A DNA stretch of 39,138 bases, taken from positions 1-39,138 of the forward strand of contig JAHDBS010000004.1 in NCBI GenBank assembly GCA_020630225.1, given 5' to 3'. The notes beneath the pieces are model-generated. The model made no database searches. It saw only the letters and a list, made by a program, of their open reading frames with translations, and was not told the DNA's origin. How positions within the stretch are numbered: position 1 is the stretch's first letter; each line of letters opens with the position of its first letter. Both the position numbers and the translations under genes were made by a program. Shown here in pieces: positions 1 through 39,138 of the stretch. The stretch is from Anaerolineales bacterium (GTDB lineage Bacteria; Chloroflexota; Anaerolineae; Anaerolineales; UBA6668).

Positions 1-1576
1 TTTCGCTCATCCCCCATTGCATAATCATGGCGCGGGCAATGCGAGCAACTTGTTGTAAGTCGCCAGAAGCACCAACGGTAATATCGTCTTCATCAAACGC
101 GAGTTCTTCAGCAACCCGACCACCAAGAGCAGATGCTAATTGGTTTTTGAGGCTACCACGCGTCATGAGCGCACCATCGTCTTCGTCTGGCAAGTACCAA
201 GTCACACCACCAGCCATCCCACGCGGGATGATGGTGACTTTGCGAACGCGGTTCGGACCTTCTAAGACCCGCCCAACGACCGCATGACCGGCTTCATGAT
301 AAGCCACGACCTTGCGCTTCTTTGGAGACATGACCCGGCTTTTACGTTCTGGGCCAAGCTGAACACGTTCAATCGCGTTTTCCAAATCCTGCATATGGAT
401 TTGCTTTTTATTGCGACGCGCTGCCAAAATAGCACCTTCGTTGACCATGTTTTCAATGTCAGCACCAGAAAACCCTGGTGTCGCTTTTGAAAGCACTTTG
501 AGGTTGACATCCTTTGACAATGGCTTGCCACGAACGTGGACACCCATAATTGCTTCACGGCCTTTGACGTCTGGGCGATCAATGATGACAGAACGGTCGA
601 AACGACCAGGGCGCATCAACGCTGGATCCAGAATGTCTGGGCGGTTCGTTGCCGCAATAATGATGATGGTTTCTTCAGTGTCAAACCCATCCATTTCAAC
701 CAAAATTTGGTTCAGGGTTTGTTCACGTTCATCATGACTACCCCCTAGCCCGGCGCCACGTTGACGGCCGACTGCATCAATTTCATCGATGAAGATGATA
801 CAAGGGCTATGGCGCTTTGCTTGTTCAAACATATCGCGGACGCGGCTTGCACCAACACCAACGAACATTTCAACAAATTCAGAACCTGAAATGCTGAAGA
901 ATGGCACACCAGCTTCACCAGAAACTGCTTTTGCCAAGAGCGTTTTACCAGTCCCAGGAGGGCCTACCAACAGCACACCTTTTGGAATACGCGCGCCCAA
1001 TGCCGTGAATTTGTCAGCTTCTTTCAAGAATTCAACAACTTCACCGAGCTCTTCTTTTGCTTCAGGGAGGCCAGCAACATCATCAAATGTGATGGTCGGC
1101 TGCTCACCGGTAAACATTTTCGCGCGGCTCTTCCCAAATGAAAGTGCCTGATTGTTCGTGCCTTGCGCTTGGCGCAGCATGAAGTAGATGATCCCAACAA
1201 CCAACAAGGCTGGCAGCATCAGACTGAGGAAATTGAGAATGCTCCCCCAATCACTTGGGCGTTTGATCTCAATAGATGTCTTGGAGAAGTCAACTCCAAG
1301 CGGTTGTAATTGTTCTTGAAGTGAAGATTCAGGATCTTTACGGCTTTCAAAGATGACAGACTCACCTAAGCCATTCGTTTCCTTCATTTCAACTTCTAGA
1401 TTATCCCCAGCAACAACAATCTTTTCGACTTCACCGTTGTTGATTTTTTGAACGAGTTCGCTAAGGGATAATTCTTCGGTGGGGGACTGTTGGTTACGGA
1501 CGCCAATGAAAATTGCAGCAATTGCTACAAGGATCAGTACGTAGACCATAACTTGTCTGGCCCGATTTGAATTCAC
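1..1576 (-). CDS. ftsH: ATP-dependent zinc metalloprotease FtsH (C-terminal end runs off the left edge of the window)
   Basis: Absent from the ORF track because no stop codon lies in the window. My reverse-complement translation reads [14 protein letters not shown] (TM) ... GPPGTGKT (Walker A) ... IIFIDEID (Walker B) ... [19 protein letters not shown] (SRH) ... HEAGHA (zinc site) ... [27 protein letters not shown] at 1576 lies 7 nt after GGAGG (complement of 1584-1588). An in-frame ATG is at 1549. Confidence 0.93.
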
Positions 1577-1787
1577 AGAGTTACCTCCAGAGATTTACAA
1601 AAAAGGTAAAAACCCAATTTGCACTAGTTTTGCCTGTTCCACAGTACGACATACCCGTTGACGCACGTGGCGGATGTGATTATTACCCTACTACAGATAT
1701 TATTGGACTTTTGTTAACGTCCGATGATGACGTAGTAAATGGGGAGTGTTTTCGACAAGGTTGCGTAGTTTTTTGAAAAATTATGCA

Positions 1788-1810
1788 AAATTGGCTGCAA
1801 ACGCCAATTT
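1788..1810 (-). terminator. Hairpin downstream of the Ser/Thr kinase gene (putative intrinsic terminator)
   Basis: AAATTGGC-7 nt loop-GCCAATTT (8-bp stem) 36 nt after the kinase stop. On the minus strand it is followed by TGCATAATTTTTC, an imperfect U-tract. Confidence 0.4.
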
Positions 1811-1845
1811 GTTCCATTCTTCACAAATTATACCAATCCACCAAT

Positions 1846-3204
1846 TTACAACCATGAGAGTAAACTGAACGCGACTTGTAATATCGCGCCAATTGGCTCA
1901 ACAATCCCTGCTGGCGCAAATGGATTGCGATAGGCGAAGTAGACCATTGTCCAAAGAGGAATGAGTCCTAGTACAGCAATCAGCGCAACGCCGACTAGTA
2001 CGTAGTACATCCAGTCGACTTCGTCTGCGACCTCTGCTATCGGTTGAGACTGTTCAGGATAACGACGCGTTGAGCCAGTTGGCCCAGTACGCGGAGCTGA
2101 TGGTCGTCGCGGCACAACACGCTGCGAATTAGAGCCTGTTACACCATTAGCAGACCCTATCGTGCCAGTTGTCCGTCGGGGCGGATGTAATGGATTAGTC
2201 CGTGGCCCAGTAGCTGTTACGCCTTTTGGAGGCAATGGATTTGTATTTCGCGGCGGCAAAGCACCTGAACTCGGTGCTGGACGCGCGACTGAGCCAGATT
2301 GCGGCTGACGTGCAGTGGTCGCCCCAGTTGGCGGCTTGGCTGGTACACGTGCGGCAGGATAAACATTGGTAGCTTCGTTACCATGCTTCCGATAGGCACG
2401 CAAAATGTGTCCCAGCTGATCGGCACTACGATAGCGTTGACCGCTCTCCTTAGAAAGGAGCTTGGTTACGATCCGTTCGACCGCTTCCGGCACATTTGGA
2501 TTAATGCTACGAACCGTTGGCGGCTTGTCACGCAAATGCATAACCGCCAAATCTTGCGGGTTTTGAGCTTGGAACGGCAGTCGGCCCGTCAATAATTCAA
2601 AGAAAATTACGCCCAGAGAATACACATCGGACGCCGCAGAAGGAGCTTCCCCAGCAGCTTGCTCCGGCGAAAAGTATTGTGGGCTACCCCACACAACATC
2701 ATGTTTTTCACCAGGCTTGATGGTTGAAAGCGCACGTGCAATCCCGAAGTCGGTCACCTTCATGCGACCTTCACTGGTAATCAACACGTTTTGAGGTTTC
2801 AAATCGCAGTGCACAATACCTGCGCGGTGCGCATACCCCACCCCAGAACAAATCTGGATCATGTGGTCAATGGCTTCATTCAGCTGATATGGCGCTTTTT
2901 GACGAATTTGGGTTTTGAGTTCACTCCCATCGATGTATTCCATCACGATGTAGTAACGCATACCATCTGCCCCAAAGTCATGCACCGTCACAATGTTTGG
3001 GTGCATCAAATTTGCAGCAGAACGGGCTTCTTGCTGAAAGCGCGTCAAGAACTCATGGTCATGAGTAAGATCTTTACGCAAAATCTTGATCGCAACATTG
3101 CGACCTAAAGAAAGGTCTTGCGCCTTAAATACAACAGCCATCCCACCAGTGCTGATATGCTCTAGTAGGCGATAGCGGCGGTTAAGTAAATGATCGTTAC
3201 TCAC
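1846..3204 (-). CDS. Hanks-type Ser/Thr protein kinase with Pro-rich linker and C-terminal TM anchor
   Basis: 452-aa ORF. Glycine loop STGGMAVVF, VAIK lysine, catalytic loop HCDLKPQNVL, DFG, GSPQYFSPEQ. This is followed by a long Pro/Thr/Arg-rich segment and the TM helix YYVLVGVALIAVLGLIPLW. GTG start, no PASTA domains. Confidence 0.9.
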   Translation of the reverse strand: MSNDHLLNRRYRLLEHISTGGMAVVFKAQDLSLGRNVAIKILRKDLTHDHEFLTRFQQEARSAANLMHPNIVTVHDFGADGMRYYIVMEYIDGSELKTQIRQKAPYQLNEAIDHMIQICSGVGYAHRAGIVHCDLKPQNVLITSEGRMKVTDFGIARALSTIKPGEKHDVVWGSPQYFSPEQAAGEAPSAASDVYSLGVIFFELLTGRLPFQAQNPQDLAVMHLRDKPPTVRSINPNVPEAVERIVTKLLSKESGQRYRSADQLGHILRAYRKHGNEATNVYPAARVPAKPPTGATTARQPQSGSVARPAPSSGALPPRNTNPLPPKGVTATGPRTNPLHPPRRTTGTIGSANGVTGSNSQRVVPRRPSAPRTGPTGSTRRYPEQSQPIAEVADEVDWMYYVLVGVALIAVLGLIPLWTMVYFAYRNPFAPAGIVEPIGAILQVAFSLLSWL

Positions 3205-3252
3205 AAAATCGAAGTGTTAGCGGTCGGAAATTTCGTCCTTAATTCAACGTTT

Positions 3253-3282
3253 ATTGTACCGTGGCGACACAATCCAATGCAA
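3253..3282 (-). promoter_or_regulatory. Candidate sigma70-type promoter for the kinase gene (TTGCAT-18-TACAAT)
   Basis: On the minus strand, TTGCAT (3277-3282) and TACAAT (3253-3258) with an 18-nt spacer, about 45 nt upstream of the GTG start. Sequence match only. Confidence 0.3.
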
Positions 3283-3486
3283 TCATCAATCTGACGATTT
3301 AGCGTATTTTTCGCGTGACCTAAGTCATAACAAACAGAATTCTAACGACCTGAGACAAACTTAGTTTCGTAACCAGCTAGACACAAGTACTCAAATCAAT
3401 GGCTCACATTGAACATAATCCACATACAATGGAGGAGATGCCTGCAAATTTGAGACTAGTTCATCCCTTATTAACGGTACATTGCT

Positions 3487-3492
3487 TATAAT
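3487..3492 (+). promoter_or_regulatory. Candidate -10 box (TATAAT) for the lipid-kinase/PQQ operon
   Basis: Perfect TATAAT 54 nt upstream of ATG 3546. No convincing -35. Confidence 0.3.
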
Positions 3493-3545
3493 TTCGCCAA
3501 TTTACGCTATATCCGCGCTGGTCTACACACGTCTCAAAGGTACAA

Positions 3546-4490
3546 ATGTCTTCAGCTGTCATCATTCATAATCCAGTTTCAGGTCGCTTTCCAGCGTTAC
3601 CGCTCATTGAGCAAAGTGCAGCCATCCTCCGGGATTATGGTTGGTCTACAGATATTCTACTCACTGAGCAAGCTGGTGACACATCTAAATTGACCAGACT
3701 TGCCCGCGACAAAAACAAAGATGCCGTCTTCATTGCTGGCGGTGATGGCAGTCTTGGCACAGCAGCCAACATTTTGAAGGGCAGTGACACTGCGCTAGGC
3801 GTTTTACCAACGGGCACAGCCAATGTTTGGGCCCAAGAGTTGGGCTTGAATTATGCTAAACATCCTTGGACAACGGCACTAACAAATGCAGTCACAGCCC
3901 AGCTAGAAGGCGAAATTCGCAGTATTGATGTTGGTATTTGCAATGATCATGCCTTTCTGCTTTGGGCTGGATTTGGCTTTGATGCGCACGTTGTCGCTGG
4001 AGTAGAACCCCGCCAACCACTTGAGAAAAAGTTTGGCAAGCTCAGCTATGCCGCCAAAGGTCTTTGGGCATCTACCTCATGGGACCCAACCCCTTTCAAA
4101 ATTCATACTGCAACACGCACTTATGAAAATGACTTCCTTTTTAGCGTAGTCACTAACATCCAGTTATACGCTGGCGGCCTAGCAAGATTAGACCCCGAAG
4201 CCAGAGTAGATGATGGCAAGATTACGCTTTGGGCATTCGAAGGTGACCATTTCCTAGACGCCTTCATTCTTGCTTCACGCGTGCTTCAGAATGCACACTT
4301 TGAACATCCAGAAACCGTCATGAAGCTCGGAACAGAATTTCGGATAGAAGCCCAACGCCCTATCCCGCTACAGCTTGATGGCGAAGTCATGGGCCACACA
4401 ACTGAAGCCAATATCCGCATTGAACCCAATGCGCTCAAAGTCTTCAAAACCACGACCGTCAACCCTACTCTATTTCGTAATACGGATTAG
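3546..4490 (+). CDS. Diacylglycerol-kinase-family lipid kinase (YegS/BmrU-like)
   Basis: 314-aa ORF. DAGK catalytic-domain motifs AVFIAGGDGSLG and LPTGTANVWA, with the typical 2-domain length. Confidence 0.8.
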   Translation: MSSAVIIHNPVSGRFPALPLIEQSAAILRDYGWSTDILLTEQAGDTSKLTRLARDKNKDAVFIAGGDGSLGTAANILKGSDTALGVLPTGTANVWAQELGLNYAKHPWTTALTNAVTAQLEGEIRSIDVGICNDHAFLLWAGFGFDAHVVAGVEPRQPLEKKFGKLSYAAKGLWASTSWDPTPFKIHTATRTYENDFLFSVVTNIQLYAGGLARLDPEARVDDGKITLWAFEGDHFLDAFILASRVLQNAHFEHPETVMKLGTEFRIEAQRPIPLQLDGEVMGHTTEANIRIEPNALKVFKTTTVNPTLFRNTD

Positions 4491-4511
4491 TCTCCACTTC
4501 GTTTCAGAACT

Positions 4512-7124
4512 ATGTCAAACAATTTTCAATCGGCGGCAGATTGGCCAATGGCAGGTGCTAACTCCAAACGCACATCATGGTCACCTGAAGAAGTCAGCGG
4601 ACAATTATTCCCAAATTGGTTCAAGCCGTTTGAGGCTTACATTTCGCAAAAAGTGCAATTGATTGCCGCTGATGACAAAATTTTTGTCGCTACGGCAAGC
4701 GGGTTATATGCAATCAATGCTGAAACTGGCGCAGAAGAATGGTTGTATGCAACCTCGCGACCGTTAGGGCACTCCCCTACTATTCAAAATGGCATTGCAT
4801 ATGTTGGCGGGCTAGATGCTTACGTACACGCAATTGATATTTCATCTGGCGCAGGAGTTTGGACATTTGCCGCAAGCGGCGGTTTTCAAACTAGCCCGGC
4901 AATTGACGACAACACTATTTATTTAGGTGATCGATCCGGTATGTTTTATGCCATTGCCATTGATGGCGAAGAAGCGGGAACCTCTCGTTGGCAATTTCAA
5001 GCAGCCGGTCCAATCTTATATTCCGCCGCACTTAGTGATAGCCAAGTCTTTTTCGCAGCTGAAGATGGCGCTGCTTATGCACTAGACAAAGCAACAGGGG
5101 CTCTAAATTGGAAAACAGAACAGCTACCTGGGGCTGGATTTCAATCTTGGTGGCCAGTTATATATGAAGACTATGTCATCTTCAGCGGAAGTAACAACTA
5201 TCGAACACGGATTGCCCCCGGCTCAATTCGCAGTCACCTACACGACTGGGAGCTGGATGAACTGTACCTGAATCATGAAGCTGCACCTAAAGGCAAGCTG
5301 ATCGGGCAGCTTGGGCAGCGTCCAGGCAAATGGGCAACAAACACACCCACTATTGATGCTACCCCAACCTTAGACTATCTCACCGCCAAACCTTGGCGGC
5401 GTAGCGTATTTGTCTTAGATCAAGAAACTGGTGAAGAAGCTGGCATCGCACCCATTGCTTGGTCTTGGACACACAACGGAACGCGCTACCCCCCAGTCAT
5501 TGGCGGCGACGGCGCGTTATATACCCAAAACAGTTACCTTTCGGATCCGGCCATTGCGGGCGGACACGTAAGTGGCTGGGAACCTAACTCCCCTTACATT
5601 AGCCTCATTAGCGCTGATTGGAATGCAGTAGACGAACCAATGGGGGTTTCTGCTGGTGGCAACACAGTCTATTGGAATTTATGTTGCGATCGTGAAGCAG
5701 GTTCAATGGACATTAGCCAACCAGAGCAATTATTTCCTAATCGCTATCGCAATGGGATTCTGCCATCTACTGGTGACACAGACCCTGCAAGAGAGTGGCG
5801 CTACTTCAATTACAGTCTTGCGACGAGCGTGCCGGGATATGACGAGTATTTCCATAATGGGCAAGCACATCTTGCTTACGGCGGCCCAAATGGTACCTAC
5901 GGCAACCATGGTGATGTAAACGCTCCCATCCCTTACAAAGGACGCGTGTACATGCATCGCGGCAATTCTGTAATTGCCTATAGCCCTGATACTGCTCCGG
6001 TTGCCGCTGCATCAGCAAGCAAAATTCACAGCCAAGAGACCCAAGCGCCAACGCCTAAAACCCCAGACACCTTGCGTCAAATGCTTAGTGCAGAAGTTGC
6101 TGCCTTACTCAATGCTGGTCATATGCGACCCGGTTACACAAGTCATGGCGTTCTTGACCTGTGGCAAAGCAATATTTTGGGTGATGACTTCTCAGATTAT
6201 TTCCATCAGCCTGCCGACACCATGTGGACGTTACTGCTCGCTATTCCACATTTAGATAACAGCTTACGTGACCGCGCACGCGACTACCTCCAAAGTGAAT
6301 ATCGTGATTATCGGCCACACTTGGTCAACCATATTGGATGGGATGGCGCTGCTAGAGAGGCCTTCGCATTGCCGCCGGAAGTTGTCGAAGAACTCGCAAA
6401 CAATGGGCAAAAAGAGAAGAACTGGGTCTTCATGGAACAAGGCGGTCCAAATGGCAAAGGCGTTTGGGGCACAAACCCGTTCGCGTTTTATGTGCTTTGG
6501 AAATATGCCCAAGAGTTTGATATTGCAACTAATCTATGGACAACGGTCAATGGGTCGCTTGAACGCCCACCAAAACGCAGCGTACTGGAAAAAATGCCGT
6601 ATGCACACAATGCATTTATTGCTGGCTACATGGGGTATTTAGAACTACAAAAGCTTGCAGGTAAAACGCCTTCTCGTTTAGTCCAACTCCGCCTGCGCCG
6701 CCTCATCAGCCTGCGGTTACGCAATTTCAACTTTGATGCCGGTTTTGCCAACGACCCTGTGCAAGCCTATGGCAACAGTTTCAATGTAGAAACTCAATTT
6801 ATGTATCTAGTGCCAGAATTAGCACAACTGATGCGCAAGCGCATTCCAGAACAAGTTGACGCCACCCTCCGCAAAGCTAAAGCCCTTGCCCCAATGTGGT
6901 TTGTTAGCGGTGCTCAGGAGGCTGTTCTAGAGAATTCCATTGCTCCATTAGGTCAAGCCCAGGCGTTGTTTACAGCAACAGCCTGGCTAACAGAGACATC
7001 AGCAGAAGAGCTCTCAACATATGTAGATGCCCCGTTCTTTGCACGCGGAGATCTGTATTACATACAAAAACTGGCACTAGCGCTAGATGCTTACCAACGC
7101 AATCCGATAGAAGGATCTGAATAA
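4512..7124 (+). CDS. PQQ-like (BamB-type) beta-propeller repeat protein with about 350-aa helical C-terminal domain of unknown function
   Basis: 870-aa ORF, 21 nt after the lipid kinase. Repeated blades carry the A-x-D-x-x-T/S-G-x-x-x-W signature (YAINAETGAEEW, HAIDISSGAGVW, YALDKATGALNW, FVLDQETGEE). No N-terminal signal peptide or TM is visible. Confidence 0.7.
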   Translation: MSNNFQSAADWPMAGANSKRTSWSPEEVSGQLFPNWFKPFEAYISQKVQLIAADDKIFVATASGLYAINAETGAEEWLYATSRPLGHSPTIQNGIAYVGGLDAYVHAIDISSGAGVWTFAASGGFQTSPAIDDNTIYLGDRSGMFYAIAIDGEEAGTSRWQFQAAGPILYSAALSDSQVFFAAEDGAAYALDKATGALNWKTEQLPGAGFQSWWPVIYEDYVIFSGSNNYRTRIAPGSIRSHLHDWELDELYLNHEAAPKGKLIGQLGQRPGKWATNTPTIDATPTLDYLTAKPWRRSVFVLDQETGEEAGIAPIAWSWTHNGTRYPPVIGGDGALYTQNSYLSDPAIAGGHVSGWEPNSPYISLISADWNAVDEPMGVSAGGNTVYWNLCCDREAGSMDISQPEQLFPNRYRNGILPSTGDTDPAREWRYFNYSLATSVPGYDEYFHNGQAHLAYGGPNGTYGNHGDVNAPIPYKGRVYMHRGNSVIAYSPDTAPVAAASASKIHSQETQAPTPKTPDTLRQMLSAEVAALLNAGHMRPGYTSHGVLDLWQSNILGDDFSDYFHQPADTMWTLLLAIPHLDNSLRDRARDYLQSEYRDYRPHLVNHIGWDGAAREAFALPPEVVEELANNGQKEKNWVFMEQGGPNGKGVWGTNPFAFYVLWKYAQEFDIATNLWTTVNGSLERPPKRSVLEKMPYAHNAFIAGYMGYLELQKLAGKTPSRLVQLRLRRLISLRLRNFNFDAGFANDPVQAYGNSFNVETQFMYLVPELAQLMRKRIPEQVDATLRKAKALAPMWFVSGAQEAVLENSIAPLGQAQALFTATAWLTETSAEELSTYVDAPFFARGDLYYIQKLALALDAYQRNPIEGSE

Positions 7125-7156
7125 GGATTTACAGTAGCAAAAATCACATCTACCTA

Positions 7157-7165
7157 TGCTATACT
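7157..7165 (+). promoter_or_regulatory. Candidate extended -10 (TGCTATACT) upstream of secG
   Basis: TGnTATACT match 35 nt upstream of the secG GTG. AAGGA lies 9 nt before the start. Confidence 0.3.
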
Positions 7166-7199
7166 GTCAAAAAATTTGCAATAAAAAGGATCACTCACA

Positions 7200-7421
7200 G
7201 TGGTAACTACTCTTAACATTCTTATCGTTCTTGTTGGCATTGCCCTCATCGTAACTGTTGTTCTACAAAGCAAAGGCGCTGGCCTTGGCGGGATGACTGG
7301 CAGCAGCGAAGGTGGCGTTTATCGTGCACGTCGCGGTGTTGAAAAACTAATTTTCCGAGTCACAATTGGCTTGTCTCTTGGTTTCTTCGCACTCGTGATC
7401 GCAATGCTGTTTGTCCAGTAA
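7200..7421 (+). CDS. secG: Preprotein translocase subunit SecG
   Basis: 73-aa protein with two TM helices flanking a Gly-rich loop (KGAGLGGMTGSSEGG), which is the SecG size and topology. GTG start. Confidence 0.75.
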   Translation: MVTTLNILIVLVGIALIVTVVLQSKGAGLGGMTGSSEGGVYRARRGVEKLIFRVTIGLSLGFFALVIAMLFVQ

Positions 7422-7445
7422 GACATCACATCGAACAAATCGCAA

Positions 7446-7473
7446 AAGCCCGTTGTGTACAACGGGCTTTTTT
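7446..7473 (+). terminator. Rho-independent terminator of secG
   Basis: AAGCCCGTTG-TGTA-CAACGGGCTT (10-bp stem) followed by TTTTG. Confidence 0.8.
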
Positions 7474-7550
7474 GTTATCCCAACCAACGATCACACAAAC
7501 GAAGCATTCTGCTTTCCAACGCCCACCCCACCAAACTTGATTGAAAACTC

Positions 7551-7556
7551 TATAAT
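7551..7556 (+). promoter_or_regulatory. Candidate -10 box (TATAAT) 9 nt upstream of the ATG at 7566 (leaderless-type)
   Basis: Perfect TATAAT, no SD between it and the start codon, and no clear -35. Confidence 0.4.
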
Positions 7557-7565
7557 TGGCACGCT

Positions 7566-9251
7566 ATGAGATTGATCCGCATTCAATTGATTCTTGCTGC
7601 AATTGGGATTGCCAGCGTTTTAGGTCTACTGTCGCTCTACTCAGGGTCTGACACAGTTGTCACAGAAGAACTGCCTGCTTCAGGCGGATCTTTCGTTGAA
7701 GGCATTATTGGCCGTCCCCAACAGCTAAGCCCCCTATTTCCAGCACAAAACGATGCTGACCGTGACATTCGCCGCTTGGTCTATGCCGGTCTTATTAAGT
7801 TTGACGAGCGCGGCCTCCCGACAGCAGACCTTGCTGAGAGTTGGGCCGTCAGCGCAGATGGGCTCTCTTACTCATTTGTTTTGCGGAATGACCTACGTTG
7901 GCACGACAACCAAGCCATCACTATTGATGATGTTGTCTTCACACTGCAACTTCTGCAATCGGAAGACCTCCCGCTTGCAGAAGGACTGGGAGAGCTATGG
8001 CAAAGTGTTACAGTCAAGAAAATCAACGAAAACACGTTAAAGCTAACGCTTGCTGAGCCGTTTGCGCCCTTCTTGGACTACATGACATTTGCAGTCCTGC
8101 CTAAACACATTTACGAATCTAGCACGGCGTTAGGCACAATCACGGCTGACACCATGATTGGTGCAGGGCCATTTCGAGTACGCACCATTAATCGCAACGA
8201 AAATGATGTCATTACAGACATCCTGCTTACGACGCACCCTACATACCAAGGGACGCTTCCATACATTAGCCAAGTACGCCTGATCTTCTTTGATAATGAG
8301 ACCACTGCGGTAACGGCATATCAGAACGGACAAATTGATGCAATTGGCGGGGTCAGTCCTGCGGGGCATGCCCAATTAGCAGCTGACTTGAACACCAATT
8401 TGTTCAACAGTCGCATGTCGGAATACAGCATGCTGCTGTTCAATCAGCAAGAAGAAACGCTATCGTTCTTTGAAAGTCGGCGGGTTCGGCGCGCACTAGG
8501 GTTAGCAATCAATCGTGAGCGTATTTTGCGCAACGTCCTCGCTGGCAACGCATTCATTGCTACTGGTCCAATTTTGCCGGGCACATGGGCCTACGATGAA
8601 GGTCTAATTCGAATGGAGCAAGACCTGAACGAAGCCAATGATTTATTGGTTGCAGCAGGCTGGCGTATTCCTGAAACGGCTATCCCCGGCACTGTCGACT
8701 ACGTACGTCAAAAAGATGGCGAAGACGAATTATTCGAGTTTGAATTGCTCGTACCTGACAATGAGGTCTCTAAGGCGATTGCGGCGGAGATTATCAACAG
8801 TTGGGGCCAAATTGGGGTTCGCGCCACCATTACCATCCTGCCAGCAGACGAACTTGTTCGGCGGCGTGTAGAGCCACGCAACTTTCAAGCTGCGCTTATC
8901 AACTTCAGTTTTAGTGACACCCCAGATCCAGATCCCTATCCATTCTGGCATCAGACTCAGGTTGAAGGTGGGCAAAATTACAGCGGTTATAGCGATCGCC
9001 GGATGAGTGAAATGCTTGAGCAAGCGCGTATTACGCCATCCATTCAAGCACGTAAAGTCTTTTATGCAGAGTTTCAGCAACGCTTCCAAGCGCAAACACC
9101 TGCAATTTTGCTATTCCATCCGCTTTACACTTACGCGGTTCGTGACTCAATCCAGAATGTGCAAATGGGGACATTACTCCAACCCGCAGATCGCTTTACA
9201 ACGTTCTCACGCTGGTATGCCCAAACGCGTACCGTTGAAGTCGGGAATTAG
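7566..9251 (+). CDS. ABC transporter substrate-binding protein, family 5 (peptide/nickel, OppA/DppA-like)
   Basis: 561-aa ORF. N-terminal signal anchor LILAAIGIASVLGLLSL. Family-5 length and motifs (GAGPFRV, DPDPYPFWH). No permease or ATPase genes adjacent. Confidence 0.85.
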   Translation: MRLIRIQLILAAIGIASVLGLLSLYSGSDTVVTEELPASGGSFVEGIIGRPQQLSPLFPAQNDADRDIRRLVYAGLIKFDERGLPTADLAESWAVSADGLSYSFVLRNDLRWHDNQAITIDDVVFTLQLLQSEDLPLAEGLGELWQSVTVKKINENTLKLTLAEPFAPFLDYMTFAVLPKHIYESSTALGTITADTMIGAGPFRVRTINRNENDVITDILLTTHPTYQGTLPYISQVRLIFFDNETTAVTAYQNGQIDAIGGVSPAGHAQLAADLNTNLFNSRMSEYSMLLFNQQEETLSFFESRRVRRALGLAINRERILRNVLAGNAFIATGPILPGTWAYDEGLIRMEQDLNEANDLLVAAGWRIPETAIPGTVDYVRQKDGEDELFEFELLVPDNEVSKAIAAEIINSWGQIGVRATITILPADELVRRRVEPRNFQAALINFSFSDTPDPDPYPFWHQTQVEGGQNYSGYSDRRMSEMLEQARITPSIQARKVFYAEFQQRFQAQTPAILLFHPLYTYAVRDSIQNVQMGTLLQPADRFTTFSRWYAQTRTVEVGN

Positions 9252-9286
9252 GATCAAACACTACTAAGCTAACGCATTTTCATTGG

Positions 9287-9316
9287 GAGATGTAGTGCCC
9301 AGCAGTGCTACATCTC
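9287..9316. terminator. Hairpin between the convergent SBP gene and a small minus-strand ORF (possible bidirectional terminator)
   Basis: GAGATGTAG ... CTACATCTC (9-bp stem plus extra wobble pairs), followed by TTCTTC on the plus strand. Confidence 0.5.
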
Positions 9317-9442
9317 TTCTTCGTCATCCTTCACAAAAAACTGCACGTAAATCGTAAGCCCTACGATATACGCACACCCTAGCCACATCACGATGCTGGC
9401 AACCTGTGCCCAACCATCTAAAAAATCATAGATATACTGCAT
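9308..9442 (-). CDS. Hypothetical 44-aa single-TM protein (below the ORF-track cutoff)
   Basis: Manual translation gives MQYIYDFLDGWAQVASIVMWLGCAYIVGLTIYVQFFVKDDEEEM. It has one clean hydrophobic helix and an acidic tail. ATG start, no SD. Coding status unproven. Confidence 0.3.
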   Translation of the reverse strand: MQYIYDFLDGWAQVASIVMWLGCAYIVGLTIYVQFFVKDDEEEM

Positions 9443-9695
9443 GGTGGAATCTTACCGCACAGATCTTGTGCAGATTTACAGCATTGCTCATATGTTCGAA
9501 AGCTGAAATAGCGATAGACTTACCATGTCAAGAGGGCTGGTACAAACTGTTACTAGATAATGTGGGTAACGCTATCTATTCAGTTTGGCTGAGGTGTATC
9601 GCGGCAAGATTACTATTTCGTAAAACTTGTCACCAGATATGCAAAACAACGGCGTTGTAATGGTCCGCGGCATTGCTGGGAGGCAATTGAAAATT

Positions 9696-9725
9696 AAATA
9701 AAAAAGCCCCTGAATTTCTTCAGAG
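9696..9725 (-). terminator. Rho-independent terminator after tRNA-Leu
   Basis: On the minus strand, CTCTGAA-GAAA-TTCAGGG followed by GCTTTTTTATTT, starting 7 nt after the tRNA 3' end. Confidence 0.55.
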
Positions 9726-9732
9726 ACTTTAG

Positions 9733-9814
9733 TGAGGCCGGTGGGACTCGAACCCACACGTCCTAAGGACACAGGCCCTCAACCTGCCGCGTATACCAAT
9801 TCCGCCACGGCCCC
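9733..9814 (-). tRNA. tRNA-Leu (anticodon GAG), class II with long variable arm, no encoded CCA
   Basis: The reverse complement folds by hand. Acceptor GGGGCCG/CGGCCTC (one G-U). D-arm GCG-GAATTGGTATA-CGC. Anticodon stem GCAGG/CCTGT with loop TTGAGGG (GAG). Variable arm GTCC-TTA-GGAC. T-arm GTGGG-TTCGAGT-CCCAC. Discriminator A. Confidence 0.9.
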
Positions 9815-9861
9815 AATATGTTGTAGTGCAATTTCACGCAACAGCGCCAAATCGTTCAAAT

Positions 9862-9889
9862 ATTATAACAGTGAGACTCTCACTGTCAA
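9862..9889 (-). promoter_or_regulatory. Near-consensus sigma70 promoter for tRNA-Leu (TTGACA-16-TGTTATAAT)
   Basis: On the minus strand, TTGACA (9884-9889), a 16-nt spacer, and an extended -10 TGTTATAAT (9862-9870). The predicted TSS is about 40 nt upstream of the mature tRNA 5' end. Confidence 0.6.
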
Positions 9890-9892
9890 CAA

Positions 9893-10561
9893 ATGGATGC
9901 TACAGATTACGTGATTGATCTGCCACTTTTCCCATTGAATGTCGTGCTCTTCCCTGGCATGCCATTACCGTTGCATATTTTTGAAGAGCGTTATCGCTTG
10001 ATGATCAATGAATGCATCGATTCCCGACAGCCTTTCGGCGTCGTTCTAATTAAGAGCGGCCAAGAAGCTGGAGGCACTGCTGAGCCACATATGGTTGGCT
10101 GCACGGCAGAAATTGTCAGCGTCCAACGCTTAGAAGATGGCCGCCTATACATCAATACAGTTGGACGAGATCGATTCAAAATTCATGAATTGCATCATGA
10201 CAAGCAATATTTGCATGGCACTGTGGAAATACTTAGCATGGAAGACAGTGATACTATGAAAATGATCAAGAAAACCTATAGCTTGCGACGCTTAGTACGC
10301 AGCTATCTTGACACCATCTCATCGATTGCAGATACCGACATAGATCCAGAAAAATTACCTGAAGAGCCAATGTCACTGGCTTACCTTGGCACAATCCTGT
10401 TACAGGTTCCCGCTGAAATTAAACAACGCATTCTAGGTATTAATAGTGTTGCAGAGCTAATGAGCGAGATGCACAACGTTTATCAGCGTGAGAACGCACT
10501 GCTTGTCGAAATGCTACGCATTGGACCCAAAATGCAATCTCAAAGCCGCAATTTGAACTGA
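9893..10561 (+). CDS. Lon protease N-terminal (substrate-binding, PUA-like) domain protein
   Basis: 222-aa ORF. LPLFPLNVVLFPGMPLPLHIFEERYRLM is the canonical start of the LON substrate-binding domain. No AAA+ or protease domains. Confidence 0.8.
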   Translation: MDATDYVIDLPLFPLNVVLFPGMPLPLHIFEERYRLMINECIDSRQPFGVVLIKSGQEAGGTAEPHMVGCTAEIVSVQRLEDGRLYINTVGRDRFKIHELHHDKQYLHGTVEILSMEDSDTMKMIKKTYSLRRLVRSYLDTISSIADTDIDPEKLPEEPMSLAYLGTILLQVPAEIKQRILGINSVAELMSEMHNVYQRENALLVEMLRIGPKMQSQSRNLN

Positions 10562-10679
10562 CCAATTGTCAGTTCAGGTCGCGCGTTTACAACTCCCCAA
10601 CCCTCCTTTACAATCTCCGCTGGCTACTAGATGAGCGCCAGCGCTGTCTTTCCTATTTCTAGCCATAGAGGTAATTTCA

Positions 10680-11684
10680 ATGCGTATTGCTCTTGATGCA
10701 ATGGGCAGCGACAACCAGCCCGATCCAGAAGTGGAAGGGGCTGTATTAGCTGCTCGCGAATTTGGTTGTGACATATACATCACGGGAGATGAACCCGTTC
10801 TAAAACAAAAGCTTGCAGCGTATCCACACAGCGATGTTGCGGACAAGCTTCATATTGTTCACGCCCCAGAAAAGATCGCGATGAGCGACAAACCTGCCTT
10901 CGCTGCTCGTAAAAAGTCAGACAACTCCATGTCGCGTGGTATGCAGTTAGTCAAAGATGGCGACGCAGATGCCATGGTCACTGTTGGCAACACTGGCGCA
11001 GCGCTAGCCAGCGGGCTGTTCATCTTACGCCGCATCAAAGGCGTCAAACGCCCGGCACTAACCGTGCTGCTGCCGAGCGAAATTGGCTTACGTGTCATGC
11101 TGGATGCAGGTGCAAACGCTGAATGTAAACCAGAATTCCTGCAACAGTTTGGCATTATGGGAAGCGTATATGCCGAAAAGGTTCTCGGCGTTGATAATCC
11201 ACGCGTAGCGTTATTGTCTAATGGGGAAGAAGAAGGTAAAGGTAATGACCTTGCCATTGCAGCTTACCCATTGCTAGAAAAAAGTAGCATCAACTTTATT
11301 GGAAACGTGGAAGGCAAAGAAGTCTTCGGTGGCGGCACAGATGTCACCGTCACTGACGGCTTCACTGGAAATATTCTCATTAAGGTGGGCGAAGCAATCG
11401 CAAAGCTGATGCGTAACCGCATTCGCAGCGTATTCAAATCCAATCCGGCAACAATGCTGGCTGGTGCATTGACGCAGTCCAAACTACGAGGCGCATTTGC
11501 AGATATGGACCCTGATGAAATTGGTGGTGTTATTTTGCTTGGCTTGAACGCCCCACTCATTATTGGGCACGGTCGCTCAAATGCCAAAGCGGTCAAAAAT
11601 GCAATTGGTGCGGCCATCAAAGTTGTTGAAACTGATGTGGTTGGCTCCATTCGCGAATCAATTGCAGCAGAGTTGGCGAAGTAA
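10680..11684 (+). CDS. plsX: Phosphate acyltransferase PlsX
   Basis: 334-aa ORF. MRIALDAMGSD, VTVGNTGA and GHGRSNAKA motifs. It is followed 3 nt later by fabF. GAGG lies 9 nt upstream of the ATG. Confidence 0.9.
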   Translation: MRIALDAMGSDNQPDPEVEGAVLAAREFGCDIYITGDEPVLKQKLAAYPHSDVADKLHIVHAPEKIAMSDKPAFAARKKSDNSMSRGMQLVKDGDADAMVTVGNTGAALASGLFILRRIKGVKRPALTVLLPSEIGLRVMLDAGANAECKPEFLQQFGIMGSVYAEKVLGVDNPRVALLSNGEEEGKGNDLAIAAYPLLEKSSINFIGNVEGKEVFGGGTDVTVTDGFTGNILIKVGEAIAKLMRNRIRSVFKSNPATMLAGALTQSKLRGAFADMDPDEIGGVILLGLNAPLIIGHGRSNAKAVKNAIGAAIKVVETDVVGSIRESIAAELAK

Positions 11685-11687
11685 CCA

Positions 11688-12947
11688 TTGCATACGCAGC
11701 ATCGTGACGATGCTTCACGCGTCGTCATTACTGGCCTAGGTGCCATTTCTCCTTTAGGTGTTGGCGTACCCCGACTTTGGGATGGTCTCATCCACGCTGA
11801 GAGTGGCATTGGTCAAATTACGCAATTCGATACCTCAAATTTCGACTGCAAAATCGCTGGTGAAGCCTCGGGATTTGAACCGACAGCATTTATTCCAGCA
11901 AACGAAGCACGCCGAATGGCGCGGGCGTCACAGCTTGCGGTTGCCGCAGCAACAGAAGCATGGCACCACGCAGGCTTTGCAGAAAACCCCACGTCTAACG
12001 AACGCCTCGGTGTGATGCTAGGCTGTGGCATGGGCGGTTGGGAAAAAGCCGACTCTGGAACCACAGACTTTCGCGCACGCAACTCAGGTCGCGGCAAGCC
12101 GTTTGCATTGGCAGCATCGTTACCAAACATGCCTGCGTTTTACGTCAGTCAGTATCTAAAAGCCCAAGGCCCACTTGCCTCCATTACTACCGCTTGTGCA
12201 ACTGGCGGCCAAAACATTGGCGAAGCAACTGAAATTATTCGACGCGGTGCCGCAGACATTATGATTGCTGGTGGCGTTGAAGGGTTGGTGACTGACTTTA
12301 TTGTGGCTGGCTTTGCTGGCATGCGTGCTATGCCAACAGCTTACAACGACAATCCAGAAGCTGCTTCCCGCCCATTTGACCGAGATCGCAGCGGCTTTGT
12401 CTTGTCAGAAGGTTGTGGCGCGGTCGTGTTGGAACGTTATTCACATGCTAAAGCACGGAATGCTCCTATTCTGGCTGAAGTGCTGGGCTATGCCGCCTCA
12501 GCAGATGCTTACCATATTGCAAAACCTGACCCAAGTGGAATTGGCGCTGAGCGCGCAATGCGTTGGGCGTTGGCAAATGCAAACGTCGATCCGGCCTCCA
12601 TTGATTACATCAACGCGCATGGTTCTAGCACGCCCATCAATGATGTTTTAGAAACGGAAGCAATTAAACGCGTATTTGGGCAAACGGCTTATGAAATTCC
12701 AGTGTCATCGACAAAGAGCATGCTTGGGCATCCATTAGGTGGCTCTGGCGCACTTGAAGCGATTGCTTGCATACAATCGCTGAATACACGTATTATTCAT
12801 CCCACAAAAAACTTAGATCACCCTGATCCAAAGTGTGATTTAGATTACGTGCCACACACAGCACGTGACCATAAAACCAAACTAATCTTATCGAATTCAT
12901 TTGGACTTGGTGGTCAAAATGCTTGTCTCGTCTTAGGGGCTATTTAG
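11688..12947 (+). CDS. fabF: Beta-ketoacyl-ACP synthase II
   Basis: 419-aa ORF, TTG start. Active-site Cys context ITTACATG, His motifs INAHGSSTP and GHPLGGSG, and C-terminal SNSFGLGGQNA. Confidence 0.9.
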   Translation: MHTQHRDDASRVVITGLGAISPLGVGVPRLWDGLIHAESGIGQITQFDTSNFDCKIAGEASGFEPTAFIPANEARRMARASQLAVAAATEAWHHAGFAENPTSNERLGVMLGCGMGGWEKADSGTTDFRARNSGRGKPFALAASLPNMPAFYVSQYLKAQGPLASITTACATGGQNIGEATEIIRRGAADIMIAGGVEGLVTDFIVAGFAGMRAMPTAYNDNPEAASRPFDRDRSGFVLSEGCGAVVLERYSHAKARNAPILAEVLGYAASADAYHIAKPDPSGIGAERAMRWALANANVDPASIDYINAHGSSTPINDVLETEAIKRVFGQTAYEIPVSSTKSMLGHPLGGSGALEAIACIQSLNTRIIHPTKNLDHPDPKCDLDYVPHTARDHKTKLILSNSFGLGGQNACLVLGAI

Positions 12948-12950
12948 GAT

Positions 12951-13655
12951 ATGAACGTCTTTACTAACGAAACTATTTTCAATCGACGCGTACAAATTGC
13001 AAAAATCATGCGTCCGCTTGCCTTCGCAACTCTCATTGGTGGGCTAATTTTGCTGTACTTACGCGAAGATCTTCTGCTTGTCTCTTGGCTGATGGCCGGG
13101 CTCGGGTACTTACTTTCTATTGTTTCAGCGCACATGGGTGGCCGCTTCTTGGAGCTACCAGGCCGGATTATGCCGTTCGATGCTGTTCCAGATGCGCTCA
13201 AAGGTCTCGGAGAATCGCATCGCTTGTACCAGCTATACATGCCCGCTAATCACGTGTTAGTGGCGCCATCTGGTGTCTATGTCATCAAGCCACGAGATCA
13301 TGTTGGAACAATTAACTGGAATGAAAAGCGCGGCCGCTTTGAACACGTTGGCGAACGTATGATGAATCGCATTTTTGGCATTGATCGCTTTGGCCGCCCA
13401 GACAAAGAGTTGACGGCTGACATCAATTCAGTGTCTAGTCGTTTAGAAAGTTACTTTGGAGAAGAAGCACCAATGGTCAAAGGCATTATTTTATTGACCA
13501 ATCCTAAAACCAAAACCGGGTCAATGACACAAACCCCTTATCCAGTCGTGAAAAGCAAAGGTTTGAAGAAGTACTTGCGTGAACAAGGCAAAGGTGAGCG
13601 ACTTTCACAAACACAAATTGAAGAGATGGAAACCCGTCTTGGACTGCATGCGTAA
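12951..13655 (+). CDS. Membrane protein with degenerate NERD-like (nuclease-related) domain; function uncertain
   Basis: 234-aa ORF 3 nt after fabF. Two N-terminal TM helices. The core HVLVAPSGVYVIKPRDHVG resembles the NERD strand-loop-strand, but the acidic residue of the E-x-K motif is missing. The CDS is confident, the family assignment is weak. Confidence 0.45.
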   Translation: MNVFTNETIFNRRVQIAKIMRPLAFATLIGGLILLYLREDLLLVSWLMAGLGYLLSIVSAHMGGRFLELPGRIMPFDAVPDALKGLGESHRLYQLYMPANHVLVAPSGVYVIKPRDHVGTINWNEKRGRFEHVGERMMNRIFGIDRFGRPDKELTADINSVSSRLESYFGEEAPMVKGIILLTNPKTKTGSMTQTPYPVVKSKGLKKYLREQGKGERLSQTQIEEMETRLGLHA

Positions 13656-13658
13656 TGA

Positions 13659-13688
13659 TTGACGAAGCGCTGTGTAAACATCTACACT
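13659..13688 (+). promoter_or_regulatory. Candidate promoter for terC-family gene (TTGACG-18-TACACT)
   Basis: Hexamer matches about 32 nt upstream of ATG 13720. Sequence match only. Confidence 0.3.
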
Positions 13689-13719
13689 AGTACAAACCTT
13701 TAGAGAGAGACTAACGCAC

Positions 13720-14493
13720 ATGGAACAACTTACCCCCTTATTAGTACCATTTCTGACCTTAGCCGCACTTGAAATTGTGCTCGGCATTGATAACGTCATT
13801 TTCATTACAATTTTGGCCGACAAACTGCCTAAAGAAGACCGCCCGCGCGCGCGTCGACTTGGGCTTGGCTTGGCAGTCATCAGCCGTATTGTTCTACTAT
13901 TCGGGATTGGCATTATTGTCCGTCTAACGCAACCACTATTCGAAATTGGTGGTCATGGCTTTTCCGGGCGAGACATCTTACTGCTGCTTGGGGGTCTGTT
14001 CTTAATTGCCAAAAGCACCCGTGAAATTCACCACAAGCTTGAAGCACAGGATGATGCCCACGGCAATACATCTGGTGTCGCCACGATGGGGGCCGTTCTA
14101 GCGCAAATCATGCTGGTGGATGTTGTATTTTCACTCGACTCTGTGATCACAGCTGTTGGGATTACAGATAACCTGCCTGTCATGATTTCAGCTGTTCTTT
14201 TAGCTGCAGCAATCATGGTGATCTTTGCTGACCCAATTGGTGACTTTGTTGAACGACATCCAGCATTCAAGATCTTGGCATTGGCCTTCCTCATTATGAT
14301 TGGGGCGCTGCTGGTCATTGAAGGGTGGGATCATGATCTTGTCAAAGAATTCAAGATCAAGAATTACATTTACTTCACTATGGCATTCTCAGTAATTGTG
14401 GAATTTATACAGCTCCAACTCAAGCCGTCGAAAGATCCAGTGAAGTTGCATAACCAACCTTCACTGAAGAAAGATGGTGAAGACGCCCACTAG
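13720..14493 (+). CDS. TerC-family integral membrane protein
   Basis: 257-aa polytopic ORF. LEIVLGIDNVIFITILA and VVFSLDSVITAVG are the duplicated TerC signature motifs. Confidence 0.85.
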   Translation: MEQLTPLLVPFLTLAALEIVLGIDNVIFITILADKLPKEDRPRARRLGLGLAVISRIVLLFGIGIIVRLTQPLFEIGGHGFSGRDILLLLGGLFLIAKSTREIHHKLEAQDDAHGNTSGVATMGAVLAQIMLVDVVFSLDSVITAVGITDNLPVMISAVLLAAAIMVIFADPIGDFVERHPAFKILALAFLIMIGALLVIEGWDHDLVKEFKIKNYIYFTMAFSVIVEFIQLQLKPSKDPVKLHNQPSLKKDGEDAH

Positions 14494-14527
14494 CAAACGC
14501 GGCGAATTGCCAATAAATAGTAAAATG

Positions 14528-14560
14528 AAAGCCCCGACCAATTCGGGGCTTTTTTTATTT
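14528..14560 (+). terminator. Strong rho-independent terminator-like hairpin after terC, abutting the tgt start codon
   Basis: AAAGCCCCG-ACCAATT-CGGGGCTTT followed by TTTTATTT. The ATG at 14561 follows directly. Confidence 0.8.
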
Positions 14561-15643
14561 ATGGCTCTTACTGAACTTAGCACCGCCAACGGTACTGTCC
14601 AACTTCCTGCATTTGTCCCAGACGGGACGCGCGGCGTCGTTCGCACACTTGATGCAAACGATCTCCGTGCAGTCAAGATTCAACAGGTGCAAATGAATGT
14701 GTATCACCTGATGCAATCCCCTGGTACAACCACAATTCAGGCCTTAGGTGGCTTGCATAAGATGAGTGGTTGGCATGGCCCCATCAGTACAGATTCAGGC
14801 GGATTTCAGGTCTATTCGCTCATCCGGCAGAATGCGAAATTTGGAACGTTGACAGACCAAGGCGCTATCTTCCGAATTGAAGGCCGCAAGTTCAAGCTAA
14901 CCCCAGAAAAAAGCATTCAATTACAACTTGCTTACGGCGCAAATGTGTTGTTTTGCTTAGATGACTGTACCCATGTCAGTGACTCAATGGAAGAGCAGCG
15001 GAAATCTGTTGCGCGCTCCATTGCTTGGGCCAAACGCTGTCGCAAAGAATTCGAGCGCTTACAGGCCCAAAAGAATGCCAAACCAGCCAAACTTTATGCT
15101 GTCGTCCAAGGTGGCAACAGCGCAGAGTTACGCACCGAGTGCGCTGAATCATTATTAGAGATTGGCTTCGAAGGGTATGGGTATGGCGGTTGGCCCTTAG
15201 ATGACGATGGCAATCTTGTGAGTGAAATGCTGCAGCTTACGCGTGACCTAATTCCAAGCGACTATGCTTTGCACGCCTTAGGGGTAGGACATCCAGCTAA
15301 TGTTGCTGCTGCATCTCACATGGGATATACCCTCTTTGACAGCGTCATGCCAACCCGCGACGCTCGCCATGGACGGTTATATACCTTTACAAAAGATCCA
15401 AATGAAGCCACTCTGACTGGCAAAGACTGGTTCAAGTACATCTACTTAACCGACAAAAAGCATCTCAAGACAGCAACGCCAATCTCAGAATATTGTGACT
15501 GTCCAGTTTGCCAGACATACAGTTTGGGGTATGTGCATCACCTTTTCAAAATCAAAGATGCCCTAGCCCCCCGCTTTGCAACCTTGCACAACCTGCGCTT
15601 TATGACGCAGTTGATGGAAAACTTGCGTCGTGAACTACGTTAG
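14561..15643 (+). CDS. tgt: tRNA-guanine transglycosylase (TGT) family protein, divergent
   Basis: In-frame ATG (M30 of track ORF 14474-15643). The upstream extension would translate the terminator hairpin. Motifs: TDSGGFQV, VVQGG, LFDSVMPTRDARHG, and zinc site CDCPVC...H. Non-canonical FVPDGTRG and GYGGWPLDD replace FMPVGTxG and GGLxVGE. Confidence 0.8.
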   Translation: MALTELSTANGTVQLPAFVPDGTRGVVRTLDANDLRAVKIQQVQMNVYHLMQSPGTTTIQALGGLHKMSGWHGPISTDSGGFQVYSLIRQNAKFGTLTDQGAIFRIEGRKFKLTPEKSIQLQLAYGANVLFCLDDCTHVSDSMEEQRKSVARSIAWAKRCRKEFERLQAQKNAKPAKLYAVVQGGNSAELRTECAESLLEIGFEGYGYGGWPLDDDGNLVSEMLQLTRDLIPSDYALHALGVGHPANVAAASHMGYTLFDSVMPTRDARHGRLYTFTKDPNEATLTGKDWFKYIYLTDKKHLKTATPISEYCDCPVCQTYSLGYVHHLFKIKDALAPRFATLHNLRFMTQLMENLRRELR

Positions 15644-16436
15644 TCCTGAGGCATTAGCAGCAACGATTACTGCTATTCAACAGAACAAGCAATACGCCAC
15701 CATTGATGCGAATTTAGTCGAACGCATCGCACGTGAAGAGTTGGCCAAACGCACTAACAAAAAAGAAGTTGTCAAACATGCGCGTAGCCGGCTAAGACAA
15801 GCGGGCACAGCTTATTTCAAACGGCAAATCAACTATCAGCGGGCACTGGAACAGCTCCAAACAGCGACAGCATTAGACACGCAAAAAGCCGCTTGCCGTG
15901 ACATCATGGCTTTGCATACATCTACAGCCGAAAGACTAGACATCCTAGATGATCTATTTGCCACGCTTAGCCAACATTTACCGCCAGCAACGTCCGTTTT
16001 AGATATTGCCTGCGGGCTAAATCCGCTTACTATTCCGTGGCAGTCTTTAGAAAAAGACGCAACGTACTATGCTGTCGATATCTTCGCTGACATGATGCAA
16101 TTCTTGTCCAAGGCAATCCCTTTACTTGGGCGCACTGGACAGGCAACGGCAGCTAGCGTTATTCCTGACGTCCCCATCTCCACAGTTGATGTCGCTTACA
16201 TTTTCAAAGCCATTTCTTGTCTTGAGCAACTTGATCCTAATGCCGGAGAACTGCTGTTGCATGGTCTCAATGCTAAGCATATTGTCGCAACATTCCCACT
16301 CCAAAGCTTAGGCGGACGCAAAAAAGGAATGCTAAATACCTATCAGGCGCGTATGGCAACGCTCACTCACGACCAACCTTGGACCGTCAAAGAGTTCATT
16401 TTTAACACCGAGTTGGTTTACATCATTGAGAAATAA
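15630..16436 (+). CDS. FmrO/Rmt-Arm family 16S rRNA methyltransferase-like protein, copy 1 (m7G1405-type family)
   Basis: 268-aa ORF. GTG start overlapping the tgt stop by 14 nt. Motifs as I recall them in RmtB/ArmA: NKQYATID, LHTSTAERL, VLDIACGLNPL, YYAVDI, DVAYIFK, TFPLQSLGGRKKGM, TELVYIIEK. Confidence 0.8.
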   Translation: MNYVSPEALAATITAIQQNKQYATIDANLVERIAREELAKRTNKKEVVKHARSRLRQAGTAYFKRQINYQRALEQLQTATALDTQKAACRDIMALHTSTAERLDILDDLFATLSQHLPPATSVLDIACGLNPLTIPWQSLEKDATYYAVDIFADMMQFLSKAIPLLGRTGQATAASVIPDVPISTVDVAYIFKAISCLEQLDPNAGELLLHGLNAKHIVATFPLQSLGGRKKGMLNTYQARMATLTHDQPWTVKEFIFNTELVYIIEK

Positions 16437-16437
16437 G

Positions 16438-17244
16438 ATGGCCGGAGCAAAAGAAGCAACACAAACCCGCGTCATCGAAAGCCTGTTGGGGTCCCGTAAA
16501 TACGCGGCTACCGCGCCAGAAACTGTAACCGCTTTGGTCCGGCTAGAGGCCAGCAACCATAAGTCGGCAAAGGCGCTCGAAAAAGCGGTTCGTAAACATC
16601 TACACAACATTATGGCGCCCTATTTGGGTGATCCAGATTATCCGCAAGCAGCTATTCAACTCACGGAAGCATTCGCAGAGGGACAATCACAAGCGAATAC
16701 ATTGCTACTCGAATTCCTTAGCATGCATGAGTCAACCAAAGAACGCTTGCCCATTTTGACGCAATTCTTTGCCGACATCTTTGCAATTACCGGCGTTCCG
16801 AACACCGTCTTGGACTTAGCTTGTGCACTCAATCCGCTCGCTTTTCCGTGGATGGGCTTAGCAAATGACGCAACGGTCTATAGCTACGACATCCACACAG
16901 AACGCATCGATTTTTTGAACACATACTTTGCATTGCAAGGTATTCCGCAAGCAGCCAAGTTACAAGATCTCGCTTTAGAGCTGCCAACAGAGCAAGGTGA
17001 TGTCGCGTTATTTCTCAAAGAATTACCGCGCTTTGAGCGGAACTATCAAAAGAAAGGGTGGCGCATGATTGATGCGCTAAATGTTAAGTGGGTCGTCATT
17101 TCATTTCCGACAGTCAGCTTGCACGGTGGTCGCTCTTTAGTCGAGCACTATCGTAATTATTTTGCTGAAAAAGCAGCTGCACGCAACTGGGAATACACCG
17201 AACTCATGTATCCAACTGAAATGGTATTTGTAGCAAAAAAATGA
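16438..17244 (+). CDS. FmrO/Rmt-Arm family 16S rRNA methyltransferase-like protein, copy 2 (divergent paralog)
   Basis: ATG 1 nt after the copy-1 stop (the track ORF begins at TTG 16426). Motifs [67 protein letters not shown]. Confidence 0.75.
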   Translation: MAGAKEATQTRVIESLLGSRKYAATAPETVTALVRLEASNHKSAKALEKAVRKHLHNIMAPYLGDPDYPQAAIQLTEAFAEGQSQANTLLLEFLSMHESTKERLPILTQFFADIFAITGVPNTVLDLACALNPLAFPWMGLANDATVYSYDIHTERIDFLNTYFALQGIPQAAKLQDLALELPTEQGDVALFLKELPRFERNYQKKGWRMIDALNVKWVVISFPTVSLHGGRSLVEHYRNYFAEKAAARNWEYTELMYPTEMVFVAKK

Positions 17245-17969
17245 GCGCTGGCCGATTCTTTGTTTCTCCCGACATGATCCATAGCGATCACGTTAGCCTG
17301 GATGCTGACATTGTGCGCCAACTTCGAAGCGTCCTGCGCATGCAAGTTGGCGATACCTGCACCTTACTAGATGGCTCTGGATGGGAATATACAGTCAAGC
17401 TTACTGAGCTTAGCAAAACCAGTGGTACAGGTACCATTGTTGACCGTGCTGAAAACCCAAACGAACCAGCGTTACACCTCACTTTGCTTCAAGGGGTGCT
17501 GAAGAAAGACAAATTCGAATGGATTTTGCAAAAGGGAACAGAGTTAGGCGTGAGTGCTTTTACACCAGTGATTATGGAGCGCTCTATCCGCACGGAAGTC
17601 AAGCCAAAGCTCATGCAGCGCTGGCAGAAAATTGTGCGTGAGGCCGCTGAACAATGTCGGCGTGGCAAATTACCCATCATTCATACCCCAATTGATTTTG
17701 AAACAGCGTTGGAAACGCTCACAGATTTCGACACAACGCTCTTACCTTGGGTGCAAGAAAATAGCAAAACAATAGGCGATCTACAGCACCTTGGGACATC
17801 AGCAGCGATTCTAATTGGCCCCGAAGGCGGATTCGCGCTACATGAAGTGCAAGCAGCAATCGATAAAGGTGCGCAACCAATTACGCTTGGAAAGCGAATT
17901 CTGCGAGCAGAAACGGCGTCAATAGCAACATGCACATTGGCACTTGCCAAAGGAGGTGACCTTGGCTAA
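17241..17969 (+). CDS. rsmE: 16S rRNA (uracil1498-N3)-methyltransferase RsmE
   Basis: 242-aa ORF with an ATGA overlap on the preceding gene. SPOUT-class RsmE motifs [23 protein letters not shown] and LIGPEGGF. Confidence 0.9.
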
Positions 17970-18657
17970 CGAAATCGAACCCAGTACGTTGTATCTCGTT
18001 GCAACACCAATTGGAAACCTTGGTGACATTACATTACGCGCCTTAGATATTCTCAAAGGGGTCAACATTGTCGCTTGCGAAGACACTCGTACAACTGGCC
18101 GCTTATTCAAACATTTTGGAATTGAAACACCAAAAACACCATTTCATGAACACAACAAAGATCGTGCGGCAGAAAAGCTAGTTGCACGGCTCGAAAGTGG
18201 TGAAAGTGTTGCGTTAGTCAGTGATGCAGGCACACCCGGTATTTCTGACCCTGCTTATGTACTCGTCCGAGAAGTTGTTGCAGCCGGCTTCAATGTTACT
18301 TCTGCGCCCGGTCCAACTGCAGTTATCCCAGCCCTAATTCTGTCGGGCTTACCTGTCCATTCATTCACGTTCCGGGGCTTTCCGCCACGCAAACCAGGCA
18401 AACGCAAACGGTTCTTAGAAATTGATATAGCCAGTCCGCATACATTACTGTTCTACGAAAGCCCGCATCGAATTGTGGCATTTTTAGAAAATGCGCTAGA
18501 AGTCTATGGTGATCGATCTGCAGCGGTGATTTGCGAGATCACCAAGAAGTTTGAAACTGTTGAACGCGGGTTACTAAGTGAGTTGATCTCTTGGGCTACA
18601 GAAGATGCTGATCTCCGCGGTGAGTTTGTCGTGGTAATTGAAGGAAATATAGCTTAG
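17962..18657 (+). CDS. rsmI: 16S rRNA (cytidine1402-2'-O)-methyltransferase RsmI
   Basis: TTG start 5 nt after AGGAGG (17951-17956), inside the rsmE 3' end (8-nt overlap). Motifs [36 protein letters not shown]. Confidence 0.9.
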
Positions 18658-18668
18658 TCAGAATCAAA

Positions 18669-18692
18669 AGCGCCATGGAAATCCATGGCGCT
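18669..18692. terminator. Bidirectional hairpin between convergent rsmI and the phosphohexomutase gene
   Basis: AGCGCCATGG-AAAT-CCATGGCGCT (perfect 10-bp stem). TTTGATTC follows on the minus strand. Confidence 0.7.
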
Positions 18693-18707
18693 CTGTAAAG
18701 TTATGAC

Positions 18708-20165
18708 TTAGACCGTTGCTGCAATTTGCTCGCCGTAACCGAGTAACTCTTCTACGTTGCTTGCTGACAACCCTTCAGAGTAAACCCGCAGAACAGGCTC
18801 CGTCCCTGATGGCCGAATGAGCAACCATGAGTCATTGTCCATCACATATTTGACGCCATCCACTGTCACCACATCAGCAACTTTCATCGAGCCAATGGCA
18901 CTTGGGGCTTCATTCGACAGCCGCGCAACCATTTCCTTCTTGTTTACTGCTCGTGCCAAACGCATATCGCGCCGCTCATAGTGCATTGGCCCAAACTCTT
19001 TCAACAAATCTTCAATCAATTCATTGAATGGCATTTGGTAGTGCGCCAAAATTTCTAATAGCAGCAGTCCCATTAGCACGCCGTCACCTTCAGGAATATG
19101 CCCCTTGATGCTAATGCCACCTGACTCTTCGCCACCTAGCAAAACATCGCCTGACATCATATGGTCTGCAATGTAGTTGAAACCAACTGGGGTTTCGTAA
19201 ATATCAAGGCCGTATTTAGCAGCTTGGCGATTGAGCATCCGCGTGCTGGACACGGTTTTGACAATCGAGCCACTTAATCCTTTCTCAGCTACCAAGTAGC
19301 GTACGGCAACCGCCATGATTTTATGTGGATCTACAAAGTGACCTTGATTATCCATTGCGCCAGTCCGATCAGCATCGCCGTCTGTAATCAGCGCAATGTC
19401 TGCCCCTGTGCTGCTAACAGCGCCCACCGTCGCATGTAGATATTTCATAATCGGCTCAGGATGAATGCCCCCAAACCCTGGATTCAAATCACTACGAATT
19501 TCATGCACTTCAACGCCAGTACCAGCCAAAGAACCCTTGATATGCCCCCGACCAGAGCCATACATTGCATCTGCAACGACATGCATCCGGCGCGGGTATT
19601 TTCCAATCACATCAAAGTCAATGAGCTGCTGTAAATGACTGTAATATGGCGGCACAGGATTGAATGGCACAATCAATCCCATTTGGATCGCACGTTCGTA
19701 ATCCAACAAATTTGGGCCTTTTGCATTCAGTTCGTTTTTCTCAAGGAACCGTTCTACTTGCTTAGATTGACTTGGCAGAATGCTGCCTCCAAACGGCCCT
19801 TTGAGCTTGATCCCGTTATAACGAGGTGCGTTGTGAGACGCTGTTACCATCACAGCACCTGCAGCTTTGAGTTGTGTCACAGCATAAGAAATTGCTGGCG
19901 TTGGACAATCTGCATGTGCCAAATGCACTGTAATGCCGTTGGCCGCCAACACGCGCGCCACCTCTTTGGCATAAGCTCGTGACAGAAAACGGGTGTCATA
20001 GCCAATAACAAATTGATCTTGATTGCTATCTTTATATTTTTCAGTCAACCAAAGATCAGAATTAACTGCATCAGCGATCGCTTGCGCTAAGCGGCGAACA
20101 TTTGTAAATGTAAAAGTGTCAGAGATGACGGCACGCCAGCCATCTGTTCCGAATTTGATGCTCAT
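18708..20165 (-). CDS. Alpha-D-phosphohexomutase family protein (phosphoglucomutase/phosphomannomutase)
   Basis: 485-aa ORF. Phosphoserine loop TASHNAPRYNGIK, Mg site DGDADR, sugar loop GGEESGG. Confidence 0.9.
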   Translation of the reverse strand: MSIKFGTDGWRAVISDTFTFTNVRRLAQAIADAVNSDLWLTEKYKDSNQDQFVIGYDTRFLSRAYAKEVARVLAANGITVHLAHADCPTPAISYAVTQLKAAGAVMVTASHNAPRYNGIKLKGPFGGSILPSQSKQVERFLEKNELNAKGPNLLDYERAIQMGLIVPFNPVPPYYSHLQQLIDFDVIGKYPRRMHVVADAMYGSGRGHIKGSLAGTGVEVHEIRSDLNPGFGGIHPEPIMKYLHATVGAVSSTGADIALITDGDADRTGAMDNQGHFVDPHKIMAVAVRYLVAEKGLSGSIVKTVSSTRMLNRQAAKYGLDIYETPVGFNYIADHMMSGDVLLGGEESGGISIKGHIPEGDGVLMGLLLLEILAHYQMPFNELIEDLLKEFGPMHYERRDMRLARAVNKKEMVARLSNEAPSAIGSMKVADVVTVDGVKYVMDNDSWLLIRPSGTEPVLRVYSEGLSASNVEELLGYGEQIAATV

Positions 20166-20171
20166 AAATGG

Positions 20172-21473
20172 TTAGTTTTGTAGAGTTTGTAATTCTGCCG
20201 CAATGGCAACCATGGCTTCCGCAGCCGTCGCCTCGCCGGCAAGAATTTTATTGACTTCTTTTGTAATGACTGGCCCTAGCTCTTGAAGAGGCTCTGGCGG
20301 TGGAAACGAAACCCCATTGAAATAGATTTGCCGTACTAAGGTAACTGGCGCTTGCTCAGGCCACACCTTCGAGGCACTCTCGCGTAATGGGATGAAACCG
20401 CTATCCAAAGCCCATGCACCCAGTTGCTCAGGCGCAAGCAGATAATTCAACAGCTCAGTTGCTCCAAGCTGTTTGTCTGGTGCTTCACTTACAACGGCAT
20501 AGTGCCAAGTATCAACCAGTGCAGCGCTTGTACGCCCGGTCACTGTAGGCACTAACGTTGACCCTAAGTTCGTTACCTGATCATAGTTCGCAATAATTTG
20601 TTGCGTGTCAGTCACGTAGATACTTTCAGGGAACTCACGTTGGGCTTGCCAGACCGCTAATGGATCAGCATACGCCGTTGAAGACTGTGACACTAACCCA
20701 GCCAACGCTAACTCTTCAATACGCGTTAGCGTGAGTTCAAGCAATGCCATATCAATCGCATAAGGATCCTCAGCTGAGCCAATGACCCCGCCCGCAGTGT
20801 AATACATAGAGAACACCGTCAAGGCCTGATTGTCTGCCCCAGGGAACACAAACGATGTTTCATTTTCCACAAGATCATCAAGCTCAACAGGCCGGTAGTC
20901 AACCGCAACGCTGTCATACGCGCTGATATACGCTCGTCCTGCAAAAGGAATACCAACAATGGTTTCTTCATAGACAACGTCATTCATCAACGCTTCCATG
21001 ACATCATTCGGCATCTCAAGATCCGCCAACAACTCTAGCGGCTGCAAACTACCATCGCGCGCAGCCAATTGCAGATTACGCGTTCCCAATGCAACTACAT
21101 CCGGCAGATTATTTGGCGCTGCGGCCGCTGCATTACGCAGCGAATCAAGCATGCCTCCAGAGCCTGTTGCGCGTTTCACCCGCAATTCAACCGAATAAGC
21201 CGGATTCTGTGTTTCAAATGCTTCAATTTGTTGTAACAACAACGACTCATTGCTGGCATCTGGCATTTCAAATAATGCCGCATCTACCCAAATAAGGATT
21301 GGAATCGTTTGGTCAACTTCCGGCAAGACTTCCAGAGTAGGCACAACTAGCGTTTCAACAGCGTTTGGTTCCGCTGTTGTTGAAACTGGCTGGACGGGGT
21401 CTACTGTTGCAGGCGCAAAGGTAGAACATCCAGCAATGAAAAGGGCAATAAGGCTAAGGAGCAAATAACGCAT
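20172..21473 (-). CDS. ABC transporter substrate-binding lipoprotein (family 1, sugar-type; assignment tentative)
   Basis: Start moved to MRYLLLSLIALFIAGC (lipobox IAGC) at 21473. About 430 aa of SBP-like size and composition. 6 nt upstream of the phosphohexomutase gene. No permease or ATPase genes nearby. Confidence 0.6.
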   Translation of the reverse strand: MRYLLLSLIALFIAGCSTFAPATVDPVQPVSTTAEPNAVETLVVPTLEVLPEVDQTIPILIWVDAALFEMPDASNESLLLQQIEAFETQNPAYSVELRVKRATGSGGMLDSLRNAAAAAPNNLPDVVALGTRNLQLAARDGSLQPLELLADLEMPNDVMEALMNDVVYEETIVGIPFAGRAYISAYDSVAVDYRPVELDDLVENETSFVFPGADNQALTVFSMYYTAGGVIGSAEDPYAIDMALLELTLTRIEELALAGLVSQSSTAYADPLAVWQAQREFPESIYVTDTQQIIANYDQVTNLGSTLVPTVTGRTSAALVDTWHYAVVSEAPDKQLGATELLNYLLAPEQLGAWALDSGFIPLRESASKVWPEQAPVTLVRQIYFNGVSFPPPEPLQELGPVITKEVNKILAGEATAAEAMVAIAAELQTLQN

Positions 21474-21506
21474 AGCGGCGCGATTATAGCAGTCGCGTTC
21501 TTTAGA

Positions 21507-21535
21507 TTGACAGTAACCAAGGCCAGATATACGAT
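21507..21535 (+). promoter_or_regulatory. Sigma70-type promoter TTGACA-17-TACGAT placing the TSS at or 1 nt before the xseA ATG (leaderless)
   Basis: TTGACA 21507-21512, 17-nt spacer, TACGAT 21530-21535, then 7 nt to ATG 21543. No SD. Confidence 0.55.
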
Positions 21536-21542
21536 TGCAGCA

Positions 21543-22745
21543 ATGAGCCAAGATTGGACTGTCATTGATTTGACAAATTACCTCAAAAATATACTTGAAA
21601 CCGATTACCGCTTACAAGATGTGACCGTTTCTGGTGAGCTTTCCAATGTCTCGCGACCAAGGTCAGGGCATATTTACTTCACACTCAAAGATGCTAAGGC
21701 CACATTGCAATGTGTAATGTGGCGTTCGACTGCAGCCCGACTTGCCTATACCCCACGCGATGGCGACGAGGTCAAAGTTCACGGCAAAATTAGCGTTTAT
21801 GCTGCAAGTGGACGCTATCAGTTGTATGCAGACCGCATGCAACTCGCCGGAGCAGGCAACTTATATTTAGAATTTGAAGCCCTCAAGCGTCGTTTAGCTG
21901 CCACTGGTCTCTTCGATGCTGAACGAAAGCGGCCACTGCCACAATTTCCAAGCAAAATTGCACTCGTAACATCACCGTCTGGTGCTGCTGTGCGGGATAT
22001 GCTTAACGTGCTACAGCGGCGCTGGCCATTGGCCGAGGTCATACTTTCTCCAACCTTGGTGCAAGGTGATGCCGCAGCAAAGCAGATTATTCAAGCAATG
22101 CAACGTGCCAATGCAGAAAACCCAGATGTAATTTTGCTGGCACGTGGTGGCGGAGCAATTGAAGATCTTTGGTGTTTCAATGATGAACAGCTAGCACTAA
22201 GCATTGCCAACTCCCCCGCGCCAGTCATTAGCGGCGTCGGGCATGAAACTGACTTTACAATTGCAGACTTTGTCGCAGACCAACGGGCACCAACGCCATC
22301 TGCCGCAGCCGAGCTTGCCACGCCTAACCATCAGGACTTACGCTTAGCACTTGATCAGCAAGTAGAGTCCATGCAACGCATCTTAATAGATCAGCTTGAG
22401 CGCCGCCGCCTTGAACTTCGCAGCGAAGATGCACGTCTACAAGCATTTGCACCGCACCAACTGCTGGCCTATTCACGAGAGCAAGTAAACGAACTAAGCA
22501 GACGACTTAGCGCTGCGACAAATAACACAATCAAATTGGCGCGGCTAAATTTACAGCGTCATCACAACAATTTAGAAACACTTAGTCCAGTTCGCACCCT
22601 AGAACGTGGCTACGCAATTGTGCAGCGCACTTCGGACAACAGCATTATCCGAAATACAGCAGATGTTGAGGCAGCCGACACACTCGATATCCGACTAGCT
22701 GATGGTGCAATCCAAGTGACTGTTACAGACAAAAATAATTTATGA
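21543..22745 (+). CDS. xseA: Exodeoxyribonuclease VII large subunit
   Basis: In-frame ATG (M13 of the track ORF). OB-fold start VSGELSNVSRPRSGHIYFTLKD, then RGGGAIEDLWCFNDE and GHETDFTIADFVAD. Confidence 0.9.
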   Translation: MSQDWTVIDLTNYLKNILETDYRLQDVTVSGELSNVSRPRSGHIYFTLKDAKATLQCVMWRSTAARLAYTPRDGDEVKVHGKISVYAASGRYQLYADRMQLAGAGNLYLEFEALKRRLAATGLFDAERKRPLPQFPSKIALVTSPSGAAVRDMLNVLQRRWPLAEVILSPTLVQGDAAAKQIIQAMQRANAENPDVILLARGGGAIEDLWCFNDEQLALSIANSPAPVISGVGHETDFTIADFVADQRAPTPSAAAELATPNHQDLRLALDQQVESMQRILIDQLERRRLELRSEDARLQAFAPHQLLAYSREQVNELSRRLSAATNNTIKLARLNLQRHHNNLETLSPVRTLERGYAIVQRTSDNSIIRNTADVEAADTLDIRLADGAIQVTVTDKNNL

Positions 22746-22981
22746 CTTCTTCTACCGATACCTTAAGCTTTGAAGACGCACTCCGCGAGCTGGTAAGCAT
22801 TGTTGAAAAATTGGAAGCGGGGCAACTGCCGCTCAACGAAAACATCACACTGTATGAGCGCGGCCAGAAGCTAACCACACACTGCAATCAGCTTTTAGAT
22901 AATGCTGAAGTGCAAGTCCGCACCATTACCGACAACGACTCAACGGATATAACAAACGACACTGATCTCAAGTTATTTTGA
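22742..22981 (+). CDS. xseB: Exodeoxyribonuclease VII small subunit
   Basis: 79 aa with an ATGA overlap on xseA. SFEDALRELVSIVEKLEAGQLPLNENITLYERG is the typical XseB helix-turn-helix hairpin. Confidence 0.85.
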   Translation: MTSSTDTLSFEDALRELVSIVEKLEAGQLPLNENITLYERGQKLTTHCNQLLDNAEVQVRTITDNDSTDITNDTDLKLF

Positions 22982-23448
22982 TTCAAGATTTTCTTCTTAT
23001 TTTTCAAAATCATGCTCTCATTGCAGCTCTTGCAGTTTGGGCAATGGCACAGTTCGTTAAGCCTTTTGTGGCCTTAGTCACTCAAGGTACATGGCAATGG
23101 CACTTGATGTTAAGTTCAGGAGGAATGCCAAGCTCACACTCAGCATTGGTTGCCGGGCTAGCATGGGCACTGGGCTTACAAGACGGATTTGCAAGCTCAA
23201 GCTTTGCGATTGGCACTGTGCTCGCTATGGTCGTGATTTACGACTCTACGGGTGTGCGACGCGCAGCCGGAGAACAAGCCCGGCTCTTAAATTTGATCGT
23301 TGTAGATGACTTGTTACGGGGAAAATTTCCGCAGCAGCAACGCTTGCGGGAAATGTTAGGCCATACGCCCAAGCAAGCGTTATCGGGAACGTTATTTGGA
23401 ATTGGCGGCGCTTGGCTAGCATACTGGATCTTGCAACTCTACTTTTAG
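22978..23448 (+). CDS. Divergent PAP2 family membrane protein (DUF212; acid phosphatase/vanadium-haloperoxidase-related)
   Basis: 156 aa, TTG start overlapping the xseB stop (TTGA). Motifs GGMPSSHSALV and IYDSTGVRRAAGEQA. Confidence 0.75.
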   Translation: MIQDFLLIFQNHALIAALAVWAMAQFVKPFVALVTQGTWQWHLMLSSGGMPSSHSALVAGLAWALGLQDGFASSSFAIGTVLAMVVIYDSTGVRRAAGEQARLLNLIVVDDLLRGKFPQQQRLREMLGHTPKQALSGTLFGIGGAWLAYWILQLYF

Positions 23449-25022
23449 CCTGAACGACGCAATCGGCGCTGTACCATCCCTAGCACTTGCTGACCTTCAG
23501 GCATTCGGAGCAATAGCACCATTGCACCGAAAATAAGTGCCCCGACACCCATGCCAATTAAGCCATAGAAGCGTTGATCTACACCTATAAATAACAGCTG
23601 CAATCCCCATAGTCCAGCAGCCATTACGGCTGTTGCAATTCCGGTCTGGAATGCACCTGAGAACAGCTTAGAAAGCTGTAATCCTTCCAATTTAGGCCGC
23701 AATAGAACTAGCAAAACAATCATTTCTAAGGTTGTCGCAATGCTGTTCGCCAAGGCCAATGCCCCATGCGGCATCCAAGCGATCTGGTCAAATACGCGCA
23801 CCAGCCCAATGCTAAGGACAACATTCAACAGCATAGTCGCCACACCAATCCCAACTGGCGTACGGGTATCTTGCAATGCGTAAAATGCGCGCGTCACAAT
23901 TTCAACAACTCCGTGTGACACCAAGCCAACTGCATACCAAACTAATGCCCATGCCACCAAACGTGTTGAGGTCGCATCAAACTGACGATATTGAAAGAGC
24001 AACGCAATGATTGGCCGCCCTAGCATCACTAAGCCAACTGATGCTGGAATTGAAAGCAACAGCACTGAGCGTAAGCTCGCAACCAATGTCTGTCGCATCG
24101 CATCTTTATCATTCGCAGCGGCTTGTCGCGAAAACGTTGGAAACACTGCTGTAGCAATAGCCCTTGAAATAGCAGCCTGCGGGAATGTAAAAATCTGAAA
24201 GGCCATGCTTAATGCCGACAAACTACCCGTTGGCAGGCCAGTGGCAATAATTGTATTGACCCAAAAATTGATTTCCCAAACCGCTAAGCCCAACGTACGC
24301 GGCAACATCAGCCCAATAATATTGCGCAAATGAGGGTCACGAAAATTAATGCGTGGCCGTAGCTCAGGTTGATACTGGCGCAGCTTCGGTAATTGCAATA
24401 ACAAATGCCCGAGTGCCCCAAGCACAACCCCCCAGGCCAAACCATCAATTCCAAAACTAGGGACTAAGTAAATCGCCCCGACAATAATGCCCACGTTATA
24501 CGCAATCGGCGCAATTGCTGGCGCTAAGAAATGATCATGCGAGTGATGGATCCCCATAATCACACCACTTAGGCCAAAAATAACGGTACTAATCAGCATG
24601 ATCCGCATGAGGCGAGCTGACATTGCAATCAATTCAGGCTCGGCTGCCCAACCAGGTGCCAAAATATTTGCGAGCAATGGCTCCGCTAATGCGCCTGCTA
24701 AAAATGCTACTGTTGCTAGCACCATCAGCAGCAAGTTGATGACATGCGACGCCGTTCGCCAAGCGTCTTTATGATCGTCTTTGGCAAGCAACTCTGTAAA
24801 GACAGGGATAAATGCAGACCCCAATGCACCACCAGCAATAATGTTGAAGAGTAGGTCTGGAACGCGGAAAGCCGCAAAATAAGCATCTAATGCAGCAGAG
24901 GTGCCAAAAGTGCGATTAATAATCATTTGGCGGACTAAGCCAATCAGGTTATTAACAACAAATGCAGCCATAACAAGCGAGGCTGCACGAAAAATAGCGT
25001 TTCCAGTTTTTGAGGTCGTCAT
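23445..25022 (-). CDS. murJ: Lipid II flippase MurJ (MviN)
   Basis: 525-aa polytopic ORF. LDAYFAAFRVPDLLFNIIAGGALGSAFIPVF is the conserved MurJ N-terminal signature. Confidence 0.9.
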   Translation of the reverse strand: MTTSKTGNAIFRAASLVMAAFVVNNLIGLVRQMIINRTFGTSAALDAYFAAFRVPDLLFNIIAGGALGSAFIPVFTELLAKDDHKDAWRTASHVINLLLMVLATVAFLAGALAEPLLANILAPGWAAEPELIAMSARLMRIMLISTVIFGLSGVIMGIHHSHDHFLAPAIAPIAYNVGIIVGAIYLVPSFGIDGLAWGVVLGALGHLLLQLPKLRQYQPELRPRINFRDPHLRNIIGLMLPRTLGLAVWEINFWVNTIIATGLPTGSLSALSMAFQIFTFPQAAISRAIATAVFPTFSRQAAANDKDAMRQTLVASLRSVLLLSIPASVGLVMLGRPIIALLFQYRQFDATSTRLVAWALVWYAVGLVSHGVVEIVTRAFYALQDTRTPVGIGVATMLLNVVLSIGLVRVFDQIAWMPHGALALANSIATTLEMIVLLVLLRPKLEGLQLSKLFSGAFQTGIATAVMAAGLWGLQLLFIGVDQRFYGLIGMGVGALIFGAMVLLLRMPEGQQVLGMVQRRLRRSG

Positions 25023-25031
25023 CGCGGCGAG

Positions 25032-25057
25032 ATTTTAGCACTCATCTGTGTTGTCAA
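25032..25057 (-). promoter_or_regulatory. Candidate extended -10 promoter for murJ (TGCTAAAAT, 9 nt before the ATG)
   Basis: On the minus strand, TGcTAAAAT (25032-25040). TTGACA (25052-25057) is present but with only a 14-nt spacer. No SD, so the 5' UTR is predicted at about 3 nt. Confidence 0.35.
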
Positions 25058-25082
25058 AAAATTCGAAGGTGGGTTAAACGCC

Positions 25083-25110
25083 GAGAGCTGGACATATTTG
25101 TCCAGCTCTC
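25083..25110. promoter_or_regulatory. Perfect 12-bp-arm palindrome GAGAGCTGGACA-TATT-TGTCCAGCTCTC in the murJ/HK divergent intergenic region
   Basis: Read directly from the sequence. It is not downstream of any gene on either strand, so it is more likely an operator or RNA-structure element than a terminator. The structure is certain, the function unknown. Confidence 0.5.
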
Positions 25111-25180
25111 TCAAAAGGAGGAGAAGAAGAGACTTTTGCTAAACATAAGATAACAAAACTCCTGCATATACGCAGCACTC

Positions 25181-25207
25181 CCAACCTACGCCAAACCTAC
25201 GTCAAAC
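25181..25207. repeat. Direct repeat CCA(A)ACCTACG x2 plus a partial third unit, 11-bp period
   Basis: ACCTACG at 25184-25190 and 25195-25201 (CCAACCTACGCCAAACCTACGTCAAAC). Confidence 0.5.
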
Positions 25208-25247
25208 ACAATTCTCACAACATCGAAGGTTTACAAAATATGTAATA

Positions 25248-25278
25248 CTGAAAATCCAAAATGAATGTGAATTTTCAG
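25248..25278. repeat. Inverted repeat CTGAAAAT-15 nt-ATTTTCAG upstream of the first histidine kinase
   Basis: Perfect 8-bp arms read from the sequence, about 110 nt upstream of ATG 25390. Confidence 0.45.
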
Positions 25279-25389
25279 CGTAAAACACAAACTTTTTTCG
25301 CGAATTCAACAAAAAAAGACAATGGTCTTCAAATTCACGTTAGAAATGTATATTATGAAAAGGTAGAGTTCTGTTTACTCCCAACTTAG

Positions 25390-27444
25390 ATGCCTACTTT
25401 TCTACGTCATTTTTATACAGCACTGACAACAGTGCCTAATACAACTAGCGATGAAATCACAACAAAGGATTCGCAACGCTGGGCGCTTTTTACAGCGGTA
25501 GCTGCCAGTATTGGTCTGCTTTTGGCAGGCATTGTCCTAAGTGACCTAATTTGGGTTGGCCTTGGCTCGCTTTGTGCCTTAATGGGACTGATCATTTGGA
25601 GAAAGCAACGTATTTGGTATAGCTATCTGAATACGCTCGTAATCCCCCTCATCATTGCTTACCGCTGGAAAGAATATACCTTTGCTAGTTCACTAGAGTT
25701 CTCTGCTGCCATTGGGTGGCTTCTCATTTCTAACTACATTGCGGCCGCATGGCTCTCTTTCAAGCACAATGCACTTATCACACTGATTCAAATTTCAGGG
25801 ATTGTCATCTTGGGAGAGCTTAAGACTGACCCAAGCATCCCATTCGCAGAGCTCTACATCAATCCCATTTTGTTGTATTTGCTGGGGGCGATTCTCATCA
25901 CTGTCCCTGTGTTTAGCTATCGACGCGCGCGGATGGAATATGACTCAACCTATGATCGCTTGCGTGAAAGTGAACAAGACTATCGACGTCTATTCGAGCA
26001 ACTACCAATTGGGATTTATCGGTCCTCAGTTGATGGCAAGCAACTTCGTGCCAACCCCACCCTTGTCAAATTAAACGGATATGACACGGAAGCTGAAATG
26101 TTGCGTTCAGTCAATGACATTGCCAAAGAATGGTACATAGACCCAAAGCGACGCTCAGAATTCACAGCAGCCTTGGAGCAAGACGGCAAAGTCAGTGAAT
26201 TCGAATCAGAAATTTTCCGGCATAAAACCCGAGAACGCATATGGATTAATGAATCTGCCTATCAGGTTTATGACGCCGATGGAAATACCCGCTTCTATGA
26301 AGGCACAGTCAAAGAAATTACAGACCGTAAGATTGCGCAGCAAGAAGTTGTTGATATCGCAACACAGCTACGGTTAATTACCAATAATATTCCGGCTTGG
26401 ATTAGCCAAATTGATCGAAATTTCAATTTTGTTTTTGTCAATCAATTTTTTGAAACACGACTAGGTATAAAAGCAGAGGACCTGATTGGCAAACCAGTCT
26501 CGATTTGGTTTTCTGAACGCGAGTGGCGCTACTTAGAAAGGCGTTTTTCGCGCGCAATGAAAGGCGAAACTATTGAGATCGAAGGCATTTCAACCACGCC
26601 CACTGGAGAGCAAATTTATACAAAAAATACGCTCATTCCAAATATTCAAGACGGTGAAGTCGTAGGGTGTTTTTCGCTTGGCATTGACCTTACACATCAG
26701 CGCGAAATGGAAATGACATTGCAGCAAATGCGCAAAGTCGAAAGCTTAGGAATGGTTGCTGGCGGCGTTGCGCATGATTTTAACAATCTGTTGACCGGCA
26801 TTATGGCGCAATCTTCAGTCGTGGCTTATAAGTTAGGCGACTCACACAGCGCTTCAAAAAATATTTCACGTGTGCTAGAAACATCACGCGCTGCAGAAAG
26901 ACTTGTGAAGCAACTCTTAGCATATACAGGTGATGAATACCTTCAATTTGCTGAAGTTGATCTCAATGCACTAGTAGAAAAGACTCTGACGCTAATTGAC
27001 CATGAACAACTGCAAGGGTCCGAGATTACTATTCAGCTAACGGAACCACTACGCACAATCCGTGCAGACGCAAGCAAAGTCGAGCAAATCTTAGTCAATC
27101 TCATCATCAATGGCGTACAAGCTATCGATCATAAAAGTGGTGAAATCCACATCGTAACACGTGCAGAATACATTGAAGGAAGTGACCCCGAATATACGCG
27201 GCTTACAGGTGAGCCGCTAGAGTCCGGTAATTATTGTGTTGTCACCGTAAAAGACAACGGAAAAGGTATTGCGCAAGATGCAATTCTGCAAATTTTTGAC
27301 CCCTTTTACACTACAAAATTCTCTGGACATGGACTGGGACTAGCTGCCGTGCTCGGAAATGTGCGCGCACACCATGGTGGTATTAGCGTTAAGTCTACTG
27401 TTGGGCAAGGTACCTGCTTCAAACTGGCCTTCCCAACTTACTAA
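25390..27444 (+). CDS. Sensor histidine kinase: polytopic N-terminal membrane domain, two PAS domains, HisKA, HATPase_c
   Basis: 684-aa ORF. About 6 TM helices in residues 30-180. PAS-like blocks RLFEQLPIGIYRSS... and ITNNIPAWISQID.... H-box GGVAHDFNNLLTGI. N/G boxes LVNLIINGVQA, DNGKGI, GHGLGLAAV. Confidence 0.85.
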   Translation: MPTFLRHFYTALTTVPNTTSDEITTKDSQRWALFTAVAASIGLLLAGIVLSDLIWVGLGSLCALMGLIIWRKQRIWYSYLNTLVIPLIIAYRWKEYTFASSLEFSAAIGWLLISNYIAAAWLSFKHNALITLIQISGIVILGELKTDPSIPFAELYINPILLYLLGAILITVPVFSYRRARMEYDSTYDRLRESEQDYRRLFEQLPIGIYRSSVDGKQLRANPTLVKLNGYDTEAEMLRSVNDIAKEWYIDPKRRSEFTAALEQDGKVSEFESEIFRHKTRERIWINESAYQVYDADGNTRFYEGTVKEITDRKIAQQEVVDIATQLRLITNNIPAWISQIDRNFNFVFVNQFFETRLGIKAEDLIGKPVSIWFSEREWRYLERRFSRAMKGETIEIEGISTTPTGEQIYTKNTLIPNIQDGEVVGCFSLGIDLTHQREMEMTLQQMRKVESLGMVAGGVAHDFNNLLTGIMAQSSVVAYKLGDSHSASKNISRVLETSRAAERLVKQLLAYTGDEYLQFAEVDLNALVEKTLTLIDHEQLQGSEITIQLTEPLRTIRADASKVEQILVNLIINGVQAIDHKSGEIHIVTRAEYIEGSDPEYTRLTGEPLESGNYCVVTVKDNGKGIAQDAILQIFDPFYTTKFSGHGLGLAAVLGNVRAHHGGISVKSTVGQGTCFKLAFPTY

Positions 27445-27523
27445 TTTACTGCCCATAAAGTGGCCGAAATGACGCGCTTAAGTGAAGCCACGAATAAAGA
27501 AGAGAATACCCAATTAACTCTCA

Positions 27524-27543
27524 ACGTTTGAGCTCTCAAACGT
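27524..27543 (+). terminator. Weak hairpin after the first kinase gene
   Basis: ACGTTTG-AGCTCT-CAAACGT (7-bp stem) followed by CCTTTATCATTT, a poor U-tract. Confidence 0.3.
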
Positions 27544-27587
27544 CCTTTATCATTTAAGAGAGCAAAGACCCGTTTAGAGACTCTCAA

Positions 27588-29702
27588 ATGATCAACTTTA
27601 GTTACAAGATCGCTAATTTTTTACGCATCAAAGAATTAGACAACGCAGATGAAATGATGTTCATGCTGCGGATGTATATCACTTTGGCAGCTTTTCCGGC
27701 ATCACTGTTAATGTTTGGAATTGCAACGCTTGAGCAAGATCTTGCGCTATATGGCTATGCATTTATTGTCTTCGGGATTTTTGCATTTGGCCGCACAAAA
27801 TACTACCCCTATATGGCCTATGTCATCGGCGTTCTTGTGCCGGTTATGATGACCTACTATGCTGATCAGGATGTCCTCATTGGGCCACGCGATATTACTG
27901 GCTCTGTGATGTGGATGATCATCCCGATTTTCATTGCAGCTAGCTGGGTTTCTGCCAAAGGCACGCTAGCAGTAACGTTTATCCAGTTGGTTGGCATTTT
28001 CGTGTTTGTCTTCATTCGGGCATCAGACACACTTGAGATTACACCCGGGCTATTTATGCGCCCAGTTGGCTTCCTATTCTTAGGCGCGGCTGCCATCACG
28101 AGCCCTGTTTATGGCTATCGCAGCGTGCGCAAACGGCTTGAAACAGCACATGGTCAGCTTATCCAGAGTGACAAAGAGTTACGCCGTTTATTTGACAACC
28201 TTCCCATTGGGTTCTATCGCACCTCAGCACAAGGCTCCATCCTAAAAGCAAACCTTAGTGCTATCAAAATTACAGGGCACAACTCCGAAGCAGAGTTGAT
28301 GGCCGATATCCAAACCGTAGAAAGCCAATGGTATGTTGATCCCAATCGACGTAAAGATTTTGTTACGCAAATGCAAACGCAAGGGTTTGTGAGCAATTTC
28401 GAATCGCCAGTGTACCAAGGTGAGGACATCATCTGGGTAAGCGAATCGGCATATCCAGTTTACAAAGACAATGGCGAGCTTGATTACTATGAAGGCGCTA
28501 TTCAAGATATTACGAAGCGCAAGACTGCCGAAGCATCACTCAATCACACCCTAAGCCAGATGCAGCTCATTAATGACAATATTCCAGCTTGGATTGCTTA
28601 TGTAGATGCTGACTACAAATTCCAATTTGCAAACCGCTTCTTTGAAGACCGCATTGGTGTGCCACAAGGCTGGATGATTGGCAAGCACGTTCGCGAATTT
28701 GTCGGTGAAGAATATTGGCAAAAAGCACAACCACAAGTCAAACGTCTTTTTGATGGTGAACCCATTGTGTTAGAAATCCCCGGGAAAACGCAAAGCGGCG
28801 ACGACATTTTCACCAGAGTTACCCACGTGCCGCATATTGCGAGCAATGGTGAAATTCCAGGGTACTTTTTACTAGGATTAGATATTACCGACCAGCGTCA
28901 AGCCGAGCAAACCATTCGACAACTCCATAAAGTTGAAAGTTTAGGCATGGTCGCCGGTGGCGTTGCTCACGATTTCAACAATCTATTGACAGGCATTATG
29001 GCTCAGTCTTCCATTGCAGTGCGCAAATTAGGTGAAGGCCATCCTGTTGCAAAAAACGTTCAACGTGTTTTGAACGCTTCGCGCAGTGCAGAACGCTTGG
29101 TTAAACAACTACTCGCCTATTCTGGCGACGAACACCTGAACTGCAGTTCAGTCGAACTCAATGGTCTAATTGAAAAGAGCCTCCAGAACGTAAGCTTTTC
29201 AACTGGACAACTGATCAATGTTGAGACTGATCTTTCTAATCAGATCCCACGCATTTGGGCTGACGACACGAAAGTCGAACAGATCATGATCAACCTCATT
29301 ACTAACAGTGCCCAAGCCATTGAAGAAACACACGGATTAATCAAAATCTCTACTGAGTTAGAGTACATTGCCGCTGGGGATAGTGCCTACGCCCGCTTGA
29401 CTGGTGAAGCTTTAGCCGCTGGCGAATACGTCGTTTTGACAGTCTCAGACAATGGCTGTGGCATTTCAAAAGACAAGCTGCTCCAAATCTTTGACCCATT
29501 CTTCACAACAAAATTCTCTGGTCATGGACTGGGCCTTGCTGCTGTTCTGGGCACCATGCGTGCCCACTATGGTGGCATTAATGTCACGTCGACTGTTGAC
29601 GTTGGCACCACTTTCTCTCTCGTTTTTCCTGTCAACCACCCTTTCGCTATTGATCAACATTTAGCGCCTGCTGAAGATCGCATTTTGGCTGTTGAAGCCT
29701 AA
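27588..29702 (+). CDS. Sensor histidine kinase, paralog of the preceding gene (same architecture)
   Basis: 704-aa ORF. Same motif order as the preceding gene (RLFDNLPIGFYRTS, INDNIPAWIAYVD, GGVAHDFNNLLTGI, DNGCGI, GHGLGLAAV). The kinase core is roughly 70% identical by eye and the N-terminal membrane domain much less. Confidence 0.85.
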   Translation: MINFSYKIANFLRIKELDNADEMMFMLRMYITLAAFPASLLMFGIATLEQDLALYGYAFIVFGIFAFGRTKYYPYMAYVIGVLVPVMMTYYADQDVLIGPRDITGSVMWMIIPIFIAASWVSAKGTLAVTFIQLVGIFVFVFIRASDTLEITPGLFMRPVGFLFLGAAAITSPVYGYRSVRKRLETAHGQLIQSDKELRRLFDNLPIGFYRTSAQGSILKANLSAIKITGHNSEAELMADIQTVESQWYVDPNRRKDFVTQMQTQGFVSNFESPVYQGEDIIWVSESAYPVYKDNGELDYYEGAIQDITKRKTAEASLNHTLSQMQLINDNIPAWIAYVDADYKFQFANRFFEDRIGVPQGWMIGKHVREFVGEEYWQKAQPQVKRLFDGEPIVLEIPGKTQSGDDIFTRVTHVPHIASNGEIPGYFLLGLDITDQRQAEQTIRQLHKVESLGMVAGGVAHDFNNLLTGIMAQSSIAVRKLGEGHPVAKNVQRVLNASRSAERLVKQLLAYSGDEHLNCSSVELNGLIEKSLQNVSFSTGQLINVETDLSNQIPRIWADDTKVEQIMINLITNSAQAIEETHGLIKISTELEYIAAGDSAYARLTGEALAAGEYVVLTVSDNGCGISKDKLLQIFDPFFTTKFSGHGLGLAAVLGTMRAHYGGINVTSTVDVGTTFSLVFPVNHPFAIDQHLAPAEDRILAVEA

Positions 29703-29725
29703 CTTTTGACGATTTCCTTAACGTA

Positions 29726-29758
29726 ATTGGCAACAATATTGAATTGATGTTGCCCAAT
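29726..29758 (+). terminator. Hairpin after the second kinase gene (possible terminator)
   Basis: ATTGGCAACA-12 nt-TGTTGCC(C)AAT, a 10-bp stem with one bulge. Only a weak T-rich tail. Confidence 0.3.
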
Positions 29759-29991
29759 GACAATTTTCGTGCCAGACGACAACTTAAGCTCAATAATTCC
29801 TAAAGACGCTTTGGTAAAAGTCCGTTTACTCTTATACTAGAAATTAACTTTACAGGCGAGGGTACATAGCGCCGTTGGTTCGTTTCTCAATTTGCTTACG
29901 AAATTTGATACAACTCCACGTTAATGAAATCAAACCATATTCAAACAAAGGGTATGGGTAAGCGTATTGGAAACTTTGGAACGTATTGACA

Positions 29992-30834
29992 ATGATTAAG
30001 GAAATTGGGAAAACTGCCATACTAGGGATTGTGTGTTGCTTGGCAGTTGTTATGTTAACTGGGTTCAACACAACAAGTGTTGATTTTGTAACAAATTATG
30101 CTGAGAATGCGGGCTTCGAAAGAGGCTACTATCAGCACAACAACATCGCTGAAGTCACCGTACCAAACAAATGGAACATCTGGTACGCAGAAGAAGACAC
30201 CCCAAAAGTCTACAAACAAGATGATCCCTGGCGGAAGCCTGAAACCGTTGTTTGGAACGGCACCTATCACCCTGAACCAGAACGCTCACTGTTTTGGCAA
30301 GATGGCAACTACACTTTCAAAGCATTTGGTGCTTGGAAGCCGATCTGGGTCAAATTATGGCAAAACAACGACAATGTTGTTGCAGGTCAACGTTACCGCT
30401 TCACTGTACCTGTCTATCCTGATCTCGTTGAAAGTTATGCTTGGGATGGCCGAAAAATTGTTTCAAAAGATCCAAGCTCAGGCGAACACCGTCTTATTGT
30501 GAGCGAAAATGGCCGCGTCATTGCTGACACTGGCTATATGAATGGTAATGAAGTTCCCTTCATGCAATGGACTGACTTGGAACTTGAATTTGTCCCTCAA
30601 ACAGATAGTGTTCGCATACAAATTGAGTTTCGCGGCAAATGGGGGCTCATCAACAATGGCTGGTTTATTGATGGCATCAAGTTGAAAGCAATCCCTAATT
30701 TGCCAACAGAAACGCCAACCATAACACCTACGCCAACCCGCACACCTACCCCAACGGCAACACCTGAAGGCAGCAAGCAGTTGGACATGCAGCAAACTTT
30801 TATTCCAATTATTGACACTTACTCACGCCGCTAA
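29992..30834 (+). CDS. Secreted or membrane-anchored beta-sandwich (CBM-like) protein ending in a Pro/Thr linker
   Basis: ATG two codons inside track ORF 29986. Signal anchor TAILGIVCCLAVVMLTGF. CBM4/9-like start NAGFERGYY... The linker PTETPTITPTPTRTPTPTATPEG is followed by only about 20 residues. Confidence 0.55.
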   Translation: MIKEIGKTAILGIVCCLAVVMLTGFNTTSVDFVTNYAENAGFERGYYQHNNIAEVTVPNKWNIWYAEEDTPKVYKQDDPWRKPETVVWNGTYHPEPERSLFWQDGNYTFKAFGAWKPIWVKLWQNNDNVVAGQRYRFTVPVYPDLVESYAWDGRKIVSKDPSSGEHRLIVSENGRVIADTGYMNGNEVPFMQWTDLELEFVPQTDSVRIQIEFRGKWGLINNGWFIDGIKLKAIPNLPTETPTITPTPTRTPTPTATPEGSKQLDMQQTFIPIIDTYSRR

Positions 30835-30915
30835 CGAACAAACCAAACGGTTACAAAAGTTAAGAGTTCGCTAAAATCATGACGCAGAGCGTCAAAACTT
30901 TGGCATAATGTAAAT

Positions 30916-31602
30916 GTGAAAATTCGAGAACGTGTTGCGAGTGAAACTTCTGACTATGTTGTGCTTCTGCATGGCTTCAATGACACGCATAGACACATGC
31001 TGTTATTTGAAAAGCGGCTCAACAGTCAGGGATATCACGTCCTCAACATTGATTACCCCTCACATCAACTAACCATTGAGCGTACGGCGCAAGAAGTTGC
31101 GGCCATTCTTGACCAGAAAATTGACCGCACAAGACCAGTTCATTTTGTGACGCATTCAATGGGCGGCGTTGTAACGCGCTGTTTGCTAGAGCGTCATCCG
31201 CAACCAAATTTAGGCCGTGTTGTCATGATGAGCCCCCCACACCATGGGTCAGAGTGGGCCGATCTGGCTAGCAAAATCAACATTCCAGACCAGCTTCGCA
31301 GTAAGCCACTCAAAGAAATTCGGACATCACCAGACAGCTTTGTACATCAGCTGGGTGAAATCGATTATGAACTTGGCATTATTGGCGCAAACCGCCATTT
31401 TGGAACGCTGACATCACCTGTGTTTTCTGGCGAAAACGATGGTGTCGTTTCAATTGATAGTATGAAGGTCAACGGAATGAAAGACTTCATCGTGCTGCGC
31501 AAATTGCATGTCACCATGGTTTTTAGTCCCAAAGTAATTAAGCAAACCACCCACTTCCTACAGCACGGACAGTTTGATCATCCTACTGCGGCGATGCTGT
31601 AG
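30916..31602 (+). CDS. Alpha/beta hydrolase fold protein (lipase/esterase-like)
   Basis: 228-aa ORF, GTG start. YVVLLHGF oxyanion region and nucleophile elbow THSMGG. TGGCATAAT lies 6 nt upstream of the GTG. Confidence 0.75.
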   Translation: MKIRERVASETSDYVVLLHGFNDTHRHMLLFEKRLNSQGYHVLNIDYPSHQLTIERTAQEVAAILDQKIDRTRPVHFVTHSMGGVVTRCLLERHPQPNLGRVVMMSPPHHGSEWADLASKINIPDQLRSKPLKEIRTSPDSFVHQLGEIDYELGIIGANRHFGTLTSPVFSGENDGVVSIDSMKVNGMKDFIVLRKLHVTMVFSPKVIKQTTHFLQHGQFDHPTAAML

Positions 31603-32497
31603 CAAAGGTGTGGACTAGTGCCGAGACAGTCTGAAAACTGACTGCAACGGACTCCTCAATTTGCGGTGCATAACCGCCACCCATTGTGACCACCATTGGC
31701 AATTGACGCTGTTGGCACATCCGAATCACCATTTCATCCCGTGCCGCTAAGCCATCCATAGACAAAGAGAGCTTCCCTAAGCGATCATTTTCATAAGGAT
31801 CAGCACCAGCAATCCACAAGACGATATGTGGTGAAAACTCTGCAAATACTTGATTTAAACCACCCTGCAATGCGCCAAGGTAGGCCATATCTCCAGTGCC
31901 GGTGGGTAAGCCAATATCTAAATTGCTTGGCACCTTTCGAAAGGGAAAGTTTTTCTCACCGTGAATGGAGAAGGTGTAAATAGTCGAGTCGTTTTGGGTA
32001 ATCGCCGCCGTGCCGTTTCCTTGATGCACGTCTGTGTCAATCACGAGTACATTGCGCACACGTCCTTCTGCCTGCAACGCTCTAGCTGCAATGACACTGT
32101 CATTGAAAACGCAAAATCCACCGCCTTTCTCAGCAGAAGCGTGATGCGTGCCGCTTGCTAAGCTAACGCCTACACCATCATCCAAGGCTGAGAACGCCGC
32201 CGCAACGGTCGCTCCAGCTGAACGCCGTGCGCGCTCAACGTATGCCAACGACCAAGGTAGACCAATTTCACGTACTTCACGGTCTGTCAGCTTACCAGTC
32301 CGAAAACGCTCTACATATCCAGCGCTATGCGCACGTAGCAGTTCTTCATCCGTGACGGCTGGCGCTGGTAGCAGTTCAAAGTCATATTGCGGCTGCAATT
32401 GCATGACGCGTTCGCGCAGCAAACGGTACTTCTCATATGGAAAGCGGTGATTGTCTGGCAATGGGTAATGCCACTTGTCACTGTAAAAAATCTTCAC
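31583..32497 (-). CDS. Histone deacetylase-family (AcuC/acetylpolyamine amidohydrolase-like) zinc deacetylase
   Basis: 304-aa ORF, GTG start. Motifs SGTHHA, VIDTDVHQGNGT, GGGY. The 3' end overlaps the convergent hydrolase gene by 20 nt. Confidence 0.85.
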   Translation of the reverse strand: MKIFYSDKWHYPLPDNHRFPYEKYRLLRERVMQLQPQYDFELLPAPAVTDEELLRAHSAGYVERFRTGKLTDREVREIGLPWSLAYVERARRSAGATVAAAFSALDDGVGVSLASGTHHASAEKGGGFCVFNDSVIAARALQAEGRVRNVLVIDTDVHQGNGTAAITQNDSTIYTFSIHGEKNFPFRKVPSNLDIGLPTGTGDMAYLGALQGGLNQVFAEFSPHIVLWIAGADPYENDRLGKLSLSMDGLAARDEMVIRMCQQRQLPMVVTMGGGYAPQIEESVAVSFQTVSALVHTFATASPQ

Positions 32498-32617
32498 AAA
32501 TCAGGTCTTTGACGGGCTAAGCGTTGCCCAAACGGCAGTTCAAATCAATGGCAATTTCAGCATCGACGTCTAAAATTGTATCCAGTTTCATTAACGCAAC
32601 CAAATCGAGATTTCCCT

Positions 32618-33130
32618 ATGCCTGCAGCAGACCAAGGTGTCAAGAAAAGTAAAAATCGTTACAGCCTAATTCCGCGCACGTTGAATTTCATTACGCACGG
32701 TGATGACATTTTGATGATCAAAGGTGCCCCCAACAAAAAGCTGTGGGCCAATAAATACAACGGCGTTGGCGGACACGTAGAAGCCCGTGAGGACATTGCA
32801 TCCAGCGCTAAGCGTGAAATCCTAGAAGAGACAGGCCTAACTGTTACAAATCCTGAGCTTTGCGGCGTTGTCAATATCTCAACTGGCGAGCAACAAGGCA
32901 TTGTGATGTTTGTGTTTCGCGCAGCAGCAGCAACGCGGGAAGTCATTGCGTCAGATGAAGGCGGGCTCGAATGGATCCCCATTGCAGACATTGCTTCTTA
33001 TCCGTTAGTTGAAGACTTACAAACCATCGTCCCTAAAGCTCTCGAAGCAGACCGCCCAACCCGTCCGTTTTCAGCGTTATATACCTACAATGATGCTGAT
33101 GAGCTCGTCATCACCTTTGGAGTTGAGTAG
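32618..33130 (+). CDS. NUDIX hydrolase
   Basis: Nudix box GGHVEAREDIASSAKREILEETGL. Start uncertain: ATG 32618 is preferred over TTG 32576 from the track. Confidence 0.8.
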   Translation: MPAADQGVKKSKNRYSLIPRTLNFITHGDDILMIKGAPNKKLWANKYNGVGGHVEAREDIASSAKREILEETGLTVTNPELCGVVNISTGEQQGIVMFVFRAAAATREVIASDEGGLEWIPIADIASYPLVEDLQTIVPKALEADRPTRPFSALYTYNDADELVITFGVE

Positions 33131-33180
33131 GCATCGGCGCAGTTTACCCATTCCTCGTTAGTTCTGACGCTACAGACGCA

Positions 33181-35391
33181 ATGCAATGCGGCCCTAAAGC
33201 CGCTACCCTCGCACAGCTTCGCCAACATCGGTTTAACGTTCCAGCGGGATTTGTTATCCCTTGGACGCAAGTTAGCCAAATTGACACGACTGTCTTGGCA
33301 AATTCATTTGACCGTCTGACACCACCTGTTGCAGTTCGGTCAAGCGCCTTAGGAGAAGATTCAGCTGACGCCTCCTTTGCGGGCATTCAAGAAACCGTTC
33401 TTCACGTAAACACTTTCACAGAGCTCCAGCAAGCCATTAAGACTGTCGTCACAGCAGCAGCCTCTGACCGAGCACAGTTTTATCAAGCCGATATTGCCCC
33501 ACAAATAGCCGTCTTAGTTCAAGAGCAAGTTGCAGCTACCGTTGCTGGAGCTGGGTTTACCAAAAATCCACAAACAGGCGCTGATGAACTGCTAATCGAA
33601 GCGATTGCTGGCATTGGCGATGCACTTATGTCTGGTACAACAACGCCACAACAGTGGCGCTTCAACGCAGATCTAGTCGCCATCACGACACCAGTAGAGC
33701 CGTTACTAACAACAAAAGAGCTGCAACGCTTACTCGTTTTACTACAGACAATTGCAATGCATCTGGGCTCACCCCAAGACATTGAATGGGCTTGGGATGG
33801 AAAGCAGTTCAGGGTCTTACAGTCCCGCCCTATTACGACTAGCGGCAATTGGTTTACCAACACACATCCAAATGACAACCAACTCTGGACAAGCGCGTTT
33901 CTCAATGAGCGGCTAACCCAACCCGTGTCGCCGCTAGGCTGGACATTAGTCGCACGGCACTTAGAAACGCTGGCGTTTAGCGCCCCGCTGCGCTTGTTAA
34001 ATGCTAGCTTCTCACCCAACACGCCTTTACTGAAACTCTATCGGGGGCACCCATACAGTCGGGTTGCGGCATGGGGACGCATTTATAAACTCTTCCCCAA
34101 TTGGCTTTTACCCGCCGACGCCAGTCGTTTTTTCCCCAATAACGATGCCGCATTACGCTACGAAGAACCTGTTCCAAAATTAAGGCTCTCCTTACTGGGT
34201 AACGCAATAACCACATTACGTGAAAATTTTGGCGCGGCATCCCCGCTGCATAACCCGCGGCATTGGCAACGTTTTACAACGCAATTAGAGAAAGACTTAG
34301 CGCACCTTCAAGAGCAATGGCAGCAAGACCAGTCTCTTGAAATAATTCATCATCTGGTCAAAGAAACGGATGCGCTCACTGCGGAACTTTTGGAGTATCA
34401 CCGCTGGAGTTTGTTATATGCAGATGTCTTTTGGGGCCTAGCCAACGCCTTAGGCGGCACAAAGCACCTCCAAGCGCCAGCAACCATCACCGCGCAGCTC
34501 AATCACGACCTCATTGCGCTTGCCAACGCATTAGATGGCTCACGATTGTCCATGCAAGACGATGTTGCGCTGGATGCTTTTCTTGCTAAGTATGGGCATC
34601 GTTTTTATTCACTGGATATTTTTGACCCCAACTGGGCGGCTGACCGTGCTGGATTTCGCCAACTACTAAAAACCCTACGTGGCAGCACTAGTCCTCAGAA
34701 ATCGTCTAAACAACCTTGGCGTCCAATTCTGCGGCTTACTTATCGCTACTTACAACTGCGAGAAGACCAACGCTTTCACTGGCAAAAAATAATGGCGTTT
34801 CAGCGCACCTTGTTTGTCTGGTTAGGCGACTACTTGCAAACCCAAGGTGTTCTAGAAGAAGCTAAGCATGTTTTCGGTCTAACATGGGAAGACATTCAGC
34901 GGATACTCGCAACGGACGCACCTTCACCAGCTTTAGGAAAGGTGGCAGCTACCCGTTATTTACAATTGCAGCAATTGCGCCAAGAATACAAACTGGCACC
35001 TAGTCAACACTATCCAGACGTTTTACGTGGCAACACGCCACAAACGCTAAAGACACATCAATTATCAGGTCGCGGCGTCAGTAATGGCTTAGTCCAAGGG
35101 CCAGCACGCATCATTCAACATCCCAGCGACTTCTCACGCTTGAATGAAGGTGATATTCTAATAACGGAAAGCCCTGACCCTGGCTGGACACCCGTTTTCA
35201 ATCGAATTGCAGGCCTAGTAACTGCACGTGGCGGACAGCTCTCTCATGGAGCCGTCTTAGCCCGCGAATATGGGCTACCAGCGGTGTTTGGTGTTCCTAA
35301 TGTCACGCAGCAATTACAAGAGCATGACATCATTCGCATCGATGGCACCACAGGGCAAATAACACGCGTATCAACATCTAAGACCGCATGA
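33181..35391 (+). CDS. PEP-utilising-enzyme family protein: N-terminal PPDK_N ATP-grasp, about 400-aa unknown middle domain, C-terminal phosphohistidine swivel domain (rifampin-phosphotransferase-like architecture)
   Basis: 736-aa ORF. N-terminus GPKAATLAQL...VPAGFVI...VAVRSSALGEDSADASFAGIQETVL...DIEWAWDGKQFRVLQSRPIT. C-terminus GDILITESPDPGWTPVFNRIAGLVTARGGQLSHGAVLAREYGLPAV. No PEP/pyruvate TIM-barrel domain. Confidence 0.8.
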   Translation: MQCGPKAATLAQLRQHRFNVPAGFVIPWTQVSQIDTTVLANSFDRLTPPVAVRSSALGEDSADASFAGIQETVLHVNTFTELQQAIKTVVTAAASDRAQFYQADIAPQIAVLVQEQVAATVAGAGFTKNPQTGADELLIEAIAGIGDALMSGTTTPQQWRFNADLVAITTPVEPLLTTKELQRLLVLLQTIAMHLGSPQDIEWAWDGKQFRVLQSRPITTSGNWFTNTHPNDNQLWTSAFLNERLTQPVSPLGWTLVARHLETLAFSAPLRLLNASFSPNTPLLKLYRGHPYSRVAAWGRIYKLFPNWLLPADASRFFPNNDAALRYEEPVPKLRLSLLGNAITTLRENFGAASPLHNPRHWQRFTTQLEKDLAHLQEQWQQDQSLEIIHHLVKETDALTAELLEYHRWSLLYADVFWGLANALGGTKHLQAPATITAQLNHDLIALANALDGSRLSMQDDVALDAFLAKYGHRFYSLDIFDPNWAADRAGFRQLLKTLRGSTSPQKSSKQPWRPILRLTYRYLQLREDQRFHWQKIMAFQRTLFVWLGDYLQTQGVLEEAKHVFGLTWEDIQRILATDAPSPALGKVAATRYLQLQQLRQEYKLAPSQHYPDVLRGNTPQTLKTHQLSGRGVSNGLVQGPARIIQHPSDFSRLNEGDILITESPDPGWTPVFNRIAGLVTARGGQLSHGAVLAREYGLPAVFGVPNVTQQLQEHDIIRIDGTTGQITRVSTSKTA

Positions 35392-36263
35392 ACACCAGAC
35401 AAAAACTCTCACTCCTTGGTCTCGCAGCCGCCGCAATTGTGGCAATGATGCTGCTGGCCTCTTCTTTGGAGAAAACAGAGTTAGCAACTGCGCAAGTCTT
35501 ATATTTCAAACAAGTCACACCCACGCCTGTTCCACGCGGTGACACCTTTAGTGAATTTGGTGACTATCAGCCTTACAACGACAATTGGTGGCCGCTAGCA
35601 GTCATTGTCACCATATTGGTCATCATGGTCATTTGGGACGAACGCACTCGTTCTGGCGCAATTGCGAGCCTCATTGCAGTTGGCATTATTTACCTGATAT
35701 GGATTGTGGTCCAGCTGTTTGCGCGTCCGCCGGATTCAGACGACACTGAAGTGCTGCCAATGGAACGCTTAGAAGAGCTCATCTCGCGTATTCCAAGAGA
35801 AATCCCACCGGTCCCAGACTGGTTGGTCATCGCAATCAGTATCGGCTTAGTCGCTGTCCTGAGTGGTGTTGCCTACTTTCTCTACCGTCGTTTCTCAACA
35901 CCAGCTGAGCCAGACATTCGTGGCAAACTGGCACGCGACTTGCAATTTAGCATTGATGCACTTGAAGCAGGCGCCGACTACCGAGATACAGTTACCGCTT
36001 GCTATGAAACACTTTTGCGAACGCTCAGTGAAGATCGCGGCATCAGTCGAAAGCAATATTTGACCCCAAGTGAGTTCTCACAGCAGCTCACTGAGTTTGG
36101 TGTCCCCGCAGCACAAATTAGCACGCTGACAGGCTTATTTGAAAGCGCACGCTACAGCGAACGCGAACCAGACAATACACAGCTGAAATCGGCGCAAGCA
36201 TGCTTACAATCGATCTTAGACTGGCTAAAAACGTCAAATAGTAGCGCGTCTCAAACCGCCTAA
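35388..36263 (+). CDS. DUF4129-like membrane protein
   Basis: 291-aa ORF with an ATGA overlap on the preceding gene. Four predicted TM helices. The C-terminal block DTVTACYETLLRTLSEDRGISRKQYLTPSEFSQQL...LFESARYSEREPD matches the DUF4129 pattern as I remember it. Confidence 0.6.
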   Translation: MNTRQKLSLLGLAAAAIVAMMLLASSLEKTELATAQVLYFKQVTPTPVPRGDTFSEFGDYQPYNDNWWPLAVIVTILVIMVIWDERTRSGAIASLIAVGIIYLIWIVVQLFARPPDSDDTEVLPMERLEELISRIPREIPPVPDWLVIAISIGLVAVLSGVAYFLYRRFSTPAEPDIRGKLARDLQFSIDALEAGADYRDTVTACYETLLRTLSEDRGISRKQYLTPSEFSQQLTEFGVPAAQISTLTGLFESARYSEREPDNTQLKSAQACLQSILDWLKTSNSSASQTA

Positions 36264-36311
36264 AACACACCAAATTCAAACGTCTGACCATTGGATATTC
36301 AATGGCGGCTA

Positions 36312-36320
36312 TGTTATAAA
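36312..36320 (+). promoter_or_regulatory. Candidate extended -10 (TGTTATAAA) 8 nt upstream of ATG 36329 (leaderless-type)
   Basis: TGnTATAAA match with no SD between it and the start codon. Confidence 0.35.
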
Positions 36321-36328
36321 CAGACCAC

Positions 36329-37540
36329 ATGACTCTCAACGGAAAAGGACTTTACATTTGGAACGTTGCCAACTGCGAAGGCGGCAATCCTGAGGCAATT
36401 GCGAACAAAGCCCAACAGGCTGGTCTGACGCATGTGTTGATCAAAGTTGCCGACCATCGCTCGCCGCACAATATTGTGAACGGGCGTGACTTGGCACAAG
36501 AAACCGTCAACGCCTTGCGCAATCGCCGCATCCAAGCATGGGGCTGGCAATATGTATATGGTGATGATCCGGCTGGTGAAGCCCGCATTGCCGTTGAACG
36601 CACCCGCGCCTTACGTCTAGACGGCTTTGTTGTAGATGCTGAGCGCGAATATAAGCGTAAATATACTGCCGCGCGTCAATATATGGCCGCGCTGCGCAAC
36701 GGGCTACCTAACACGCCGATTGCGCTAAGTTCTTACCGTTACCCTAGCTACCATCGTGAGCTGCCGTGGGCCGCATTTCTTGAAAAATGTGACTACAACA
36801 TGCCGCAGGTCTATTGGGAAATGGCCCATAATCCTGACAAGCAACTTAAACGGACTGTCGCTGAGTTTTCAGACACGCGCTTAGTCGGCTTCCGCCGCCC
36901 AATTATTCCAACTGGGGCAGCTTACGGTCATGGCGCATGGGTACCGACGCCTGCTGACATTACGTTGTTTATGAAAACATCAGTGGAGTTAGGTCAGGCC
37001 GCTGCCAATTTATATTCATGGGACTGGTCAACCAGCCCAGGTAATCATCATCTGTTTGATGCAATTGCCAACTTCAACTGGCCCGGGTCACCACCGTCAG
37101 GCGGCACGCCTGTCACGCCTACCCCACCGCCAACAACAGACCCTGAAGTTGAGCCGTTAGACCCAATTGACGTCAACGACCCAGGTGACCCTGGAGACTC
37201 TGAATTCAACGTCAACACACTGTTAGGCCGCATGCTAACAGCGCTAAACAGTTCAGACATTGAAAGCCTCATTGCGCTCTATCATGCCAATGCGGGGCAC
37301 GTAAACTTCAAACGAATTGTGATTGGTCACAATTCATTACGGGAGTGGTACAACCAACTCCTTTTCCAAGACTTGCCAAATGCAACGTTCAATATTGGTA
37401 AACCAAGCGGCAATGGCCGCTCATGGACATACCGCTGGACAGCAAATAGCCCTGCTGGTCAGGTACGCAATGGAGAAGACACCATCGGAATTCGTGATGG
37501 TCTCATCCAGTACCACTACACCAGCTTCATGAAGACTTAG
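36329..37540 (+). CDS. Two-domain protein: GH25/Rv2525c-like TIM-barrel glycoside-hydrolase-like domain, Pro/Thr/Asp linker, SnoaL/NTF2-like domain
   Basis: 403-aa ORF. The N-terminal region GKGLYIWNV...THVLIKVAD...WGWQYVYGDDPAGEARIAVERTRALRLDGFVVDAERE resembles lysozyme-type GH25-like barrels. The linker is PPSGGTPVTPTPPPTTDPEVEPLDP.... The C-terminal region LIALYHANAGHVNF...WTYRW... is NTF2-like. The domain calls are tentative. Confidence 0.5.
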   Translation: MTLNGKGLYIWNVANCEGGNPEAIANKAQQAGLTHVLIKVADHRSPHNIVNGRDLAQETVNALRNRRIQAWGWQYVYGDDPAGEARIAVERTRALRLDGFVVDAEREYKRKYTAARQYMAALRNGLPNTPIALSSYRYPSYHRELPWAAFLEKCDYNMPQVYWEMAHNPDKQLKRTVAEFSDTRLVGFRRPIIPTGAAYGHGAWVPTPADITLFMKTSVELGQAAANLYSWDWSTSPGNHHLFDAIANFNWPGSPPSGGTPVTPTPPPTTDPEVEPLDPIDVNDPGDPGDSEFNVNTLLGRMLTALNSSDIESLIALYHANAGHVNFKRIVIGHNSLREWYNQLLFQDLPNATFNIGKPSGNGRSWTYRWTANSPAGQVRNGEDTIGIRDGLIQYHYTSFMKT

Positions 37541-37565
37541 TTGCCCCTCAATTTGACATTCGTCG

Positions 37566-37618
37566 TAAGCCGACGTTGCGTTTGAGCCTTTTCATGCGTA
37601 ACGTCGGCTTATTTTTTT
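37566..37618 (+). terminator. Terminator-like hairpin with U-tract, abutting the next start codon
   Basis: TAAGCCGACGTT-22 nt loop-AACGTCGGCTTA (12-bp stem) followed by TTTTTTT. ATG 37622 follows after GCA. Confidence 0.6.
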
Positions 37619-37621
37619 GCA

Positions 37622-38131
37622 ATGCGTCGCCCAATAACAGTCCAGAAATTCAAATATAACGGTACGCTGCGCTCCGCATGGCAAGGAGAGCTTTTAGAGT
37701 CCCCCCATGAAAAATGGACGCTCGTATTACATCATCCCGAGCGGCATGTGAAGCAACAAAATGGGAAGCGACAAGCCCATGACCGAGTGTTTATCCACGG
37801 ATTTCATCATAGCAAGCCGCTAGCCGTGCTTATTGAGTACAACAAAGATCTCTCCGTCCGAGAAATCAAGTGTGATGCCGCTTTACCTGCAAAAATTGGG
37901 TCCAAGAAAATCAGCTTTGTAGATTTAGACCTAGACCTGATTGTGTCACGCAAATTGAACTATCACGTACGAGACCAAGTCGCCTTTGCCAAGCGCGTCA
38001 TCCGCTGGGGATACCCCATGAAAGTACGAAGGCAGGCATATGCAGGCATCAAGCAAGCGAAGACGCTGGTGCGCAAAGAAAAATTCCCCTTCAAAAAACC
38101 ACTATATCCAAAACTGAAATTAGATATCTAG
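37622..38131 (+). CDS. DUF402 domain protein (FAU-1/Ntdp-like)
   Basis: 169-aa ORF. The pattern KFKYNG...W.G..L and the acidic cluster FVDLDLDLIV are typical of DUF402 as I recall it. Confidence 0.55.
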   Translation: MRRPITVQKFKYNGTLRSAWQGELLESPHEKWTLVLHHPERHVKQQNGKRQAHDRVFIHGFHHSKPLAVLIEYNKDLSVREIKCDAALPAKIGSKKISFVDLDLDLIVSRKLNYHVRDQVAFAKRVIRWGYPMKVRRQAYAGIKQAKTLVRKEKFPFKKPLYPKLKLDI

Positions 38132-38284
38132 ACAAGCCGCGCGTAAAACAACAATTGATGAAATGTTGAACTGATGCCCGGTTAATGCGGAGATCTCTTA
38201 TTAATCAGCCTCTTTTCCTATGCTCAAAACAGAACATACATGCTAATATTGTGAGCATCACACATTTCAACGGGGAGGTTGACA

Positions 38285-38722
38285 ATGAAATACACAACAG
38301 AAATCACAATTGATTTACCACGCGACCGCATGATCGAAATTTTTGACAATCCGGACAACATGCAAAAATGGATGGAAGGACTGCAAGAGTGGGAAAACAT
38401 TAGCGGCGAACCGGGCACACCTGGGGCGCAAATGCGAATGAAGTTCTTGCAAGGCAAACGCGAAATCGATATGGTGGAAACCATTGTCGCCCGCAACATG
38501 CCAGATGAATTTCGCGTCATTTATGAAGCACAAGGCGTCAAAAATTGGGCAAATAATTACTTCACAGTACAAGGGCCAAATAAAACGCGCTGGAAAGCTG
38601 AGCATGAATTCAAGTTCGGCGGCTTTATGCGTCTAATGTCATTCTTCATGCCAACATCAATGTTCAAAAAGCAAACGCTCAAGAACATGAATGACTTTAA
38701 GGCCTTTGCTGAGAGCCAATAA
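38285..38722 (+). CDS. SRPBCC (START/polyketide-cyclase-like) superfamily protein
   Basis: ATG 6 nt after GGGGAGG. About 145 aa. MKYTTEITIDLPRDRMIEIFDNPDNMQKW is the typical SRPBCC N-terminus. Confidence 0.75.
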   Translation: MKYTTEITIDLPRDRMIEIFDNPDNMQKWMEGLQEWENISGEPGTPGAQMRMKFLQGKREIDMVETIVARNMPDEFRVIYEAQGVKNWANNYFTVQGPNKTRWKAEHEFKFGGFMRLMSFFMPTSMFKKQTLKNMNDFKAFAESQ

Positions 38723-38760
38723 GGCAGCAACCTACCGCAAAACGCAATACAATTAAACAA

Positions 38761-38796
38761 AACGCAGAGAATCCTCACCCTTCTCTGCGTTTTTTT
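38761..38796 (+). terminator. Rho-independent terminator between the two SRPBCC paralogs
   Basis: AACGCAGAGAA-9 nt-TTCTCTGCGTT (11-bp stem) running into a 7-T tract. The next ATG is 4 nt later. Confidence 0.8.
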
Positions 38797-38800
38797 GATT

Positions 38801-39138
38801 ATGAAATTTGCACTTGCGATTACCGTCAACCTTCCCCGTGAACGCGTCTTAGAGCTTTTTGACGATCACGACAATGTCACCAAATGGCAGCCAAATTTAG
38901 TCAGTCGAGAATTATTAGAGGGGAAGCTTGGCTATCCCGGCTGTAAAACCCGCATGATTTTCAATACCCTTGGTCAACGGATTGAAATGATGGAGACTGT
39001 TACCGCTCGTAATTTGCCAGATGAGTTCCGTGCGGAATATGCCTCTAACGGTGTCCTCAACACAGCCCGCAACCTCTTCATTGCAGAAACACCTGACACT
39101 ACGCGCTGGATTTCAGAAAATGTATTTACGTTTAGTGG
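38801..39138 (+). CDS. SRPBCC superfamily protein, paralog of the preceding gene (3' end beyond the window)
   Basis: Manual translation gives MKFALAITVNLPRERVLELFDDHDNVTKWQPNLVSRELLEG...ETVTARNLPDEFRAEY.... It is colinear with the preceding protein (ETIVARNMPDEFRVIY). No stop codon in the window. Confidence 0.7.
   Translation, partial: MKFALAITVNLPRERVLELFDDHDNVTKWQPNLVSRELLEGKLGYPGCKTRMIFNTLGQRIEMMETVTARNLPDEFRAEYASNGVLNTARNLFIAETPDTTRWISENVFTFS

Follow-up and report, generated by a model that had tools for sequence, protein, structure and literature searches.

A Chloroflexota gene pair encoding a Tgt paralog and an FmrO-family methyltransferase suggests a ribosome-directed RNA modification

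A paralog of the tRNA transglycosylase Tgt (TGT-like) and an FmrO/Rmt-family SAM methyltransferase (FmrO-A) are encoded by a gene pair that is conserved across Chloroflexota, and this pairing suggests a new ribosome-directed RNA modification. In the window, the whole 39,138-nucleotide stretch of Anaerolineales DNA that we analysed (contig JAHDBS010000004.1, forward strand), the pair opens a five-gene operon, but the conserved core across the phylum is the pair and not the five genes. We consider the chances about even that the cluster is a housekeeping module for modification of the 30S decoding centre, with the TGT paralog and FmrO-A acting together on the ribosomal subunit. A literature search yielded no earlier account of the pair or of the five-gene unit, and the first-pass annotation likewise knew of none for the unit.

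The operon in the window

Five co-directional genes, with junctions of -14, +1, -4 and -8 nt, lie between two hairpins:

14527..14560, + strand: terminator-like hairpin and U-run, ending directly at the TGT-like ATG
14561..15643, + strand: TGT-like, TGT-family paralog, 360 aa (TAG stop 15641-15643; PF01702, E = 1e-94)
15630..16436, + strand: FmrO-A, FmrO/Rmt-family SAM methyltransferase, A-type (GTG start; PF07091, E = 2e-48)
16438..17244, + strand: FmrO-B, FmrO/Rmt-family SAM methyltransferase, B-type (ATG start; PF07091, E = 1e-49)
17241..17969, + strand: RsmE, 16S rRNA m3U1498 methyltransferase (PF04452 and PF20260; NF008692, 200.7 bits, cut-off 196)
17962..18657, + strand: RsmI, 16S rRNA Cm1402 2'-O-methyltransferase (PF00590; TIGR00096, 215.7 bits, cut-off 167.9)
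18669..18692, unstranded: perfect 10-bp hairpin between the convergent RsmI and PGM/GlmM-like genes

The GTG of FmrO-A at 15630 gives a 14-nt overlap with the end of the TGT-like gene, and the ATG of FmrO-B at 16438 follows FmrO-A after a gap of one nucleotide. The RsmE ATG at 17241 shares an ATGA with the FmrO-B stop (4-nt overlap), while the RsmI TTG at 17962 overlaps RsmE by 8 nt and is preceded, 6 nt upstream, by an AGGAGG (17950-17955). Independent gene calls in the close relatives L001 (GCA_020630805.1) and L003 (GCA_020630175.1) gave identical starts and overlaps. Gene overlaps by themselves are commonplace in operons; it is the recurrence of the arrangement in many genomes that goes beyond chance. 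The five genes are a genuine, tightly packed operon. The first-pass annotation had described these genes and junctions, had read them as a translationally coupled RNA-modification unit and had placed it between a strong upstream hairpin and a perfect 10-bp downstream one; the junctions, domain assignments and folding results all bear this out.

The upstream hairpin (14527-14553, followed by a T-run) has an 11-bp stem with 6 G-C pairs and a predicted folding energy of -19.1 kcal/mol (z = -4.8), and abuts the TGT-like ATG so closely that a Shine-Dalgarno sequence or spacer cannot fit. L001 and L003 share the hairpin, with a compensatory base-pair change (CCCCG/CGGGG to CCCTG/CAGGG), and ATAGTAAAAT upstream is likewise kept. 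The downstream hairpin folds with -19.3 kcal/mol on the plus strand (z = -5.6) and -21.1 kcal/mol on the minus strand (z = -7.2), with a U-run on the minus strand only. It probably works as a bidirectional terminator, the minus strand being the stronger side, and because of the better fold and U-run there it probably also ends the convergent PGM/GlmM-like gene.

A conserved pair with variable neighbours

Of 79 species-level genome loci with FmrO-A, 63 have the TGT-like gene directly upstream and 5 others have it within 2.5 kb, counts that are inflated by shared ancestry because adjacency was sampled in one phylum only; the other 11 FmrO-A loci had no TGT-like gene nearby. A reverse survey of metagenome loci, seeded with the TGT-like gene, placed FmrO directly downstream in 54 of the 67 loci with room for it and upstream in 3 more, and the pairing persisted down to 42-48% identity. 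The TGT-like stop overlaps the FmrO start in 96 of 125 loci. At one locus (L004) the pair survives though all other neighbours differ. Unrelated genes sit between TGT-like and FmrO-A in L012 and L043, so the coupling is dispensable there. One core TGT-like member (L174) has no FmrO neighbour, and neither do divergent members of its clade at 32-40% identity (L085, L090, L091).

The two proteins also occur as single polypeptides. TGT-like::FmrO fusions were found in two lineages (P0209, 628 aa, and P0351, 667 aa), which share 39% identity and differ in their linkers, and an RsmI::TGT-like fusion (P0211, 710 aa) precedes an FmrO gene. In an AF2 model of the natural fusion both domains fold (pLDDT 88); pTM was only 0.61, and no confident interface between the domains was predicted.

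The genes around the pair vary: RsmI, FmrO-B, RsmE, an RsmF-like gene and a YhhQ-type transporter are each present at some of the loci, with enrichment of RsmI (33 loci), RsmE (16) and the RsmF-like m5C1407 enzyme (16). In Anaerolineaceae a second, divergent RsmI-type gene lies directly upstream of the TGT-like gene, and in some members of this family a YhhQ/QPTR-type transporter is within the cluster, as in L096, where YhhQ, RsmI, TGT and FmrO follow one another on one strand. The transporter hints at a 7-deazaguanine substrate; a search of the clusters for riboswitches and other markers of 7-deazaguanine found none. The exact five-gene order, whose conservation in relatives the first-pass annotation had proposed as a check, is seen again at six loci (L001, L003, L005, L070, L081 and L099) spread over several Chloroflexota lineages. 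The annotation's further proposal of a stoichiometric set of five enzymes was not supported, since only TGT-like/FmrO-A is broadly conserved and the other genes come, go and move.

Housekeeping rsmE, rsmI and rsmF (as in E. coli and Thermus) are scattered in model bacteria, whereas the Chloroflexota copies cluster around the TGT-like/FmrO pair. Resemblance to the housekeeping genes shows in the window's RsmE and RsmI, which both score above their NCBIfam equivalog cut-offs, and in the RsmF-like gene that belongs to the cluster in other lineages.

The TGT paralog and its substrate

The TGT-like protein scores 292 bits against TIGR00430, under the NCBIfam cut-off of 306.75; canonical Tgt proteins of Chloroflexota reach 518-531 bits and the TGT-like paralogs 279-309, about half as much. 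Compared with canonical Tgt, Val45 is replaced by Asp, GGL(A/S)VGE by GGWPLD (GGWPLDDD in the window) and MGVGKP by LGVGHP, and the alignment shows an insertion of 14 residues. All 35 Asp45 sequences formed one split in the TGT tree. At least three genomes (L070, L062 and GCA_016716065.1) carry a canonical tgt (GGLAVGE) and the TGT-like gene on one contig. By sequence and tree, the TGT-like protein is thus a separate-clade paralog of the housekeeping Tgt and not an ortholog; its signature, clade and coexistence with canonical tgt set aside the first-pass assignment of the first gene as the tRNA-G34 enzyme.

The paralog keeps the TIM-barrel and Zn-subdomain fold of bacterial Tgt (Z. mobilis, E. 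coli), and its AF2 model (pLDDT 88.7) matches bacterial TGT structures with TM 0.85. Equivalents of Z. mobilis Asp102, Asp156 and Asp280 and the Cys3His Zn site are present in the window's protein, and the clade shows no variation at the catalytic Asp102 and Asp280, the guanine-binding Asp156, Gln203 and Gly230, or at Gly229, Arg286, Arg289 and the Zn site. Judged from this context, the paralog would be catalytically active and bind a guanine-like base.

These features would also fit a less probable, though still tenable, reading, an amended form of the first-pass model, in which the paralog is a tRNA transglycosylase, exchanging G34 for a different base or acting at another tRNA position or on a subset of tRNAs, and the operon co-regulates modifiers of the anticodon and of the decoding site. 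Overall the protein is closest to bacterial tRNA TGT (E = 3e-62), and it retains shared RNA-contact residues and has N70, H73, Q107, R286 and R289 in common with canonical TGT, so that a substrate resembling a tRNA anticodon loop stays plausible and tRNA is a possible target. The divergent clade members without FmrO and the YhhQ-type queuosine-precursor transporter that sometimes adjoins point the same way. However, the same genomes hold a canonical Tgt, so G34 is already served; residues of the preQ1-recognition pocket are replaced; and fusions to FmrO and RsmI, both of 30S-acting families, are hard to explain through co-regulation alone.

DpdA, the DNA 7-deazaguanine transglycosylase, is similar in concept, being a TGT paralog that accompanies the housekeeping enzyme, belongs to a dedicated cluster and has a presumably redirected substrate, but the partners of the TGT-like protein are rRNA methyltransferases. 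The TGT-like protein itself is not DpdA, as it scores only 29 bits against NF041059 (cut-off 200) and no dpdB-K genes were present.

The methyltransferases and a proposed decoding-centre module

We favour an operon that is chromosomal, vertically inherited in Chloroflexota and directed to modification of the small-subunit decoding centre. The FmrO-type, RsmE and RsmI families target h44/h45 of 16S rRNA, and this decoding-centre link, already drawn in the first-pass annotation, is retained. As their family and residues indicate, FmrO-A and its old paralog FmrO-B would dock on the assembled 30S subunit via conserved N-terminal residues, flip a guanine atop helix 44, by homology G1405, and add a methyl group at N7; on the same grounds RsmE would form m3U1498 and RsmI Cm1402. 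The stop/start overlaps would favour co-production of TGT-like and FmrO-A. From its context, the TGT paralog most probably acts on its partner's particle, and may replace a guanine in or near the 16S decoding region with a different base, perhaps a 7-deazaguanine. Since canonical Tgt already performs the tRNA-G34 exchange, the paralog probably does not repeat that reaction. A simple order of TGT followed by FmrO on one base is impossible, because 7-deazaguanines cannot be N7-methylated.

FmrO-A and FmrO-B share with the Arm/Rmt/Sgm m7G1405 methyltransferases a full-length FmrO domain (PF07091), the HxSTxER motif and a SAM motif, and the best solved-structure match of FmrO-A is Sgm (3LCU). Unlike those enzymes, they score 203 and 196 bits respectively against the Rmt equivalog NF000466 (cut-off 250). 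They are 30% identical to each other and fall into two monophyletic, phylum-wide Chloroflexota clades that exclude RmtB, RmtC, ArmA and Sgm; both clades are old and chromosomal, and look vertically inherited.

It is improbable, in our judgement, that intrinsic aminoglycoside resistance is the main role of the cluster, with Rmt-type m7G1405 shielding the ribosome and the remaining genes carried along as passengers. Characterised members of the family do confer resistance via m7G1405, and Sgm comes from an antibiotic producer; if G1405 is methylated here, resistance to 4,6-disubstituted deoxystreptamine aminoglycosides would come as a by-product. The genes are, however, phylum-wide (at least 585 related stretches) and in clades distinct from the resistance enzymes; neighbourhood annotation found no aminoglycoside biosynthesis genes, integrons or transposases near the cluster; and resistance leaves the TGT-like coupling and fusions unexplained. 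The same tree and neighbourhoods leave the first-pass suggestion of a domesticated drug-resistance-type methylation unsupported.

TGT-family proteins are known to function as dimers with inactive partners, and the TGT-like protein could likewise serve FmrO-A as a scaffold or catalytically inert partner, in the way that QTRT2 serves QTRT1, or the adjacency, given the shared ancestry within one phylum, inherited synteny without a functional link; this is the least probable reading, as the catalytic Asp, guanine-binding residues and Zn site are invariant, identity across classes is 60-66% for TGT-like against approximately 40-46% for FmrO-A, the pair persists where every other neighbour differs and independent fusions exist.

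In the RmtC-30S structure, Y21, H54, Y60, S107, D160, K204 and M245 are needed for docking and for positioning G1405 (PMC10054953), and A-type FmrO proteins retain these residues. FmrO-B of the window has K20, Y21, R50, H54, Y60, S107, D160 and K204, with Leu at 245 and Gly at 241. The window's own FmrO-A retains Y21, Y60, S107, D160, K204 and M245, and deviates by H54R and K20Q at sites that are essential or important in RmtC.

The five-gene unit and the TGT-like/FmrO-A pair

ORF and domain searches placed five plus-strand genes at 14561-18657 of the window:

14561-15643, plus strand, TGT-family gene (PF01702, E = 1e-94)
15630-16436, plus strand, FmrO-A, FmrO/Rmt-family methyltransferase
16438-17244, plus strand, FmrO-B, FmrO/Rmt-family methyltransferase
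17241-17969, plus strand, rsmE (PF20260, PF04452)
17962-18657, plus strand, rsmI (PF00590)

Base-by-base reading gave junctions of -14, +1, -4 and -8 nt along the unit, bearing out the figures of the first-pass annotation. FmrO-A begins at a GTG 14 nt before the end of the TGT-like gene, this pair is followed after a 1-nt gap by FmrO-B, rsmE overlaps FmrO-B at an ATGA, and rsmI begins, after an AGGAGG, at a TTG that puts its first 8 nt inside rsmE. For the close relatives L001 (GCA_020630805.1) and L003 (GCA_020630175.1), gene calls made independently gave identical starts and overlaps. The genes thus have the layout of an operon, on one strand with abutting or overlapping stop and start codons, and the catalytic machinery of all five predicted proteins appears intact. 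Inside the unit a scan gave only weak consensus matches, namely six short stems resembling terminators (5-7 pairs, 3-4 of them G-C) and one promoter-like site (18023-18051). Totals for the scanned region were within the expectation from shuffled sequence (terminator-like, 10 versus a mean of 6.0, SD 2.8; promoter-like, 2 versus 6.2, SD 2.8), and no internal stem came near the flanking hairpins in strength.

We scanned one genome per GTDB species with a FmrO-A alignment as seed, and recovered at least 585 related stretches, nearly all from Chloroflexota, in lineages including Anaerolineae, Ktedonobacteria, Herpetosiphonaceae, Caldilineae, Ardenticatenaceae and Thermoflexales. Carriers in culture include Ornatilinea apprima P3M-1 (L071), Dictyobacter aurantiacus S27 (L035) and a Herpetosiphon strain. 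Among the best 80 of these, FmrO-A had the TGT paralog as its direct upstream neighbour in 63 of the 79 loci with room for it; in 5 more the paralog lay within 2.5 kb, and in 11 it was absent. The reciprocal scan of metagenome contigs, seeded with the TGT paralog, found a FmrO gene directly downstream in 54 of 67 loci with room and directly upstream in 3 others; since both sets of counts are drawn from one phylum, they are inflated by shared ancestry. The pairing was still seen where the TGT-like protein was only 42-48% identical to that of the window, and in locus L004 the pair is kept, with an 8-nt overlap, though all other neighbours differ. With FmrO starts chosen heuristically, an overlap with the TGT-like stop was estimated for 96 of 125 loci, and a start within 20 nt of that stop for 15 more.

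The first-pass annotation had presented the five genes together as a 'decoding-centre modification' operon. Their exact order recurs in six loci, so it is conserved among relatives; the selected unit is, however, the TGT-like/FmrO-A pair and not the quintet. RsmI, FmrO-B and RsmE are variable attachments to this pair. RsmI is frequently found directly upstream of it, FmrO-B lies on its downstream side in roughly one locus in four, and RsmE is usually next after FmrO-B. A gene resembling RsmF (m5C1407 family) joins the cluster in 16 loci, and a YhhQ/QPTR-type queuosine-precursor transporter does so in some Anaerolineaceae. The neighbours of the pair are almost exclusively 16S decoding-centre methyltransferases. 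In the window, RsmE has PUA and SPOUT domains and scores above the cut-offs of its family models (NF008692, 200.7 bits versus 196; TIGR00046, 176.5 versus 41), as does RsmI, which has the TP_methylase fold (TIGR00096, 215.7 bits versus 167.9).

The paralog has also been fused independently with two families of 30S-acting enzymes. TGT-like::FmrO fusions were found as P0209 (628 aa), which in locus L086 lies downstream of an overlapping rsmI, and as P0351 (667 aa), present in three MAGs; the two are only 39% identical and have different linkers, of about 12 and about 55 residues respectively. In P0209 the 12-residue linker joins the TGT-like part to the FmrO N1 subdomain, which makes the contacts with the 30S subunit. 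A third protein, P0211 (710 aa), is an RsmI::TGT-like fusion followed by an overlapping FmrO gene. In an AF2 model of the TGT-like::FmrO fusion, computed from a block-diagonal MSA, both domains fold (pTM 0.61); with such an MSA this value does not count against a fixed interface between them.

Several variations on the cluster were also observed. The RsmF-like gene lies 3' of FmrO-B in many loci and the YhhQ/QPTR gene between rsmE and rsmI in some (L022, L027, L030, L038, L046, L065, L066, L071-L073, L101, L103, L107, L114, L122, L124, L137, L138 and others), and L096 has the order YhhQ-RsmI-TGT-FmrO on one strand; the window has neither gene. Anaerolineaceae-type loci (L027, L030, L038, L046, L073, L103, L138, L146-L149, L153, L154) carry two RsmI-type genes. 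The divergent one, directly upstream of the TGT-like gene, is 31-37% identical to the window RsmI and scores 187.8 bits on TIGR00096, above the cut-off, and the conventional one (55-60% identity) lies a few kb off on the opposite strand, which hints at a second 2'-O-methylation target. In two related Chloroflexota, L012 (6161-7974) and L043 (6089-7942), unrelated genes have been inserted precisely where the TGT-like gene would otherwise meet FmrO-A. One insert consists of an AAA-ATPase and a small partner, defence-like or toxin-like in appearance, and the other of a 617-aa helical-repeat protein. The inserts are unrelated to each other and were rejected as extra pathway members; the junction may be an insertion hotspot. 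Three short contigs labelled as non-Chloroflexota carry FmrO-A or a divergent TGT-like gene (L014, Roseobacter sp. MAG; L058, Synechococcaceae MAG; L085, Niabella sp. MAG). Their gene content is Chloroflexota-like, so they are likely mis-binned, with horizontal transfer possible.

An altered member of the TGT family

The TGT-like protein of the window has the TGT fold, the equivalents of catalytic Asp102 and Asp280 and the Cys3His zinc site. Alignment with Z. mobilis TGT showed that Asp156, Gln203, Gly229-Gly230, Arg286 and Arg289 are likewise kept, that Val45 is replaced by Asp, Leu231-Ala232-Val233-Gly234-Glu235 by Trp-Pro-Leu-Asp-Asp and MGVGKP by LGVGHP, and that the paralog has a 14-residue insertion. 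Its pocket therefore reads Asp45 and GGWPLD in place of the preQ1-pocket signature (Val45, GGL[A/S]VGE, the Leu231-Ala232 peptide switch and Glu235). The functional reading of this peptide switch we take from the Z. mobilis literature, and, on the basis of the same work, Pro at position 232 eliminates the backbone NH directed at N7 in canonical TGT. The altered signature is shared by the homologs adjoining FmrO genes at about 70 other loci and by 50%-identity representatives, and Asp45 is the sole position that universally discriminates the paralog from canonical TGT.

Family models separated the protein from the tRNA enzymes in the same way. On TIGR00430 the window protein scored 292.2 bits, below the cut-off of 306.75, and its relatives 279-309, versus 518-531 for canonical Chloroflexota Tgt. 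Assignment as DpdA (29 bits, cut-off 200) or as archaeosine TGT (87 bits, cut-off 350) was rejected. An AF2 model (pLDDT 88.7, pTM 0.89) matched 1Q2R, 2ASH and related bacterial TGT structures with a TM score of 0.85. In a neighbour-joining tree, unrooted and unbootstrapped, all 35 full-length Asp45 sequences formed one split against 79-81 canonical TGTs; a midpoint-rooted test of monophyly failed, which we attribute to the rooting and to truncated sequences.

Canonical Tgt is frequent in Ardenticatenaceae, Promineifilaceae and Anaerolineaceae, and three genomes, L070 (Ardenticatenaceae), L062 and GCA_016716065.1, have a canonical tgt (GGLAVGE) and the paralog together on one contig. Within the 39-kb window, tblastn with canonical Chloroflexota Tgt matched the paralog only, at 31% identity. 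Because canonical tgt shares a contig with the paralog in three genomes and the two fall on separate sides of the tree, we do not regard the paralog as the housekeeping tgt ortholog. The first-pass annotation had read the first gene as a tgt acting on tRNA G34; the separate split, the score below cut-off, the altered pocket and the coexisting canonical tgt elsewhere all argue against this. The protein so appears, from its sequence, to be an active guanine-binding transglycosylase distinct from the tRNA-G34 housekeeping enzyme. In full-text literature searches, neither the TGT paralog subfamily nor the FmrO pairing nor 16S modification in Chloroflexota turned out to have been described, and the only match was a figure legend naming uncharacterised Chloroflexi Rmt homologs. 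These proteins would represent a new subfamily of TGT, with FmrO-A as its equally new and conserved partner.

One segment of the AF2 model, residues 53-67 (window 14717-14761), has pLDDT below 50, although its sequence (PGSSTIQALGGLH) hardly varies across the subfamily; it may be mobile and become ordered when a substrate or partner binds. Database names for the paralog are inconsistent and sometimes read 'tRNA guanosine(34) transglycosylase Tgt', so queuosine-pathway reconstructions would be misled.

FmrO-type partners and candidate targets on the 30S subunit

FmrO-A and FmrO-B are only 30% identical to each other. Both have a full-length FmrO domain, with the N1/N2 helical subdomains and the Rossmann C-terminal domain (PF07091 profile positions 3-255 in A and 2-254 in B, of 255), and the alignment to Sgm spans residues 22-281. 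On the Rmt equivalog model NF000466 they scored 202.8 (A) and 196.1 (B) bits, below the cut-off of 250. We aligned RmtC, RmtB and ArmA, taken from plasmid records, with the Chloroflexota FmrO proteins, and compared RmtC residues K20, Y21, R50, H54, Y60, S107, D160, K204, R241 and M245, drawn from a cryo-EM study of RmtC on the 30S subunit that defined the residues needed for docking on h24/h27/h45, distortion of h44 and positioning of G1405 (PMC10054953). Tyr21, His54, Tyr60, Ser107, Asp160, Lys204 and Met245 (Leu in the B-type) are largely conserved across the two clades. The A-type clade has Y21 in 73, H54 in 72 and Y60 in 71 of 74 sequences, and S107, D160, K204 and M245 in all 74; the B-type clade keeps every residue compared apart from 245, which is L, and 241, which varies.

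In the FmrO-A of the window and of its relatives L001 and L003, Lys20 is replaced by Gln and His54, which is essential in RmtC (PMC10054953), by Arg. Among these three genomes FmrO-A has also evolved faster than any other gene of the cluster, with 78% and 67% identity versus 93% and 85% for the TGT-like protein. The two substitutions, in the least conserved cluster gene of this lineage, suggest that FmrO-A function may be altered or relaxed where FmrO-B is present.

The A-type (75 sequences) and B-type (24) proteins were each monophyletic in a neighbour-joining tree without bootstrap, with RmtB, RmtC, ArmA and Sgm outside both clades and Sgm nearest the A-type. An earlier suggestion that a drug-resistance methyltransferase had been domesticated into the operon finds no support in this topology. 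Direction of evolution aside, the two clades look, if anything, like ancestral housekeeping lineages. The Arm/Rmt resistance family, which matters in the clinic, is thereby seen differently, with two ancient chromosomal Chloroflexota clades in a housekeeping operon, which bear on the origin of the resistance genes and on the role of m7G1405-type methylation without antibiotic. Literature searches found no data on aminoglycoside phenotype or rRNA modification in Chloroflexota.

By homology, FmrO-A and FmrO-B would bind the mature 30S subunit and methylate N7 of a flipped-out guanine in h44, RsmE would make m3U1498 and RsmI would make Cm1402. Genomic context suggests that the 30S subunit may also be the target of the TGT paralog, which would exchange a guanine-type base within or close to the 16S decoding region. 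That all of these enzymes, the paralog included, modify the 30S decoding region has in our judgement, from comparative evidence, an even chance of being correct. We know of no TGT-family enzyme with a substrate other than tRNA, or DNA in the case of DpdA, and of no base-exchange modification in ribosomal RNA. The proposal that the paralog is the first ribosomal-RNA transglycosylase, swapping a guanine of the 16S decoding region while docked beside, or fused to, a FmrO-type enzyme, is put forward as tentative, and we would sooner expect it to fail than to hold. The alternative to the 30S reading, less probable than it and in our view unlikely, is that the paralog targets tRNA instead: it keeps every residue common to canonical TGTs, and more divergent members of the Asp45 clade occur without FmrO neighbours.

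If the substrate of the paralog is 16S rRNA, we take G1405, G1494, G1497 and the UGU at 1391-1393 (E. coli numbering) as candidate sites. Possibly a 7-deazaguanine is installed, giving a queuosine-type base in rRNA. More speculatively, N7-methylation by FmrO-A could come first and yield a positively charged m7G whose glycosidic bond is labile; the remodelled pocket (Pro232, Asp45) might then accept m7G as leaving base in a methylation-primed base exchange; this reading is prompted by the loss of the N7-directed NH through Pro232 and the added Asp45. Insertion of a 7-deazaguanine would make N7-methylation of the same base after TGT action impossible, and the remaining possibilities are that the enzymes act on different nucleotides or that methylation precedes exchange, with m7G as the leaving group. 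A conserved and highly constrained TGT paralog, translationally coupled or at times fused to enzymes of the assembled 30S decoding centre, gives concrete and testable grounds to look for a new type of modification, in rRNA or else in tRNA, within a large and poorly studied phylum, and RNA base exchange on the ribosome would be a specific, testable and possibly unprecedented form of it.

Flanking elements and chromosomal surroundings

Folding identified hairpins on both sides of the unit, at 14527-14553, followed by a U-run, and at 18669-18692, both far above shuffled sequence in stability. As a terminator, the downstream hairpin is better suited to the convergent PGM/GlmM-like gene. The upstream hairpin resembles a terminator for TerC, the gene before it, yet its end coincides with the TGT-like ATG; there is a U-rich tract but no Shine-Dalgarno sequence, and the hairpin is kept in L001 and L003 with a compensatory base-pair change. 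The element may function as an attenuator, stabilise the 5' end or belong to a leaderless start. A sigma-70 scan found no promoter between TerC and the TGT-like ATG, and an Rfam search of the window and 10 related loci gave tRNAs only, with no preQ1, yybP-ykoY or other RNA element. An extension of the TGT-like ORF to 14474 was rejected as the real start, because it crosses the hairpin and has no backing from conservation or from the gene calls of the relatives.

The hairpin and ATAGTAAAAT 5' of it are kept in the window (14515-14563), L001 (~4100-4150) and L003 (~5370-5420); the remainder of the TerC/TGT-like spacer is not alignable among the three. In L001, the closest relative, this spacer contains a tandem run of the 7-nt unit GCTGATA (~4040-4100), found neither in the window nor in L003.

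The surrounding 39 kb is ordinary chromosome, including plsX, fabF, TerC, xseA, murJ and sensor kinases, and no mobile or antibiotic-related genes were found in the window. The nearest relatives place the source of the window in Chloroflexota. With plsX, fabF, TerC, the PGM/GlmM-like gene, xseA and murJ as neighbours of the unit, a mobile or resistance-island setting was rejected. Between fabF and TerC, a 234-aa ORF (12951-13655) with no Pfam or NCBIfam match occupies the same place, at the same length, in L001 and L003. Two adjacent PAS-domain histidine kinase genes of similar architecture (25390-27444 and 27588-29702; 684 and 704 aa) look like a tandem duplication.
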